From: Planctomycetota bacterium
GTDB lineage: Bacteria > Planctomycetota > UBA8108 > SXIK01
Direction: 5' to 3'
Length of the DNA: 64,000 bases
NCBI GenBank assembly: GCA_965223265.1
Contig: OZ244999.1
Coordinates: forward strand, 2,688,001-2,752,000
Shown here: positions 1 through 64,000 of the stretch, in pieces
Position numbering within the stretch: position 1 is the first letter of the stretch
How the letters are laid out: every line of letters starts with the position of its first letter
The notes under the pieces: generated by a model
Databases searched by the model: none
What the model was told of the DNA's origin: nothing
The model's input: only the letters and a program-made list of their open reading frames with translations
Made by a program: the position numbers and the translations under genes

Positions 1-242
1 ATTCTCCGTCGTCTGCAAACAGGTGCCAAGAACGGTCTTGGCGTGTCGCTGCCGGCTCAGTGCCACGCGGCGCACAGCGCGGCGGCAGTGGTGAAAAATG
101 TTGGGATTTTGCGTCAATCGGGCGCCCTTTCGGGACTCACAAGGGTAGTTGCGTTACGATGGCGTGTTCCGACGGCCTGATGGTCCCTCCATCCTACGCT
201 ACACTGGTTGCAAGACACGTCTCCGCAGTCGAGAGGATCAAA

Positions 243-3200
243 ATGCGATCACCGAAAAGAGACCTCACATTTCGATTTCTCGCGTTCGTCTTGCTCATGC
301 TCGCCCACGCCTCCACGGTGGTCGGCAACGTCGTGATCACGGAGATTCACTACGAACCGGAGGACATCACCGAGCCATCCGAATTCATCGAGATTTATAA
401 CTCCGGAGGCGAGGCCGTCGACCTGGGCGGTTGGTCGTTTGCTGACGGCATCCTCTACGACTTTCCTGATGCGACCATGCTGCCCGCGGCTGGATATCTC
501 GTGCTAGCGAGTGAGCCGACGGTGGTCGCAGAGAAGTACGGCATCAGCGTTCTCGGCTCTTACGACGGCAAGCTGTCGAATCAAGGGGAAGAAATCGTAC
601 TCGTGAACGCAGCGAGGGAGGAAGTCGATCGCGTCGACTATCGAATCGGCTTTCCCTGGCCGATCGCCGCCGCCGGTGGAGGCAGTTCAATGGGGCTCAT
701 CCACCCGCTGCTCGACAACGACCTCGGCGGCAGTTGGCGCTCCGAGACGCCGACGCCTGGCGCGCAGAACTCCGTTTTCGCAGCGAACGCGCCGCCGCAG
801 ATCCGTCAAGTGCGCCATGCACCACAGCAGCCGCGCGCCGACGAAGAGATCACGATCACGGCGAAGGTCACCGACCCTGACGGCGTCGCCGCTGTGAGCG
901 TTTTGTATCAGATCGTTTCGCCCGGCGATTACATTCCCGCGTTGTTGCCGCACTCCCGCGCGATTCATTTCCGCGATCCCTCGACGCCGCAGGAGCCAAA
1001 TCCGGATTTCGAAGATCCGGCGAACTGGACGCGCCTCTCAATGACCGACGACGGCTCCGGAGGAGACGAAGTCGCCAGCGACGATGTCTTCACGGCGAAG
1101 CTGCCTGCGCAGCCGAATCGTACTCTCGTGCGTTACCGCATCGAGTCGGGCGATCGCGCCGAAGCGGGAGGTGCCGTCGTGCTCGTCCCCTATGCAGACG
1201 ACCCCTCGCTCAACTTCGCGCTCTTTGTTTATGACGGCGTCCCTGGTTACACCCCGACCGCGCGCACTGTGCATCCCGCGGGGCTGGGGCACACCTACAG
1301 CGCCGAGTTGATGAACTCGCTGCCCGTCTATACCCTGATCACGCGCGCGACCGATTTGGAGCGCTGCGTCGCTTACGACGGCACCTTCCAAATCGACCGC
1401 TCGAACAAAGCAGCGCGGAGCTACTTCAACTGGGAAGGCGCGTTTGTCTACGACGGCGTTGTCTATGACCACGTCCGCTACCGCCTGCGCGGCCACAACA
1501 AGCGCTACCAACTGCGCATGAAACGCAGTATGCGTTTCCGATTCAACAAGGGGCACTTCTTTCAGGCTCGTGATCAACGCGGCGAGGAGTATCCCACCGA
1601 GTGGCGGACGCTGCTGACCGGGAAGATGTTCGGCCCCCGGGACGTGGGCGGCTTTGGCGTCACCGAGACGATGAACAACTTTCTGTGGGACCTTCTCGGT
1701 GTGCCGGCGCCGTTCGTGCACACGTTTCACTTTCGCGTCATCGATGGCGCCGAGGAAGCGCCGACGGGCGAGTCGGGGCAGTACACCGGCGACTTCTGGG
1801 GCATGTTTCTCGCCATCGAGGACTATGACGTCCGGTTCTTGAGAGCGCGCGACTTGCCGCGTGGAAATCTCTACAAGCTCAAGGACCGTGAACTTGACGG
1901 TGGGGAGCAGCAGCGCTACCAGGCGGCAGACGCGGTCGCTGCAGCCGAGGACTACGACACCATCGTCGCCGAGCTTCATCCAACGCAGGACGTCGACTGG
2001 CTCGAGCGTCACGTCGACTGGGAACAGTTCTTTCACTACCACACGGTCGTGCAAGCGATCCGTCACTACGATCACGGCGTCTTCCCGACCCGGGAGAACA
2101 GCTTCCCACCGGTCGACACTCCGGCGCTGAAGAACGCCGCTTGGTACTTCGCGCCAAGCGACGACAACCCGCTCGGTAAACTGTGGATCTTGCCTTTCGA
2201 TACGGACCAGTCGTGGGGACCGAACGGCTCGCACCAAGGTTGGGACATGCCGTCGTACGCCATGATCGCGCCGCGTAACGACACTGACTACGAAGGCGAC
2301 GCGGAGCGGCAAAAGTCCGAGCTCTACGTGCGCTATCGCAACGTGCTGCGGGAGTTCCGCGACCTCGTCTGGAATGAAGAGACGCTGAACCCGATGATCG
2401 ACCGCTACGCCGCAGTCGCCGCCGAGTTTTCACCGGCTGATCGCGACCGCTGGAAGGACCATCCACTCACTGGCGGTGAGTTGAGCGATTTTGGTGCGCT
2501 CGAAGACCGCGTCGCCGACATGAAGGTGTACGCTTTCGAAGGTGGCTCGCACTGGCCGGTTCTCGGCCGCGAGACATCGCCTGTTGCACCGGGAGGACGC
2601 GCGATCGAGCTCGATGCGCGTGCGAACGTGCGAGAAGACGAGACGAGCATTCCAGGGACACCGACCGTGACTTATGTCGGCGATGCCGAGTTCTCGATCC
2701 GCGGCCTGACGTTTGAAACCACGCCGTTCGACGATCCCCAGGGCGCACAGACGTTTGCCGCACTCAAGTGGCGGGTCGGCGAAGTCACCGATGTGAGCGC
2801 GCCAGCGTATGATCCTGCGGCGCTGCCGATCTACGAGTGGACCGAGGTGTGGACAAGCGGTGAGCTGACAGACTTCGCAGCGCAAGTGACAGTGCCGCCC
2901 GGCGCCGTCCAGGTGGGGCGTTCCTATCGACTGCGCGCGCGCATGAAGGACGACTCCGGTCGTTGGGGGCACTGGTCGGCACCAGTGAGCTTTGTGCCGA
3001 CGCTCGAGGAGACGGAGACGCCTGGAGACGTCATCATCAGCGAGTTCTTCGCCGACGCCCAGGGAAGTGACGACGGCAAGGAGTGGATCGAGCTGTTCAA
3101 CACCACGGACGCTGCGATCGACCTCACGGGCTGGGTCCTGCGGGACAACGGCGAGGATGCGCACTCAGTGGGCGGCGATGGGCCCGTGATCATCGGCCCC

Positions 3201-3851
3201 AAGGGCTACTTGGTGCTTGGCGAGTCGCTGGACGCGGAAGTCAACGGCGGCATCGCGATCGACTACGCCTTCGGCGACGACATCACGCTTGGCAACAGCG
3301 CCGACGAGATCATCCTCATGCAAGGGCAATCGGTAATCCATTCGCTCGGCTATGGGGAGTTCTCATCCGCCCCAATGGCGATCGTCACCGATGTCGGCGC
3401 CGAGCCGGAACGCGGTGCGGCGCTTGGAATGGGGATGGACTACTGCGCGGGTCCGGTGGGGGTGTGGGAGAATCAAACGTCGTCATCATCATCGTCAACA
3501 TCCCCGGGGACGGTGCCTGCCACGGGAACTCCGGGCGCCGACAACGACGGTGTGGCGGTGTGCGTCACGGGTGGTACCGTGTTCATGCGCGGTGACGTCA
3601 ACTCCGACTTGATCGTGAACTTGTCAGACGCCGTGGCGATCGTGGAGTTCCTCTTCCGCAGCGGCGCTGAGCCGACCTGCATGAAGACCGCGGACGCCGA
3701 CGATGACGGCAAGCTCGATGCCGCGGACGTCATGCGCGTCTTGGGCTACCTCTTCATCAGCGACGGGCCGCTGCCCGAGCCGGCCGAGTGTTCCCTCGAT
3801 CCGACCGCGGACGACCTCAGCTGCCGGGAGTATCCCATCTGCGAAGGATAG
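243..3851 (+). CDS. Secreted lamin-tail-domain / CotH kinase family protein with C-terminal dockerin-like domain
   Basis: Signal-like N-terminus from ATG 243 (the track ORF opens at 60). LTD motifs 'VVITEIHY...EFIEIYN...VDLGGWSF' and 'VIISEFFAD...EWIELFN'. CotH-like core ('RLRG', 'G.FLAIED', 'LPFDTD.SWG'). C-terminal 'FMRGDVNSD..VNLSDA...C...ADADDDG..DAAD'. Confidence 0.8.
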   Translation: MRSPKRDLTFRFLAFVLLMLAHASTVVGNVVITEIHYEPEDITEPSEFIEIYNSGGEAVDLGGWSFADGILYDFPDATMLPAAGYLVLASEPTVVAEKYGISVLGSYDGKLSNQGEEIVLVNAAREEVDRVDYRIGFPWPIAAAGGGSSMGLIHPLLDNDLGGSWRSETPTPGAQNSVFAANAPPQIRQVRHAPQQPRADEEITITAKVTDPDGVAAVSVLYQIVSPGDYIPALLPHSRAIHFRDPSTPQEPNPDFEDPANWTRLSMTDDGSGGDEVASDDVFTAKLPAQPNRTLVRYRIESGDRAEAGGAVVLVPYADDPSLNFALFVYDGVPGYTPTARTVHPAGLGHTYSAELMNSLPVYTLITRATDLERCVAYDGTFQIDRSNKAARSYFNWEGAFVYDGVVYDHVRYRLRGHNKRYQLRMKRSMRFRFNKGHFFQARDQRGEEYPTEWRTLLTGKMFGPRDVGGFGVTETMNNFLWDLLGVPAPFVHTFHFRVIDGAEEAPTGESGQYTGDFWGMFLAIEDYDVRFLRARDLPRGNLYKLKDRELDGGEQQRYQAADAVAAAEDYDTIVAELHPTQDVDWLERHVDWEQFFHYHTVVQAIRHYDHGVFPTRENSFPPVDTPALKNAAWYFAPSDDNPLGKLWILPFDTDQSWGPNGSHQGWDMPSYAMIAPRNDTDYEGDAERQKSELYVRYRNVLREFRDLVWNEETLNPMIDRYAAVAAEFSPADRDRWKDHPLTGGELSDFGALEDRVADMKVYAFEGGSHWPVLGRETSPVAPGGRAIELDARANVREDETSIPGTPTVTYVGDAEFSIRGLTFETTPFDDPQGAQTFAALKWRVGEVTDVSAPAYDPAALPIYEWTEVWTSGELTDFAAQVTVPPGAVQVGRSYRLRARMKDDSGRWGHWSAPVSFVPTLEETETPGDVIISEFFADAQGSDDGKEWIELFNTTDAAIDLTGWVLRDNGEDAHSVGGDGPVIIGPKGYLVLGESLDAEVNGGIAIDYAFGDDITLGNSADEIILMQGQSVIHSLGYGEFSSAPMAIVTDVGAEPERGAALGMGMDYCAGPVGVWENQTSSSSSSTSPGTVPATGTPGADNDGVAVCVTGGTVFMRGDVNSDLIVNLSDAVAIVEFLFRSGAEPTCMKTADADDDGKLDAADVMRVLGYLFISDGPLPEPAECSLDPTADDLSCREYPICEG

Positions 3852-3881
3852 GGGCGCTCTCGCACGTCGACGCCACCAGGA

Positions 3882-4073
3882 TTCACCGCAGAGAATCAAG
3901 GCGTGGGGACTCAAAAGTGCAACGCGAGCTAACAGCGCCGTTGCCTCTGCGACTCTGTGGTAGAAGTTATCAGGAAGAGTCGTTCACCGCAGAGTTCGCT
4001 GAGTGGCGCAGAGTATGGATGAGAGGTTGATCTCGCGAGGTTCACTGCGTTCCGTGGTGCACTCTGCAGTGAA
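3882..4073. repeat. Two tandem imperfect palindromic REP-like elements (TTCACCGCAGAG...CTCTG(C/T)(G/A)GT)
   Basis: TTCACCGCAGAG at 3882 and 3983, each followed by a complementary CTCTGTGGTA or CTCTGCAGTGAA arm; lies between convergent genes. A further half copy is at 27743. Confidence 0.6.
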
Positions 4074-4096
4074 TCGGTGCAGCAACGTCGATCGCT

Positions 4097-6415
4097 CTAC
4101 TCCCCGCGGATCGACCGGATGGCCTCGATCGCCGCACCGCGGACGCGTGGGTTGGGCGAGCGGAGTGCCTGCTCGATTGCTGGGAGCGCGCTGGCAGCCG
4201 TCTGTCCCTTGCGGCCGAGCGCGTGGGCAGCTACGAGCGCAACGCCTGGGAAGGTGTCGGTGACGCTTTTCGCAATCGCGCTGATGGCCGCCGCGCCGAT
4301 GGCGTCGAGTGCCATGACCGCGTGCATGCGGACGAACGGGTCGCGGTGACGTAGCTGCGCCTCGAGCGCTGGGAGCGCGGTCACAGCGGCAGGACCCATG
4401 GCACGGAGTGCGCGCAGCGCAGGAATGCGAACGCTTTCATCTTCTAAGCTGGCGACGAGCAGATCCGGAGACTCTCCCGCGAGCTCGCCTTGACTGCGGA
4501 GGGCGATCGCGCACGCTGCGGCTCTACGCTCTGCAGTCGTGCCGCGACCGAGAGCCGCAAGACATTCTCGGGCGTCCCTGCCGTCGAACTCCGTGCCCTC
4601 GAGTCCGCTTGTCGGGAGCGCGTGCGAGGGTGGGGCGGAATTCTCTTCGCCCGCCGCCGGCGGTAGCTGCTCGATCAAGCGAGCAGCGACTTCGCGGATC
4701 GTTCGATAGTGCTCCGGCGCAACGCTCGGATCGGGGTTCAGCCAGTCAAGATCCCAGAGTGTGACGAAGTCGAGGAGCACGCCGCGCAGCGCCGAGCGTT
4801 CGATCTGCTGCTTGAGGCGGCGCAGCCATACGGTTGCCTCTCTCTTTGTTTCGTTTTGCGCCGGCGCTGCCGCGACTCTCGATTCGAGAAGCTGCAGGTA
4901 GCGGTAGTCGTCGATCCCTTCGCGGCGCCCCTCGTAACCGACGCCAGGGATCGGTCCGTCAGGGCTTGGCAGGATGAAGCCCATGATCTGCTCGCGCGAT
5001 GGTCGCCGCTCATCCGGCAGATACACCGGATGCTGCCAGTTGTCTTCGCCGTGGTGGTAGGCGTACGGCACGTTGCCGTGCAGTCCGAGCCCCCAGGTGT
5101 AGAGCCCGGCGTAGTAGCGGTTGGCCATCGCGTTTGTGATCCTGAGGTCGTGAAGGTATGTCCAGACGCGTGAGCGTTGCCGCACGGCTTCGCGCACCAT
5201 TTCAGGCGTCGGGAAGCCGCCGAGCACGATCCACACGTCGTGAAGATGGCCCCAGGCCACCGCGCTGTCGCCGCCCATCGCAGCGACGCTACGGCACTGT
5301 GCTAGTCGCTTGTACTGCGCGATGTGATCCACGAACTCTTGGCTGAACTGCGGACCGGTCCATGCCGGAGGCTCGTCGCGCATGTAGAGGAGAATCTCCG
5401 GCCAGTTCTTCTCGACGGTGAGCCGCCGCAAAGTTTCGACGACGAACGGTTTGCGGGGTCCAGTTGGATTGTCCTGGACTCCGAAAACCGGGATGTCGAT
5501 GTGCGTTAGTCCCGCCGCTCGACACATCTCAAGCTGTGTTTCGAGAAACTGCTGCGGATCGATGACGCCGCGGGCGAAGTCCGCGGGGCGAAAGAGATCG
5601 CGCCACTTGACGATCCACTCCGGCGTCGGCACCTTGCCGCCATCCTGGAACGCATCCAGCCCGAAGGCGGAGAAGTACGAGATGATCTGCGCGCAGTTGT
5701 GCCCGTGCTCGGCCTGGTCGCGGAGATACATCTCCTGGTGCTTGCGGCCGTAGTAGACGGGGACACGGTCGATGCGATAGTAGCAGCCGAACGCAGCGCG
5801 CGCTCGCGGCAATGCAAACGGCCGCACGTGGACGTCGACGTTCAGGACGATCGGGTCGATACCATTCGCCGCGATGGTTATGGACGCTGTGTAGGACCCT
5901 GGCGGAACGCCGTCGCGATCACCAAACGTGATCCAAAAGGCGGCGCTGCGGCCTGGACGGATCTCGCTGATTGCGCTGCCGGGCATGACGTAGAGGGGAA
6001 GGCTCGGGCGACGGTGATCGTACACTTGTCCATGGTCGAGCATGCGCCGGCGTGCCTTGGCCTCGTAGTAGAGGTAGCCGATCTTGTGCGGTAGCACGCA
6101 GCGCACCGCGATCGTGATGTTCCTCAGTGCTTCCGGTTGCGTCGACGGCATGTAGAGTCCGAGCTGGAGTGGCTCGTATTCATTCGTAGCGAGTTGCACT
6201 ATACGCTGCGCGTCGACTTCGCCTGGAGTCGGGACGTAGTCGGCAAAACAGGGCTGTGCATGGTAGCGGCTATAGACGACAAGGGGTCGTTCGAGGCGCG
6301 CCCCGAGTGCTGGCTCGACGTTCCGCGGCGGCGCGATGAGATCGGCCGCGGAGACAATGCGTGTCGTGGCGACCAGAATGAGGATCGCGTTCAGGGCGTT
6401 GGAGGCGGTGCGCAT
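4097..6415 (-). CDS. Secreted hypothetical protein with GH123/DUF4091-like region and C-terminal HEAT repeats
   Basis: Signal peptide; 'NEYEPLQL', 'DEP' and 'EGRREGIDDYRYLQLLE' motifs typical of DUF4091/GH123-like proteins; C-terminal 'ALPALEAQLRHRDPFVRMHAVMAL' HEAT repeats. Confidence 0.6.
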   Translation of the reverse strand: MRTASNALNAILILVATTRIVSAADLIAPPRNVEPALGARLERPLVVYSRYHAQPCFADYVPTPGEVDAQRIVQLATNEYEPLQLGLYMPSTQPEALRNITIAVRCVLPHKIGYLYYEAKARRRMLDHGQVYDHRRPSLPLYVMPGSAISEIRPGRSAAFWITFGDRDGVPPGSYTASITIAANGIDPIVLNVDVHVRPFALPRARAAFGCYYRIDRVPVYYGRKHQEMYLRDQAEHGHNCAQIISYFSAFGLDAFQDGGKVPTPEWIVKWRDLFRPADFARGVIDPQQFLETQLEMCRAAGLTHIDIPVFGVQDNPTGPRKPFVVETLRRLTVEKNWPEILLYMRDEPPAWTGPQFSQEFVDHIAQYKRLAQCRSVAAMGGDSAVAWGHLHDVWIVLGGFPTPEMVREAVRQRSRVWTYLHDLRITNAMANRYYAGLYTWGLGLHGNVPYAYHHGEDNWQHPVYLPDERRPSREQIMGFILPSPDGPIPGVGYEGRREGIDDYRYLQLLESRVAAAPAQNETKREATVWLRRLKQQIERSALRGVLLDFVTLWDLDWLNPDPSVAPEHYRTIREVAARLIEQLPPAAGEENSAPPSHALPTSGLEGTEFDGRDARECLAALGRGTTAERRAAACAIALRSQGELAGESPDLLVASLEDESVRIPALRALRAMGPAAVTALPALEAQLRHRDPFVRMHAVMALDAIGAAAISAIAKSVTDTFPGVALVAAHALGRKGQTAASALPAIEQALRSPNPRVRGAAIEAIRSIRGE

Positions 6416-6541
6416 AGGTGGGTGGTCGGGTGTTGCGGGCAGCTTGTTGTTAGAGCGCTACACTGTAATCGAGGGCCCGCGGAAATGCAGCGGCAGAGAC
6501 AGACCGCGATCTGATTGCTCCCGCGCCGGTCGCTGCAACCG

Positions 6542-7294
6542 TCAAGACGATCGTGTTCGCCGAATCGGCCGCATCTGAGTCGGCAGCATGGCCTCGACTC
6601 GGTGAATCCACTGACTCCACAGACGGTGCTGCACGCGCTCACGTGCGACCTTCATATCCCACCACGAAAGCTCGTCTGCGTCATCCTCGGCAGCCATGTC
6701 GCTCTCATCTGCGGCCGCGATTTCACGGGCCATGGCGAGCGCCATTTCGATCGCTGCGCGTGCCGCTCCCTCGAGTCGACATTGGCGGCACAGCGCTGAA
6801 TAGTGGCGCAGTGCAAATGAGTACATCGGCGGATGGTTGCGCAGTCGATAGTAGATCGCCGCCAGGTGCCGTTCGCGATTGTCGCTGCGCAGGGCGATCT
6901 TGGTGATTCGCTCCAAAGCGGTGCGGGCGTGTTCACGCGCGTGTGGGTTCGGATGAGCGCGGTAACGGAGCATCACCGGCAAGGCGTCGAATGCCTCGGC
7001 TCCGATTTTCCCCAGGGCCCGAAGACTGGCTCTCAGACCGTAGCCGTCCCGCCGCCGCAGAAACGACGTGAGCCGCTCAACCGCCTCCTCGACCGGTGCG
7101 TCGACGGCATCTGCGAGCGCGCCGCCGAGCATGTCCACGGCGACGATGACTCGACCAGCATCCGGTTCGCTGGCGATCAGATCCAGGAGCGTGCGGCCAA
7201 CCTGACTCCGGTCACGCAGCGGCCGGAACATCGCACGAAGTTCGTCGAGGGAAGGCGGACGGAAGGCTTCAGAGTTCACTGTGGTCCTGCTCAC
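6542..7294 (-). CDS. Hypothetical protein with HEAT-like repeat
   Basis: 250-aa ORF containing 'RASLRALGKIGAEAFDALPVML...HPNPHAREHARTAL'. Confidence 0.55.
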   Translation of the reverse strand: MSRTTVNSEAFRPPSLDELRAMFRPLRDRSQVGRTLLDLIASEPDAGRVIVAVDMLGGALADAVDAPVEEAVERLTSFLRRRDGYGLRASLRALGKIGAEAFDALPVMLRYRAHPNPHAREHARTALERITKIALRSDNRERHLAAIYYRLRNHPPMYSFALRHYSALCRQCRLEGAARAAIEMALAMAREIAAADESDMAAEDDADELSWWDMKVARERVQHRLWSQWIHRVEAMLPTQMRPIRRTRSS

Positions 7295-7856
7295 TCTCGG
7301 AGCTTTGCGGATAGAACTTCGAGTGTGCTGGACGAAAAACTCTCAGGGCGCTATCGCCGCCATGATCGGCGGTGACATGGATGCTGAGCGGCGCAGTCTC
7401 AAGCCAAACGATCACGGGACGGTGCTGCAGCTGAGGTCTCTCCATGGCCCCGGGGAAGTAGAGCTCCGCCTGTGCGGTCACCTGATGCACGTGGAGCCTT
7501 CGAGTCGACTGCGAATGGAACACCGAGGCGAACGTCGGCGCGTCGCCGTAGCAAACCCCTCGCACGAGGAACGCTTTGAACCCGGGTGCCGCGAATTCGT
7601 TCGGCGCCAGGTGGAAAGCCTGGCGTCGTGGAATTTCAACCGAGTCGACGAACATGAGCAGCAACTCAGCGTCTGCCAATCTCGACTTGCGCACCCAGAA
7701 AAACCGCTTCGGGTCGATGGGAGACCAATCGGAGGCTTCTGGGCGCACCTCCGAAACGCTCAGCCAGCCGATCTCACGTTGGCTTGGTCCGGCGCACGAG
7801 GGCAGAAACAAGGACGACGTGAACACGAGGAAGAGCGAGGACTTCACAACCTTCAT
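7269..7856 (-). CDS. Hypothetical lipoprotein
   Basis: From ATG 7856: MKVVKSSLFLVFTSSLFLPSC (lipobox-like). The track ORF extends to 8069, but that extension looks non-coding. Confidence 0.5.
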   Translation of the reverse strand: MKVVKSSLFLVFTSSLFLPSCAGPSQREIGWLSVSEVRPEASDWSPIDPKRFFWVRKSRLADAELLLMFVDSVEIPRRQAFHLAPNEFAAPGFKAFLVRGVCYGDAPTFASVFHSQSTRRLHVHQVTAQAELYFPGAMERPQLQHRPVIVWLETAPLSIHVTADHGGDSALRVFRPAHSKFYPQSSESEQDHSEL

Positions 7857-8030
7857 GGCGTTGTACTTGGATGTGGATTCGAGACTTTGTTCGCGTCTCA
7901 CCCGCGATTCTTCGCTCGGGTGGCAATGTCCATGCTGGCTGCAACTTGAGATCTTATCATGAAGCCGTGAACGTTCGTTCGTCGGACTCTCCGAACTTTT
8001 TCGTTCAGTTCGTTGTACCTTTGGACAGAG

Positions 8031-8274
8031 ATGAACGTGATGACGAACGAAGGTGATCCAGTTCTTCAAGAGGCCCTCGCACTCTCACCCAGAAGAACGG
8101 ATCGAACTCATCGAGAAACTCACTTCCAGTCTTGACCCTGTTTCTCGCCAAAGAATCGATGATCTATGGGTCGAGGAGGCTGAAGATCGATTGTGCGCTT
8201 ACGATGAGGGAAAGATCAGGGCGATTCCAGGCGCCGGCGGCGCTCACTCCCCCGAGCGCCCGAGCACCACGTAG
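8031..8274 (+). pseudogene. Frameshifted addiction-module antitoxin component (TIGR02574-like)
   Basis: ATG 8031/8040 reads MTNEGDPVLQEALALSP. After a one-base shift at TCACCCAGAA (~8088) it continues EERIELIEKLTSSLD...IDDLWVEEAEDRLCAYDEGKIRAIPG, the family pattern. No toxin gene follows. Confidence 0.7.
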
Positions 8275-10193
8275 CCGCGCGGTTCCGTCTCCCCACTCGG
8301 CGGCCACGGCACGTAGAGGCGCTCGCCGCGGAGCGTCATCGGCAGCGACGTGCGCTCGGGATGGTCGGCGCGGCGGCCGAACCAGTCGAGCCAGACGCGA
8401 GAGTCCTTGTGGCCCCAGCGGTGTGCGTCTTCGACGACGTCGCCGCTGCGCAGCGCGATGGCTGCTGAGCGATCGCGCTTGAACTCAATCATCGTGAGCG
8501 GCAGGTTCGCAGCGGCGTCACTCTTCGCAGAAGTGGCGATCTCCTGGCCCGGATCGTTCACCATCCCTAAGGCCTCCCAGCGTCCCATGACGCGCACCGC
8601 CTGGCGCCAGTAAGCATCAGGGCCAAAGCGTTGGCGCGCTCCGGCCGCTGGTCCGTCCTGCATCGCCATGCTGAGCACCGAGATCAGTACTAGGACGACT
8701 GGTACGGACGACCACACGAGAGCGTAGCCGCGGCCGACGCGCCATCGCTGGTCGGCGCGTGTCACCTCTTCCGTCGACGGCCCCGGCACATTCGCCTGCG
8801 CTGCCGCATGCTGATGCCACAGCAGCATGAAGGTGACCGCACCGGCAAGGACAAAGAACGTCGCGTCGACGAGAGGGAAGTTCTGCACGCGCGCTCCCGG
8901 AAGGTGCTGCAAGAGTCCACCGACGGCGACGACCCACAGGAGAAGGATCAACGCCACCGTGCCCTTAGCGTAGGCGCCGCTTGGCAAGAGGGTGAGCGTG
9001 CCGCGCCAGTACTGGGCCAGAATGTAGAGTGCGAGTGCGGTGAGCAGCAGGCCGCCAGCTGTGAACCAGACCCACGGCATGAGTCCAGCGACCGGCTGGT
9101 TGGGCACCGCGTCGTAGCGGTGCAGCCACGCTATCGGCGCCCGGCGCAGGTTCATCCACATGAGGGCGATGAGAACGACGAAGGCGGCGAAGACATCGAG
9201 ACGCCGCCGCGGCGTGTCCTCGGGCGCCGCTGCCAGTCCGCCGTGCGCAAGTCGCACGACGCCGAGCGCGATCGCGACGCCCATGAAGAGTCCGAAGCTC
9301 TCTTCGGCGATCTTCCAGTGCATCCTTCCTCCCCAGGCTTCGAAAGGACCCCAAAGAACGCGCACCGGGTGGCGCACGAACACGGCGACAGCGAAGGCAA
9401 GCCCGCCACCGACGACGCCGTAGAGACACAGCATGAGCGCAGCTCGATTCCCATGCCGTTTCAAGTAGAGCGCGACGGCAACGAGAATGCCGAGGACACC
9501 GCCCCAGCCTTCGTTGCGGTAGGGGGGAGCCAAGTTGAGGCCACCGAACTTGGTCAGGCCGAGGTAGCCGATCCACCAAAAGAGTGCGCACGAAAAGAAG
9601 AGTCCGGCTTCGGCGCGCTCTCGTGGTCTCAGTAGCATGTGAAGTCCCGCAACGACGGCCACCGTGATGGTGGGAAACCAGTCGGCGTCGTGAAAGTGCT
9701 GCGCGGTGAGACGGTCGTATCGGTCATGCACCTCGGGGAAGAAGAAAAAGACGCCGTAGGTGGCAAGAAAGACGCCCGAGATGGCGACAAACGGCGGTAC
9801 GAAACGTTCGAGGTGCGAGCGCGGAAGCGTCAGCGCCAGGCCGAGCACACCGCCACCGATGCCTGCCCAGATGCCGCCAAGAAGAAACAGACATGAATAA
9901 CCGTAGACGACGTCGAGGAACGAGTCGGTCACCGTATAGAACGTCTGTTCCATGTAGCTGAACGAACCACCCCATGCCCAGCCCACGGCACCGAAGAGCC
10001 CAGCGACGAGCGAGCGGCGGTGCCAGTCGGAGCGCATCGAGCCGAGACAGACGGCGAGCCCTAGCATCGCGCCTGGCACCATCGCACCGCCTTCGTGCCC
10101 GACGATACCGCGATAGCCCCAGCCATACGCCATGACGAGCCCGGCGAGGGTGCAGAGAAAGAAGGTGCTGGTCGATGGTTTGTTGTCAGTCAT
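8244..10193 (-). CDS. Conserved-looking polytopic membrane protein, unknown function
   Basis: 649 aa with many hydrophobic segments; N-terminal 'GWGYRG..GHEGGAMVPGA' and 'GWAWGGSFSY'. Confidence 0.7.
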   Translation of the reverse strand: MTDNKPSTSTFFLCTLAGLVMAYGWGYRGIVGHEGGAMVPGAMLGLAVCLGSMRSDWHRRSLVAGLFGAVGWAWGGSFSYMEQTFYTVTDSFLDVVYGYSCLFLLGGIWAGIGGGVLGLALTLPRSHLERFVPPFVAISGVFLATYGVFFFFPEVHDRYDRLTAQHFHDADWFPTITVAVVAGLHMLLRPRERAEAGLFFSCALFWWIGYLGLTKFGGLNLAPPYRNEGWGGVLGILVAVALYLKRHGNRAALMLCLYGVVGGGLAFAVAVFVRHPVRVLWGPFEAWGGRMHWKIAEESFGLFMGVAIALGVVRLAHGGLAAAPEDTPRRRLDVFAAFVVLIALMWMNLRRAPIAWLHRYDAVPNQPVAGLMPWVWFTAGGLLLTALALYILAQYWRGTLTLLPSGAYAKGTVALILLLWVVAVGGLLQHLPGARVQNFPLVDATFFVLAGAVTFMLLWHQHAAAQANVPGPSTEEVTRADQRWRVGRGYALVWSSVPVVLVLISVLSMAMQDGPAAGARQRFGPDAYWRQAVRVMGRWEALGMVNDPGQEIATSAKSDAAANLPLTMIEFKRDRSAAIALRSGDVVEDAHRWGHKDSRVWLDWFGRRADHPERTSLPMTLRGERLYVPWPPSGETEPRGYVVLGRSGE

Positions 10194-10377
10194 CCGTTCT
10201 CACCCGATGTCAGTGCTTGCACTCGCGGAATCTGTTGGCCGTGGTTTTTGCTTCCACAAAACATGCCGCGCGGTCGAAGACACCGTGGGATCTTATATGA
10301 GTCACGATTTCCACCGCAGTGATCGAGTCCCAAACCACGTGTGCTGGCCGCAAACGAGTAGACCCCCCGCCGAGCGC

Positions 10378-10722
10378 TCAACCGGGCATCGTCGTGTTTC
10401 CCTGCTGGGCGGAGCGGCTCCGCGCGTCGGCCGCGGCCTTCTCGAGCAGCAAGGAATCGGTGCTACCGCGAGTGGTCGCCAGACTCGAGACTCCATAGCC
10501 AAAGCCCGACATGCTGTTGAACCAGATCTCTTGGCCGGTGTGTGGGTCGAGGCAGTACTGATATCCGTTCACCGCTACGAAGAGCTGATCGCCGTCGAGG
10601 AGTAGCGAGACGTATCCGGATCCGGACGGCGCCTTCCAATCCCAGACGATTCTGCCATCGCGTCGCTCCAGCGCGGCGACGCGCGAGTTGAATCCTACGA
10701 AGACGAGCTCGTCGGTTTTCAT
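10378..10722 (-). CDS. Small PQQ-binding-like beta-propeller repeat protein
   Basis: 'VAALERRDGRIVW' and 'YCLDPHTGQEIW' tryptophan-docking repeats; RBS-like GAGGTG upstream. Confidence 0.75.
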   Translation of the reverse strand: MKTDELVFVGFNSRVAALERRDGRIVWDWKAPSGSGYVSLLLDGDQLFVAVNGYQYCLDPHTGQEIWFNSMSGFGYGVSSLATTRGSTDSLLLEKAAADARSRSAQQGNTTMPG

Positions 10723-10761
10723 GTCTCACCTCATGCTTTTGCGGTCGCTCCTGTCCGGAAA

Positions 10762-10789
10762 GTAGCAGGCACACGCCGTGTGCCGTCCG
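10762..10789 (+). repeat. GTAG-type REP-like palindrome (GTAGCAGGCACACGCCGTGTGCCGTCCG)
   Basis: GTAG followed by a GGCACAC/GTGTGCC stem. Related copies at 34079-34137 (degenerate doublet), 63356-63383 (inverted) and a half copy at 29776. Confidence 0.6.
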
Positions 10790-10985
10790 TCGCCAGTTTG
10801 GGAAATAGCTGCGGTCAAAGGAAACCGTGAGCTGCAGTCGTCACCACACGGCTACAATGGTCTCGCATCGCACCGATCGGCGTCGCATGAATCGAGCCGT
10901 GCGAGACGAACGGCCGCGCTGCACCCGCGAGACGATCGGGCTCATCTCAACACACACGACAACACAGGACGCGAGTCGACATCCA

Positions 10986-13652
10986 ATGAATAACCCCTTG
11001 CAGACCACGCGAACGCCGCCGCGGCGGCGTTTGTTGAAGACGGGATTCCCTCTGGTTTTGCTAACGCTTGGCGTGCTCCTACTCGACGCGTCGGCCTCGG
11101 AGTTGCATGCATCCGAGATCGATTTTGCACTTCCTTGGCAGCGGCTGACCGTTGTTGGCAGCGACGAGCCCACGGCTGTTGAGCAGCGATACCTCGAGCT
11201 CTTGACCGACCGGCTTCGCAGGATCGATGGCGTTGAGGTTGAAGCGGTGCAAGACCTCAGCACCGACGTCCGCCGCGACGGCCTCGTTCTTCTCGTCGGA
11301 CGCCCGTCGAATCACGCCGCACTGGCTCACAAGCTTTCCGCATGGCGTGTGCCCAAGCCGACCGAGAAGAACCCGGGTCCGGAGGGTTTCGTTCTTCGTT
11401 CGCAGCCTCTGGAGGGTGGGGGAGTGACGGTGCTCGCGGCCGGAGTCGATGAGAGGGGCGTCCTCTACGCGATCGGCGAGTTCCTCAGGCAGATCGAAGA
11501 GCGTGGCGATGGTGTGGTCTTTCCGTCGCAGCTCGACATTCGTACCGCTCCCGCCTTCGAGATCCGCGGCACCGAACCGCGGCAGGGACACACCGTGCGC
11601 GAGCTCACGGGCACGCGCGACTGGACTGAAGAAGAGCGCCAGGACTATCTGCTCGATTACGCTCTCGCCGGTGCCAACACCTTCGCGTACGAGTACGAGC
11701 TGCCGGCCCGCTATGGCCTCAAGTCGCTGGTTGGCCACTGTCCGAACGTCGGCAGCGGCCCCGAAGAGTGGCAGGCAATGGAGGCGATCGGGCGTACCGG
11801 TTACCTCTGCCCGTCGGTGCCGGAGGCGCGGGAACATCTTCTCAAAAGCTGCGAAAATCGTTTCAAGAACGCGCCGCCGTGGGACTACGTGCGCATGAAC
11901 TCCGGCGACGGCGGCGGCTGTGAGTGCGACCGCTGCGCGCCGTACGGCGGGACGTACATTCGCCTCGCTGCCGACATGGCGCAGATCATCCACAAGTATC
12001 TGCCGAACGCCAAAATTTTCTGCACCAACCAGAAGCTCGACAACGCCGGCGAGGAGGCGATTTTCAACTACCTGAATGAGAAACCGCGGCCTTGGCTCGC
12101 TGCGATCTGCTACGCGCCGGGGTCAAACGCCATGAGCTTCCAGCCGGGGCGACGGCAAGACCATCGCATGGATCTCTTTCGCTACCCGGCTTTCGGCGAA
12201 TACGACCGCTATTTGCGCGAGATGCTGCACCGCTTGCCGCGCCAACAGGACATCGTCTTCTTCACGGGTCTGACGCATTGGATCTATTCGGAGTACGGTC
12301 TCGTGACCGGGCCGTTTCCGCCCGATCGCAACTACGAGACGCCACCCCACTGGAGCCGACACATCTACAACAAGAGGCCCGATGCCGCACTTGTGCGCGT
12401 CTACAACCGCCGCACGTTCCACGTGCGGCCGCGGGCCTACTATCGCGCCTTCCAGGAAACCATGCGCTACTCGATCGGCGACGTGACCTATTCAGAGGGA
12501 CAACACGACCACTTCAATCAGTGGATGTGGCAGCGCCTTTTGTGGAACCCGCACCAAAGCGTCGAGGAGGTCGTCTCGGAGTACGCGCGCACATGGTTTG
12601 GCCGCGACGCTGCGCAGGCGATGGCGAAAGCGATCTTTCAGCTTGAGAAGAACTACTCGACACCACTGGCCACGAACGAGGGGATCGATCGTCTGATTCT
12701 CCTTGTCACCGAGGCGGGCCTGGCGATGCCGCCGCATCTCAAGGCGAAGAACGTCTTGTGGCGCCAGTACATGGAGAAGGCACTCCTCGACAAGTACGTG
12801 CAGCTGCGCCTGCGGCGGCAGCTAGCGCTCGAAGCTGACGTGATGGAGGTCCTCAGCGCAGCAGATCGCGGCGAGCGAGATGCGGAGGCGGCACTTGCGA
12901 TCGCGGCGGAGCGTTTTGCCGCCGCCATCGAGAGTGCCGAGATGAAACGACTGCGCGCTGAGGCCGATCGGCTCGGATCTGAGACCGATCGGCTGCTTGG
13001 CGTGCGCAGCGATGGCGCGTTCAATCTCGAGCAGGACCTTGTCGGGCTTGGTTGGCTCCGTCAGCAGGTGTCGGTAGCGCACAAGCTCGACTCGGGCGAC
13101 GAACGTCGCCGGGCGATCGCCGCCATCGTTCACTACGAGGACCCGGGTGAGGGTGGTTTCTATGACAATCCCGGAGTGCCCGGTGGCGCGCCCCGACTTG
13201 TCTACGGCTTTCCGCGGCGTTTTCGTGCCGGGACGTTTCGGGCATCGCAATCGTCCTTTGCCTACACGACCGACGAGCAGCGCGGCGTCACCTTTGCCTA
13301 CGACGGTCTCGATCGCGAATCCTCCTATCGCATCCGCTTCACGCTGGCGCGCTGGGAGCGTCCGAATCGGCCAGGGAGAAGGCCGCGCCCGAAGTTTCAG
13401 AAGACGCAGTCGATCTACGCCGACGGGCACGCACTAGCGCAAGACCTCGAGTTGCCGGCGAACGACCCGTCATTCTTCGAGTTCGACATCCCTGCCGATC
13501 TGACGCGCGACGGCCAGCTCGAGGTGTGGTTCGAAAAGGAGAAGGGCGTCGGCGAGGGAACGCAAGCCGAGAAGACGATCTGGCGTGTGGCAGGCGGCTG
13601 GGGTACGCTGTGCAGTGAGGTGTGGTTGATGAAGCGGCCGAGCGGGTCGTGA
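10986..13652 (+). CDS. Secreted hypothetical glycoside-hydrolase-like protein (GH20-like N-terminal zincin domain)
   Basis: Signal-like N-terminus; 'PGPEGFVL...AGVDERGVLYAIGEFLR...PAFEIRG' is typical of GH20/GH67 N-terminal domains; CxCxxC motif. Start uncertain (track ORF 10827). Confidence 0.6.
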   Translation: MNNPLQTTRTPPRRRLLKTGFPLVLLTLGVLLLDASASELHASEIDFALPWQRLTVVGSDEPTAVEQRYLELLTDRLRRIDGVEVEAVQDLSTDVRRDGLVLLVGRPSNHAALAHKLSAWRVPKPTEKNPGPEGFVLRSQPLEGGGVTVLAAGVDERGVLYAIGEFLRQIEERGDGVVFPSQLDIRTAPAFEIRGTEPRQGHTVRELTGTRDWTEEERQDYLLDYALAGANTFAYEYELPARYGLKSLVGHCPNVGSGPEEWQAMEAIGRTGYLCPSVPEAREHLLKSCENRFKNAPPWDYVRMNSGDGGGCECDRCAPYGGTYIRLAADMAQIIHKYLPNAKIFCTNQKLDNAGEEAIFNYLNEKPRPWLAAICYAPGSNAMSFQPGRRQDHRMDLFRYPAFGEYDRYLREMLHRLPRQQDIVFFTGLTHWIYSEYGLVTGPFPPDRNYETPPHWSRHIYNKRPDAALVRVYNRRTFHVRPRAYYRAFQETMRYSIGDVTYSEGQHDHFNQWMWQRLLWNPHQSVEEVVSEYARTWFGRDAAQAMAKAIFQLEKNYSTPLATNEGIDRLILLVTEAGLAMPPHLKAKNVLWRQYMEKALLDKYVQLRLRRQLALEADVMEVLSAADRGERDAEAALAIAAERFAAAIESAEMKRLRAEADRLGSETDRLLGVRSDGAFNLEQDLVGLGWLRQQVSVAHKLDSGDERRRAIAAIVHYEDPGEGGFYDNPGVPGGAPRLVYGFPRRFRAGTFRASQSSFAYTTDEQRGVTFAYDGLDRESSYRIRFTLARWERPNRPGRRPRPKFQKTQSIYADGHALAQDLELPANDPSFFEFDIPADLTRDGQLEVWFEKEKGVGEGTQAEKTIWRVAGGWGTLCSEVWLMKRPSGS

Positions 13653-13948
13653 CGTGGCAGTTTTTGTTGCGGCTTCAAATCTGCGTGGGTGAAACGTCGA
13701 ATGTTGCCCGTAGACGATGTTGCCCTGGCCGCAGGCATTCAATCACGCCGCTACAAGCTGCTGCCGTGGGTCGTCGGTGCGATGGAGAAGAGGTTGATTT
13801 CTGTCGCGCGGGAACGCGAGTACGGCGTCGTTTCGAGCCCGCGCTCGGTCGGTTGGCGCGGCACTCTTCGCATCTTCCGTCGGATGCTCGCTCCGAGCGA
13901 CACGGTCCCGGAACGAGTGTGACGTTGCCATAACTGAAGGATCATCGA

Positions 13949-14683
13949 ATGGAATCCCCGTACTCTCCCCCTTCCGAAGATCACCTCCGGCGCGGTCAAC
14001 AGTACGACTTTGTTCCGGCGAACACGCGTGGGTTGGTGACCTTCCTTTTCATCGGTTTGATCGTCGGAACAGCCATTACCCTGCTCGATGTCATGTGCGC
14101 GCTGACGATCCCAACGTGGAACGATCCCAATGCAGCACCGAGTAGTGACTTCGAGGTCACGGCGATCAATCTCGCGCTGGCGGGTGGTTTACTCTACATT
14201 GTTGTCTTCGTGGTCACCATTGTGCTTTTTTGCATTTGGATCCACCGAGCGAATCGTAACGCCCGAGCACTCGGTGCCCAGGGCATGGCGTTCACCCCGG
14301 GTTGGTGCGTCGGCTGGTGGTTCGTGCCTTTTCTCAACTTGTTCAAGCCGTACCAGGCGGTGAAGGAACTGTACCTCGCCAGTGATTCGAAGGGAGGTCC
14401 CGAGGGATGGCAAGCCGCTGCGGCGCCCCGGGTTTTTGCCCTCTGGTGGAGCACATGGATCATCGCGAATCTTGCTAGCAACGCCGAGCTCCGCCTTGGC
14501 ATTCGGGATGATCCGCAGCTTGTCGAGGCCAGCTCCTGGTTTGGCGCCGTTGGAACGGTGTTCTCCATTCCGTCCTGCTTCGCCGTCGTCTGGATCATCA
14601 AAGCCATTGAGCGAAGGCAGCTGGTCACAGCTGGCTGGGACGACATCGATGCTGCCACGGACGGAATCTCCGCGGTGGACTAA
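13949..14683 (+). CDS. DUF4328 domain membrane protein
   Basis: 'WIHRANRNARALG...FTPGWCVGWWFVPFLNLFKPYQAVKELY' signature; N-terminal 'SPY.PP'. Confidence 0.85.
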   Translation: MESPYSPPSEDHLRRGQQYDFVPANTRGLVTFLFIGLIVGTAITLLDVMCALTIPTWNDPNAAPSSDFEVTAINLALAGGLLYIVVFVVTIVLFCIWIHRANRNARALGAQGMAFTPGWCVGWWFVPFLNLFKPYQAVKELYLASDSKGGPEGWQAAAAPRVFALWWSTWIIANLASNAELRLGIRDDPQLVEASSWFGAVGTVFSIPSCFAVVWIIKAIERRQLVTAGWDDIDAATDGISAVD

Positions 14684-14903
14684 CTTCCGAGAGGGAGGTC
14701 ATGAAAGCGTTCACACGTTTGTCCCTTTCGTGCGGCGAAACTGCCGAGTCGATACAACTCCGGACTCACTCGACTGCGAGTCATATCCGCTCTGCGAGTA
14801 GGATGTGTGGGGGTGACGACATCGTCATTCGGCGGAGCTTCTTCGCACGGCTCTTCGAGTGGCTCAACGGTTTTTCCGAAGCGTTACCTGATCCGCGTGA
14901 ACT

Positions 14904-17336
14904 ATGAGACGACCAAGCTTGGAATTGACCTCGGTGCAGCGATCGCTTGTTGCCGCTTTTTTCGCTTCGGTCTGTGCCGCAAGTACGTACGGCGATGCAT
15001 CGGACCCGCCGTCTCTGAAGATCGTGACCCTCGGCGATTCGATCACCAAGGGTGTTCGCACGGGTGTTCGCGCGGAGGAGACCTTTGCAGCGCTCGTCGA
15101 GACCGGCTTGCGGCAGCGCGGGGTCGCCGTTGAGGTGGTGAACGCCGGCATCGGCGGTGAGCGCACCGACCAAGCACTCGCACGGCTCGAGAACGTCATC
15201 GAGCTTGCGCCCAGCTACGTCACCGTCATGTATGGGACGAACGACAGCTATGTCGACCGTGGAGGCGAGGCGAGTCGGCTCTCAGTCAGCGTGTATCGTG
15301 ACAACTTGCGCGAGATCGTCCGGAGGTTGCTTCTTGCCGGCGCTGAGCCGGTTCTCATGACCTCACCACGCTGGGCACCTGGAGCTCGCAACGGCATCGG
15401 CGAAGACCCGAACGACAGGCTTGTAGAGTATGTGGAGGCTTGTCGTCAGGTGGCGCGAGAACTTGACGTTGCGCTGGTCGATCACTTCGCTGCTTGGACG
15501 AGTGCGGAGGCCCAAGGTGAAAAACTGATCGACTGGACGACCGACCGCTGCCATCCCAACCGGCTCGGTCACGTTCAGCTCGCCGAGAGCATCTTGGCGG
15601 TGCTGAACGAGAGACTGACTCAAGCGGCCGAGGCCGTTCCGTTTCGCGTCAACCTGGAGACGATTCTCGAGCACGACGATGGGAAGTTTCTCTGGTTTCA
15701 TCCACGAGTGACCGCCATGCCGAGGCGAGAAGACGAACTCTCACCGACGGTGCTCATGACGATTCAGAAACACCTGCGCACATCCGATCACTACTCCGGA
15801 CTGAGCGATTTGTACACGCTCGACCTTGGCGCGACGTGGAGCGCACCGCGTGCACGTCCCGAGCTCGACTGGACGCCGGGAGGCGAAGGCGTCGACGTGG
15901 CGGTCGCTGACGTGACGCCGGGCTGGCACGCTACCAGCGGCTGCGTGATCGCCATCGGCGCGCAGGTGCGCTACAGCCGTGATGGCCGACAGCTCGAGGA
16001 TCAGCCGCGCGCGCATCAGACGGCGTACGCGATCTTCGATCCGCGACATGACCGTTGGACGCGTTGGCGCCGCCTCGACATGCCCACTGCTGCCGAGTTC
16101 AACTTTGCTCGCAGCGCCTGTGCGCAGTTTGTCGTGGAGCCGGACGGGACGCTGCTCCTGCCGTTTTACATCGCCACGTCAGCCGCCGTACCCTACTCAA
16201 CGACGGTGGTTCAGTGCGCCTTCGACGGCGAAGAGATCACCTATCGCGAACACGGCGATGTGCTTGAGCTCAGCGACGGGCGTGGCCTCTACGAGCCTTC
16301 GCTCGTGCGGTTTCAGAAACGCTACTATCTAACGATCCGCGGCGACAGCGGTGCTTACGTGACTGCGGGCGAGGACGGGCTTCACTACCGGCCGGTCAAG
16401 GCGTGGCGATTCGACGACGGCACCGAGCTTGGCAGCTACAACACGCAGCAACATTGGCTAACAACCGCGAACGGTCTCTTTTTGGTCTACACACGACGCG
16501 GCGCCGAGAACGATCACATAATGCGCCATCGCGCACCCCTCTTCATGGCGCAGGTGGACCCAGATCGACTTCACGTGCTCCGCGGCACGGAGAAGGTTCT
16601 CGTTCCCGAGCGCGGCGCAACGCTTGGCAACTTTGGTGCTGCACCGATCAATAGGCACGAGTCCTGGGTGACCGTCGCCGAGGGCGTGTGGAACGACGAT
16701 GCCCGGCGACGCGGCGCAACCGGCGCCGTTTTCCTTGCGCGCGTCGAGTGGTCGAGCGCGGTCGCGCACACGTTCGACGCGGGCCATGAGGGGTGGAAGG
16801 TCTACGACTATGAGGCGGCTGCGGCGCGGCGCGATGGCTTTCCCGCCGTTACCTGGGAGCACAGCGACGGCGTCGCCGATTCAGGTCACGTTTCTGCGGA
16901 CGATGCACGCTGGACGATCGACACCCCAGAGCGGCCGCACTCCATTCTGCCCTTCATCATCTATCGGCAGTGGACGAAGCGCGGTGGGCTCGACCTCCGC
17001 GGCGCGACGCTGTCTGTGTACTTGCGCGGTGACGACCTCGATCTCAAGGGTGGAACGTGCCTCTTCTGGGTCCTGAACCACAAGAGCGGCACACGGTGGC
17101 ACTACGCGGCGAATCCTTTGACCATCTTTCGCGGCGGCTGGGGGCCGAAACAGCAGCTGGAGCTTGCGAACGACGCGTCGCTCTGGAACATGAGTTGGTC
17201 GCGCGATCCGAAGAACCCTGCGAGCCTTGACGCGGTCCTCAGCGATGCTGACAGCTACGGATTCTCGTTCGTCGGATTCTTGAGCGAAGTGACGGGCACA
17301 ATCCGCATGGATGAACTTGCCATCGAGGGACGCTGA
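14904..17336 (+). CDS. SGNH/GDSL hydrolase fused to a sialidase-like (BNR) propeller and a C-terminal beta domain
   Basis: 'LGDSIT', 'NAGIGG', 'YGTND' and 'DRCHPN' SGNH blocks; Asp-box-like 'TLDLGATW'; 'GLYEPSL', 'GSYNTQQHW' and 'RHRAPLF'. Confidence 0.75.
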   Translation: MRRPSLELTSVQRSLVAAFFASVCAASTYGDASDPPSLKIVTLGDSITKGVRTGVRAEETFAALVETGLRQRGVAVEVVNAGIGGERTDQALARLENVIELAPSYVTVMYGTNDSYVDRGGEASRLSVSVYRDNLREIVRRLLLAGAEPVLMTSPRWAPGARNGIGEDPNDRLVEYVEACRQVARELDVALVDHFAAWTSAEAQGEKLIDWTTDRCHPNRLGHVQLAESILAVLNERLTQAAEAVPFRVNLETILEHDDGKFLWFHPRVTAMPRREDELSPTVLMTIQKHLRTSDHYSGLSDLYTLDLGATWSAPRARPELDWTPGGEGVDVAVADVTPGWHATSGCVIAIGAQVRYSRDGRQLEDQPRAHQTAYAIFDPRHDRWTRWRRLDMPTAAEFNFARSACAQFVVEPDGTLLLPFYIATSAAVPYSTTVVQCAFDGEEITYREHGDVLELSDGRGLYEPSLVRFQKRYYLTIRGDSGAYVTAGEDGLHYRPVKAWRFDDGTELGSYNTQQHWLTTANGLFLVYTRRGAENDHIMRHRAPLFMAQVDPDRLHVLRGTEKVLVPERGATLGNFGAAPINRHESWVTVAEGVWNDDARRRGATGAVFLARVEWSSAVAHTFDAGHEGWKVYDYEAAAARRDGFPAVTWEHSDGVADSGHVSADDARWTIDTPERPHSILPFIIYRQWTKRGGLDLRGATLSVYLRGDDLDLKGGTCLFWVLNHKSGTRWHYAANPLTIFRGGWGPKQQLELANDASLWNMSWSRDPKNPASLDAVLSDADSYGFSFVGFLSEVTGTIRMDELAIEGR

Positions 17337-17399
17337 GCGTCCTTCCAACCCATGCGATAGACGAGGAAAGATCGACGGTTCAAGAAAGGAAGAGGGATT

Positions 17400-17608
17400 G
17401 AACAGAAGAGCACGAAGGTAACGAAGACCGGAGTCAGATGTCGGCACTCCACCGCCGATTTGTTCGTTGCACGTGGTGTGGTTCTGAAGAGCGAGTTGGG
17501 CTCGGTGGGCGCAACGAGCTTGTGATTTTTCTCTTTGCCTTCGTTTTCTTTGTTCCCTTTTGTTCGAAGAAAGAGGGATCGAAGAGAAGAGAACGAAGGT
17601 AACCAAGG
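17400..17608. repeat. Degenerate GAACAGAAG-type palindromic repeat cluster
   Basis: GAACAGAAGAGCACGAAGGTAACGAAG at 17400, complementary pyrimidine-rich arm at ~17540-17565 and another purine arm at ~17581-17608; related to the perfect palindrome at 30130-30193. Confidence 0.5.
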
Positions 17609-17708
17609 CGGAGGGGGCGATTCGCTTCCGCCTTGTCTGAGAGCCAGAAAACCAGGGTCGATCCTTGACTTCGTCGGGGCTCTTACGGAGTGTGGGTTGT
17701 CGCTGAGA

Positions 17709-17915
17709 CTAGCCCGCATTTCTCACCAGAATTCGTAGCGAGGAGCCGTAAGTCGTGTCGTGGCAAGGAAGACTTTGCGATTCGACTGTTGAGTCCGACC
17801 GAGGAGGGAGGACGAAAGTGCTTCCTGCACACTGAGGATCGAATCGTGAAGTCTGACGCAGTCCACGGCGCGACTTACGGCCCGCAGTAGGAATCTGGTG
17901 AGAAATGCGGGCTAG
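17709..17915. mobile_element. MITE-like element with ~50-bp imperfect terminal inverted repeats bounded by CTAG
   Basis: CTAGCCCGCATTTCTCACCAGA at 17709 and its exact reverse complement ending at 17915; pairing extends through CCGTAAGTCG/CGACTTACGG; no transposase ORF. Confidence 0.75.
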
Positions 17916-17957
17916 CGTCATGACCTTCCTTCGCCGAACTCGAAAGGACGCCCTACG

Positions 17958-19265
17958 ATGAAACCAGCGCACGACATCCAGAAGCAGTTTCCACAAGCCG
18001 ACCGTGCCATGATCGAGTGGCTCGCCGCCAAGGAAGAGAAACAGAAACGGCTCTCGCGCCGGCGGTTTCTCGGTGCTGCAGCTGCCGGCCTCGGTGTCGT
18101 CGGACTTCTCGACACCATGCGCCGCGTTGAGGCTGATCAGCACAGCCGCGCACTCATTTCTCGTAACGAATCGATCAAGATCACCAAAGTCGAGAGCTTC
18201 GTGCTCAAGAGCAGCTGGGTGTTCGTCAAGATCTCGACCAACGTCGGGCTCGTCGGTTGGGGCGAGATGCTCAAGGACCGTAGTCTGACCTGCGCGACCG
18301 GACTGAAACAAGTCGAGCCGTATCTCCTGGGCAAGGACCCTCGCCGCGTCGTGCATCACTGGCAGGCGATCTACCGCCATGCTTTCTACCGCGGTGGACC
18401 GGTGCTGACGGCAGTCCTCAGCGGTATCGATCAAGCACTCTGGGACATCAAGGGCAAGGCGCTCGGCATGCCGGTCTACGAGCTTTTGGGTGGTCCGACG
18501 CGCGACAAGATCCGCGTCTACGGCGGTGAAGGCGACGTGCGCGCCGGACGCGTCAATGCGTGCAAGATCGGCCCGGGTGCCGATGGTCGCAATCCCTACC
18601 GCTATGTCGAGAGTCCGGGGATGGTGAAGAAGGTTGCAGAGCGGTTCCGGTCGCTGCGTGAGGAGTTCGGCGACGACGCCGACATCGGCATCGACTTTCA
18701 CGGTGCCGTGCAGCCGCAGACCGCGATGCTGCTCGTCAAAGCTCTCGAACCGTACCAACCGTTCTTCTACGAAGAGGTGATCCAGTGTCAGAACGTCGAC
18801 GCCATGGCTGAGATCGCCAGCAAGACGCACATTCCCATCGCCACCGGCGAGCGTGTGTTCACAAAGTGGGGCTTTCGCGAAATTCTCGAGAAGAAAGCCG
18901 CGAGTATTCTGCAGCCAGACGTCTGTTATGCCGGCGGCATCACCGAGCTTCGCCTCATCGCCGGCATGGCCGAGTCCTACTATGTGCCATTGGCGCCGCA
19001 CAATCCGCAGGGACCATGCTCACTTGCCGCCAGCTGTCAGATTGCTGCTGCGATTCCGAACTTTCTTATCCAAGAGGGAGGTGCGCGTTCCTACGCCCAT
19101 CTGCTCAAGGTGCCGTTTCAGCAAAAGGATTCTTACCTTCCACTGCCGCAGAAGCCAGGACTCGGCATCGAGATCGATGAAGAGAAGCTGCTGGCCCAGG
19201 TGGGGCCGCCGTCTCAGTATCCCGAGACGTACGATCACGAGGACGGATCGGTGGTGGACTGGTAG
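17958..19265 (+). CDS. dgoD: Galactonate dehydratase-like enzyme (mandelate racemase/enolase superfamily) with Tat-like signal
   Basis: 'HHWQAIYRHAFYRGGPVLTAVLSGIDQALWDIKGKALG.PVYELLGG', 'DFHG', 'EE', 'GER', 'LQPD' and 'APHNP.GP'; 'SRRRFLG' twin-arginine motif. Confidence 0.8.
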   Translation: MKPAHDIQKQFPQADRAMIEWLAAKEEKQKRLSRRRFLGAAAAGLGVVGLLDTMRRVEADQHSRALISRNESIKITKVESFVLKSSWVFVKISTNVGLVGWGEMLKDRSLTCATGLKQVEPYLLGKDPRRVVHHWQAIYRHAFYRGGPVLTAVLSGIDQALWDIKGKALGMPVYELLGGPTRDKIRVYGGEGDVRAGRVNACKIGPGADGRNPYRYVESPGMVKKVAERFRSLREEFGDDADIGIDFHGAVQPQTAMLLVKALEPYQPFFYEEVIQCQNVDAMAEIASKTHIPIATGERVFTKWGFREILEKKAASILQPDVCYAGGITELRLIAGMAESYYVPLAPHNPQGPCSLAASCQIAAAIPNFLIQEGGARSYAHLLKVPFQQKDSYLPLPQKPGLGIEIDEEKLLAQVGPPSQYPETYDHEDGSVVDW

Positions 19266-19274
19266 GCGACCAGT

Positions 19275-22200
19275 ATGACGACACGGCTCTGCCTCCTACG
19301 CTCGAGCGCTGCGATTCTTCTGACGGCGATTGTGCCTGCGTGTTGCCGAACGGTTCATGCCGCACCCGGCGACTTTCCAGAAGTCTTCAACACGCAGGAG
19401 GTGACCGTACCCCTCACCCCAGCGGCAGAAGCGGCGCGGCGCATGCAGGTCCCCGACGGTTTTCGTGTCACAGTCTTCGCCAGCGAACCTGACGTCAGGC
19501 AACCGATCGCTATCACGACGGACGATCGTGGACGACTGTGGGTTTGTGAGAACTACACCTACGCCGAAAGTGCGATCAAGTTCGATGCGCGTTTGCGCGA
19601 CCGCATCGTGATCTTGGAAGACAGCAACCACGACGGCCGCGCCGACCGCCGCACTGTGTTTTGGGACGGCGCCGACAAGCTCACCAGTGTCGCGCTTGGC
19701 TTCGGTGGCGTCTGGGCTTTGTGCGCACCGCACTTACTCTTCATCCCTGACCGCGATGGTGACGACGTTCCCGATGGACCGCCGGTGGTGAAGCTCGACG
19801 GCTGGGACGCTGAGCGTGTGCGTCACAACATCGTCAATGGTCTCCGCTGGGGACCCGATGGCTGGCTCTACGGCCGCCACGGCATCCTGGCGACCTCGCG
19901 TGTTGGAACGCCGGGGGCGTCGAGCTCGCAGCGCGTCGCGATCAACTGCGGCATCTGGCGCTACCACCCGACGCGCGACGTCGTCGAAGCTGTCGCCCAC
20001 GGGACAACGAACCCGTGGGGATTTGACTACGACGATCACGGGCAGATGTTTTTCATCAACACTGTCATTGGTCATCTCTTTCACGTCGTCCCTGGGGCGC
20101 ACTACAAGCGTATGTACGGGGTCGATCTGAATCCACACGTCTATGAGCTGATCGACGCCTGCTCAGATCACTACCATTGGGACACCGGCGAGCGCTGGAG
20201 TGACACTCGCAAGATCGGCGTGACGCCGACGACGTCGGCCGCCGGTGGTGGCCATGCCCACTGCGGCATGATGATCTACCTCGGCGACAACTGGCCGGAG
20301 CGGTACCGTGGTGGCGTGTTCACGGTCAATTTGCATGGCCTGCGCGTCAACAACGATCGACTCGTGCGACGCGCTTCGGGTTACGTCGGTGAGCACGCGC
20401 CGGACTTTCTCAAGACCGACGATCCGTGGTTCCGCGGCGTCGAGCTCGTCTACGGCGCGGACGGCGGTGTGTACATAGCGGACTGGTCGGACGTCGGCGA
20501 GTGCCACGAAAACGACGGCGTGCACCGGACGTCGGGGCGGATCTTCAAGGTCACCTATGGCGATCCCGCACCGCCACCGGGCGAGTCGTTGAACCAACTC
20601 AACACCGTTGAGCTTGCGGACCTACAAACGCATCGAAACGACTGGTTCGTGCGCCGTGCACGGCGTCTGCTTCAGGAGCGCGCCGCGGCGGGCGAAGACC
20701 TGCGTGAAGCGACAAACGCCCTGCGCTCGCTCTTTACCCAGCAGACCGACGTGACGCGGCGACTGCGTGCGCTTTGGGCGCTCAACAGCGTCGGCGCCGC
20801 CGACGAACCGTGGCTCGCCTCGCTTCTAAGTGACGACAATGAACACGTGCGCGTGTGGGCGCTGCGGTTACTCGTCGACGGCGAAGTGATCCCGCGCTGG
20901 CTTCCAGATCGTCTCACGCAGCTCGCGGCGGACGAGCCCTCGGCAATCGTGCGTCTCTTCATCGCTTCGGCGATGCAAAAGCTGCCGCTTGCCGCACGCT
21001 GGCCGATCGCCGAAGCACTTGGCGCACGGCGCGAGGACGCCGCAGATCCGATGATTCCACTCATGCTCTGGTATGGCATCGAGCCTGCGGTACCGGCGGC
21101 GCCGCTGCGCGCGGCACGGTTTGCCGTCAAGTGCCAGCTCGCGACGACGCGGCGGCTGGTCGCTCGGCGTCTCACCGAGGAGATCGAGATGTCACCCGCT
21201 GGCGTCGGAGAGCTGGTCAAAGATCTTCCTCGCATCAACTCACGTGCCTTGCGTCTCGATCTACTGCGCGGCATGAACGCGGCGCTCAAAGGTTGGGGGC
21301 GCGCACCAGCGCCGATCGGCTGGGACACTACCTCTGACGCGCTCGTCAAGGCGGAGGACGCCGAGGTTCGCCGTCTCGTCGGCGAGCTGTCGCTCGTCTT
21401 CGGCGCAGGGCGTGGCGTCGAAGAGTTGCGTCAGCTGGTCGCGAACAATGAGGGTGAGCCCACTGCACGGCGCAGTGCCCTTCGCATCCTGGCGCAAAAT
21501 GCACCGCCGGATTTCGCCCCCGAGCTTCAAAAGCGGCTGGGCGACCGCGTCCTTCAGCTCGAGGCGGTCAGCGGCCTGGCTCGCTTCAACCATCCTGCGA
21601 CCGGTGGGCTTCTCATCGAGCGGTTCGAGAGCTTCGATCCCGACGTGCAGGCCGCCGCCGTGGTGACGCTGGTCGCCCGGCATGACTCGGCGCGCGCGTT
21701 TCTTCAGGCCGTCGACGATGGCGCCATCGAACGCAGCGCGATCACGGCGCTCGCAGCGCGGCAGATCGTGAGCTTCAATGACGCGCAGCTCACCGCGCAG
21801 TTGACGCGGCTGTGGGGCGCCATTCGAAAGTCTCCTGCGGAGAAGCGTGAGCTCATCGCAAGCTACAAGCAGAAGCTAACACCGGAGGAGCTCAGTGGCG
21901 CGAATCTTCGCAGCGGGCGCGCCCTCTATGATCGCACCTGCGCGTCGTGCCACGTGCTCTTCGGTGCTGGACGGCACGTTGGTCCTGATCTCACCGGCGC
22001 GGGCCGGCAGAACCTCGATTACCTGCTCGAGAATATCGTCGACCCGAGCGCCAGCGTGGCGGCGGATTTTCAGGTGTCGGTGCTCACCTTGAACGACGGC
22101 CGCGTACTCAGCGGAGTCGTCCTGCGTCAGGACGAGCGGGCGATCACCGTCCAGGTGCAAACGGAGACGTTGACCTTTCCGAGAGATTCGGTCGTGAGCT

Positions 22201-22316
22201 CCGAGCGGACACCTCAGTCGCTCATGCCGGACGGACTTCTGAACGCTCTGAGCGGCGCTGACGTGCGCGACCTGGTCGGCTACCTCATGTCGCCTCGGCA
22301 GGTCGAGGTGCGGTAG
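19275..22316 (+). CDS. PVC-type heme-binding CxxCH protein (membrane-bound dehydrogenase domain, HEAT repeats, cytochrome c)
   Basis: 'VPDGFRVTVFASEPDVRQPI..DDRGRLWV', 'WGPDGWLYG', 'NPWGFD', 'CASCH...VGPDLTG...LLENIVDPS', 'SLMPDGL'. Confidence 0.9.
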   Translation: MTTRLCLLRSSAAILLTAIVPACCRTVHAAPGDFPEVFNTQEVTVPLTPAAEAARRMQVPDGFRVTVFASEPDVRQPIAITTDDRGRLWVCENYTYAESAIKFDARLRDRIVILEDSNHDGRADRRTVFWDGADKLTSVALGFGGVWALCAPHLLFIPDRDGDDVPDGPPVVKLDGWDAERVRHNIVNGLRWGPDGWLYGRHGILATSRVGTPGASSSQRVAINCGIWRYHPTRDVVEAVAHGTTNPWGFDYDDHGQMFFINTVIGHLFHVVPGAHYKRMYGVDLNPHVYELIDACSDHYHWDTGERWSDTRKIGVTPTTSAAGGGHAHCGMMIYLGDNWPERYRGGVFTVNLHGLRVNNDRLVRRASGYVGEHAPDFLKTDDPWFRGVELVYGADGGVYIADWSDVGECHENDGVHRTSGRIFKVTYGDPAPPPGESLNQLNTVELADLQTHRNDWFVRRARRLLQERAAAGEDLREATNALRSLFTQQTDVTRRLRALWALNSVGAADEPWLASLLSDDNEHVRVWALRLLVDGEVIPRWLPDRLTQLAADEPSAIVRLFIASAMQKLPLAARWPIAEALGARREDAADPMIPLMLWYGIEPAVPAAPLRAARFAVKCQLATTRRLVARRLTEEIEMSPAGVGELVKDLPRINSRALRLDLLRGMNAALKGWGRAPAPIGWDTTSDALVKAEDAEVRRLVGELSLVFGAGRGVEELRQLVANNEGEPTARRSALRILAQNAPPDFAPELQKRLGDRVLQLEAVSGLARFNHPATGGLLIERFESFDPDVQAAAVVTLVARHDSARAFLQAVDDGAIERSAITALAARQIVSFNDAQLTAQLTRLWGAIRKSPAEKRELIASYKQKLTPEELSGANLRSGRALYDRTCASCHVLFGAGRHVGPDLTGAGRQNLDYLLENIVDPSASVAADFQVSVLTLNDGRVLSGVVLRQDERAITVQVQTETLTFPRDSVVSSERTPQSLMPDGLLNALSGADVRDLVGYLMSPRQVEVR

Positions 22317-22420
22317 CTAACGTCCCACGCAGTCCGGGAGCATCGGGCAGCCGGCGATCGGCACGCAGCCCCGCGTTTCGTTGTTTTGGGGTCTGCTCAC
22401 GTCGCATCTCATTCCGATCG

Positions 22421-22449
22421 TTGACACGTTTCTACGTCCCTCTTAGCAT
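22421..22449 (+). promoter_or_regulatory. sigma70-type promoter
   Basis: TTGACA (22421-22426), 17-bp spacer, TAGCAT (22444-22449) upstream of the ankyrin gene. Confidence 0.75.
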
Positions 22450-22454
22450 GCGCT

Positions 22455-22626
22455 TGCGTTCGAGGGCGCTGCCGGGTCCGCGGAAAGGCCATGCCACCTC
22501 GTCCACTCTCCGTGATTGCCAACGACCTTCTTTCTGCCTGTCGTGAGCGGACAACGGGCATCATCGGCCGTCAAGGCCGGATCGCGCCGAAGGCGATCCC
22601 TCAGGCGTGATGAGAAAGGAGTTCAA
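22455..22626 (+). ncRNA. Candidate structured 5' leader RNA (no known family recognised)
   Basis: Nested pairings: GAGGG 22462/CCCTC 22598; ATGCC 22491/GGCAT 22557; GTCCACTC 22501/GAGCGGAC 22545; ACGAC 22522/GTCGT 22540. Hairpins CGGCC-GTCAA-GGCCG (22565-22579) and ATCGC..GCGAT (22581-22597). Ends just before SD AAAGGAG. Confidence 0.5.
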
Positions 22627-24243
22627 ATGGATGCGCCGCGTCGTTCCTCTCCGACTCGTACCCTGCCCGGCCAGCCCGAGCTGTCGCGCATTCGCAAGCA
22701 GGCGAAACTCTTGCTCAAGCAGTTTCGTGCCAGCGATGTCGAAGCCACCTCCGAGGTCAGCACCCACTATCACGATGCGGATCCTGGGGCGCTGCGTCTC
22801 TGCGACGCTCAGTTGGTGATCGCACGAGCCTATGGTTTTTCCAGTTGGCCGAAGCTCGCGGCTCATGTTCGATCGAAAGAAGTGACCGCCGATCAGGATC
22901 CTCGCCACTACAAAGATGTATTTCGTGCGATAGAGGAGGGGAACACACAGAAGGTCCTGTCTTTGATCGATGTCGATGAGTCTCTACTCGACGTTGCCGA
23001 TCACAACCAAAGCACGCCGCTCACCCGGGCTTTCGCGTTCAATAACTTAGAGTTGGCAGGTCTGCTGATTGAAAGGGGAGCCAATGCGTTCGCAATGAAC
23101 CATTCGGAGAAGTGGGCTATGCGGTCCGTTGTCGAACGCAGTGGACTGCGTCGCGAGGATCGCGAACGCTTGGTGGAGACAGCCATCGCCGCGCGAGTCT
23201 GGGATGCGGAGATCTTTCATGCGGTGTGGCGCCGCGATCGCAACCTCGCAGAGAAAGTACTGAAGGATGATCCGGCGCAGGTTTCCATCCGCCTTGCCGT
23301 TCTCGATGCAGCGGATGGTTTTTGGAACACGCTTCCCTACTGCGGTCTCAGCCCGCTCCACTATGCCGTCATCGCTGGTGATTTGCGCATGGTTCGTCTT
23401 TTGCTGGAGCGCGGAGCGGAAGTCGATGCTCTCCCACACGCTCACGAAGCTGACTCTCGATTCACTCCCATGTATTACGTTCCCAGTGGGTGCGGCCCGA
23501 TCGCTGAGCGCCTCGTCGAGCACGGTGCGAACGTGAAGCACACGAAGTGGTACCTCACCTCCGGCAGCAAGGCGATGCGAAAAGTCGTGGTTGCACATGG
23601 AGCTGCCGGTACACCGCTGTTGGCGGCGCTGTGTGTCGGTGACTTGAACAAGGCGATCGACATCGCACGTCAAGACCCAACTGTCATTCACGACCGATTG
23701 AAGGAAGCCTATATCGACACGCCACTGCACATGGCAATGAAGGCTGGCTGCGCCGAACTGGTAGAGATCTTGCTTGACCATGGGATGGATGTGGACACTC
23801 CATCATCGCGAGGATACACCCCGCTGACGATGGCCCCTGAGCTCTATTGCTCGCTCGATATGATCAAGCTACTTGTCGAGCGTGGAGCGGATGTTCACGC
23901 CGGCATGTCTGCGAGCGGCTCGGGCTTCTTGAGTCACGACGCCGCGCTCCACAGCGCCATCTGGCAACATGCATACGAACACTGGGACTACGAGGCGGTG
24001 ATCCGCTACTTGGTTCGGATCGGCTCACGTCCCTGTGGCTTGTATCACTGTGCACTCGGCGGGAATCTCGCCGCGGCCAAACTGCTCGTCGAGCTAGGCG
24101 CCGACGTCAATGAAACCGACGACAAGGGGCGCACAGCGTTGGACTACTGCACTGGCGCCGCGGCGGAACACGAGCACCCAGACATCGCGGAGTTCCTACG
24201 GCAACACGGCGGCAGGCACGCGGAGGAGCTCGTAGGACCCTAA
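22627..24243 (+). CDS. Ankyrin repeat protein with N-terminal 'RKQAK...AQ.VIAR.YGF.SW' helical domain
   Basis: SD AAAGGAG then ATG 22627; ankyrin repeats 'TPLTRA', 'SPLHYAV..GD..MVRLLLERGAEVD', 'TPLHMA' and 'G.TALD'. Confidence 0.85.
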   Translation: MDAPRRSSPTRTLPGQPELSRIRKQAKLLLKQFRASDVEATSEVSTHYHDADPGALRLCDAQLVIARAYGFSSWPKLAAHVRSKEVTADQDPRHYKDVFRAIEEGNTQKVLSLIDVDESLLDVADHNQSTPLTRAFAFNNLELAGLLIERGANAFAMNHSEKWAMRSVVERSGLRREDRERLVETAIAARVWDAEIFHAVWRRDRNLAEKVLKDDPAQVSIRLAVLDAADGFWNTLPYCGLSPLHYAVIAGDLRMVRLLLERGAEVDALPHAHEADSRFTPMYYVPSGCGPIAERLVEHGANVKHTKWYLTSGSKAMRKVVVAHGAAGTPLLAALCVGDLNKAIDIARQDPTVIHDRLKEAYIDTPLHMAMKAGCAELVEILLDHGMDVDTPSSRGYTPLTMAPELYCSLDMIKLLVERGADVHAGMSASGSGFLSHDAALHSAIWQHAYEHWDYEAVIRYLVRIGSRPCGLYHCALGGNLAAAKLLVELGADVNETDDKGRTALDYCTGAAAEHEHPDIAEFLRQHGGRHAEELVGP

Positions 24244-24399
24244 CGTTCGTGGCCGATTCTTAGATCCATTCACTTGCTTGGTTGGGCACTCTGTTTGACT
24301 CAGAACTAGGGTGTCGCTCGCGACTACTTCTCAATGAAGAACGGTGGGACCTCGCGGTTACGTCGAGTTTTTGCTTACAATCGGCGACTGCAGCGCGTC

Positions 24400-24474
24400 G
24401 AGAAAGGTGCATTTGAGGACGGTGAGTTCGAGGACGGTGGGTTTGAGAAAGGCGAGTTTGAGGACGAGGCTTCT
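24400..24474 (+). repeat. Five imperfect 15-bp tandem repeats
   Basis: GAGAAAGGTGCATTT, GAGGACGGTGAGTTC, GAGGACGGTGGGTTT, GAGAAAGGCGAGTTT, GAGGACGAGGCTTCT; they lie in ORF 24334-24585 as E(K/D)GxF. Confidence 0.7.
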
Positions 24475-24562
24475 GCGGACGGGATTCTCAGTGAGGCGAT
24501 GCTCATTAGGGGTTACGCGTTTTGGAAAGAGTCGATCGTGACTGAGAGCGAGGCCCATCGAA

Positions 24563-25063
24563 TTGCGAGACGTCGTAGAGAATAGCAACAGCAAGAGCGA
24601 GAGTACTTTCCGGGTCATCGGCGCGGCGCTGAGGGACTACGTCCAACGGTGTGCGCCTTGCCTCCGTAGACTCTCTGCGACCGAAGCCGTGGCTCCGCGC
24701 GGCGAGGGCAAGTGGACGAAGATTGAAATCCTGGGCCACCTCGTTGACTCCGCGGCGAACAATCACCACCGATTTGTCCGCGTGCAAGAGTCATCCAGCG
24801 AGTTCGCGTTTCCTGGATACGCACAAGATCAGTGGGTCAGCACACAGGGCTACGCAGAGGCTGACTGGAATTCAGTCGTTTCGCTTTGGGAGCGGTACAA
24901 TCTACACCTGGCAACTGTCATTGACCGGATCCCGTCCGAGCACGCCGAGACTCCCTGCAGGATTGGGGATGAGCCTCCCCAATCACTCGCCGACCTGGCC
25001 CGAGACTATGTCGACCATGCGTGCCATCACATCGAGCAGGTCGTTGACGTTGGCGATTCTTAA
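24563..25063 (+). CDS. DinB family protein
   Basis: 'GKWTKIEILGHLVDSAANNHHRFVR...PGYAQDQWV...W..YN.HL...DYVDH..HH'; start uncertain. Confidence 0.85.
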   Translation: MRDVVENSNSKSESTFRVIGAALRDYVQRCAPCLRRLSATEAVAPRGEGKWTKIEILGHLVDSAANNHHRFVRVQESSSEFAFPGYAQDQWVSTQGYAEADWNSVVSLWERYNLHLATVIDRIPSEHAETPCRIGDEPPQSLADLARDYVDHACHHIEQVVDVGDS

Positions 25064-25223
25064 CAGCCTGTTGAAAAAGTGCTTCGAGCCGAAAACTGGT
25101 CTCTTCGCGTCCAGATCGGCTGCGGCAAACGGAGGCAATCTTCGGGATTTTCGAGTATTGACGCGGTCGAGCTGGGCGTGAAGAGGCCAGTTTCTTCGGC
25201 CGAATGACTTTTTCAACGGGCTG
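25064..25223. mobile_element. 160-bp MITE (copy 1), TIR CAGCC(T/C)GTTGAAAAAGT, flanked by TTAA
   Basis: TTAA at 25060-63 (includes the DinB stop) and 25224-27; differs at 3 positions from the reverse complement of the copy at 29829-29988. Confidence 0.85.
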
Positions 25224-25281
25224 TTAAGAGCGATTCTTGGCGGCCTTTGCAAAGAATCGTGCTCCGCCAGCCACACATGGG

Positions 25282-25749
25282 TCATTTACCGGTGCTGGAT
25301 TGCTCGACTGCTTCACGCGGGATTGTGCCTTCGTAGCGAAGATCGCGGAGCGAAGCGAATTCCACGGCGAGGAGCTCCGAGTCGGTGAGTGATCTCTTCT
25401 CGTCCGCGTGGTAGCTGAAGAGCCTTTCTCCCGCAACCTCGAAGACAACAATGTTGCTCAGTTTGTTCCATGCTATCTGGGCTCGAAACTCCCTGTCAGC
25501 GGGAGAGAAGTCAGGTGAGACATAGATTCGGTGCCCATCGACACTGAGGCGAAAGTTGACGTCGATGCCCTGCGTGCGGACAAGCTTTGCGGTGTGTTGG
25601 CCGTTTGGGCTCGCCTTCTTCATGACGGTCCAGGTCACCAGTGAGTAGAGCCAGAGCACGAGTGCCCCGACCGCGGCCGGAGCGACCACACCGAGCGCGA
25701 TCGCGACGGGCAGAATCTGTCTCAGCTTTCTGGGTGTCGGCTCTGGCAT
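25282..25749 (-). CDS. Hypothetical membrane-anchored protein
   Basis: 155 aa with an N-terminal TM segment and 'SPNGQHTA'; sits between two MITE copies. Confidence 0.6.
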   Translation of the reverse strand: MPEPTPRKLRQILPVAIALGVVAPAAVGALVLWLYSLVTWTVMKKASPNGQHTAKLVRTQGIDVNFRLSVDGHRIYVSPDFSPADREFRAQIAWNKLSNIVVFEVAGERLFSYHADEKRSLTDSELLAVEFASLRDLRYEGTIPREAVEQSSTGK

Positions 25750-25752
25750 CGA

Positions 25753-25928
25753 CAGCTCGTTGAAAAAGTCATTCGGCCGAGAATCTGTCCTCTTCCCGCC
25801 CAGCTCGACGGCGTCAATACTTGCCGTAATACCTTGTAAGAGAGGGCTCGGAGATTACCTGCATTTGCCGCGGCCGATCTGGACGCGAAGAGACCAGTTT
25901 TCGGCTCGAAGCACTCTTCAACAGGCTG
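25753..25928. mobile_element. MITE (copy 2, diverged, 176 bp), inverted relative to copy 1
   Basis: CAGCTCGTTGAAAAAGTCATTCGGCCGA...GGCTCGAAGCACTCTTCAACAGGCTG; different central segment; flanks TCGA/TCAA. Confidence 0.8.
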
Positions 25929-25948
25929 TCAAGCATCTACGCCTCGAG

Positions 25949-27628
25949 TCACCACTCGAAGTAATCGCGCAGATCCGGCCACTGCTTCTCCATGAACACG
26001 AGCACCGACATGCCGAAGTAGAAAGCTGCGCAGGCTATCACACCCAGGCGGCTGTACCAACGTGGCCTGAGCTCCGGCGGCAGGAACTTCACGTTAATGC
26101 GCAGGAGGGCGACAGCGGTCACGGCGAGCGCGACGTTGTTGATGTTGGCGATGAGGATCACCATGAGCTTGGGCGATCCGTGCGTCGTGAAGTACCAGGC
26201 GCACAGGTACGACCAGGCGACGTAGGCGAAGAGGATGCCGTAGTAAAGGCGCTTGACGTGCCTGGGATTCATGCGCTCGCGCACGAAGCGGCTGCCGGAC
26301 CATGAGATGTCAGTCCAGCGGCGACTGAAGCCGTCGACGATCGACATCTGACTGGGGAGGAGGACCGCGATGCCGACAAAAAGAGTGACGATCCAGAGAA
26401 GGTTCGCGACGCCGGCCGAGAACTGCGGCGCGTTGCGGATGCCGTCCGCCGTGATCACCGCTTGCGCCCAGTCGAGCCCCGCTTTGTCATGGTAGAGCGG
26501 CGAGAACTGGGCAAACTCGAGCGACAGCAGCGCTGGGAGTGCCATACCGGCGAAACAACCGGGGCCCCAAATCAGCACCTGGTCCCGCACGACGTAGCGC
26601 CACCAGCTCTTCCAGCGTGAGAGGTTTTCTGCGGTCAGTGGGAAGACCTTTCCGAGATGGCTCAGTGTGATCTGGCGTCCGCCGATGGCGCTCGGGATCG
26701 CGCCAACGCGTTGACCCATGCCCCAGCCCTTGTCGCGGACGTAGTTCGAGTACGCCGCATTGGAGAGGCCGCCGCCACCGGCGTAGCCCGCGAAGGCGCC
26801 AAGGACGGCGATGTTGGCGAGCGCGATCACAGGCCATTCGCCGTGCTCGAGCCAGTGCGAGACGGCGTTGACCACCGTTTCGCCGCCTTTGCCATCGCTC
26901 ACGGGAACGTTGCCGAACGCTACGAAACCGCTCAAAACGTTCCACCAGTTGGCCGGGGTGACGAAAAAGATTCCCATCAAGAGGCAAAAACCGAGCACGA
27001 GGAGCACCTTGGTCGTCATCACTGCCTGCAGCGTGTTGTAGACCTTGCCGCCGACGAGCACCGGCAGGACGACGACACCGAGCGTGATGTAAGCGAGGAT
27101 CTGAACCAAGTGCTGGTCCGCCTCACCGGGTGGGTGGCCAAGGTACATCGAGGCGATCAGCGCGGCGCCATGCGTCGACAGCCCTGGGATGAGTGTGCCG
27201 ACGTTGAGGATCATGATCACACCCATCCAAAACGCCGGCCCAGGTCGCATGCGCATGAAGCCGGTCATGATGGGCTCGCCGCAGTAGAGCGCGTAGCGGC
27301 CGGCCTCGAGGTTGAAGAAAACTTGCACGACGATCGCCACCGTTGCAATCCACATGAGGCCGCCACCGTAGCGCGCGGTGATCTCAGGGCCGAAGAGCCA
27401 CTCGCCACCGCCAATCTGAATGCCGCACATGACGATGCCAGGTCCAATCAGCGCCGCCCACTTCTTCCAAGTCGATCGCGCTGTCGCCGCGTCCGGCGCC
27501 GCCTCGGTCGCGGGAAGATCCTCGACGGTCCAAGGCGGCAGTTGTGTGGGCGGCAGAAACGCTGCCGGAGCGCCGTGTTCTCTGCTTTCGTAGTGGTAGT
27601 GCTCCATGGTCGGCCTGTTCCCTGCCAT
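25949..27628 (-). CDS. Nramp-like (APC superfamily) transporter
   Basis: 'IGPGIVMCGIQIGGGEWLFGP', 'N.EAGRYALYCGE' and 'YSNYVRDKGWGMG'; many TM helices. Start 27628 or 27607. Confidence 0.75.
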   Translation of the reverse strand: MAGNRPTMEHYHYESREHGAPAAFLPPTQLPPWTVEDLPATEAAPDAATARSTWKKWAALIGPGIVMCGIQIGGGEWLFGPEITARYGGGLMWIATVAIVVQVFFNLEAGRYALYCGEPIMTGFMRMRPGPAFWMGVIMILNVGTLIPGLSTHGAALIASMYLGHPPGEADQHLVQILAYITLGVVVLPVLVGGKVYNTLQAVMTTKVLLVLGFCLLMGIFFVTPANWWNVLSGFVAFGNVPVSDGKGGETVVNAVSHWLEHGEWPVIALANIAVLGAFAGYAGGGGLSNAAYSNYVRDKGWGMGQRVGAIPSAIGGRQITLSHLGKVFPLTAENLSRWKSWWRYVVRDQVLIWGPGCFAGMALPALLSLEFAQFSPLYHDKAGLDWAQAVITADGIRNAPQFSAGVANLLWIVTLFVGIAVLLPSQMSIVDGFSRRWTDISWSGSRFVRERMNPRHVKRLYYGILFAYVAWSYLCAWYFTTHGSPKLMVILIANINNVALAVTAVALLRINVKFLPPELRPRWYSRLGVIACAAFYFGMSVLVFMEKQWPDLRDYFEW

Positions 27629-27862
27629 GATCTCAAAATCGAGCCGGAGCGCGAACGGGCGCGCCGCGAGGACGAGATCGTCGCTGATTGTCTTCGGACG
27701 GTCAACTTGATTCGAGTAAGGTGTCAACTCGCAGAAGGAGTCTTCACCGCAGAGGTCGCAGCAGCGCGCAGCGAAGAGACAATCGGAGTTCTCTTCTTGC
27801 TGTCGTGGAGAAGCGCCGCCGAGTGACGTACAATTCGAAGGACCATTGCGGAGGCCCACAAC

Positions 27863-28429
27863 TTGACGAAATCACCGTTTCTTTGGTGCGTTCCTTCTGC
27901 GCTTCTTGCCGTCAGCTGTGTCAAGAGTGACCAATCGCCGACCGACGCGAGGGAAGCCTATACGATGGCATCGCCCTCAGATGGTCGTGAGAATGAATCC
28001 ACGCATGGGGCAGCGACCGAGTCAGCGGACGGCTGGCGCCGCATCGACGCGCGAAAGTTTTCATTCCTCCTGCCAGACGACGTGAAAGAAGTCCCGGTGC
28101 AGGGCATCGACTCGCTGGTCGGTCAGTATGCCGGCGCAGAAATGGCAGTGTCGTTCGACTATGGTTGGTATTCGAATTCGTTGCCGAGAAGCGATGACAA
28201 GCAAGGTTTCACCAGCGAAGAGACCGAAATCGGTGGCAAGGCCGTTCGGATCGTAACCTTCATGCGTCCGGACGACTCGGACGACTTCTCCCACGTCGTG
28301 GGCGTTCATTTTCCTACCGTGAGCACAAAAGGACCGCATAGAAAGAAGAAGCTCACTTTGCTCGTCCGCTACTCCAAGGCGGCCGAGCGGCCAACTGCTC
28401 TACGTATCGTTCGGTCGATTCAGTTTTGA
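27863..28429 (+). CDS. Hypothetical lipoprotein
   Basis: 'LLAVSC' lipobox-like; RBS GGAGG upstream; 'FSFLLPDD..QGIDS.VG.Y...FDYGWYS'. Confidence 0.6.
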   Translation: MTKSPFLWCVPSALLAVSCVKSDQSPTDAREAYTMASPSDGRENESTHGAATESADGWRRIDARKFSFLLPDDVKEVPVQGIDSLVGQYAGAEMAVSFDYGWYSNSLPRSDDKQGFTSEETEIGGKAVRIVTFMRPDDSDDFSHVVGVHFPTVSTKGPHRKKKLTLLVRYSKAAERPTALRIVRSIQF

Positions 28430-28483
28430 CGGGCGTCCCTGCTCTTGATCGAGTTGAGATCCGTCGGATCTTTCGAGGGCTCT

Positions 28484-29020
28484 TTAGTCATACAACCGAC
28501 GGACCGGGCGCATCGAAGATTCGATCTCTTCCAGGCCGAACGCGTTGAGCGGTTCGTCCGCATCCGTGCGAAACGCGTGGGCGATCTCCGCGCCAGTCGG
28601 AACGGAGAGCCCCAATGCAGCGTAGCTCGAGGCCAAAGACCCGGCGGGAGAGAGGTCGACGCCGGGGCCGCCGATGGGGGCGACGTCGATTTCGTTCCTC
28701 TTGGGGATCAGGAACGGCCTGACCTTCACAGCCGTCGACGGTGCTTTGACGGGCCAAAACAGCTGCAGCAAGTCGAGAGACGACTTCGCCTCCTGCGGCG
28801 AAACGATCCCACGCGGCAGCAAGACAAACACGGCGTCGGTCTCGAGATGTCTGTATTCCTTGTAGCCTTGTGCGTTCTCCCCGAGAGATTCAAACTCGCT
28901 GCGAAGGATGTGCCGCGCTTTCACGTGAGACCAATTGGCAACCACGAGAGCTGAGAAAGTCGTGGCGATCAGGAGACCCAGCACGATGACGAGGCGTCGT
29001 CCACGTTTCTGCGATGACAT
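28484..29020 (-). CDS. Short, degenerate SUMF1/FGE-sulfatase-like protein with N-terminal TM anchor
   Basis: 'FESLGENAQGYKEYRH.ET..VFVLLP.G', 'V.VRPFLI', 'L.VPT.AE' and 'NAFGL' echo FGE-sulfatase motifs, but the protein is much shorter. Confidence 0.5.
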   Translation of the reverse strand: MSSQKRGRRLVIVLGLLIATTFSALVVANWSHVKARHILRSEFESLGENAQGYKEYRHLETDAVFVLLPRGIVSPQEAKSSLDLLQLFWPVKAPSTAVKVRPFLIPKRNEIDVAPIGGPGVDLSPAGSLASSYAALGLSVPTGAEIAHAFRTDADEPLNAFGLEEIESSMRPVRRLYD

Positions 29021-29173
29021 GCCAGCCATTCTAACGTCGAATGGTCGGGAGGACGACGCTAAGGATGACCGGCGGGAAGCCAACCTTCCCGAGTGAGCTC
29101 ACCGGTGTATTCGTGCCCCGGTACACCCACTTGTTATGTGGCGTATGCTTCCGTCATCCATCCTCGCCACCTT

Positions 29174-29695
29174 TCATTTTTCAATGTGCTCGAAAACCTC
29201 TTCCAGCGGTTGAAAGGTCAAGTAGATGACCAGAATGCCATCGTGGTTTTCGGTAAGTTGAATCGCAAACTGCTCGTCTTCATTTCGCCAGAGACCCATC
29301 CCTGGATCGTCCGCGAAGTCGTCCTTTTCGTACTTGCCGTACAACTGGTTGAGCGCCAGGCGCATTGGTTCCAAGCTCACGGTCTTTGGATAAGTGAGCA
29401 CTGCGCCGATGTATTTGCCGCCTTCGGCGTCCAGATGGACGCTTGTTGGGGGGACGGCACCCGGATGAGACGGCAACATTCGTTGAGGAGCATCGGCAAC
29501 GTTCTTGCGAAGTAGACGCGGATTGAAATGCTGCACGTTCGCAACGCGTGGATTGGGTGGGGGCGATGGCTTGGCAGTTGTGTCAGAGCACGAAGTGGCT
29601 GTAGCGGTGAACGCCGAGAGAAGGCCAACCACAAGGACTCTTGAGTTTGGCGGCACAGGATTTCGGATGAGCGAGCCTGACAGCGCGGATAACAT
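29174..29695 (-). CDS. Hypothetical lipoprotein
   Basis: 'VLVVGLLSAFTATATSC' signal/lipobox; real start may be GTG 29656. Confidence 0.55.
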   Translation of the reverse strand: MLSALSGSLIRNPVPPNSRVLVVGLLSAFTATATSCSDTTAKPSPPPNPRVANVQHFNPRLLRKNVADAPQRMLPSHPGAVPPTSVHLDAEGGKYIGAVLTYPKTVSLEPMRLALNQLYGKYEKDDFADDPGMGLWRNEDEQFAIQLTENHDGILVIYLTFQPLEEVFEHIEK

Positions 29696-29828
29696 GAGTG
29701 TATCGTACCCTCATGAGTCCCCTGCTGCTGCCTTTGCTTTGGCCGAAGCACGTCAGTAGACGAGTTTCAGAGTTTGCCTGCTACTTTCGAACAAAGCTTC
29801 GCGGCGTAGCGAACAAGTATGCCCTTAA

Positions 29829-29988
29829 CAGCCCGTTGAAAAAGTCATTCGGCCGAAGAAACTGGCCTCTTCACGCCCAGATCGACCGCGTCAATACTCG
29901 AAAATCCCGAAGATTGCCTGCGTTTGCCGCGGCCGATCTGGACGCGAAGAGACCAGTTTTCGGCTCGAAGCACTTTTTCAACAGGCTG
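29829..29988. mobile_element. 160-bp MITE (copy 3) flanked by TTAA
   Basis: TTAA at 29825-28 and 29989-92; near-identical to copy 1 in the opposite orientation. Confidence 0.85.
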
Positions 29989-30003
29989 TTAACCTAGAGT
30001 TAA

Positions 30004-30265
30004 CAACCCACTGAAAAAGGTGCTCAAACGGATTTCGGACGTCGACGACGATTCGCTACATTTCGTTCGACATATCGAGGCGTAGAATACGCAGGAATTT
30101 GTTCGATGGAACCATTGTCGCCCTTCTTTGTTGCCTCTGTTGCCTTCTGTTCGGAAACTCTTCTGTTCTTGAACAGAAGGCAACAGAGGCAACGAAGGGG
30201 GGCTTCTCGGCGCTCTTTGCGTAGATTCCCTTCCCAAGTCGGACGGATGCGTTTTCAACGGGCTG
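30004..30265. mobile_element. Related MITE-like element with different interior containing a perfect 23-bp palindrome
   Basis: Ends CAACCCACTGAAAA / TTTTCAACGGGCTG; TTAA at 30000-03 and 30266-69; internal GTTGCCTCTGTTGCCTTCTGTTC (30130-52) pairs with 30171-93. Confidence 0.7.
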
Positions 30266-30475
30266 TTAATCCAGAGACGCAGATTGCGGATCCCATATGG
30301 TCGCGGCGATCGTGCGGATCGGCGCGCCTTCGGTGCGGTAGTAGTACACCGTGACGCACTTTCCGTCGGGTCGCTCGACCGTGCGTGGATCGCCGATGTC
30401 CCAGCTGCCACCATCGCGACGCAGGACGATTTCGTCGCGCCAGGTTTGACCTTTGTTCCGCGGCAGACGCGCGTG
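30266..30475 (-). pseudogene. Duplicated 3' fragment of the sialidase-family gene at 34173-35276
   Basis: Ungapped alignment by eye to 34173-34383 with scattered substitutions (about 17 in ~210 nt). Confidence 0.85.
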
Positions 30476-30492
30476 CGCCTGCGAGTCTCCTC

Positions 30493-31818
30493 TCAGCGAC
30501 AGATCGTCTCGAAGATCGGCTTTGTGCTCGGTACGTCGGAAAGCGTCGCGCGAGCGTTTTCGCGTGGCCGACCGTTTTTGGGGTCGACCGGCATGAGCGA
30601 TTGATCGTCACAGTCGACCAGCAGCTGATACTTGCCCGCGCTCTTTTTGTTGCCGGCTTCCGTCGACACTGGATTCACCCAAATCAGCTTGCCCGGAGGA
30701 GTCTTCGACTCTTCGATGCGCGCACGGTCATAGTAGTAGTCGAAAGTCTGCGACGGATCGCGATAGAGAAGCTGCCAGTCGCTCCTGGGTCGACTCGGTG
30801 CGGTGACTGCGGGATGGGCGCGGCGAGCGACAGCCGGCGGCGACGTTCGGCGACCCTCTCCAGTCTGAAGACTTTCGGCTACTTCCAAGAGCGAACGCGT
30901 CAGAGCTTCAACTTCCGCGTCTGTCTTTTTGCCGCGACTTGAAAGATCGACCCACAGACAGCCAGTGCCTCGAGGCTCACGTGGTACAAGGGCATTCGCT
31001 GAGAGCGATGTGTCCGAGCGCCAAATCGCGAGCGTCGCCTCGCGTCCCAGCACCGACACCTTCTTGACTGTCGTCGGTGCGACTCGTCTGCGTTCAGTGG
31101 TCGACTCGACGAAAGCCTCAGGTGTCTTTGCGGCGCACGATGGGAGTGCTCGCATTCGAGCTTTGCCATCGACCCTGACGAGATAGATGTTTCGCCAGAC
31201 GCGCGTGTTGTCGACGCGGAAGTAGAGGTACTCAGTCCAGCCTGGAGGGATGCGTACCGAGAGTGTCCCGTCGTCGTTGACCAGGCGGCCGCGAGGCATT
31301 CTCCGCTTGGCGCCATCGAGCTTCAGACTCCGCAGGATCGCGCTGAAGGCGGCGCGCTTGGTGCCGACTTCCTGCGGCGTGGGGGAGCCGTTGACTCGGA
31401 AACGGATCAGGCACTGGTCTTCCCCGGAGCCTGGATCGAGGGGGATCAGGATATGCTCGATGTGACGGTACGGGAGGTCCCAGAGAATGCGTGTGCCGTC
31501 GCGCTCGGCGACGCGGATTGGCTCGGCGACGGCGGACTCGGCGACTTTCTCGACATGAATCGGCACGACCTCGATGCTGTGACGCTGCTTGCGAATGAAC
31601 TCTTCTGCGGAGGAAGCAGGTGCGTCGGGTGAGGTGAAAATGTCGGCGCGTTTGTCCTCTGACGTGAGGACGAGTGTTTGGGGTGGGCTCGAGCTTCTGC
31701 CGGCGACCCAGCCGGACGGGAGCTCGAACGAAATGCTGCCGTCGTCGTTGCGGACCCGTTCCGCGGCGACGGAAACGGAAGTTACCGAAAGAAAGAAGAA
31801 AAGCGAGCACCGAAGCAT
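30493..31818 (-). CDS. Secreted hypothetical protein with two related domains and a small C-terminal domain
   Basis: Signal peptide; internal repeat 'RVRNDDGSISFELPSGW' / 'RLVNDDGTLSVRIPPGW'; RBS GGAGG. Confidence 0.7.
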   Translation of the reverse strand: MLRCSLFFFLSVTSVSVAAERVRNDDGSISFELPSGWVAGRSSSPPQTLVLTSEDKRADIFTSPDAPASSAEEFIRKQRHSIEVVPIHVEKVAESAVAEPIRVAERDGTRILWDLPYRHIEHILIPLDPGSGEDQCLIRFRVNGSPTPQEVGTKRAAFSAILRSLKLDGAKRRMPRGRLVNDDGTLSVRIPPGWTEYLYFRVDNTRVWRNIYLVRVDGKARMRALPSCAAKTPEAFVESTTERRRVAPTTVKKVSVLGREATLAIWRSDTSLSANALVPREPRGTGCLWVDLSSRGKKTDAEVEALTRSLLEVAESLQTGEGRRTSPPAVARRAHPAVTAPSRPRSDWQLLYRDPSQTFDYYYDRARIEESKTPPGKLIWVNPVSTEAGNKKSAGKYQLLVDCDDQSLMPVDPKNGRPRENARATLSDVPSTKPIFETICR

Positions 31819-32072
31819 TCCGACCTCCGTACACGTGCCGAGAACAACAGTCTACATTTGCATTCACCTCTTTTGTCGACTGGGCTGCGAGGCGTTGTGA
31901 ACCCACGTGCCAACTTGGCCGGTAATCTCCGTGGATGTGCGGATTGCGCGTCCGTGATGAAGCTGCGGCGAGCCTTCACGCGACGCAGTTCGATTCCTAA
32001 CGGAGTCTTGGGGCTGCGCCGATGTCGGCACGACGCTGCAGTGCCGTACCGAGTTCGCGAACGCTCCTCACT

Positions 32073-33854
32073 TCATTGACACGTCGTGCGCTCACACCCA
32101 AGACTCGCTCCAGGTTCGGGGTCCGCGCCGCAGTTTGGATGCGGCGCTGGTGGGACCTCGCTGCCAGCGAGGAAAAGAAAGTTGAAGATGAAGACGGCGT
32201 CGGCGATATCGCTCGAAGCATCGTCGTTGGCATTGCATGCCTCGACGCAAGAGGGTAGCTCGGAACCGGCGACGAACAGTGCGTTGAGGTGAAAGATGCC
32301 GTCGGAGATGTCGAGGAAGAGGTCGCCGTTGCAGTCGCCACGGAGGAACGCCGAGTTGTCTTTCTGGTTGCCGAAATTGATACCTTCGACGATTTCTCCG
32401 GATGCGAGTTTGACGACATGGGCACCACTCGTTGGTGCCTGCGGCGTCGGAAACGTCTGCCGAAAGCCATCAGGGGCGACTTCGCGGACGGTGTGAGTCC
32501 CAGGCTGAACGTTCAACCAGTAAAGTCCAGTTTCGTCGAAAGCGGTGACTGGGCTGTCGTCCATGGTGATGGTCAACGGCTCGCCGGCGTCGAGGATTCC
32601 ATTGTCGTTGAAGTCGAGAAAGATGGTGACGCCGGCGAGGCCAGGCTCGTTCTGATCACGCCGGCCGTTACCGTTACGATCGAGCCACTTGACGCCGTGA
32701 ACGCTTGCGGGCTGGACTTCGTGGTTGCCAAAGTTGAGCCCCTCGACGACGACGCCCGAGGCAAGAACGACGCTATGAAAACCATTCACTGGGAACGTCT
32801 GTGCGAAGCCGTCGGGAACAACTTCGCGTATGGTGTAGGTCCCGGGCTGCGCTTCGAGCCAGTAGAGTCCCGACTCGTCGAACTGAGTGTTGGGATTGTC
32901 GGTCATGGAGACGGCCGATGGTTCGGCAGCGTCGAGGAAGCCGTTGTCGTTGAGGTCGAGGTAGATGGTGACGCCGGCCAGGCCAGGCTCGTTCTGATCA
33001 CGCCGACCGTTACCGTCGCGGTCGAGCCACTTGACGCCGTGGACGCTTGCGGGCTGGACCTCGTGGTTGCCAAAGTCGAGCCCCTCGACGACGACGCCGG
33101 AGGCAAGAACGACGCTATGAAAACCATTTGCCGGGAACGTCTGTATAAAGCCGTTGGGAACAACCTCGCGGATGGTGTAGGCTCCGGGCTGCGCTTCGAG
33201 CCAATAGAGACCGGTCTCGTCGAACTGAGTGTTGGGATTGTCGGTCATGGAGACGGCCGATGGTTCGGCAGCGTCGAGGAAGCCGTTGTCGTTGAGGTCG
33301 AGGTAGATGGTGACGCCAGCCAGGCCAGGCTCGTTCTGATCACGCTGGGCGTTTCCGTTACGGTCAAGCCACTTGACGCCGTGAACACTGGCCGGTTCGA
33401 TCTTCTGAAGTCCGAAGTTGATACCCCGAACGTTCGTTCCCGCACTGACTTTGATAAGATGGGCGCCACCGTTACTGGTCGGAAATGTTTGACTGAACCC
33501 GTCAGGAACGATTTCCCGCACGACGAAAGTTCCTGGCCCGGTAACGAACTGAAAGATTCCAGTTTCGTCAACGCCGGTCGACGGATCGTCGGACAAGCTG
33601 TTGATGGCCGGCTCGCCTCGGTCGAGAAAGCCGTTCTCGTTCAGATCGAGGTAGACGACGACGCCCGCAAGGCCTGGTTCATTCGCGTCACGATTTCCGT
33701 CACCGTTGGCGTCCGACCACACGGAGCCGCGTATGCTTTCACTCGGAAGTCCGCCGAGCAAGACTCGTCGATCCTGAACGGGGTGTCGTGACACCATCGG
33801 TTCGAAGAATATACAGACCAGCGTGATCGACAGAACGAGCGCCGTGCGGTTCAT
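32073..33854 (-). CDS. Secreted protein with four SdrD B-like (collagen-binding B-type) domains and C-terminal dockerin-like domain
   Basis: Repeats 'ASVHGVKWLDRNGNG.RDQNEPGLAGVTIYLDLNDNG.LD..EP...PG.YTIREVVP.GF.QTFP...FGN'; C-terminal 'FLRGDCNGD..LDISDG...C..ACNANDD..DIAD...CGADP'; RBS AGGAGG. Confidence 0.85.
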   Translation of the reverse strand: MNRTALVLSITLVCIFFEPMVSRHPVQDRRVLLGGLPSESIRGSVWSDANGDGNRDANEPGLAGVVVYLDLNENGFLDRGEPAINSLSDDPSTGVDETGIFQFVTGPGTFVVREIVPDGFSQTFPTSNGGAHLIKVSAGTNVRGINFGLQKIEPASVHGVKWLDRNGNAQRDQNEPGLAGVTIYLDLNDNGFLDAAEPSAVSMTDNPNTQFDETGLYWLEAQPGAYTIREVVPNGFIQTFPANGFHSVVLASGVVVEGLDFGNHEVQPASVHGVKWLDRDGNGRRDQNEPGLAGVTIYLDLNDNGFLDAAEPSAVSMTDNPNTQFDESGLYWLEAQPGTYTIREVVPDGFAQTFPVNGFHSVVLASGVVVEGLNFGNHEVQPASVHGVKWLDRNGNGRRDQNEPGLAGVTIFLDFNDNGILDAGEPLTITMDDSPVTAFDETGLYWLNVQPGTHTVREVAPDGFRQTFPTPQAPTSGAHVVKLASGEIVEGINFGNQKDNSAFLRGDCNGDLFLDISDGIFHLNALFVAGSELPSCVEACNANDDASSDIADAVFIFNFLFLAGSEVPPAPHPNCGADPEPGASLGCERTTCQ

Positions 33855-34172
33855 GATGCACCTCCTGATCGCACGCGCTCGGAGCGGCGCGAACAGGGGA
33901 GGTGTTCACACCGTGCCTTGGAACGTCCGACCTCGATCCCTAAAATGCCTCGCCACCCTAACGGACGACGATGCCTCTTTTTCCCTACGTTACGCCCCTA
34001 ATATATCAACCCCGGGAGTTTTCGCCTCGTCAATTGTAGCTGATCGGATGTCGTGACGCGGAGCGGCAGGCACCCAAAGTAGCAGACACACTCCTTGTGT
34101 TCTTTTGGCTGCGAAGCGCAGAGCGCGCCCGCTACTTCGAACGAAGCTTCGCGGGTAGCGAAAAGTGTGCCT

Positions 34173-35276
34173 CTAATCCAGGGACGCCGCTTGCGGATCC
34201 CATATGGTCGCGGCGATCGTGCGGATCGGCTCGCCTTCGGTGTGGTAGTAGTACACCGTGACGCACTTTCCGTCGGGGCGCTCGACCGTGCGCGGATAGC
34301 CGATATCCCAGCTGCCACCATCGCGACGCAGGACGATTTCGTCGCCCCAGGTTTGACCTTCGTCCTGCGACAGGCGTGCGCGCAGGCCGTACGGGGCGCG
34401 GCGCCAACCGTAAGTCATCGCAAGGGCGCCACTCTTCAGACGCGTCAGCGTCGCAGGATTGCCGGCATTGTCGATCCGCGGCCTTTCCAAGAGATACCAC
34501 GAGCGGCCGTCGTCGGGTGAGACAAACGCCTCGAGCCACCATCGCCTCTCACCGTCGAACACGCCGCCGCGCCGAATCATGCTCAGATAACCGTCGCCCC
34601 GCAGCCGCACCGTCGCCGGCATGATGGCGTAACCGTATCTGGCAGGAGGCTGCTCGCCGATCCAGCCAACGAGATTCCAGGTGCGCCCTCCATCGGTCGT
34701 GCGCATGCACAATGGCTGACCCTCCTTGCCGCCTTCCTTCTGCGCCGCCACAAATGCCGTCACGCGGTCGGCGCCTTCGACGATGTAGTCTGTACGGCAG
34801 AGCAGGCCGGGACGTCCGAAGGTTGGCAAGCTATAGGGTCCCTCCCACGTCTTGCAGCGGTCGTGCGAATAGTAGAGAGCGCCGCCGTTGAATCTCAACG
34901 CGAGATCGGACGCGCTGAAATCTATGCCGTTGCGTAAGGTGTTCGGCGCGTCCGCGGAGTTGGGACTGCCGGCGTTGCTCGCCGTCTCCAGCGTCCACGT
35001 CTCGCCGCCGTCGAGACTACGCGCCTGCCGCTTTTCCGACGGACGATCACGGTCGATATCATGTCCGCCGGTGGGGTTTTTCTTGTAGTGGCCGAGCGTG
35101 AATCCGACGACGATTTCGTTCTCCCACGACCAAATGCCGTAGTTGGCAGGCCAGCCGGCAAACCGACCGGACTCCGTGCAGACGTCGACGTGGCGCGTCG
35201 GTGTTGCCGTCGTTTGATTGTGAGCTGCGAACGTGATGGCCGCTGCGACGGTAACGATCACGGATGTGCGAAGCAT
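34173..35276 (-). CDS. Sialidase-family (BNR/Asp-box) secreted protein
   Basis: SD AAGGAG then MLRTSVIV signal peptide; Asp boxes 'SLDGGETW', 'SHDRCKTW', 'TTDGGRTW', 'SPDDGRSW', 'SQDEGQTW'; 'DIGYPRTV.RPDG..VTVYY'. Confidence 0.85.
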   Translation of the reverse strand: MLRTSVIVTVAAAITFAAHNQTTATPTRHVDVCTESGRFAGWPANYGIWSWENEIVVGFTLGHYKKNPTGGHDIDRDRPSEKRQARSLDGGETWTLETASNAGSPNSADAPNTLRNGIDFSASDLALRFNGGALYYSHDRCKTWEGPYSLPTFGRPGLLCRTDYIVEGADRVTAFVAAQKEGGKEGQPLCMRTTDGGRTWNLVGWIGEQPPARYGYAIMPATVRLRGDGYLSMIRRGGVFDGERRWWLEAFVSPDDGRSWYLLERPRIDNAGNPATLTRLKSGALAMTYGWRRAPYGLRARLSQDEGQTWGDEIVLRRDGGSWDIGYPRTVERPDGKCVTVYYYHTEGEPIRTIAATIWDPQAASLD

Positions 35277-35609
35277 GGGGTCTTTCTCCTTTGTTGAGTG
35301 TCGTTCGAACAGTCTCGCCCAGCACCAACACTTTGACCACGAAGAAACAGGCAGTTCGTAGAATCGTGGTCGATCTCGTCGCTCTGCCGCCGACGCTCTC
35401 CCTGCCGGTGCATACTTGTCTCGCGGCTTGGGGCGCGAGTTGCTCTCGTGCACGGTGGTGAGGGGCCGTGAAAGATTTCCGATTGCCGAGCGATCCCCGG
35501 GCATCGGGCGAACCATTCTGAAGCGCTGTCGTGACTGGCCAACGGCCTCCTATCCGTTGCCGCGTGTTGGAACAGACACTTTGCCAGCTTTTGAGCTCGG
35601 CGTACGAGA

Positions 35610-38600
35610 TTGAAACTTGAACACACTTGCGCCGCTCATGAGCTGCGAGGAAGATGGAGGCAATCTTCTGCGCTATTCCCTTTGTCTTTTTGCGCTCCTC
35701 TGATTTCCGTGCTCAGAACGTACACACTCGTCGCGCTTGTTTGGCTCTTCACGCCCGCCCTGATGGCGCAGGAGTTGGTGATCTCGGAGTTTCTAGCCTC
35801 GAACCAAGGCGGGCTTCGAGACGAAGACGGCGACAGCGCAGACTGGGTCGAACTCTTCAACCCCGGCGCCAACGCAGTCGACCTCGCCGGTTGGGCGCTG
35901 ACGGATGATCGGGCAGCGCTTCGCAAATGGGTTTTTCCGGCGCGCCAGATTGGACCGCGACAGCACCTCCTCGTCTTCGCGTCCGGCAAAGACCGAGCAC
36001 CGGATACCGGCGAGCTGCACACGAACTTTCAGCTGCAGTCAGGCGGGGAGTATCTGGGGCTCGTGTCTCCCACCGCTACGGTTGTGCACGAATACGCTCC
36101 CGAGTTTCGCCCGCAGAGGGAGAACATCTCGTACGGCCTCGCGGCGCGAGACCTCTCGCTGCTGCCAAGCGATGCAGCGGTCACTTGGCACGTTCCTTCG
36201 GATGGCACGCTCGACGCCGTCTGGATGCTACCCGAGTTTGATGACTCGGCCTGGTTTGAGGGCGCTCTACCTGTTGGGTTCGAGTCGGAGACTCCAAACG
36301 CCGCCAATTTCTACGCTGCCGTGATCGCTGACGAACCTGAACTCGCGGCGTACTGGCGGTGCGGCGACAGCGACACTGTCGTGCGCGACGAATTGAGGCG
36401 GCGCCAGGGCGAGTACGTCGGCGATTTCTCGCTCGGAGCTCCTGGTGCGATCATTGGTGACGACGACACAGCCGTCGATTTCGTCGTCGGCTCGGTCGTG
36501 TTTCCACCGGAGCCGCCCTTGCGTCTGACCGAGGCCTCCTTCAGCATCGAAGCGTGGGTGCAGCCGGATCTGAGTGGCCCGTTCCAGTGGATTGCGTCGA
36601 GAGACGACAGCCTGTCTCTCGTTGACTACATGGTCGGGTTTTCTCCCAGCGGCCGCGTGCGCTTCGTAACGCAGGGCGGACGCAACACGCTCAACACGGA
36701 GGCGCTGACTCTGGATGGTGAGCAGTGGTACCACATCGTCGCCGTGCAGGATGCTGCCGCGAGGACGAAGACGATTTACGTCAACGGCGAAGTCGCTGGG
36801 CAGCGCGAGCTCGGGGTCGGGTTACCACCGACCTCGCTCGAGAACGGTCTTCGTCTTGGCGCACGTTCGGATCGCGGCGGTCGCCAGCACCTAGATGGAC
36901 GTCTGGACGAAGTCGCGCTGTACCGGCGTGCGTTGACGGAGACCGAAGTGCGACGTCATTTCGATCTCGCTTCGACGCCTAGAGGCTTCGAGCCGCTCAT
37001 CGCGACGAATCTGCGTGCCGCAATGAGAAATCAAAACTCCTCAGTTTATCTGCGCATCCCATTCGACTTGAACACTCAGCACTCGCTCGACACCCTCGAG
37101 CTGCAAGTGCGCTACGACGACGGCTTCATCGCCTATCTCAACGGAGTGGAAGTGGCGAAGCGCAATGCGGATCTGGCCGTGTGGAATGCCGCTGCCAACA
37201 CTGATCGCCCGAAGCGGGCGAGCCTGCGCGCTGAGGTCATTGATCTGTTGGGCGCGCGCGAGCTCTTGCGTCCGGGCGGAAACGTTGTCGCGATTCACGG
37301 CTTCAATGACGCCGTTGACGGCAGCGATTTCATCGTTTCGGCGCGGCTGGACGCACGCACGGTGCCGGTACCTGGGTATTTTCCGGAGGTGACGCCGGGA
37401 CGCACAAACTCTGCGAACTTCGTCGACTTCGTCGGTGACACGAGATTTAGCCGCGATCGAGGCTTCTACGACGAAACGTTCGAGGTTGTGATCAGCACGT
37501 CGACGCCGGAGGCCGTCATTCGCTACACAACGAATGGGTCTCCACCCATGGCGGACACTGGTCAAGTGTACGACGGTCCGATTTTGATCGACCGTACGAC
37601 CATCCTGCGAGCTGCTGCGTTCAAGGGTGGATACATTCCGACGAATGTCGACACGCACACTTACATTTTTCTTGATGACGTCCTTGTCCAGGATGGGAGC
37701 GCTGCCCCGGCGACCTGGGGCCCGACTCCGGCGGACTACGCCATGGATGCGACAGTCGTCAACGACCCGCGGTACTCGGGGCAGTTCCGTGACGCACTCA
37801 CAGCCCTGCCAACGTTGTCGATCGTCATGCCGCAGGCCGATCTTTTCGGTGCTGATGGCATCTATTCCAACCCGACGCGAACCGGAATCGTTTGGGAGCG
37901 TGCGGCGTCCGTCGAGTACTTCGGTGACGGCGCGGCGGGATCATTTCAAGTCGACGCCGGTGCCCGCATGCACGGCGGCAGCAGTCGGCGGCCGGACATC
38001 ACACCGCAGCATTCTCTGCGTCTGCACTTTCGCGGCGAGTACGGCACCCCGCGTCTGAATTTCCCGCTGTTTCCGGATTCTGACGTCGAGAGCTTCGACA
38101 CACTCGTGGTGAGCGCGAGCTCGAGCGACAATTGGACGAGTGCCAACACCGCGACCGGAGCCGTGGCGCAGTTCATCCGTGACCAGTGGGCACGGGACGT
38201 GCAGCGACAGATGGGGCACGAGTGGGTGCCAGGTCGTTTCGTGCACCTCTACCTCAATGGGCTCTATTGGGGGCTCTACAATCTTGTCGAGCGCGTCGAC
38301 GATGGGTTTGCTTCGACGCACTTTGGTGGCGAGAAACTTGAATATGATGTCATCGTCGACGGCGAAACGAGAAGCGGCAATTCGATCGCTTGGCGAGAGC
38401 TGCTCAGCAGCGCACGTGCGGCAGACTTCGATGCGGTGTCCAGGCTTTTAGATGTGGACAACTTCATCGACTACATGCTGATCAACATGTTCACAGGCAA
38501 CTGGGACTGGCCCGATCACAACTGGGCCGCGATCCGTCGCCGCGTACCCGATGGTCGATTTCGTTTTCCGGTGTGGGATGCCGAAGTCGGCCTTGGCCTC

Positions 38601-40094
38601 GACGTCAATGTTCCTGGCCCGATCGTCGCCAATGTTCTGGACGTCGATTTGACTGGAGAGCGCGCGGACGTCGCCAGCTCTGATGTGGCCAACGGTCCAG
38701 GTGAGATCTACAACCGACTCCGTGGAGATCCTGAGTTTCGCTTGTGGTTCGCGGATCGGCTGCAAGAGCATCTCGTCGGTGACGGCGCTCTGGCTGCAGA
38801 ACAGGCCACTGCGCTTTACGAGGTGCGCGCCGGTGAAATCGAAACCGCACTTCTCGGCGAGTCGGCGCGTTGGGGCGACGTGCGTCGCACGCCGCCAGAC
38901 GTGCCGGACGGGCGCTGGCTCACTGAGCGGCGGTGGATTGTCGACACGTTTTTTCCCGCACGACCGTCGATCGTGCTGGAGCAGTTTCGGCGTCACGATC
39001 TCTTTCCAGCAGTGGCTGCGCCGCTCTTCAATCATCCCGGTGGTGTCGTCGACGCAGGTTTTGCTTGGCGGGCTTCGACTGCGTCAGGAGGAGACGGCAG
39101 GATTTTCTACACGCTCGACGGCGCCGACCCTCGACGTATTGGTGGCGGCGTCTCGGGGGCTGCCCTGGCGTTTGACGTCTCAGGCGAGCAGCCGCTCAGG
39201 CGGACAACAAGGATCAAGGCCCGTACGCTTCAGAGCGGCGTTTGGAGTGCCGCGAACTCCGCGACGTACTACGTTAGCACTCCGGCCCTTCGCATCTCGG
39301 AACTCATGTACCATCCTCTCGAGCGGATCGACGAAAGCGAGTTCGACAGCGACGAGTTCGAATTCATCGAGCTGCTGAACATCGGGCCGCAGCCGATCAA
39401 TCTGACGGGCGTGCGTTTCACCGCGGGAATTGACTTCGTGTTCCCTGAGGAGCCTCACCCGGACGCCGACTTGGCGCCCGGCGAGGTCGTGCTCGTCGTG
39501 CGCAATTTCGAGGCGTTTGCCAGTCGTTATGACACGACAGGGCTCTATGTCGCGGGCGAGTTCACCGGCAACCTGGCGAACAACGGCGAGCGGGTCGCGC
39601 TGCACGATGCGACGGATCGAATCGTCTTTGAGTTCACCTATGACGATGCATGGTTTCCGGCGACGGATGGCGGCGGTCGCTCGTTGGTGCCTGACGAGGT
39701 GAGCGGTGATTCGGTCATGCTACGTGAGCGGTCCGGATGGCGTGCGGGTGCGGAGACCGGCGGTTCACCCGGAGTTGTCGAAGGTGAGAGCATCCTCGAC
39801 GGCTTCCAGCTGCCTGGCGATGTGAATCAAAGCGGCACGCTCGACCACTCTGATGCGATTTCACTTTTGAGGTACCTGTTCGCAGAGAACGGCGGTGCGC
39901 TCCCGTGCTTAGGCGGGTCGATGGCATCCCGCGCCAATGTGGCGCTCGCTGACGTCGACGGTAGCGCTCGCGTGAACGTCACGGACGCTATCTATGTACT
40001 GCGCCATCTTTTTGTCGGTGGACCGCCTCCGGCCTTGGGTACAGAGTGCGTGCCGCTCGCCGGGTGTCCCTCAATTTGCGCGGGCGCTCAGTAG
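35610..40094 (+). CDS. Secreted lamin-tail / LamG / Fn3-associated / CotH kinase protein with C-terminal dockerin-like domain
   Basis: 'LVISEFLASN...DWVELFN', LamG 'FSIEAWV...WYHIVAV...G.LDEVALY..AL', 'IRYTTNGS.P', CotH 'VHLYLNG.YWGLYN..ER...DWP.HNW...WDAE', second LTD, 'PGDVNQSG.LD.SD'. Start uncertain. Confidence 0.85.
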   Translation: MKLEHTCAAHELRGRWRQSSALFPLSFCAPLISVLRTYTLVALVWLFTPALMAQELVISEFLASNQGGLRDEDGDSADWVELFNPGANAVDLAGWALTDDRAALRKWVFPARQIGPRQHLLVFASGKDRAPDTGELHTNFQLQSGGEYLGLVSPTATVVHEYAPEFRPQRENISYGLAARDLSLLPSDAAVTWHVPSDGTLDAVWMLPEFDDSAWFEGALPVGFESETPNAANFYAAVIADEPELAAYWRCGDSDTVVRDELRRRQGEYVGDFSLGAPGAIIGDDDTAVDFVVGSVVFPPEPPLRLTEASFSIEAWVQPDLSGPFQWIASRDDSLSLVDYMVGFSPSGRVRFVTQGGRNTLNTEALTLDGEQWYHIVAVQDAAARTKTIYVNGEVAGQRELGVGLPPTSLENGLRLGARSDRGGRQHLDGRLDEVALYRRALTETEVRRHFDLASTPRGFEPLIATNLRAAMRNQNSSVYLRIPFDLNTQHSLDTLELQVRYDDGFIAYLNGVEVAKRNADLAVWNAAANTDRPKRASLRAEVIDLLGARELLRPGGNVVAIHGFNDAVDGSDFIVSARLDARTVPVPGYFPEVTPGRTNSANFVDFVGDTRFSRDRGFYDETFEVVISTSTPEAVIRYTTNGSPPMADTGQVYDGPILIDRTTILRAAAFKGGYIPTNVDTHTYIFLDDVLVQDGSAAPATWGPTPADYAMDATVVNDPRYSGQFRDALTALPTLSIVMPQADLFGADGIYSNPTRTGIVWERAASVEYFGDGAAGSFQVDAGARMHGGSSRRPDITPQHSLRLHFRGEYGTPRLNFPLFPDSDVESFDTLVVSASSSDNWTSANTATGAVAQFIRDQWARDVQRQMGHEWVPGRFVHLYLNGLYWGLYNLVERVDDGFASTHFGGEKLEYDVIVDGETRSGNSIAWRELLSSARAADFDAVSRLLDVDNFIDYMLINMFTGNWDWPDHNWAAIRRRVPDGRFRFPVWDAEVGLGLDVNVPGPIVANVLDVDLTGERADVASSDVANGPGEIYNRLRGDPEFRLWFADRLQEHLVGDGALAAEQATALYEVRAGEIETALLGESARWGDVRRTPPDVPDGRWLTERRWIVDTFFPARPSIVLEQFRRHDLFPAVAAPLFNHPGGVVDAGFAWRASTASGGDGRIFYTLDGADPRRIGGGVSGAALAFDVSGEQPLRRTTRIKARTLQSGVWSAANSATYYVSTPALRISELMYHPLERIDESEFDSDEFEFIELLNIGPQPINLTGVRFTAGIDFVFPEEPHPDADLAPGEVVLVVRNFEAFASRYDTTGLYVAGEFTGNLANNGERVALHDATDRIVFEFTYDDAWFPATDGGGRSLVPDEVSGDSVMLRERSGWRAGAETGGSPGVVEGESILDGFQLPGDVNQSGTLDHSDAISLLRYLFAENGGALPCLGGSMASRANVALADVDGSARVNVTDAIYVLRHLFVGGPPPALGTECVPLAGCPSICAGAQ

Positions 40095-40412
40095 GACGCA
40101 GTTTTCGGTGAAGTGTCGGGACTTCGTAACCGGCTTTCGGTCCTGGACTCGCCTGTCGAGCGTCTGACGGCTTGCGGTCACGGACGCCTCTCGTAGTCGG
40201 AGTGAAATCACCGCTCAGGCTTCGGGCTCCACCGCCGCACGAAGAACGCCGCATGTCCATAGCAGCCCTGTGCGCCATGGGGACACCTCGCCACCGAGTT
40301 CTCGGGGCAGGCGCGGTTCCGAACAGCGTTTCATCGATTGTGGAGCGTTTATCGTCGAGTCAACGACGAGTCGTCGAACGCTCGGAACTCGACCAATTGG
40401 AAGGGGGTCAGC

Positions 40413-43169
40413 ATGTCACTCCGTCAGACTGTCAAGCACAACAAGTCTGTGGTCGCTCGCGCTGTGGCGCTCGGATCGGACTCGGGATTCTGTCCATCGC
40501 TCCGCCGACGCCGCACGAGCTTGTTCTTCCTTGGGCTCGTGTGCACGTTGACGTTGAACGCGTCAGCGCAGGAATCTTTTGTTCGTGGCGATATCAACGG
40601 TGACGGTGGCGTCGATGGCGCTTCAGATTTCGTCCAACTGCTCGGCATCTGGTCAAGTGCCTTCCCGGAGGCTTCCATGAGCAACTGTATCGGCGCGCGC
40701 GAGATAGAGGTGGGAGATGTGAACGACAACGAGTCCTTTGGACTCGGCGACCTCATGAGCTTCGGCTATGCGTTCTTTGAAGGTGGCCCGACGTATCCGC
40801 CGCTGTTTGGTTGTGGTGCCGACCCCACGGACACAACGCGCGGTTTCGACGAAGCGGATACCGACTACGTTCTTGCGATGCCGTGCATCACTTCGACGGA
40901 CGACAAAGTCGAGATCCCGGTGTTCCTCAAGTCGCCGCAAGACGTTCAAGGTATCAGCTTCGCTCTTCGCATCGGTGAGAACATGGTGCCTCAGGAAGAT
41001 CGACTCGCTCAGTTCGACTCCACGGTGAATCTGGATCCTGCGACGTCGGTCAATTGGCAAATCCTGGAAGACGATGTTTTGTCGATTCACATCGGGAAAT
41101 TCACCGACTTCGCGGGCGAGCCGGTACTCGCGGGGACGAACGGTGAGTTCGTCAAGATTGGGACGTTGCGCTTCGCGCTCGTTGATCCGCCAACCGAAGC
41201 TTCCTTTGAGTGGCTTCCAGACTTCACGCTCAATACTTTCCCGATGCGTGCGACGGTTGCCACGGTGAGTGAGGTTGGGGCTCCGGTCGTGGACCATCAC
41301 CCGCTATTCACGACGAATCCTGATGTCTGCACGGATTGCTGCGTGTCGCAGGATTTTATCCGCGGCGATGTCAGCGGGGATGGAAGCGTCGATATCCAGG
41401 ACTTGGTCGCTTTCCTCAACGCTCTGTCGTCTCCAGCGAGTCCGTTGGCGAACACGTGCGGCCCGAGTCTTGAGGGAGCCGACGTCAACGACAACGAGTT
41501 TCTCAGCTTCAACGATGTGCTGCTGATCGGCGGCATTCAGTTTGGTGGCCTTCCGGTGCCGCTGTCAGAGCCCCATGTGTGTGGCCCTGATCCGACGGAC
41601 ACGACACGCGGCTTCGACCAGGTCGACCCTCGCTTCGAGGTCTCCATACCATGTATCTCACGCAGCGGCACCGAGCTCTCGATCCCTATCGACGTTCAGA
41701 GTCCGACTTCGATTCAAACGGTCAGCTTTGCACTTCGAGTCTCGCCCAATATCGTGCCGTCGCCGGGTCAGGAGCTTCTCACCCTCAATCCCTCGATCGA
41801 TGAGTCGACCCTCGCCTCGGCGAGGTTTCACGACGACCTTATAGTTGTCGACGTTGCCGGCGAGTACACTGTCGCGACGACGAACGGAATCCTTCCGCCA
41901 ACGGGCGCGACGCCGACGCATCTCGGCACTTTGCGCCTCGCCCTCGTCGACCCCGAAGGCGACGCGTCGATCGAGTGGGTGCCCGACTTCGAGATTCATG
42001 GGATTCCTCTACGCGCCACGGTTGTCAGCGGCCTGGACTCCCCAGAGCCGTTTGAGGATCATCATCCCAGTTTTTCGAGAACTGACGCCGAGTGTGCCGG
42101 CCTGTCGCTGTTCCGCCGTGGCGATCATGACGGTTCGGGTGCGGTGGATCTAGCAGACGGTAACGAGATCCTTGCTTTCCTCGCGTCCGGCAGCGCCGCC
42201 CCCGAGAACTGCGTGGGCGAGGTCGATCTCGATGTTCCCGACGTCAACGACAACGAGCACGTTACCATCGGCGATTTCCTCAAGCTGCGGAGTTCTCTCT
42301 CCGGGTCCTCGCTTGAGCTCTCGAACCTCTGCGGTCGGGATCCGACCAACGACCCTCGCGGATTCGATGCAGCGGATTCTGACTACGTGCTGACGGCTTC
42401 GCGTGTCCAGGTGATCCTGCCGCCGCCGCCTGCGAATCAAAACGAAAACCGCGACGTTTGGATCCCGTTGAGCTTGATCGCGCCCGGGCCGGTCACCGGG
42501 CTGCAGCTCATGATCGAGTACGATCCTCGAGCGTTGACGCCTCTGGGAGACGCCGAAGGCGGTGTTCTCTTGACGAGCTTCGGCGACAGCTTTTCGCGCG
42601 TCGTGCCGGTGGGGCCTAGCCTGTCGATTCTTATCGTCAGCCTCTATGCTGCTGAGGATGGGAGCTTCGTCGTGTCGGATGACACGGGCGGCGCCTTCTT
42701 TCCCGTCGGGACGCTCCGCTTCCACTTAACGGATAATGCAGTTTTTCGACCTCTTCTTTGGCGCGACGAGCTCTCCCTGCCAGGCGAGGATCTACGCTAC
42801 CACGCCTCCGTCGTCGACGCAGAGTTCGACGACCACCGTCCACTTCTGCGCACCGGCGAGTTCGAGTTCGTCCGCGGCAACGCTAACTCGGACGCCCAAG
42901 TCGATATCTCCGACGGCATCTTCACGCTCAACTTCCTCTTCGACGAGTCGCTCAACGAGGACTTTCCGAACTGTTTTGCCGCGATGGACGTGAACAACGA
43001 CGAGGTATTGGATATTTCCGATCCGATCTTTCAGCTCAACTTTCTCTTCGCCAACGGCCCTGTCATACCGCAGCCGTTTCCTCAGTGCGGCCTCGACCGC
43101 GGCGGAATCCCCATCTTCTCGTGCAATCCGCCGGTGGAAGAAGACGCCTGTTTTGACCCGAGTTCGTGA
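40413..43169 (+). CDS. Secreted multi-module protein: (dockerin-like + cohesin-like) x3 + terminal dockerin-like domain
   Basis: F.RGD/N motifs at ~40578, 41355, 42111 and 42867. The first three are followed by a beta domain 'V.IP..L.SP..VQG.SFAL...GTLRF...DHHP'; the third reads 'IPLSL.....VTGLQLMIEYDPRAL' (cohesin-like). Confidence 0.7.
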   Translation: MSLRQTVKHNKSVVARAVALGSDSGFCPSLRRRRTSLFFLGLVCTLTLNASAQESFVRGDINGDGGVDGASDFVQLLGIWSSAFPEASMSNCIGAREIEVGDVNDNESFGLGDLMSFGYAFFEGGPTYPPLFGCGADPTDTTRGFDEADTDYVLAMPCITSTDDKVEIPVFLKSPQDVQGISFALRIGENMVPQEDRLAQFDSTVNLDPATSVNWQILEDDVLSIHIGKFTDFAGEPVLAGTNGEFVKIGTLRFALVDPPTEASFEWLPDFTLNTFPMRATVATVSEVGAPVVDHHPLFTTNPDVCTDCCVSQDFIRGDVSGDGSVDIQDLVAFLNALSSPASPLANTCGPSLEGADVNDNEFLSFNDVLLIGGIQFGGLPVPLSEPHVCGPDPTDTTRGFDQVDPRFEVSIPCISRSGTELSIPIDVQSPTSIQTVSFALRVSPNIVPSPGQELLTLNPSIDESTLASARFHDDLIVVDVAGEYTVATTNGILPPTGATPTHLGTLRLALVDPEGDASIEWVPDFEIHGIPLRATVVSGLDSPEPFEDHHPSFSRTDAECAGLSLFRRGDHDGSGAVDLADGNEILAFLASGSAAPENCVGEVDLDVPDVNDNEHVTIGDFLKLRSSLSGSSLELSNLCGRDPTNDPRGFDAADSDYVLTASRVQVILPPPPANQNENRDVWIPLSLIAPGPVTGLQLMIEYDPRALTPLGDAEGGVLLTSFGDSFSRVVPVGPSLSILIVSLYAAEDGSFVVSDDTGGAFFPVGTLRFHLTDNAVFRPLLWRDELSLPGEDLRYHASVVDAEFDDHRPLLRTGEFEFVRGNANSDAQVDISDGIFTLNFLFDESLNEDFPNCFAAMDVNNDEVLDISDPIFQLNFLFANGPVIPQPFPQCGLDRGGIPIFSCNPPVEEDACFDPSS

Positions 43170-43377
43170 CTTCGGATCATCGAGCTTCGTTGCGACGCCG
43201 CGTACTCGACTCATTGCGGCTCATTGCGGCCTACAGAAGAGAGCTCGACTGGAGACCTGAGTTCTTCGCGGCCGGATCGATCAGCGCCGTGTATCTTCGA
43301 GACACTCGAAGATTGCGTGGTCGAGCTGGCCGGGAAGAATTTACGTCTTTGCGAATGACTCGCTCTGCAAGCTGACG

Positions 43378-44955
43378 CTAAGGTCGAGTCGGGCCAAGTT
43401 TGATGACGGAAGCGTTCGCGTGGGTCGCGACGTTCAAGGCCACGTTTGTGCCGTAGTAGAAGAGAATCGAGGTGCCCATCACCGAACCCGTCAGCGAGGA
43501 TCCAACATCCATGTTGAGAGTCGCCTTGCTGAAACCGTCCACATCGATGTTTGCACTCCCGATCGGGTGAGAGTCACCGAAGTTGAGTTGACTAAGGCCA
43601 ACCACGCTCGCCGTCAAATCGTCAACCTTCAGGGCGTCGCCTCGTAGCTGGCTCACGCCGGCAACGTCGACGCTGAGCTGCGCCTGGTCGAAGCCGTTGA
43701 GAGTGACATCGACAAAACCCTGCAGTTGGAGGGCATCGAGGGCGGGAAGCGTGACAATCGCCTTGAGCGTTTGGATGTCGTGGTCGCCGACGAGCAAACC
43801 CATGTTGAGCCTGGATCCACTCTGCGTGATGTCCAGTTCGTCCACAACTTCCTCGTCGATCGTGATCTCAACTAAGAATTCCGGTGCTTGAGCGACTGTG
43901 ACTTTGAACACACTGAAGACAGACATCTCGGTGAAGTTCTCGAAGTCAAACGTCACTGTCTCAGTCGGCTCGACGAAGCGGCCAAAGAGGATCTCGCTGG
44001 CTAGGATGCTTCGACCGTCGGCGGCGACTCTCCCATCGATCGTGATTTGCACATTAGCTTTGAGGTCACTTACGGCGCCGTTGCCAAAATCAGTGTCGGC
44101 GTCGGTCGTCACCGGAAGGCCGTTGAGGTCGAAGTCGTTCGTCGAGCCAAAGCGCGTGACCCACCCTTGAACCTGAGCCCGCTCGTCCGGAACTCCACCC
44201 GCTGAGTCGTAGAGGCTTTCCAGTTCGTCCGCCAGCAGGATTCCGTTTGCCAAGGTGCCCCTCACGACAACGAGAAGGTCGGCGACCGGTGCGCCGGTCG
44301 GCAGGTCGACGATCGTTGCTGCGCTGTAATCGATACTCAATCCGTTCACGGTGAACAGCATGTTGGAGAGGTCCAATCCGGCGACGCGTCCGATGATCTG
44401 CACACCGACGGTTGCGGTATCGAATTCCACCAACGTTGCGACGATTTCTCCATCGGCGTTCAGAAAACCGCTAACCTGAACGATGGACCCCATGACCAGG
44501 GGCGCAAAGTTGTTCGGATCGAGCCTTGAATCGAACAGGGTCTCCGCATCTGTCAAAACTGTTTGCCCCATGACGACGAGCCGGCCGAGCCCTGCGTCGA
44601 TGCTTTCCACCGGACCGATGACCGTGGCTTGGTACTCGATGAGATCAGTGGTGCCGTTGGCAGCGTTGACTTCGATCGTCCCTTCCAGCGAGACAACCTG
44701 ACCCGGTTTCAGATCGAGGAAGCTTCCAGGCTGCCCGTTGATCGTCACTGTCGTTGCGGGTGTCTCGTAGCGCACTCCGTTGACCGTGACCTCACCCAAC
44801 ACAGCTGTGATCACGCCGGTGGCAGAAATCGGCTCGGTGATGGGCGGCATGGCGGGTGCCGGGGAACTTCCGCTGCTACCTCCACTGCTGCAGGCCCAGA
44901 GTAACGTCAAGCAAAGCAAGCTCAAGTTGGATGCCGGACGGGTGCGAGGGTTCAT
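43378..44955 (-). CDS. DUF5666-repeat lipoprotein with C-terminal GIN/DUF2807-like beta-helix
   Basis: 'LLWAC' lipobox; repeats 'GPVESID....L.VMGQTV.....T.F...L..G..VQVSG.....G.I.AT.VE'; C-terminal 'G.S' repeats; RBS GGAGG. Confidence 0.75.
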   Translation of the reverse strand: MNPRTRPASNLSLLCLTLLWACSSGGSSGSSPAPAMPPITEPISATGVITAVLGEVTVNGVRYETPATTVTINGQPGSFLDLKPGQVVSLEGTIEVNAANGTTDLIEYQATVIGPVESIDAGLGRLVVMGQTVLTDAETLFDSRLDPNNFAPLVMGSIVQVSGFLNADGEIVATLVEFDTATVGVQIIGRVAGLDLSNMLFTVNGLSIDYSAATIVDLPTGAPVADLLVVVRGTLANGILLADELESLYDSAGGVPDERAQVQGWVTRFGSTNDFDLNGLPVTTDADTDFGNGAVSDLKANVQITIDGRVAADGRSILASEILFGRFVEPTETVTFDFENFTEMSVFSVFKVTVAQAPEFLVEITIDEEVVDELDITQSGSRLNMGLLVGDHDIQTLKAIVTLPALDALQLQGFVDVTLNGFDQAQLSVDVAGVSQLRGDALKVDDLTASVVGLSQLNFGDSHPIGSANIDVDGFSKATLNMDVGSSLTGSVMGTSILFYYGTNVALNVATHANASVIKLGPTRP

Positions 44956-45350
44956 GGGTGCGACCTCCGTTGAGCGGAAGACGAAACGCGCGAGGATGGT
45001 AGCTGTAGCAAGACTTACAGCAAACCGCGTTCCTTTGGACGCGCACTTGATCGGGCGCTAACCCCATGGCGTCACAGCCATTCGAGGTCAGGGATGCGGC
45101 GCTCTACGAACTCGAGACCATCGGCGGAAAGTCCGAAGAAAGAGTCAGCTTCTCGCGTGCACGGGCGTTCTGTTGTGCTTGAGACGGCCTCGCACAGAGA
45201 GAAAGTCAGCGTTCCTGTGGAAAATCCCATGACGCGAGTGAACAAGCGGATGTTCTTCTGGAAGAGTTTCGTGTGCTGTTTTAGGTTTCTGGATTCGTTC
45301 AATGACGTCGATTCCCGACCTTGTAGGCTGACGACAACTGAGAAAGCGCG

Positions 45351-46322
45351 ATGATTGAACTGATCGTCCTTACCCTGACCTTCATCTTCTTTTCGGGACT
45401 CGTTGCGATGGTCGACGCAGCAGTTCTCAGCGTGTCGAGAGCCGAGACCGAAGAGATGGTCATCAAGAAACTGTGGGGAGCTGTCCACGCTCGGACGCTG
45501 ACGAAGCGTCTGACTCGCGCTCTCGTCGTGATCGTCATTGTGACGAACACCATCAATATTCTCGGTCCGATCCTCGTCGGGCAGAGCGCCGTCTCCACGT
45601 ACGGGAAAGCCGCGATCGGCTGGGTGACCGTCGTTCTCGCTTTCGGGACAATTGTCTTTTCCGAAATCGTTCCCAAGTCGATCGGCTCGCACTACGCGCC
45701 CCAGATCGCCCGCTTCGCCGCGCCGCCTCTTCTCGCGCTCATGTACATCCTCTATCCGCTGGTGCTCGTCTTGGATCGTTTCTCTCAGCTCTTCAGAAGG
45801 GGAAGGCGACGAGTCGGAACGGAAGAGCAAATTAGAGCCCTCACCACGCTCGGGCGACGTGCTGGCTACATCGAGCCGGATGAGGGCTTGCTGGTGCACA
45901 AAGCGTTCATCCTCAACGATCGCACTGCCGCCGACATCATGACCCCACGCGGCAACGTCGTCGGGTTCACGAGCGCATCGACCCTGAGGGATGCCGCGAA
46001 GGAGGTTCTTGAGTCCGGCTTTTCGCGTTATCCCCTTTGCGGAGAGTCCATCGACGACTTCAAGGGCGTCGTGCTCGCACGCGATATCCTTCAAGAGCTC
46101 GTTCGTGGAGGAGAGGAGAAGCCGCTGAGCTCCATCGCGCGCAGAGGGTTCACCGTCGCAGCTGATCGTCGCTGTGATGATCTTCTGCTGCTCTTTCGAC
46201 TGAAGCGACTCCACCTCGCAGTCGTCGAGGACGGGGGACGAGCGGTTGGAATCGTCACGCTCGAGGACGTACTCGAGGAGCTCGTGGGAGAAATTAGCGA
46301 CGAGAAGGACATCGCCTTCTGA
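45351..46322 (+). CDS. Hemolysin/CNNM (DUF21) + CBS domain protein
   Basis: 'FFSG...AAVLS', 'FSEIVPKSIG', 'DIMTPR', 'SRYP' and 'GIVTLEDVLEELVGEI.DE.D'. Confidence 0.9.
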   Translation: MIELIVLTLTFIFFSGLVAMVDAAVLSVSRAETEEMVIKKLWGAVHARTLTKRLTRALVVIVIVTNTINILGPILVGQSAVSTYGKAAIGWVTVVLAFGTIVFSEIVPKSIGSHYAPQIARFAAPPLLALMYILYPLVLVLDRFSQLFRRGRRRVGTEEQIRALTTLGRRAGYIEPDEGLLVHKAFILNDRTAADIMTPRGNVVGFTSASTLRDAAKEVLESGFSRYPLCGESIDDFKGVVLARDILQELVRGGEEKPLSSIARRGFTVAADRRCDDLLLLFRLKRLHLAVVEDGGRAVGIVTLEDVLEELVGEISDEKDIAF

Positions 46323-46623
46323 ATCTCAGTGCGAGATCAGCTTCCGGTTCGCGGTCTCGTCGTCCCGCGAGCTCGACGGGAGGAGCGCGCCGAAAATCCC
46401 CGCCGGTGTGACATTTTCCAGCGTCGTCCGTAGACCGGCGGCCGCGCGGCCGATGGGTCGCGCCACACGGCGAAGGAGTCCAAGCTGCCCAAAGCTTCGC
46501 GGACACTTTGTCTAGCCCGTGGGGAACGCTACGGTACGCCGTTTGCTGCGCATGTACCCCCATGACGTGCACTCACTATGGCGGCGTGACGACGTTAATA
46601 CGGGCGAGACTAGAGTAGGAAGC

Positions 46624-47301
46624 ATGACCTTTCGAGACGAAAAGCACGAGCTCAAGGTAGAGATTCGGACGGACAGCTACCATCTGAGCGAGAGAGAAAA
46701 GCAGGACATCGAAGCCGACTTGGGCAGCTTGCGAAAGGTGGCCAGGGATTTTCCAGTTTCGCAACTGCATCTCGACATTCGCAGGCATCCGCAGCGACGA
46801 GACTTTCACGTCAGGGCGAACCTACACGTCTCGAAGCACAATTTGTTCACGGGTGAGCGCGGTGCGATCGTCACCCAAGCGGTGGAGAGCTGCGTCCGCA
46901 AGCTCGTCAAGAAGATCAAGTGCTTTAAGGAGAAGCATCGAGGCAGACCTGGCGAGACCTGGGAACCTACGGAGCCGACGATGGAGCTACCTCAGGACTC
47001 GGAGACAGATCCAAGGGTGCTGGCACGTGCAGTGCGGGAAGCCGACTTTCCACAGTTTCGCGACGCGATCGGCGGTTGCGACGATTCCCTCAGTCGGCAG
47101 GTCGAAAGTCAGATCGCGGAGAACCCAGAGCTGGAAGCTCTGCGTGGCGAGGACCTCGTGACGTCAGAGATTTTGGAGGAGATCTACTTGCGTGCCTTTG
47201 AACGCTTTCGCGACAGAGACTCTGCCGCAGTCAGCACCTGGATCGAAGATTTGATCGATCCATGCATCCAAAGCGTCGCGAAGCGTCGCAAAGGGTCATG
47301 A
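46624..47301 (+). CDS. HPF/RaiA-family ribosome-associated protein with C-terminal extension
   Basis: N-terminal 'L.KV...FPVSQLHLDI...FHV.ANL......LF..E......AVE.CV.KL.KKI..FKEK' HPF-like pattern; ATG 46624 after AGGA. Confidence 0.65.
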   Translation: MTFRDEKHELKVEIRTDSYHLSEREKQDIEADLGSLRKVARDFPVSQLHLDIRRHPQRRDFHVRANLHVSKHNLFTGERGAIVTQAVESCVRKLVKKIKCFKEKHRGRPGETWEPTEPTMELPQDSETDPRVLARAVREADFPQFRDAIGGCDDSLSRQVESQIAENPELEALRGEDLVTSEILEEIYLRAFERFRDRDSAAVSTWIEDLIDPCIQSVAKRRKGS

Positions 47302-47412
47302 CATCTTGCAGTTAGGTTGACTCGTCGACGACCGAAGTGGCGTCCGACTCACAACGTGGCGCGCGACGGTTTCGAGTCTTGAACGGCCTGACTTCCTCAT
47401 CGCAACTCAAGA

Positions 47413-48354
47413 GTGCCCGTACCCCACTTTGAGTTACACGGTATGATTCGCTCCGTCGCTGTTACCACCGACTTTTCTGATCTATCTGTGCAGCCCTTCG
47501 AGGCTGCAGCCACGCTTAGCCGAAAGTTTGGAGCTGGACTTGTTGTCGTCCACGTCCTACCAGAACCAGAGATCTACACCTCGTGGCAGGTTGTCCGTGA
47601 GTCGTCAGCTGCGAGACAAAATCGCCTCGAGAAATCGAAAAAGAGGCTCCAGCAAATCGTCCAAGAGCAAAGCTGTCTCGCATCCTTGGATGTCCGTACT
47701 GCCATCCTAAGCGGGCCACCCGCTGAATCGGTGGCAGACTTCGGCGACAGCGAAGGGATCGATTTGCTGATTGTTGCTTCCCATGGTCACACGGGGATGA
47801 CGCATTTTCCGTTAGGAAGCTTCACAGCGAGAGTGCTCGAGTTCAGCCGCTGTCCCGTGCTGGTCTTCAGAACGCGAGAGTCCGCTGGCGCGCCGTTTGA
47901 GCGTGCATTCACGTGCGAAAGGATTCTTGTAGCACACGACTTTTCTCCTGCATCCACTTTGGCCGTGCGAATGGCACGAGAATGGGCAAAGGCCTTTGAA
48001 GCCGATACCAGAATTGTGTTCGTCATGAATCGGTCTGAGGGACGAATGCTAGGCGACGACGGTGAATGCGAACGTCTGACAGCGGAGGAACTGCGGTCAA
48101 AGGCACTGCACGAGATCGAACGGATCGCCGATTCGGAATGGAGAGGGCTGCCGCTCCGGCCGGTTATCCGAACAGGGCATCCCGCCGTCGAGATCTTGAA
48201 GGAAGAGAAGAGCTGCGCTGCGGAAATGATCATCATGGGAAGCCGCGGACTATCGCCTTTTGGCAGACTCGAAATGGGTAGTGTGGCTGAGAGAGTCGTT
48301 CAGGGAGCCCGCTGCCCCGTCCTCGTCAACAAGGCAGCAGCTCGTCGCACCTAG
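47413..48354 (+). CDS. Tandem universal stress protein
   Basis: Two USP domains: 'V.TDFS', 'DLLIVASHG.TG', 'ILVAHDFS' and 'MGSRG.....MGSVAERVV..A.CPVLV'. Confidence 0.92.
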   Translation: MPVPHFELHGMIRSVAVTTDFSDLSVQPFEAAATLSRKFGAGLVVVHVLPEPEIYTSWQVVRESSAARQNRLEKSKKRLQQIVQEQSCLASLDVRTAILSGPPAESVADFGDSEGIDLLIVASHGHTGMTHFPLGSFTARVLEFSRCPVLVFRTRESAGAPFERAFTCERILVAHDFSPASTLAVRMAREWAKAFEADTRIVFVMNRSEGRMLGDDGECERLTAEELRSKALHEIERIADSEWRGLPLRPVIRTGHPAVEILKEEKSCAAEMIIMGSRGLSPFGRLEMGSVAERVVQGARCPVLVNKAAARRT

Positions 48355-48397
48355 TGAGTGAACCCTTTGTTTTCCCGCCCTGCAATTGAATCTAAAG

Positions 48398-49333
48398 ATG
48401 CAAGACCCACACGACGCGAAACTCAACAATCCGTGGCTCGTCGCTGTTTGGCCTGGTATGGGCAATGTGGCGCTAAGCGCTGGCTACTACCTGATGGCCA
48501 AGCTTGGCATGCACGTGCTGTCGGAATACTCACCCAACGAGTTTTTTGACGTTGAACACGTTGAGGTCAAGGGCGGTCTGATCCGTCCTGCCGCCCGGCC
48601 TCGGAGCCGGTTTTTCGTCTGGACCGACCCGAAGGAGCATCGAGACATCGTTGTCTTCATCGGTGAGGCTCAGCCGCCGACCGGAAAGTACGCGTTCTGT
48701 CGTAAGCTCATGGAGTTTGCCACCAACGTGGGAGTCGAGCGCGTGTTTACCTTTGCGGCCATGGCAACTCAAATGCATCCGGATCATGACTCGCGCGTGT
48801 TCGCCGCTGCCACCGACGGCGAGACGCTCAAGCGTTTGCAGCAGTTGGAGATCGATATTCTGCAGGATGGCCACATCGGGGGCCTCAACGGCGTGCTGTT
48901 GGGGGCGGCTGCAGAAGCCGAGCTGCCGGGCACCTGCTTGTTGGGCGAGATGCCTCATATCTTCTCCAATCTCCCTTTTCCTAAGGCATCGCTGGCGGTG
49001 CTTAAAGTGTTCACGACGATCGCGGGAGTCGAGCTCGATTTCACGGAGTTGTCAGCCCAGGCTGAGGCCATGCAGGAAAAACTTGCAGAGGTGATGTCTA
49101 GCGTCGAGAGTGCACTCGATCAACGCAGCGAGGAGAAAGAAGGGGGCTACCAACCAGATACCACTGAAGAGGAACGACTCGATCAGGAAGACGAGGCACG
49201 CATCGAAGAACTCTTCAGGCGAGCCGCGGTGGATCGTTCGACCGCCTACGAGCTCAAACGAGAGTTAGATCGCCTCGAGGTCTTCAAGGAGTATGAGGAT
49301 CGTTTTCTTGATTTGTTCAAGAACTCGTCATGA
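48398..49333 (+). CDS. PAC2 family (proteasome assembly chaperone-like) protein
   Basis: 'L.NPWLVAVWPGMGNVA', 'FIGEAQP', 'GHIGGLNGVLLG' and 'CLLGEMP......PKAS..VL'. Confidence 0.85.
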   Translation: MQDPHDAKLNNPWLVAVWPGMGNVALSAGYYLMAKLGMHVLSEYSPNEFFDVEHVEVKGGLIRPAARPRSRFFVWTDPKEHRDIVVFIGEAQPPTGKYAFCRKLMEFATNVGVERVFTFAAMATQMHPDHDSRVFAAATDGETLKRLQQLEIDILQDGHIGGLNGVLLGAAAEAELPGTCLLGEMPHIFSNLPFPKASLAVLKVFTTIAGVELDFTELSAQAEAMQEKLAEVMSSVESALDQRSEEKEGGYQPDTTEEERLDQEDEARIEELFRRAAVDRSTAYELKRELDRLEVFKEYEDRFLDLFKNSS

Positions 49334-49523
49334 TCTGTATGCTCGGAGACAAAACGATGCTCATTCGATCGAAATCATGTCTCTGGACTGTGTCGCGCCA
49401 AAACAGATGGCGGTCGGAGTGGAGGGTTGGTTTCACTCGGCGTGCCGGCTCGGAGTCAACGTGGACGGACAACATCGTTTCGTGTCTTTGAGGAGATCGG
49501 AATAGACCTCGGTTCTGCGCTGC

Positions 49524-51287
49524 ATGAAGAATCGAAGAAGCATCGCCTACTTTTCGATGGAGATCGGTCTCGACGTGCGCATGCCCACGTACAGTGGTGG
49601 GCTTGGGATTCTGGCTGGAGACACGGTCCGAGCTGCGGCTGATCTCGACGTACCCATGGTGGCCGTGACTCTCGTGCACCGGAGGGGCTACCTGTACCAG
49701 AAAATTGATGCGTCTGGGGCGCAGCGGGAGGCCCCTGCCGAGTGGGTCGTCGAGGACTACCTCTCAGAGGAACCAGCGCGCGCTGCGGTTTCGATCGAAG
49801 GACGAGACGTGATCGTTCGAGCCTGGCGGTTCGACGTGGTGGGGGTGCACGGATTCTCTGTTCCCGTGTACCTCTTGGATACGGATCTTCCCGAAAACGC
49901 GACAGCAGACCGAACGCTGACGCATTACCTCTACGGTGGCGATCAGCGTTATCGACTGTCGCAGGAGGTTGTGCTCGGAATCGGTGGCGTTCGCATGCTT
50001 CGAGCCCTCGGCTTCTCCGAGCTCGAACGATTCCATATGAACGAAGGGCATGCGAGTCTACTGACTCTTGAGCTGCTTCAAGAGGAGGTGAGAAAGGAGG
50101 CGAGAACCTCGATCACTTGCGAGGACATCGAAGCCGTCCACGACAAGTGCGTCTTCACGACGCACACTCCCGTGCCTGTCGGACACGACCAATTCTCAAT
50201 GCAGCTCGTCGCCGATGTCCTGGGAGCGCGCGATCAATTCGTCGACATGAAAGACGTCTTCTGCATCGACGTCGTTGGCCGTGTGCTAAGACAAGACATC
50301 GAATGGGCCAGCAAGTTCGGCGACCTTGTCCGCCCCGGGGTCAACCTCAACTTGACGTATCTAGCGCTCAATCTGAGTCGATACGTCAACGGCGTCGCGA
50401 AACGGCATGGTGAAGTCTCCCGGCACATGTTCGCGGATTATCTGATCGATTCGATCACCAACGGAGTTCACACGGCAACCTGGGCAGCTCCGCCGATCGC
50501 GGCCCTCTTTGACCGTTATATTGCGAGTTGGCGCGAAGACGGCTCGAGCCTCCGGTATGCGCTGGCGATTCCAGACGACGAACTTTGGGCAGCACATCAG
50601 GAGGCGAAGCGAGAGCTCGTTGACTACGTCAATCGCCAGACAAACTCAGGATTGGAGTTGAATGCGTTTACAGTCGGGTTCGCAAGGCGCATGACGGGCT
50701 ACAAGCGGCCGCTCCTTGTATTCGAGGACCTGAACCGCCTCCGAAGGATCTGTAAGGACGTGGGAAACATTCAGTTTGTCTTCGGAGGGAAGGCGCATCC
50801 GCGGGATCAGCTGGGGAAAAAACTCATCAAGCGGCTTCACGCACTCAGGGAAGAACTGCACGGCGAAGTTCGCATCGCGTATGTCCCGAACTATGACATC
50901 CGAGCTGCAAAACTCATGACTGCAGGCGTTGATCTGTGGTTGAACACTCCCGAGCCACCGAGGGAGGCGTCGGGTACGAGTGGAATGAAGGCTGCCCTGA
51001 ACGGAGTACCCTCTCATAGCATTCTTGACGGCTGGTGGATGGAGGGGTGCGTGGAAGGGATCACCGGATGGGCAATCGGCGAGAGCCGTATGCAGGGCGA
51101 ATCGCCGAATGATCGGCGCCTCGATGCCCTCGATCTCTATGACAAGTGGGAGCAGGTCGTGGTACCTACATACTACGGGGACCGATCCGCCTATGTGACG
51201 GTCATGCGCCACGCGCTCGCTCTCAACGGGTCGTTCTTCAACACGCACCGCATGATTCAACAGTATGTTCTGAAGGCGTACCTCTGA
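49524..51287 (+). CDS. glgP: Alpha-glucan (glycogen/maltodextrin) phosphorylase
   Basis: 'IAYFSMEIG....[13 protein letters not shown]', 'HMNEGH', 'FTTHTP', 'GFARR..YKR', 'GKAHP' and '[14 protein letters not shown]'. Confidence 0.93.
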
Positions 51288-51364
51288 AGAGCGGGTCGGG
51301 CCAGACCGCAGAGGGCGAGTTCACGGTTTGCTTGAGTCGGAACTCGGCGGTACATCTGTCGAGA

Positions 51365-52636
51365 TCAACGCCGTTTGAGGTGAGCTGCAACCAAGAGCAA
51401 CCCCAGCGCAATGATCACGGCGCCGGAGAGCAAGGTTGCAGGGGGCAAGAAAGGAAGGATCGCCAGGCACGAGAGTGCACCAGCCAGCGGCACACCCACG
51501 TGCACCTTAAAAACTCCGCTCGGTGTACCATCCCGTCGCTTGATGACGAATAGTGACGTGTTCACCGCGATAAAGACTAGCAACAGTAGCACGCTCGTCG
51601 TTCCGGCGAGGTAGACGAGTGTCCCAGAAAACGCCAGCACGGCGGTGACAAGAAAGACGCTCAAAATCGCCCAGTGTGGGGTGCGCGTCGAGGGGTGGAC
51701 GGCACCGAGCCAGGCGGGAAGCAGTTTTTGAGTCGACATGCCGTAAAGAAGACGCGAAGCCATTATGGAATTCGCCAAGCCGGTGTTGGCCACGGCGAAG
51801 AGCGCGATGGCGGTGAACAACCATGTTGGGATTGCGGGCGACGCTCGCTGAACGACTTCCACGAGCGGTGCGTCTGTTGCCTGCAGGTCCTGCGGCGACA
51901 CAACCGACGTGGCGAGCAGAACCACGGTGATATAGAGCAGCCCAGCGATCGCCATAGCCGTCACAATCGCAGCCGGAAGATTCCGACGCGGGGATCTGAC
52001 TTCTTCGGCGACGTTCACCATGTCCTCAAAGCCGATGAATGCAAAGAATCCCAGCGCCGCTCCTTGCACGATCGCCACGAGCGACCTGGGCTCTGCATCA
52101 GCCACCACCGGGGGCGGTTTCGCCTGCCCGCCGAGAAAGATAGCGCTGACGACGATGACGATCAGCAAGCCAGACGTCTCGATCACTGTACAGGCCATGT
52201 TGGTCAGCGAAGACTGCCGGATTCCCGAGAAGTTAATGCTCCCCAGAACGAGGAGAAAGCCGAGAAGCATGATGCCGTGGTGGCTCTGCGGCAGAACTGC
52301 GCTGAGATAACCGGCGAACGCTCGAGAGACGGTGGCGAGAGACACGACCCCGGAGCACAGCACAAGCCAGCCGACGAGTAATGGAAGCTCTCGACGCCGG
52401 ATAGCTTGCTGGGTGAAGTAGGCTTCGCCGCCGCTTTTCGGGAACCGACTGCCCAGCTCTGCGTAGGACAAACCGGTCAGCCCAGCGACCCCGAGCGCAA
52501 CCGAGAATGAGAGCCAGGCGTCGTGACCAGCGACGCCGGCGACTTTTCCTACCATGGCGTAGATCCCTGCGCCGAGGATGTCGCCGACTCCGTAGACGGT
52601 CAGAGCCCAAAAACCTAGCGATCGCTGCAGTTTCAT
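51365..52636 (-). CDS. APC family amino-acid permease
   Basis: 'L.RSLG....YGVGDILGAGIY', 'SYAELGSRFPKSGG', 'FFAFIGFE' and 'SRLLYGM'. Confidence 0.9.
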   Translation of the reverse strand: MKLQRSLGFWALTVYGVGDILGAGIYAMVGKVAGVAGHDAWLSFSVALGVAGLTGLSYAELGSRFPKSGGEAYFTQQAIRRRELPLLVGWLVLCSGVVSLATVSRAFAGYLSAVLPQSHHGIMLLGFLLVLGSINFSGIRQSSLTNMACTVIETSGLLIVIVVSAIFLGGQAKPPPVVADAEPRSLVAIVQGAALGFFAFIGFEDMVNVAEEVRSPRRNLPAAIVTAMAIAGLLYITVVLLATSVVSPQDLQATDAPLVEVVQRASPAIPTWLFTAIALFAVANTGLANSIMASRLLYGMSTQKLLPAWLGAVHPSTRTPHWAILSVFLVTAVLAFSGTLVYLAGTTSVLLLLVFIAVNTSLFVIKRRDGTPSGVFKVHVGVPLAGALSCLAILPFLPPATLLSGAVIIALGLLLVAAHLKRR

Positions 52637-52726
52637 TCGAGCCTACGCCGACAGGCGCGCTCCGAATCCGTCGTGTCAGTAGGTCCTTCGAGTGCACGTT
52701 CTTCGTTGTGACGCACCTCTGTTCTT

Positions 52727-53959
52727 TTAGTGCTTGCGACCGCCTTCTTGCTTGGTGAGCACGACTCTCACGGAGGCGCCGTCGGTCACCTCGTCGGTGG
52801 GGTGCAGCACGGTGACGTCACCCAGACTCAATCCCGTCAGGACTTCGACTTCTAGTCCGTTCGTTTTGCCGACCTCGATTTGCCGAAGTCGAGCTTTGCC
52901 ATTCTCGACGTGATAGACGTGCCAGGCGCGTGCCTGTCGGAAGAGAGCACCTGTCGGTACCTTGACGACATCGTCGGCTGTGTCGACCACGATCCGTGCT
53001 TCGATGCGGAAGCCATCTCCGAGGCTCTCGCGATCCTCCGGCGGACTGCGGAAATCCGCGATGATGTTCACCCTCTTCTCCTCGACGCCGAGTGCCGATA
53101 CTTTCAAGAAAGCAGCCGGTTCAACGACCCTGACGACTCCTTCCAGAGTGCCTTCCCCTCCCCAATGGTCGACGTAGACCGTCGCGCCTGGCTTGATGCG
53201 CACCGCCTCGCTCGAAAGCACGTCGATCTCCACTTCCAAGTCGCTCGGATCACCTAATTCGAGTATTCTCATTCCCCTTTGAACGATTCCTGCGTCCTCG
53301 GTGAAGACGCGCAAGACCTGACCGTCGATCGGCGACACGAGGGTGAATGTCGCAGCTGCTTCGTCATTAGCGCCGCCTCCTTGGGCGCGGATCAGCGCGG
53401 CTCGAGCGACATCGCGCTCGAAACCTGCAACTCGAACCGCGAAGTCAGCTGAACGCAAACTGGCTTTGGCCATTCGGAACTGATGTTCCGCCCGGTCGAA
53501 CTCACCTTGCGATAGCGTTCCTTCTACGACCAGACTGCGGGCGCGGTCGTACTCGTGTTCTGCGAGCTCTAATTCTTCGCTCGACCGTTTGCTGCGTGCG
53601 GCGGCCGACTCGCACGCGGCCTCGGCAGCGCGGACTCGGGCCTCGGCCTCCGCCTGGGAGCGTGCGTCGAGAGGCTCTGGCTCTCCGGGAACAAACCGTG
53701 CCAACACCGTTTCACCTCGTCTGACTACGTCGCCGGCGTGCAGCTCGATGCGGAGCATTTTTGCCGTGACCGGAGACGTGACGACGTATCGTTCTCGGAT
53801 TCGCGTCTCACCGTCGTCGCTCACTGTGATGTCAAATGAGCCGCGATCGACCACGACCCCATCGACGTCGACCGGCTGCGGCCAGAATCCATAGACGATG
53901 AATCCAGCGAGCAGTGCCGCGACAGCGAACAGCGGAATCTTGCGCCAGGTCTTCTTCAT
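52727..53959 (-). CDS. HlyD/RND-type periplasmic adaptor of ABC exporter
   Basis: 'DDGETRIRERYVV.SPV', 'SPIDGQVLRV', 'KVSALGVEEKRV' and 'LGDGFRIEARI'. Confidence 0.9.
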   Translation of the reverse strand: MKKTWRKIPLFAVAALLAGFIVYGFWPQPVDVDGVVVDRGSFDITVSDDGETRIRERYVVTSPVTAKMLRIELHAGDVVRRGETVLARFVPGEPEPLDARSQAEAEARVRAAEAACESAAARSKRSSEELELAEHEYDRARSLVVEGTLSQGEFDRAEHQFRMAKASLRSADFAVRVAGFERDVARAALIRAQGGGANDEAAATFTLVSPIDGQVLRVFTEDAGIVQRGMRILELGDPSDLEVEIDVLSSEAVRIKPGATVYVDHWGGEGTLEGVVRVVEPAAFLKVSALGVEEKRVNIIADFRSPPEDRESLGDGFRIEARIVVDTADDVVKVPTGALFRQARAWHVYHVENGKARLRQIEVGKTNGLEVEVLTGLSLGDVTVLHPTDEVTDGASVRVVLTKQEGGRKH

Positions 53960-53966
53960 CGGTTCC

Positions 53967-56330
53967 TTACTCTTTCACCTTCAAAACGGCGATCAGATCA
54001 AGCTTGTCCAGCATCCGGCGTACGATCAGAGAGGAGACGACGGCGCTGGTGATCACGACGACGACCGCGTAGGTCAAGGTCGCCCGTGTCAGCACCAACG
54101 GGAAACGATGTGTTTCCGTATCAAGAGCCAGCGTCGCAAGCCACGCAAAAAAAGAGCCGATCGGTAGGCCAACGGGGATCGCAACGAGCGTGATCACAGC
54201 CAGTTCGCCTAAGAGAACGGTTGAAACCTCCCAGCGTTTAAACCCCATCACGCGCAGTGTAGCTAAGTCGCGGCTGCGTTCAGCTAGGGTGACCAATGCA
54301 CAGTTGTAGATCACGCCGAATGCGATGATGAACGCAAAGGTGGCGTTGGTGATACGCATTCCGCGCAGGTTTTCCGCGATCGTCTCGTTGAAGTTCTGGA
54401 TGGCCGCTTTCTTGACTGTGACGCCTGCGACGGCGGGAGTTTCCTTGAGAGCAGCGTACAGATCAGGGATTCGTTCCTGATCCGCGGCAACAAAGGCGCC
54501 GGAATAACGTTCACCTTCCGCCAGCAGCTTGTGTAGTTCGCGCAAGTTGAGATACGCGCCGGGATCCGTGTAGTCTGGGAAAATCGCCTTCACGCGGGTG
54601 GCGTAGTGGCCCCGGCGGCCCTCCATTAACTCGACCGACAGCTCGTCGCCGATCTTCAGGTCCAGCACTTCAGCGAGCTTTTCTGAGATCGTCACTCCTG
54701 GTCCAGTCAGATCGACCTCCTTCTCTTCCTCGTCAAGGACGCGAAACAAACGGGGCTGCTCTTCGAGGGCCATTAGGCTCAGACGGCGCCGGAGTTGTCC
54801 ATGCCTCAAGTGAACAGGCACAGCGCGAAACGGTTCTGCTCTGAAGATTCCAGGTAGATTGTGGACGTCATGAAGCACGTGGGTGGATGCATTTTCGTTG
54901 AATGTCAGAAGAACGTCCTGTCTTTGCGCTCTTTGAAACTGTACGTCGATGACATGGTCTACGGCGTCCTCCATGAACGTTCCGACGACCAGAACGGACA
55001 CGCTGGCCGCCATCCCGAGCACCGAAAGGGCGGTCGAGCGTGGATTGCGCTCCAACCGTCGCAGGACCATGAGCGCCATAGGAGAGAACATTTTCTGTAG
55101 CCCGACTTTTTCTGCGAGCGATCGCCCGGTGGACTGTGGCGCTTCGGCGCGCATGGCAACCGCAGGCTGCATTCTGATCGCTCGCCTGAGGGCTGATCCA
55201 CTGCCTGCCAGCGCGCCCGCCATGCTGACCGCGACGGCGAGCGTCGCTTGACTGTAGGCAAATTCTTTGTGGACGATTGGGAACCGGAAGAATCGCACGT
55301 ACTGCTCCGTCATCCAGCCCGCCAGGAATGATCCGAGAGCGCATCCTGCCGCCGCACCGATGATGACGAGCAAGAGAACGAACTTGAGGTAATATCGTCC
55401 GATCTCCCACCGCGAATAGCCGAAGGCCCGCAGGGTGGCGATCTGCTCTTGTTGGTGGTGGACCATTCTCGACAGGACGATGTTGAACAAGAACACGGCG
55501 ACTGCGAGGAAGATCGAAGGAGTCACCAGCGCCATTCCCTTGAGTTGATGTAGCTCGTCGGCCGCGCGACGGTCAGACATCTGGTCGCTGCGATCGTATG
55601 CACCTCGTCCTCCGTAACGCTCGGTCAATCGATCTACATGCAAGATAACTTCTTGAATCGAAGTGCCTGCGAAGAGGGCGAGCGTAGCATCGTTGAACGC
55701 GCCTTCCATGTTGAACGCTGCAGCCATCTGGCGATACGGCATCCATAGCACCCCGAATCGCCGATCGTCCGACAGCAGTTGGCCGGGCTGCACGGCGTAG
55801 ATGTACTCGGGAGAAATCGCGATCCCAACGATTTCCAGCTCCTCCTTGAGGCCACCCATAATGACTTGAACTTTGTCGCCAGGCCTCCAGCCATTCGCCT
55901 CGGCAAACCTCTCGCTGGCCAGAACCTCGCCTTGCGTGGTGGGATTCGGCAGCCGGCCACGGCGTAGATAGATCCCATTGAGGTCTCTCTCCGGGTCGTC
56001 CGCCAGTGAGATTAGCCGACAACTCGCGGGTTCCATCATGCCAGGGACATCCAGGATCACGTCGCGAACGACGCGAGTCTGAACACGTTCGACGCCGGGA
56101 ATCGCCGCCAGACGGTGCGCGAGTTCATTTGGGGAGCGAACCAGGCGCACGAACACGTCGCCGAAATGAAACCTGCGATAGTACTCGGCGCGTGTTGTGT
56201 CGAGTGACCGCATGGTACTCGTCGACATAACCGAGGTGCCAATACCGCAGGCGAGAACCGCGCAGATGGCGAGACCCTGGCCCCACATGCGTCGGAGATC
56301 GGAAATCAGCAGTCGATCAAGGGGGCGCAT
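53967..56330 (-). CDS. ABC transporter permease (FtsX/MacB-like, duplicated)
   Basis: '[11 protein letters not shown]', '[10 protein letters not shown]' and '[14 protein letters not shown]'. Confidence 0.9.
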
Positions 56331-56336
56331 GGTGTG

Positions 56337-57146
56337 TCACCAAACGATGTCTTTTGCGGGCTTTCGTCGTTCGTTTGTCTCGACGTCGACGATGCGGCCA
56401 TCCGACAGGCGCACGACTCGGTCCGCCATGTCGGCGATCGCGGCGTTGTGCGTGATGACCGCAGTCAAGGTCCCGAGCTCTGCGTTGATGCGGGCGATCG
56501 CGTCGAGCACCAAAACGCCCGTCTTGACGTCAAGGGCGCCCGTCGGTTCGTCGCAAAGCAGGACGTCCGGCCGCTTACCGATGGCGCGCGCAATGGCGAC
56601 GCGTTGCTGCTCACCGCCCGAGAGCTGCGCTGGATAGTGCGTGCTTCGCTCCGAAAGTCCGACCAGCCGCAAGGCTTCGGTAGGCTCCAGAGCGTTCGGT
56701 GCGATGTCAGCCACGAGCTCGACGTTCTCCAGCGCCGTCAGTCCGGCGATCAAATTGTAGAACTGAAACACGAACCCTACGTGCTCTCGGCGGTAAACGG
56801 TCAGCTGCTCCTCGTCGGCGTCCGTGAGGTCATGATCGCGATAGATGACCGCGCCGTCGGTTGGAAGGTCCAGCCCACCTATGATGTTCAGGAGAGTCGA
56901 TTTTCCGCTTCCCGACGCTCCTAAAATGACGACGAATTCGCCGGCGTAGAGCTCGAGGTCGACCCCGCGAAGTGCGTGCACGTCCACTTCACCCATTCGA
57001 TACATCTTGGTGACGCCACGCACTCGAAACACGGGCTCTCCGCGCTCCTCAGGAGGACATGCCAAATGGGAGGTGTTGTTCTGTGCAGTCACCGGTCCTC
57101 CGTTCACGCAGGCTGGTTCGGTTTGAGAGACGGATCCTCCAACCAC
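56337..57146 (-). CDS. ABC transporter ATP-binding protein (LolD/MacB type)
   Basis: Walker A 'GASGSGKST', '[14 protein letters not shown]' and '[11 protein letters not shown]'; true start probably downstream of 57146. Confidence 0.93.
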
Positions 57147-58870
57147 TTCGCCACAGTCTCGCGGATCCGGAACTTTTGGATCTTTCCTGTCACCGTGACG
57201 GGGAACTCATCGACGAGCCAGATATAGCGCGGAATCTTGAAGTGAGCGATGTGTCCCTTGGCGTATTCGCGCAGCTCGTCGGCTTCCGCCTTCGCACCTT
57301 CGTGCAGCTTGATCCAGGCGCCGACCTCTTCGCCGAGACGCGCGTCAGGCACGCCGAAAACCGCCACTTCGGCGACTTTGGGGTGTTCGAAATAAAACGC
57401 TTCGATTTCAGCGGGGTAAATATTCTCCCCGCCGCGGATGATCATATCCTTGAGCCGACCGGTGATTCGAAGATAGCCGTCGTCCTCCATGATTCCAACG
57501 TCGCCGGAGTGGAGCCAACCCGCCGCGTCGATCGTCTGTTTCGTTGCATCGGGGTGACCGAAGTATTCCCGCATGACATGGTGGCCACGGAAGCAAACTT
57601 CACCGGGCTCGCCGACGGACAAGAGCGCGCCCGAGTCGGTGTCGACGATCTTGACTTCTTGGTGCGGGAGGTTGACACCGACTGTCGTGACCCGTCGTTC
57701 GCGACTGTCATCGGGGCGCGTCAGATGAGTTATCGGCGACGCTTCAGTCTGCCCGTAGCCGATGAGGAGGTCGTGGCATCCCATGTCGTCGATGACTCGG
57801 CCAACGAGCTCGGGCGCGCATGGAGCACCGGCCATGATGCCGGTCCGCAGCGTCGACAGGTCAAAAGAGCGGAACTTGGGGCACTCCAGCTCGGCGACAA
57901 ACATCGTCGGTACACCGTGCACAGCGGTGCATCGTTCGCGTTCGATCGTCTCTAGCGTTGCTGCTGCGTCGAAGTGTTCGGCTGGGATGATGATCGTGGC
58001 GCCGTGCGTCAAGGATGCAAGGTTGGCGACGACCATCCCGAAACAGTGGTAGAAGGGCACGGGCACGCAGAGACGATCTGCTGCAGAGAAACGCATGGCT
58101 CGAGCAGTGAAAAACCCGTTGTTGAGAATGTTGTGGTGGGTTAAGACGACGGCCTTGGGAAACCCGGTCGTTCCAGATGTGAACTGAACGTTGATCGCGT
58201 CGTCTGGGTCGAGGGTCTGAGAGCGTTCTTCAACCTCCGTGCCGCCGACGCTGTTGCCGCGCTCCAGCATCTGCGGCCAGGTGAGAAACCCGCTGGCGGG
58301 TTGCGCGGTGGAGTCTGGGGCCGCCGGATCAAACACAATGACGTCGCGAAGTTCTGGCAGTCGTTGCGCTTCGAGTCGTGTGCCTCGTTCTCGCTTGAGC
58401 TCAGGGCAGAGCGCGCAGCTCATCTCGACGTAGTCTGAAGTTCGGAAGGCCGGAATCAAGAAGAGAATCTGCACGCGCGCTAAGCGCAGCGCATGCTCCA
58501 GCTCGGAGACTCGGTAGGCGGGATTGATATTGACGAGCACCGCCCCAATGCGTGCGGTGGCGAGCTGCAGTAGCACCCATTCGACGTTGTTCGTCGACCA
58601 AACGCCGACCCGGTCTCCAGGTTCTACGTCGAGGGAGAGCAGCCCTTTGGCGACCAGGTCGACCTGGGCGTCGAGCTGCGCGTAGGTCAGACGTCGCGAT
58701 TGCGCCGCCGACACCAGAGCTTCGTTTTCGGCGTGGGTCGCCGCGACCTGGCGCAAAAACGCGTCGATGGTCGCACCGATGAGCGGCGTCACGCCACCTT
58801 CGTGGTGGTACGCGGGCCGTGCGTGCGCTGCTCGGCTCGCGTCGGTGAGGTGGGAGCCACGATGTGCCAT
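57104..58870 (-). CDS. AMP-binding acyl-CoA synthetase (ACSF2/YngI-like)
   Basis: '[11 protein letters not shown]', 'PVPFYHCFG', 'YGQTEASP' and 'GWLHSGD...[23 protein letters not shown]'. Confidence 0.92.
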
Positions 58871-59107
58871 GGGCGTACCGTCTAGCAAGCCCTGTACCAG
58901 TACCCAAAGTGGCGCGTCGACCTGCCGGCGTCGCATCCCGCTGCGCGTCAGCGTTGGTTGAGAGGCGGACGCGCGGGGGAGAATTCCGCGGTTGCGAGAA
59001 AATCCCCTCCTGATTTCCGCGCCATCCGGAGGAGTTGGCGTCGCCGCCGTGGAACGGGCTTTGCTCCTCCTTTCGTGTTCACGAATCGTTCCGGAAGGAT
59101 CTCACCG

Positions 59108-60001
59108 ATGATTCGCATTCGCTTTCATGGTCGCGGTGGCCACGGCATCAAGACTGCGAGCCGCATCGTCGGCTCGGCTGCGTTTCTAGCCGGCTATCAG
59201 GCTCAGGATTGCCCTGTCTACGGTGCCGAGCGACGGGGCGCCGCCGTCGCTGCTCACACCCGGATCGACCACGAACCGATCCTTGAGCGTGGGGTCATCG
59301 ATCGTCCCGACCTGATCGTCGTCGGCGACGACACGTTGCTGACCGAGCCGAGCGCTGCGGTCTTGACGGGGATCGAGGGCGCCTCTGCGGTATTCGTCAA
59401 CACGGACAAAAGTGCGGAGCAGCTAGCGCAGCACACTGCGGGTGCTCGCTCCATCGCACTTGATCTCACGGGGCGTGCGCTTTCTCAACTCGGTAGAGTC
59501 TCGACGCTGAGTGCGCCACTTGCGGCAGCGGCGCTACGTCTTTCGGGAGTCGGCGAAGTCGAGAGCTTGCGGGCGGCAACACGCGAGGAGCTCGAAGAAT
59601 TGCGGCTTGGCAGCGAGGTGATCGATCAAAACGTCGCGCTGGCGGAGGAGGTTTTCGCCGCTCTGCCTGTCGTCGAGATGCACTCCGCTGGGGCGGCGCA
59701 GAAGACGTCTGTCGTGTCGGTTGAAGATGACGGTTCGTTCCTTGGCACGCCGAGCATCCTGGCGACAGGAAACAGTGCTGCACGCCGCACAGGTTCGTGG
59801 CGCGTGGAGCGTCCGGAGGTCGATCTGGACCAATGCACGCGCTGCGGAATCTGCTTCCTTCGATGTCCGGACGGCGCTATCGCACTCGACGAGCATGGTT
59901 ACCCGATCATCGACTACGACCAGTGCAAGGGCTGTATGATCTGTCTACAGCAGTGCCCGCTGAGCGCCATCGAGCGCCACAAGGAGGTCCGTGCGTGGTG
60001 A
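59108..60001 (+). CDS. 2-oxoacid:ferredoxin oxidoreductase gamma subunit fused to delta (2x4Fe-4S) subunit
   Basis: 'IRFHGRGGHG', 'YGAERRGA', then 'TGSWR..RP.VD...CTRCGIC...CPD...DYDQCKGCMIC...CP'. Confidence 0.9.
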   Translation: MIRIRFHGRGGHGIKTASRIVGSAAFLAGYQAQDCPVYGAERRGAAVAAHTRIDHEPILERGVIDRPDLIVVGDDTLLTEPSAAVLTGIEGASAVFVNTDKSAEQLAQHTAGARSIALDLTGRALSQLGRVSTLSAPLAAAALRLSGVGEVESLRAATREELEELRLGSEVIDQNVALAEEVFAALPVVEMHSAGAAQKTSVVSVEDDGSFLGTPSILATGNSAARRTGSWRVERPEVDLDQCTRCGICFLRCPDGAIALDEHGYPIIDYDQCKGCMICLQQCPLSAIERHKEVRAW

Positions 60002-61239
60002 CGAAGCTGCTCACCGGTAATCAAGCGGCTGCCTGGGGAGCCCGCCTGGCACGCGTCGACTACGTGCCGGCGTTCCCGATCACGCCGCAGACCGAAATCA
60101 TCGAGAAACTCGCCGATTGGTTCGCCGCAGGCGACATGCGTGGAAAATTTGTAACACTCGACGGTGAGCACTCGATGGTGACATCGGCGGGCGCCGCGGC
60201 GGCTACGGGCGTGCGTACTTTTACGGCGACGTCGAGCCAAGGCCTCCTCTACGCTCTCGAGACTCTTTATACGGTGGCGGGGTGGCGTGTGCCGTTTGTG
60301 CTCGTCAACGTCTCGCGTGGTCTTGCCGCGCCGATCACTTTAGGTCCTGATCACAACGATGTCCTTGCGGCGCGCGACACTGGTTTCGTGCAAATCCACG
60401 CCGAGACGTGCCAGGAGGTTCTCGATTCTGTTTTGATGGCGTACCGCATTGCTGAGGACACGCGGGTGATGCTGCCAGTACTCGTCAACCTCGATGGCTT
60501 CTATCTCTCGTTCACGCGAGAGCCAGTCGAGATTCCGAATGCTGAAGTTGTCGCCGACTTTTTGCCGCAGTTCGAACCGACGGCCTCGGTCTTTCGCGCG
60601 TCACGCCCGATCGCGCAGGGGGCAGCGGTGCTCGACGGAGCGACGTACAGCTACTTTCGCTATCAGATGCATCACGCCGTTTGCAACGCCCTCGCCGTGC
60701 ACGACGAGGTCGCGGCAGAGTTCGAGCGTCTCCTCGGGCGTCGCTACGAGGCGCTCGACCTGTACCGAATGGACGACGCTGAGATCGCCCTGGTGATGGT
60801 CGGCTGCTTTGCGACCAAGGGGCGAGAAGCGATCAATAGGTGGCGAGCAGAGGGGCATCGAGTCGGACTCTTACGAGTGCGCCTCGTGCGCCCGTGGCCG
60901 GCTGAACAGTTGGCTGCAGCTCTCAGCGGGCGGCGCGCCGTTGGCGTGATCGACCAGAACCTATCGCCAGGGCTCGGTGGAATTCTTTTCCAAGAAGTGG
61001 CTGGTGCGCTGGTGTCGTGCCCGGAATGCCCACAAACGCTGCGTTCCTTCGTCGGCGGCCTCGGTGGCAAAGACATCAGTCAAGGTGAATTTGATTACGT
61101 GCTCGATGCCTTGACACACCCTCAGCCGCGCGCCGAAGTGACTCGCTCGGAGCTGCTGATGACCCGAACTCAGCAGCAGCGCGTTCGAGGTCATCTCGCT
61201 GCTGCGGGCAAGTCTGGCGCTCCGGAGAAAGAGTCATGA
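59995..61239 (+). CDS. porA: 2-oxoacid (pyruvate-type):ferredoxin oxidoreductase alpha subunit
   Basis: SD AAGGAGG then GTG; 'TGNQAAA', 'AFPITPQTEI', 'EHS', 'TATSSQGL', 'DGFYLS' and 'GLGGKDI'. Confidence 0.88.
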   Translation: MVTKLLTGNQAAAWGARLARVDYVPAFPITPQTEIIEKLADWFAAGDMRGKFVTLDGEHSMVTSAGAAAATGVRTFTATSSQGLLYALETLYTVAGWRVPFVLVNVSRGLAAPITLGPDHNDVLAARDTGFVQIHAETCQEVLDSVLMAYRIAEDTRVMLPVLVNLDGFYLSFTREPVEIPNAEVVADFLPQFEPTASVFRASRPIAQGAAVLDGATYSYFRYQMHHAVCNALAVHDEVAAEFERLLGRRYEALDLYRMDDAEIALVMVGCFATKGREAINRWRAEGHRVGLLRVRLVRPWPAEQLAAALSGRRAVGVIDQNLSPGLGGILFQEVAGALVSCPECPQTLRSFVGGLGGKDISQGEFDYVLDALTHPQPRAEVTRSELLMTRTQQQRVRGHLAAAGKSGAPEKES

Positions 61240-62192
61240 GAGTCAAGCGAGAGTTCTACAAGAACATTAAGGACTTGCCGCAAGCCGAGTACCTCGCACC
61301 AGGCTCGCCCCTCTGTGCCGGGTGCGGTGGGTTGACGACGCTGCGGCTTATACTCAAGGTGCTCGGGGAAAACGTTGTGATCGTCAACGCAGCCGGCTGC
61401 ATGACGCTCATGGCCACGTATCCCTTCACGCCGCTGAAGACATCTTGGCTCTACACGACGATGGCGAGCGCCGCTGCTGGTGCCCAAGGGATTCGTGACG
61501 CGCTCGACGTGCTGCGGGGAACGGGACGATTGTCCGAGGCTGATGACCTCAAGGTTGTCGTCCTTGCAGGCGATGGTTCGACGTACGACATGGGGCTGTC
61601 TGCGACCTCCGGCGCAATCCACCGCGGGCTCGACTTTTGGTACCTGTGCTACGACAACGAAGCGTACGGCAACACGGGTTTTCAGATGTCGAGCTCGTCG
61701 CCGTTTGGATCTCGGACGACGACGTCGACGACAGCCGCTGCGGCAGCGGAAGAGTCGACGCAGAAGAAAAAAGACATGTTCGAGATCTGGCGAGCGCAGC
61801 ACCCAGCGTTCATCGCCACCATCAGTTCGCACCAGCCCGTAGACCTGGCGGAGAAAGTACATCGAGCGCTGGATTTGAAGGGCCCGAAGCTGTTTCTCGG
61901 TCTCGCGACCTGCCCAACCGGCTGGGGATTCAATCCCGAGCTCAGCGAGGAGCTCGCGGGGCTGGCGGTGGAGACTGGCATCTGGCCGCTCAAGGAAGCG
62001 CTGCACGGCAAGGTGCGGCATACGTACATTCCCAATCGCTTCTTGCCCGTCGAGGATTACCTCCGGCCACAGCGGCGGTTTCGCCATCTATTTCAACCAC
62101 AGCGTCAGGAGGATGCGCTTGGGCGAATCCAGTCCAGGGTCGATCGATATTGGGCGCACGTCCGGGAGGAAGAAACACATGAGCGGAGGTGA
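61236..62192 (+). CDS. porB: 2-oxoacid:ferredoxin oxidoreductase beta (TPP-binding) subunit
   Basis: 'CAGCG', 'GC', 'GDG...D.G', 'YDNEAYGNTG.Q.S' and 'CPTGWG'; ATGA overlap with the alpha gene. Confidence 0.9.
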   Translation: MRVKREFYKNIKDLPQAEYLAPGSPLCAGCGGLTTLRLILKVLGENVVIVNAAGCMTLMATYPFTPLKTSWLYTTMASAAAGAQGIRDALDVLRGTGRLSEADDLKVVVLAGDGSTYDMGLSATSGAIHRGLDFWYLCYDNEAYGNTGFQMSSSSPFGSRTTTSTTAAAAAEESTQKKKDMFEIWRAQHPAFIATISSHQPVDLAEKVHRALDLKGPKLFLGLATCPTGWGFNPELSEELAGLAVETGIWPLKEALHGKVRHTYIPNRFLPVEDYLRPQRRFRHLFQPQRQEDALGRIQSRVDRYWAHVREEETHERR

Positions 62193-63291
62193 GTGCGTGC
62201 TGGATCAGTACACCGACGAGCTGGGACCAGAGAAAATCGTCTACGTCCACGATGCACGGAGCGGGCTCCGCGGCATCGTCGTGATCGACAACGTCGCCTG
62301 CGGCCCGGCCATCGGCGGCGTCAGGATGGCTTTGGATGTAACGACCGAGGAGGTGTTTCGGCTGGCGCGCGCGATGACACTGAAGAACGCCGCAGCTGGC
62401 CTACCTCACGGGGGCGGCAAAGCCGGGATCTTGGCAGCTAACCGCACGCCGGACAAAGAGGATCTCATCCGCGCCTTCGGCAGAGCCATTCGCGAGCTCA
62501 CTGACTACATTCCCGGACCGGACATGGGAACCGACGAGACCTGTATGGGGTGGCTGTTCGATGAAACCCGACGAGTCGTTGGTCTGCCTCGGGCGCTTGG
62601 CGGCATCCCTCTCGACGAGATTGGCGCGACCGGCTACGGTCTCGCGCAGTGCGCTGAGGTGGCGGCGCCGTTTTGCGGTTTGAAGCTCGATGGCGCGACG
62701 CTTGCCGTCGAGGGTTTCGGCAACGTTGGTAAGCATGCGGCGCGCTTCCTTGAGGAGGCGGGTGTCAAGCTGGTTGCAGCGAGCGACACTGGAGGGGCGG
62801 TTCACGACCCCAGGGGGATTCCAGTGGCCGCTCTCATCGCTGCGAAATCCGCCGAGGGAAGCGTTACGGGCTACGAGCAGGGACAGCCACTCAAGGCCTC
62901 GGAGATTTTTTCGATCCCGCACGACATCTTGATTCCGGCGGCGAGACCGGACTCGATTCACTCTGGCAACGTGGACTCCGTGCAGGCAAAGCTGATTCTC
63001 CAGGGTGCGAACATTCCCGCCACGGCGGCGGCTGAGGCGGCACTGCACGCGGCCGGTGTGCTTGTCGTTCCAGATTTCATCGCTAATGCGGGCGGCGTGA
63101 TCTGCGGAGCATTCGAATACCATGGTGGTGCCGAGGCAAACGTTTTCGACGAGATTGCTGGGCGCATCCGCCGCAATACCGAGGCAGTGCTCGCACGCTG
63201 CAGCGAGGAAGGCGTGGAACCTCGGCGCGCTGCGATCGATCTCGCGCGCGAGCGGGTCGAGGAGGCCATGAAGTTTCGGCGCGCGCGGTGA
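62179..63291 (+). CDS. Glu/Leu/Phe/Val dehydrogenase
   Basis: 'GPAIGGVRM', 'LARAMTLK', 'GGGKAG', 'PGPDMGT', 'ATGYG', 'GFGNVG', 'GAN' and 'VPDFIANAGGVI'. Confidence 0.92.
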   Translation: MSGGECVLDQYTDELGPEKIVYVHDARSGLRGIVVIDNVACGPAIGGVRMALDVTTEEVFRLARAMTLKNAAAGLPHGGGKAGILAANRTPDKEDLIRAFGRAIRELTDYIPGPDMGTDETCMGWLFDETRRVVGLPRALGGIPLDEIGATGYGLAQCAEVAAPFCGLKLDGATLAVEGFGNVGKHAARFLEEAGVKLVAASDTGGAVHDPRGIPVAALIAAKSAEGSVTGYEQGQPLKASEIFSIPHDILIPAARPDSIHSGNVDSVQAKLILQGANIPATAAAEAALHAAGVLVVPDFIANAGGVICGAFEYHGGAEANVFDEIAGRIRRNTEAVLARCSEEGVEPRRAAIDLARERVEEAMKFRRAR

Positions 63292-63355
63292 ATCGATCGG
63301 CTCTTGACTTGAACCTTTGCCCCCCGGAGGGGCACACCGATTGTTCGAAAGACGG

Positions 63356-63383
63356 AACGGCACACGGAGTCGTGCCTACTACC
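63356..63383 (-). repeat. GTAG-type REP-like palindrome (inverted copy)
   Basis: Reverse complement GGTAGTAGGCACGACTCCGTGTGCCGTT resembles the copy at 10762. Confidence 0.55.
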
Positions 63384-63393
63384 TTGGCCTGAA

Positions 63394-64000
63394 ATGAACG
63401 TCGATCGCAAAGACCGCCTCAAGCTGTCTCGCCAGCACATGCCCGCGCAGCACCCCGAGGTGAGGAAGCGCAATTTCGAAGAGGTGAACTTCGGCCTTCC
63501 CGTTCTCATGGCGAAGCGCGAGGCGCAGCGCTGTCTTGAGTGTGCGCAGCCAGCGTGCGTTCGTGGCTGCCCGCTTGGCGTCAAGATTAGAGAGTTCGTC
63601 GAGCTCGTTTTGCAAGGCGACTACCTCGGGGCGGCGGCGAAGATTCGTGAAGACAACGCGCTACCCGCCATCACATCGAGGGTCTGTCCGCAGGAAAAAC
63701 AGTGCGAAGGAACGTGCGTTCTTGGTAAGCGCTTTGAACCGCTAGCGATCGGCTATTTGGAGCGCTTCGTTGCCGATTACGAGAGACGAACCGGTCGCGT
63801 CGGCTTGCCGCAGCGGGCACCGCGAAGCGGCCAGCGCGTAGCCATCATCGGGAGTGGGCCGGCGGGCCTCAGCGCCGCTGGCGATCTCGTGCAGAAGGGT
63901 CACGAGGCGAAAGTTTTTGAGGCTCAGCACGAAATCGGCGGCATGTTGACCTACGGCATTCCTGAATTCCGCCTGCCGAAGGAAATCGTGCGCGAGGAGG
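63394..64000 (+). CDS. gltA: NADPH-dependent glutamate synthase small-subunit-like / NfnB-SudA-like flavoprotein (truncated by window end; not in ORF track)
   Basis: Manual translation from ATG 63394: 'R..MP...PEVRKRNFEEVNFG...EAQRCLEC..P.CVRGCP...N.LPAIT.RVCPQEKQCE..C...IGYLERFVAD...VAIIGSGPAGL...GG.LTYGIPEFRLPK'. The symbol is used in the homotetrameric glutamate-synthase sense, not citrate synthase. Confidence 0.88.
   Translation, partial: MNVDRKDRLKLSRQHMPAQHPEVRKRNFEEVNFGLPVLMAKREAQRCLECAQPACVRGCPLGVKIREFVELVLQGDYLGAAAKIREDNALPAITSRVCPQEKQCEGTCVLGKRFEPLAIGYLERFVADYERRTGRVGLPQRAPRSGQRVAIIGSGPAGLSAAGDLVQKGHEAKVFEAQHEIGGMLTYGIPEFRLPKEIVREE

Follow-up and report, generated by a model that had tools for sequence, protein, structure and literature searches.

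Several translational riboswitches, among them SAM-II/SAM-V, preQ1-II, guanidine-III and ZTP, carry an aptamer pseudoknot that includes or controls the Shine-Dalgarno sequence (SD). In the ribosomal-protein-type operon leaders a protein binds the leader of its own mRNA and traps the SD, and the orphan RNA motifs yjdF and raiA are each tied to a single gene family. We analysed the leader of an ankyrin gene in a 64-kb stretch of a Planctomycetota genome (the window). With the riboswitches named above, this leader and its relatives share a position in the 5' UTR, crossing helices, a core conserved across phyla, an SD lying in a conserved helix and the lack of a terminator platform; unlike them, they have no Rfam match, and the genes behind them encode repeat or interaction proteins with a particular N-terminal module instead of transport or metabolic functions. 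As in ribosomal-protein-type leaders, a covarying conserved structure is attached to one protein family and to translation initiation, but here the module is no known RNA binder, a genome may hold many paralogues, each with its leader, and the core is near-invariant in several phyla. Like yjdF and raiA, the family is an elaborate, conserved RNA that is nearly confined to the front of a single gene family with no assigned function; it is unrelated to these motifs (no Rfam match) and, unlike them, is tied to an N-terminal domain across different protein architectures. Among known cellular RNAs there is none of which the leader could be a mimic.

The preliminary description of the locus, made from the letters of the window, listed a promoter, a good SD and ATG, and a leader of about 170 nt in front of a gene for an ankyrin protein with a distinctive N-terminal domain; all of these are present (Table 1). 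The TTGACA-N17-TAGCAT site (22421-22449) matches 10 of 12 consensus positions and is the only promoter-like site between 21800 and 24800, where shuffled sequences average 0.6. Conservation of a -35 hexamer at the corresponding position is absent among the leaders of relatives. In 67 of 79 leaders a TAnnnT box, with which the TAGCAT of the window aligns, ends 6-8 nt ahead of the second G in helix A. A -10-like box kept at so constant a spacing locates the RNA in a 5' UTR; judged from the position of the box, the window transcript would start at about 22455-22457. In the alignment, residues A177, G178 and A179 of the AGGAG core of the SD (window-row numbering) either never vary or reach a conservation of at least 90%.

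Table 1. Features of the leader and of the gene that follows it (positions in the window).
Feature	Position	Strand	Basis or remark
-35-like hexamer TTGACA	22421-22426	+	consensus scan
-10-like hexamer TAGCAT	22444-22449	+	consensus scan
Full-length family-model match	22442-22630	+	covariance model R2; RNA proper about 22455-22626
Helix A hairpin, GCG 22456-58/CGC 22467-69	22456-22469	+	92.5% of cells paired
Helix B, CGAGG 22461-65/CCUCG 22497-501	22461-22501	+	crosses helix A
Helix C, long-range, GUCCGC 22476-81/GCGGAC 22547-52	22476-22552	+	crosses B, D and F
Helix E hairpin, GGC-CAU-GCC	22487-22495	+	family GGRC-NNN-GYCC, 99% of cells paired
Helix F, anti-SD 22524-35/SD strand 22613-24	22524-22624	+	family helices 5 and 6
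Helix D, GCCUG 22536-40/CGGGC 22555-59	22536-22559	+	99% of cells paired
Two window-specific hairpins (22565-79, 22579-99)	22565-22599	+	insertion in both models
Shine-Dalgarno AAGGAG	22616-22621	+	sequence
CDS, 538 aa, N-terminal module and ankyrin repeats	22627-24243	+	ATG at 22627; Pfam
N-terminal four-helix module, about aa 12-85	22660-22881	+	profile A1, AlphaFold2
Ankyrin-repeat region, about aa 92-538	22900-24240	+	Pfam, AlphaFold2

The repeats are matched by Pfam Ank_2 (E = 1e-34, 118 bits vs a cut-off of 27.3) and by related Ank families, and they follow some 85 residues without a Pfam family. A relationship to the Legionella-type Dot/Icm ankyrin effectors was considered and rejected, as scores were 16-58 bits vs NCBIfam equivalog cut-offs of 450-1400 and the ankyrin repeats alone were matched. 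No close orthologue of the whole protein was found in 60 genomes related to that of the window, which gave two distant matches. Over its first 86 residues the protein shares 38-59% identity with the other 19 modules in profile A1, and the module family, large and uncharacterised, comprises 9510 representative proteins at E <= 1e-3. AlphaFold2 places helices at residues 19-34, 38-47, 58-68 and 74-85, with a pLDDT of 90-98 at residues 11-80 of the full-length model and a low-confidence linker at 86-90. The module had been announced as small, basic and helical; four helices are indeed predicted, but its basic character is slight (net charge +2 in the median, with a range of -9 to +9, n = 240). 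It is N-terminal in 209 of 216 proteins and, as had been stated, its C-terminal partners vary: ankyrin repeats, DUF1835, a T2SSE-type ATPase or sequence without a Pfam family.

Comparison of the module with Pfam and PDB sequences gave no family and no solved relative, Foldseek gave no PDB match at E <= 1e-3, and the neighbours in the ESM Atlas were 'hypothetical protein' entries at 0.87-0.89, under the level that counts; no likeness in sequence or fold to known RNA-binding domains was found. PF20066 (Glyoxalase_8) was weakly matched by 9 of 20 modules, with a best E of 5.7e-4 and all matches under the curated cut-off. In the two proteins with listed coordinates (L121 and L124) these matches fall within profile positions 4-61, so the Glyoxalase_8 model seems to start with the same module. 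The window protein itself has no glyoxalase domain, and Pfam defines no separate domain for the module.

It had been proposed that almost the whole leader pairs, and a folding energy no better than that of shuffled controls had been named as a sign against a structured leader. The minimum free energy (MFE) of the window leader was -66.7 kcal/mol vs -65.2 +/- 4.7 for 200 dinucleotide shuffles (z = -0.32), 75 of which folded equally well; a slightly longer stretch gave z = -0.35, and six other family members did no better against their shuffles (z = -0.03 to -1.62). Near-complete pairing is therefore what the G+C content gives. The strings named in the preliminary description are all present (GAGGG 22462, CCCTC 22598, and the hairpins CGGCC-GTCAA-GGCCG 22565-22579 and GGATCGC..GCGATCC 22579-22599), but most of the helices built from them differ from those that covary in relatives. 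Instead of closing the leader with CCCTC 22598, GAGG 22462-22465 pairs with CCUC 22497-22500, and the partner of GCGGAC 22547-22552 is GUCCGC 22476-22481, not GTCCAC 22502. The alternative fold made through the last hairpin is not conserved in the family: between helix D and the SD the family has a variable insertion point, which is occupied in the window by the hairpins at 22565-22599 and in other members by no hairpin or one.

Evidence for the structure comes from the relatives. A covariance model (R2) built from 99 other leaders, with the window left out, matched the window with 70.6 bits (E = 1.3e-18) over model positions 1-150 of 150, and this match was the only one in the 64 kb. The 9.18-Mb genome holds one full-length significant copy (E = 1.4e-18) and two marginal matches (E = 0.29 and 0.9). 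With the window leader alone as query, nhmmer also found upstream regions of relatives, with E as low as 2e-8. The leaders come from Acidobacteriota, Planctomycetota, Gemmatimonadota, Latescibacterota and soil metagenomes, and the element is about 135-190 nt long; a typical member measures 140 nt and the window version 172 nt. In a sample of 80 of at least 584 confirmed genome loci encoding the module, the full element lies directly upstream in 78; of the other two loci, one runs into a contig end and one has no element. Metagenomes yielded a second module subfamily, in which the full element is carried by 76 of 80 sampled loci (of at least 356), two being cut by contig ends and two not assessable. 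About 1 in 10 sampled species genomes of two major soil phyla carry the element, with up to seven copies per genome. Two pattern matches were found in viral contigs, each at a contig end, and thus give no sign of a phage link.

No known riboswitch had been recognised in the leader, and comparison with the 4227 Rfam models (Rfam 15, cmscan, permissive thresholds) agrees: for positions 22000-23000 at E <= 10 only three chance-level matches were obtained (14-17 bits vs thresholds of 37-50), and in eight related loci searched at E <= 1 no match covered the element. In the article texts searched, among them PMC11109978, no description of an RNA motif before ankyrin genes was found. The leader is a member of a family of structured 5' UTR RNAs that is widespread and seems not to have been described before.

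Among the 99 leaders, 92.5% of 3547 cells are paired, compared with 34-50% when the partners are slid, and compensatory changes occur in 30 of 37 pairs, values reached by none of 500 shuffles; the structure was derived from the same sequences as those scored, and many compensatory changes are common to whole subfamilies, so that the independent events are fewer than the cells. A MAFFT alignment that includes the window gave 91.3% paired cells and compensatory changes in 21 of 37 pairs. Helices B, E, D and F guided the fitting of alignment A3, and helix C lies outside the model used for it. Compensatory changes were found in 2 of 4 pairs of helix A, whose loop contains the 5' strand of helix B; in all five pairs of helix B (one pair being AU in 50, CG in 37 and GC in 7 leaders); in 3 of 5 pairs of helix D, whose loop contains the 3' strand of helix C; and in all ten counted pairs of family helices 5 and 6, in which 90% and 86% of cells are paired. 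One pair of helix E is GC in 53 and AU in 43 leaders. Helix C is nearly invariant, with compensation in divergent members of the family (GUCUGC/GCAGAC, GUCCAC/GUGGAC, AUCCGC/GCGGAU). Helices A-F can all be drawn in the window, where A and E are one pair shorter, C consists of 6 pairs with flanking G.A mismatches, and F has 9 contiguous pairs, one mismatch and 2 more pairs. Many unpaired positions of the leader RNA are also at least 90% conserved across phyla. The blocks GUCCGCGG and GCGGAC are invariant, two conserved purine-rich stretches contain GGA (GGGAAGG and the SD), and the conserved blocks are interrupted by a variable-length spacer and an optional hairpin.

The upstream regions of homologues are therefore conserved in sequence and in structure, which is what the preliminary description had proposed to look for. 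The leader might still not act as RNA, its conservation reflecting signals in the DNA (an operator or a promoter), a coding segment upstream that has escaped annotation, or pairing that arises by chance where G+C is high; the shuffle-level folding energy and the adjoining promoter-like box are in line with this. Compensatory double changes in 30 of 37 pairs, set against the pairing of the slid controls, and the variable spacer and optional hairpin between conserved blocks make such an explanation very improbable. The coding explanation in particular was set aside on covariation and variable spacers: the frame open upstream of the start codon is short and unconserved, and the family match is strand-specific and stops exactly at the start codon (ATG 22627). 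In conclusion, the leader is very probably a real, selected, cis-acting structured RNA that acts on translation initiation.

Helix F, of 12-15 bp across the family, covers the SD up to the start codon. In the window the predicted unpaired probability of the SD is 0.005; in 68 of 98 members the SD is fully paired in the MFE structure, with a median unpaired probability of 0.07, vs 29 of 98 and 0.32 when the upstream part is shuffled. The seven supported helices form two mutually crossing sets, A+C+E and B+E+D+F, so that the RNA either holds both sets in a double pseudoknot or switches between two states. Single-sequence MFEs showed one set in some members and the other set in others. Constrained energies of the two sets differed by a median of +0.8 kcal/mol, the second set being lower in 46 of 98 members; this comparison is one without shuffled control, and if all seven helices coexist in a double pseudoknot, near-equal energies are uninformative on switching.

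We propose, with a probability of roughly 40%, that the leader is a two-state translational switch of the riboswitch type, with a small ligand as the most likely effector. A transcript starting just upstream of helix A would fold into either set: the first (A, C, E) would leave the SD single-stranded, and in the second (B, E, D, F) helix F would bury the SD through the start codon. The effector would bind the highly conserved 5' pseudoknotted core and so shift the balance between the SD-free and the SD-sequestered forms; the main rival to a small ligand in this role would be feedback by the encoded N-terminal module. This riboswitch-like reading is drawn from the conserved unpaired positions, the double-crossing architecture and the platform on the SD, and a conserved structured 5' UTR domain with such a platform is indeed found in silico (covariation, SD pairing, -10 box). 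That the two helix sets alternate, and do not stand together in one double pseudoknot, is our inference; the same holds for the direction in which control works and for the kind of effector.

SD sequestration being the predicted default in most members, the leader could also be operated by a trans-acting global RNA-binding protein, a small RNA or temperature, or could be a constitutive damper or stabiliser of this family of mRNAs. The two conserved GGA-containing stretches would suit such an operator, as would the upstream neighbour genes, none of which is conserved (the biggest cluster has 4 loci) and which thus do not point to a dedicated partner. We consider this rather unlikely, because a 150-nt fold with seven covarying helices and invariant unpaired positions exceeds the needs of a thermometer or a titration site, and no candidate trans factor was found. 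A titration site of the CsrA type was rejected, the fold being far too elaborate. Pairing of GGGAAGG with the anti-SD, considered as an alternative pairing, was on inspection only weak and G-U-rich.

An RNA-first search of 306 genomes other than that of the window gave 51 matches, of which 44 are directly followed by a module-first ORF, and all except one of the others are weak or partial. Conversely, the RNA is present at 23 of 27 module genes in five genomes and at 14 of 18 module places in the phylum of the window. About one sixth of module genes have no RNA (for instance L010, L221, L222, L224, L225, L227 and L228). A genome may contain up to six or seven paralogues, each with its own RNA copy. 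The tails behind RNA and module are mostly ankyrin repeats, and also DUF1835 (L117), a T2SSF/T2SSE ATPase (L091), ankyrin plus glyoxalase (L121) or no family (L116). It is therefore the N-terminal module, and not the ankyrin repeats, to which the structured leader is tightly coupled. No transporter or metabolic enzyme gene was found behind strong RNA matches, and genes of metabolism, transport or response to one compound, as expected downstream of a riboswitch, do not follow the RNA. This gene content suggests no ligand; metabolite riboswitches do not typically precede such genes, and feedback by a protein would account for them at least equally well.

In such feedback, the module of the product or of its paralogues would bind the leader core and stabilise the SD-sequestered fold, RNA and module forming a portable cassette under negative control. 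Occurrence is specific to the gene of the presumed binder (44 of 51 matches), as expected of an autoregulatory leader, and RNA and module go closely together whichever of the two is searched for first. Whatever tail lies behind, the RNA stays with the module, the module is predicted to be discrete and confidently folded, with a flexible linker and an almost constant N-terminal place, and the paralogues each keep an RNA copy. Autoregulation is possible but doubtful. A 5' UTR adjoins the N-terminal coding segment and is co-inherited with it when C-terminal domains are swapped, so that coupling alone does not require binding; the module is mildly basic and unlike known RNA-binding domains; some module genes have no RNA; and the RNA core is near-invariant across phyla, which is commoner in small-ligand aptamers than in protein-binding leaders. 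We would thus only tentatively regard the module as a candidate RNA-binding domain of a new kind, which would recognise its own mRNA by the double-pseudoknot leader and form with it a portable self-regulating cassette. It is with similar reserve that this cassette may be viewed as one head joined, in at least four phyla, to ankyrin, weak LRR-like, DUF1835, glyoxalase, SnoaL-type and secretion-ATPase tails.

If the proposed switch is correct, the leader would represent a class of regulatory RNA that is new, structured and abundant. The RNA matches validated riboswitches in complexity and is short, sharply bounded and delimited by the start codon. It is tied to a domain that occurs in about 9500 representative clusters and that no database names. 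If the module acts by feedback, it would be an RNA-binding domain not known before, within a modular cassette of RNA and protein, and the cassette, if it exists, would amount to a feedback or RNP system that spans the whole family and counts thousands of members. If the effector is a small ligand, the family would add an orphan riboswitch class and would give a clue to what bacterial ankyrin proteins respond to.

With residues 1-90 of the ankyrin protein as query, 66 of 293 candidate proteins matched at E<=1e-3, all of them ankyrin proteins with a well-conserved N-terminal module in common. An alignment of 20 modules (A1) supplied a pattern with which one genome per prokaryotic species was scanned; of the stretches that fitted it, at least 599, at least 584 could be verified, and the analysis used the 80 best. 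By their titles, these 80 loci come from Acidobacteriota (Bryobacterales, Vicinamibacterales, Terriglobia, Blastocatellia), Planctomycetota, Gemmatimonadaceae, Latescibacterota and one Spirochaetia MAG, and one of them (L021) is a 1.8-kb contig binned as Methanomicrobiales. This archaeal-MAG contig carries a bacterial-type leader and a module-ankyrin gene, and mis-binning seems more likely than an archaeal member of the family. The window leader matched the upstream regions of these loci by blastn and nhmmer (down to E 2.2e-8 with nhmmer), at a constant distance from the start codon. A common leader element was recognised by inspection in 78 loci; of the other two, L021 is truncated by the end of its contig and L010 lacks the element.

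When 79 leaders, the window's among them, were aligned with MAFFT, 91.3% of cells were paired, compared with 33-46% when partners were slid, and compensatory changes occurred in 21 of 37 pairs. For the 99 cmsearch matches excluding the window the corresponding values were 92.5%, 34-50% and 30 of 37, and 0 of 500 shuffles attained the observed values; the structure was drawn from the same sequences on which covariation was counted, and cell counts overstate the independent events because many changes are common to subfamilies. Alignment A3 was fitted to helices B, E, D and F, with A and C outside the fit. Example pairs were AU 50 / CG 37 / GC 7 in helix B, GC 53 / AU 43 in helix E and CG 42 / UA 38 in helix F. 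Helix C is almost invariant, with divergent members reading GUCUGC/GCAGAC, GUCCAC/GUGGAC and AUCCGC/GCGGAU. The comparison of regions upstream of module genes that the preliminary description had proposed has uncovered a conserved, covarying element.

The covariance model built from the 99 leaders without the window (R2) had a sole match in the 64 kb, full length at 22442-22630 (70.6 bits, E 1.3e-18). The 9.18-Mb genome holds a single full-length, significant copy (E 1.4e-18), two marginal matches elsewhere (E 0.29 and 0.9) and one module gene. The thermodynamic and pairing argument initially made for a structured leader was wrong: the minimum free energy (MFE) is -66.7 kcal/mol compared with -65.2 +/- 4.7 for dinucleotide shuffles (z -0.32). 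A slightly longer stretch gave z -0.35, and six other family members ranged from -0.03 to -1.62. Most helices proposed at that stage were also wrong, the conserved helices of the relatives being different.

The promoter-like site, SD and ATG first described are real sequence features. The consensus scan found one sigma-70-like site in 21800-24800, against a mean of 0.6 in shuffles. In 67 of 79 leaders a TAnnnT box has its 3' end 6-8 nt upstream of the second G of helix A, and the TAGCAT of the window aligns with this box.

Features of the leader, the ankyrin gene and its neighbours (window positions)
Feature	Description or consensus	Position	Strand	Basis
Mandelate racemase/muconate-lactonising enzyme family protein	weak TAT-signal-like N-terminus	17958-19265	+	
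PVC-type haem-binding CxxCH protein	1013 aa, directly upstream	19275-22316	+	TIGR02604 395 bits
Sigma-70-like site	TTGACA-N17-TAGCAT	22421-22449	+	consensus scan
Helix A	GGCGC / GCGCC	22456-58 / 22467-69		
Helix B	UCAGG / CCUGA; 5' strand within loop of A	22461-65 / 22497-501		
Helix C, 5' strand	invariant GUCCGCGG, then GAAGG	22476-81		
Hairpin E	GGRC-NNN-GYCC	22487-95		
Spacer	variable	between hairpin E and helix F 5' strand		
Helix F, 5' strand	anti-SD	22524-35		
Helix D	GCCCG / CGGGC	22536-40 / 22555-59		
Helix C, 3' strand	GCGGAC, carried in helix D loop	22547-52		
Optional hairpin	none or one in relatives; two in window	22565-99		
Helix F, 3' strand	SD and all up to start codon	22613-24		
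SD	AAGGAG	22616-22621	+	sequence
Ankyrin gene	ATG, 538-aa frame	22627-24243	+	ORF reading
DinB_2 family protein		24563-25063	+	

The association of the RNA with the module was examined from both sides. Starting from the RNA, 10 of 150 other genomes of the window's phylum yielded 14 matches at E<=1e-3; 12 of these, with E<=1.3e-11, all lie directly before an ORF that begins with the module, and two weak partial ones do not. Five genomes of other phyla gave 23 matches, 20 of them followed by the module (including L122, recognised via the module-first scan); the misses were a strong orphan, L120, and two weak partial matches. Another 150 genomes, from the phylum of genome G203, gave 14 new matches: 12 were followed by the module, one was cut by a contig end and one was weak, partial and without module. 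Overall, 44 of 51 matches directly precede a module. At L120 (G205:C1:3704252-3704391, - strand) the only ORF that follows the strong RNA (E 1.3e-11) has 22 aa; no module was found in this 3-kb locus, and the RNA is an orphan or remnant.

Starting from the module, five genomes had the RNA at 23 of their 27 gene-level places, and the window's phylum had it at 14 of 18, one of them visible only with filters off. Metagenomes supplied a second module subfamily, a divergent one (A4; 80 loci analysed of at least 356 confirmed), with the RNA at 76 of the analysed loci; two others are cut by contig ends and two have too little upstream sequence for a judgement. The module genes without RNA are L010, L221, L222, L224, L225, L227 and L228, and L226 has only a partial match. 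Genomes with the element often have more than one: there are 4-7 matches in four of the five genomes G203-G207 and 4 in G122, with another paralogue of the module behind each, compared with the single copy in the genome of the window. Two virus-labelled IMG/VR contigs carry the element at the contig end: L220 has a full RNA (9036-9178, +) and a module ORF, and L219 only the 5' half of the RNA (183-272, -; 50 bits), then an unrelated ORF.

The C-terminal partner of the module is mostly ankyrin repeats. RNA-bearing exceptions are L091, with a T2SSF-like segment and a T2SSE secretion-type ATPase (T2SSE 341 bits) and no ankyrin repeats (G073:C19, about 32070-35215; the genome, of the window's phylum, has 45% G+C; leader RNA 80.5 bits); L117, with DUF1835; L121, with ankyrin and glyoxalase; L113, with sub-threshold LRR-like matches; and L116 and L124, with no family behind the module. 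Since these domains vary, the RNA goes with the module and not with the ankyrin repeats. Immunity proteins of polymorphic toxin systems include ankyrin, LRR and NTF2-fold proteins, according to PMC3482391, and the overlap of some C-terminal partners with these classes is a lead only; no toxin gene adjoins the window's ankyrin gene.

Among 1.84 billion representative proteins, 9510 match the module at E<=1e-3 and 4695 at E<=1e-10. In 209 of the 216 proteins examined it stands at the N-terminus, in 24 it is doubled, and its net charge is modest (median +2). AlphaFold2 predicted four helices, with a mean pLDDT of 81.5 for the module alone; in the full-length model pLDDT is 90-98 at residues 11-80, followed by a low-confidence linker before the repeats. 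These start at about residue 92 (Ank_2 2.6e-34 plus related Pfam families). For the first 85 or so residues of the window protein, no Pfam family and, by PDB sequence search, no relative was found, and Foldseek of the module against the PDB gave 0 matches at E<=1e-3. PF20066 (Glyoxalase_8) is weakly matched by 9 of 20 modules; by the coordinates listed for L121 and L124, the matches cover profile positions 4-61, the start of the model; the module is apparently an N-terminal domain of this model that has gone unrecognised.

The CxxCH protein gene, separated from the ankyrin gene by 310 nt, also encodes DUF7133, HEAT repeats and a C-terminal cytochrome c domain. Just 3' of the ankyrin gene, imperfect repeats of a GAGTTYGAGGACGG-like unit (about 24390-24480, +) fall within a short ORF, 24334-24585. 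A 636-aa ORF (25949-27859, -) has no Pfam family at E<=0.01 and, in G+C-rich DNA, may or may not be a gene.

The Rfam check suggested earlier gave no credible match for the window; neither the window nor any of eight related loci fits a family of Rfam 15. We found no motif before ankyrin genes in the literature on riboswitches and RNA motifs, of which supplementary lists may still hold one. 'Ankyrin' does not occur in the main texts of four large motif-discovery papers (PMC5737381, PMC6429828, PMC8632094, PMC11109978), nor do Acidobacteri-, Planctomyc- or Gemmat- in that of PMC11109978. Judged by their listing, other papers that came up concern Rickettsia sRNAs (ankyrin and riboswitch candidates) and Na+ riboswitches (orphan riboswitches, Acidobacteria), and among the further papers listed no title was on the subject. 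In conclusion, the comparative evidence strongly supports the core claim of the preliminary description, namely that the leader is a structured RNA of an apparently new kind and is coupled to a distinctive module at the N-terminus of the product.

The helices form two mutually crossing sets, {A, C, E} and {B, E, D, F}, which either coexist as a double pseudoknot, with which the loop lengths looked compatible by inspection, or alternate. In nested folding the sets are close in energy (median difference +0.8 kcal/mol; set 2 lower in 46 of 98 members; -58.6 and -64.3 in the window, compared with an MFE of -66.7), and the MFEs of different members pick different sets. Set 2 buries the SD: among the MFE structures of 98 members, 68 have the SD fully paired, compared with 29 when the upstream part is shuffled; its median unpaired probability is 0.07 compared with 0.32 (0.005 in the window). 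The near-equal energy of the crossing sets and the burial of the SD in set 2 lead us to read the element as a putative translational switch, whose conserved 5' core would receive a signal. Feedback by the encoded module on its own leader is an unlikely but serious candidate for this signal, favoured by the exclusive association with module-first genes; the module would then bind the leader. Another trans factor, or a constitutive role of the element, is less probable still. The complexity of the core and its near-invariance across phyla favour a small ligand, to which we give a probability of roughly 0.4; the leader would then act as a ligand-responsive translational switch.
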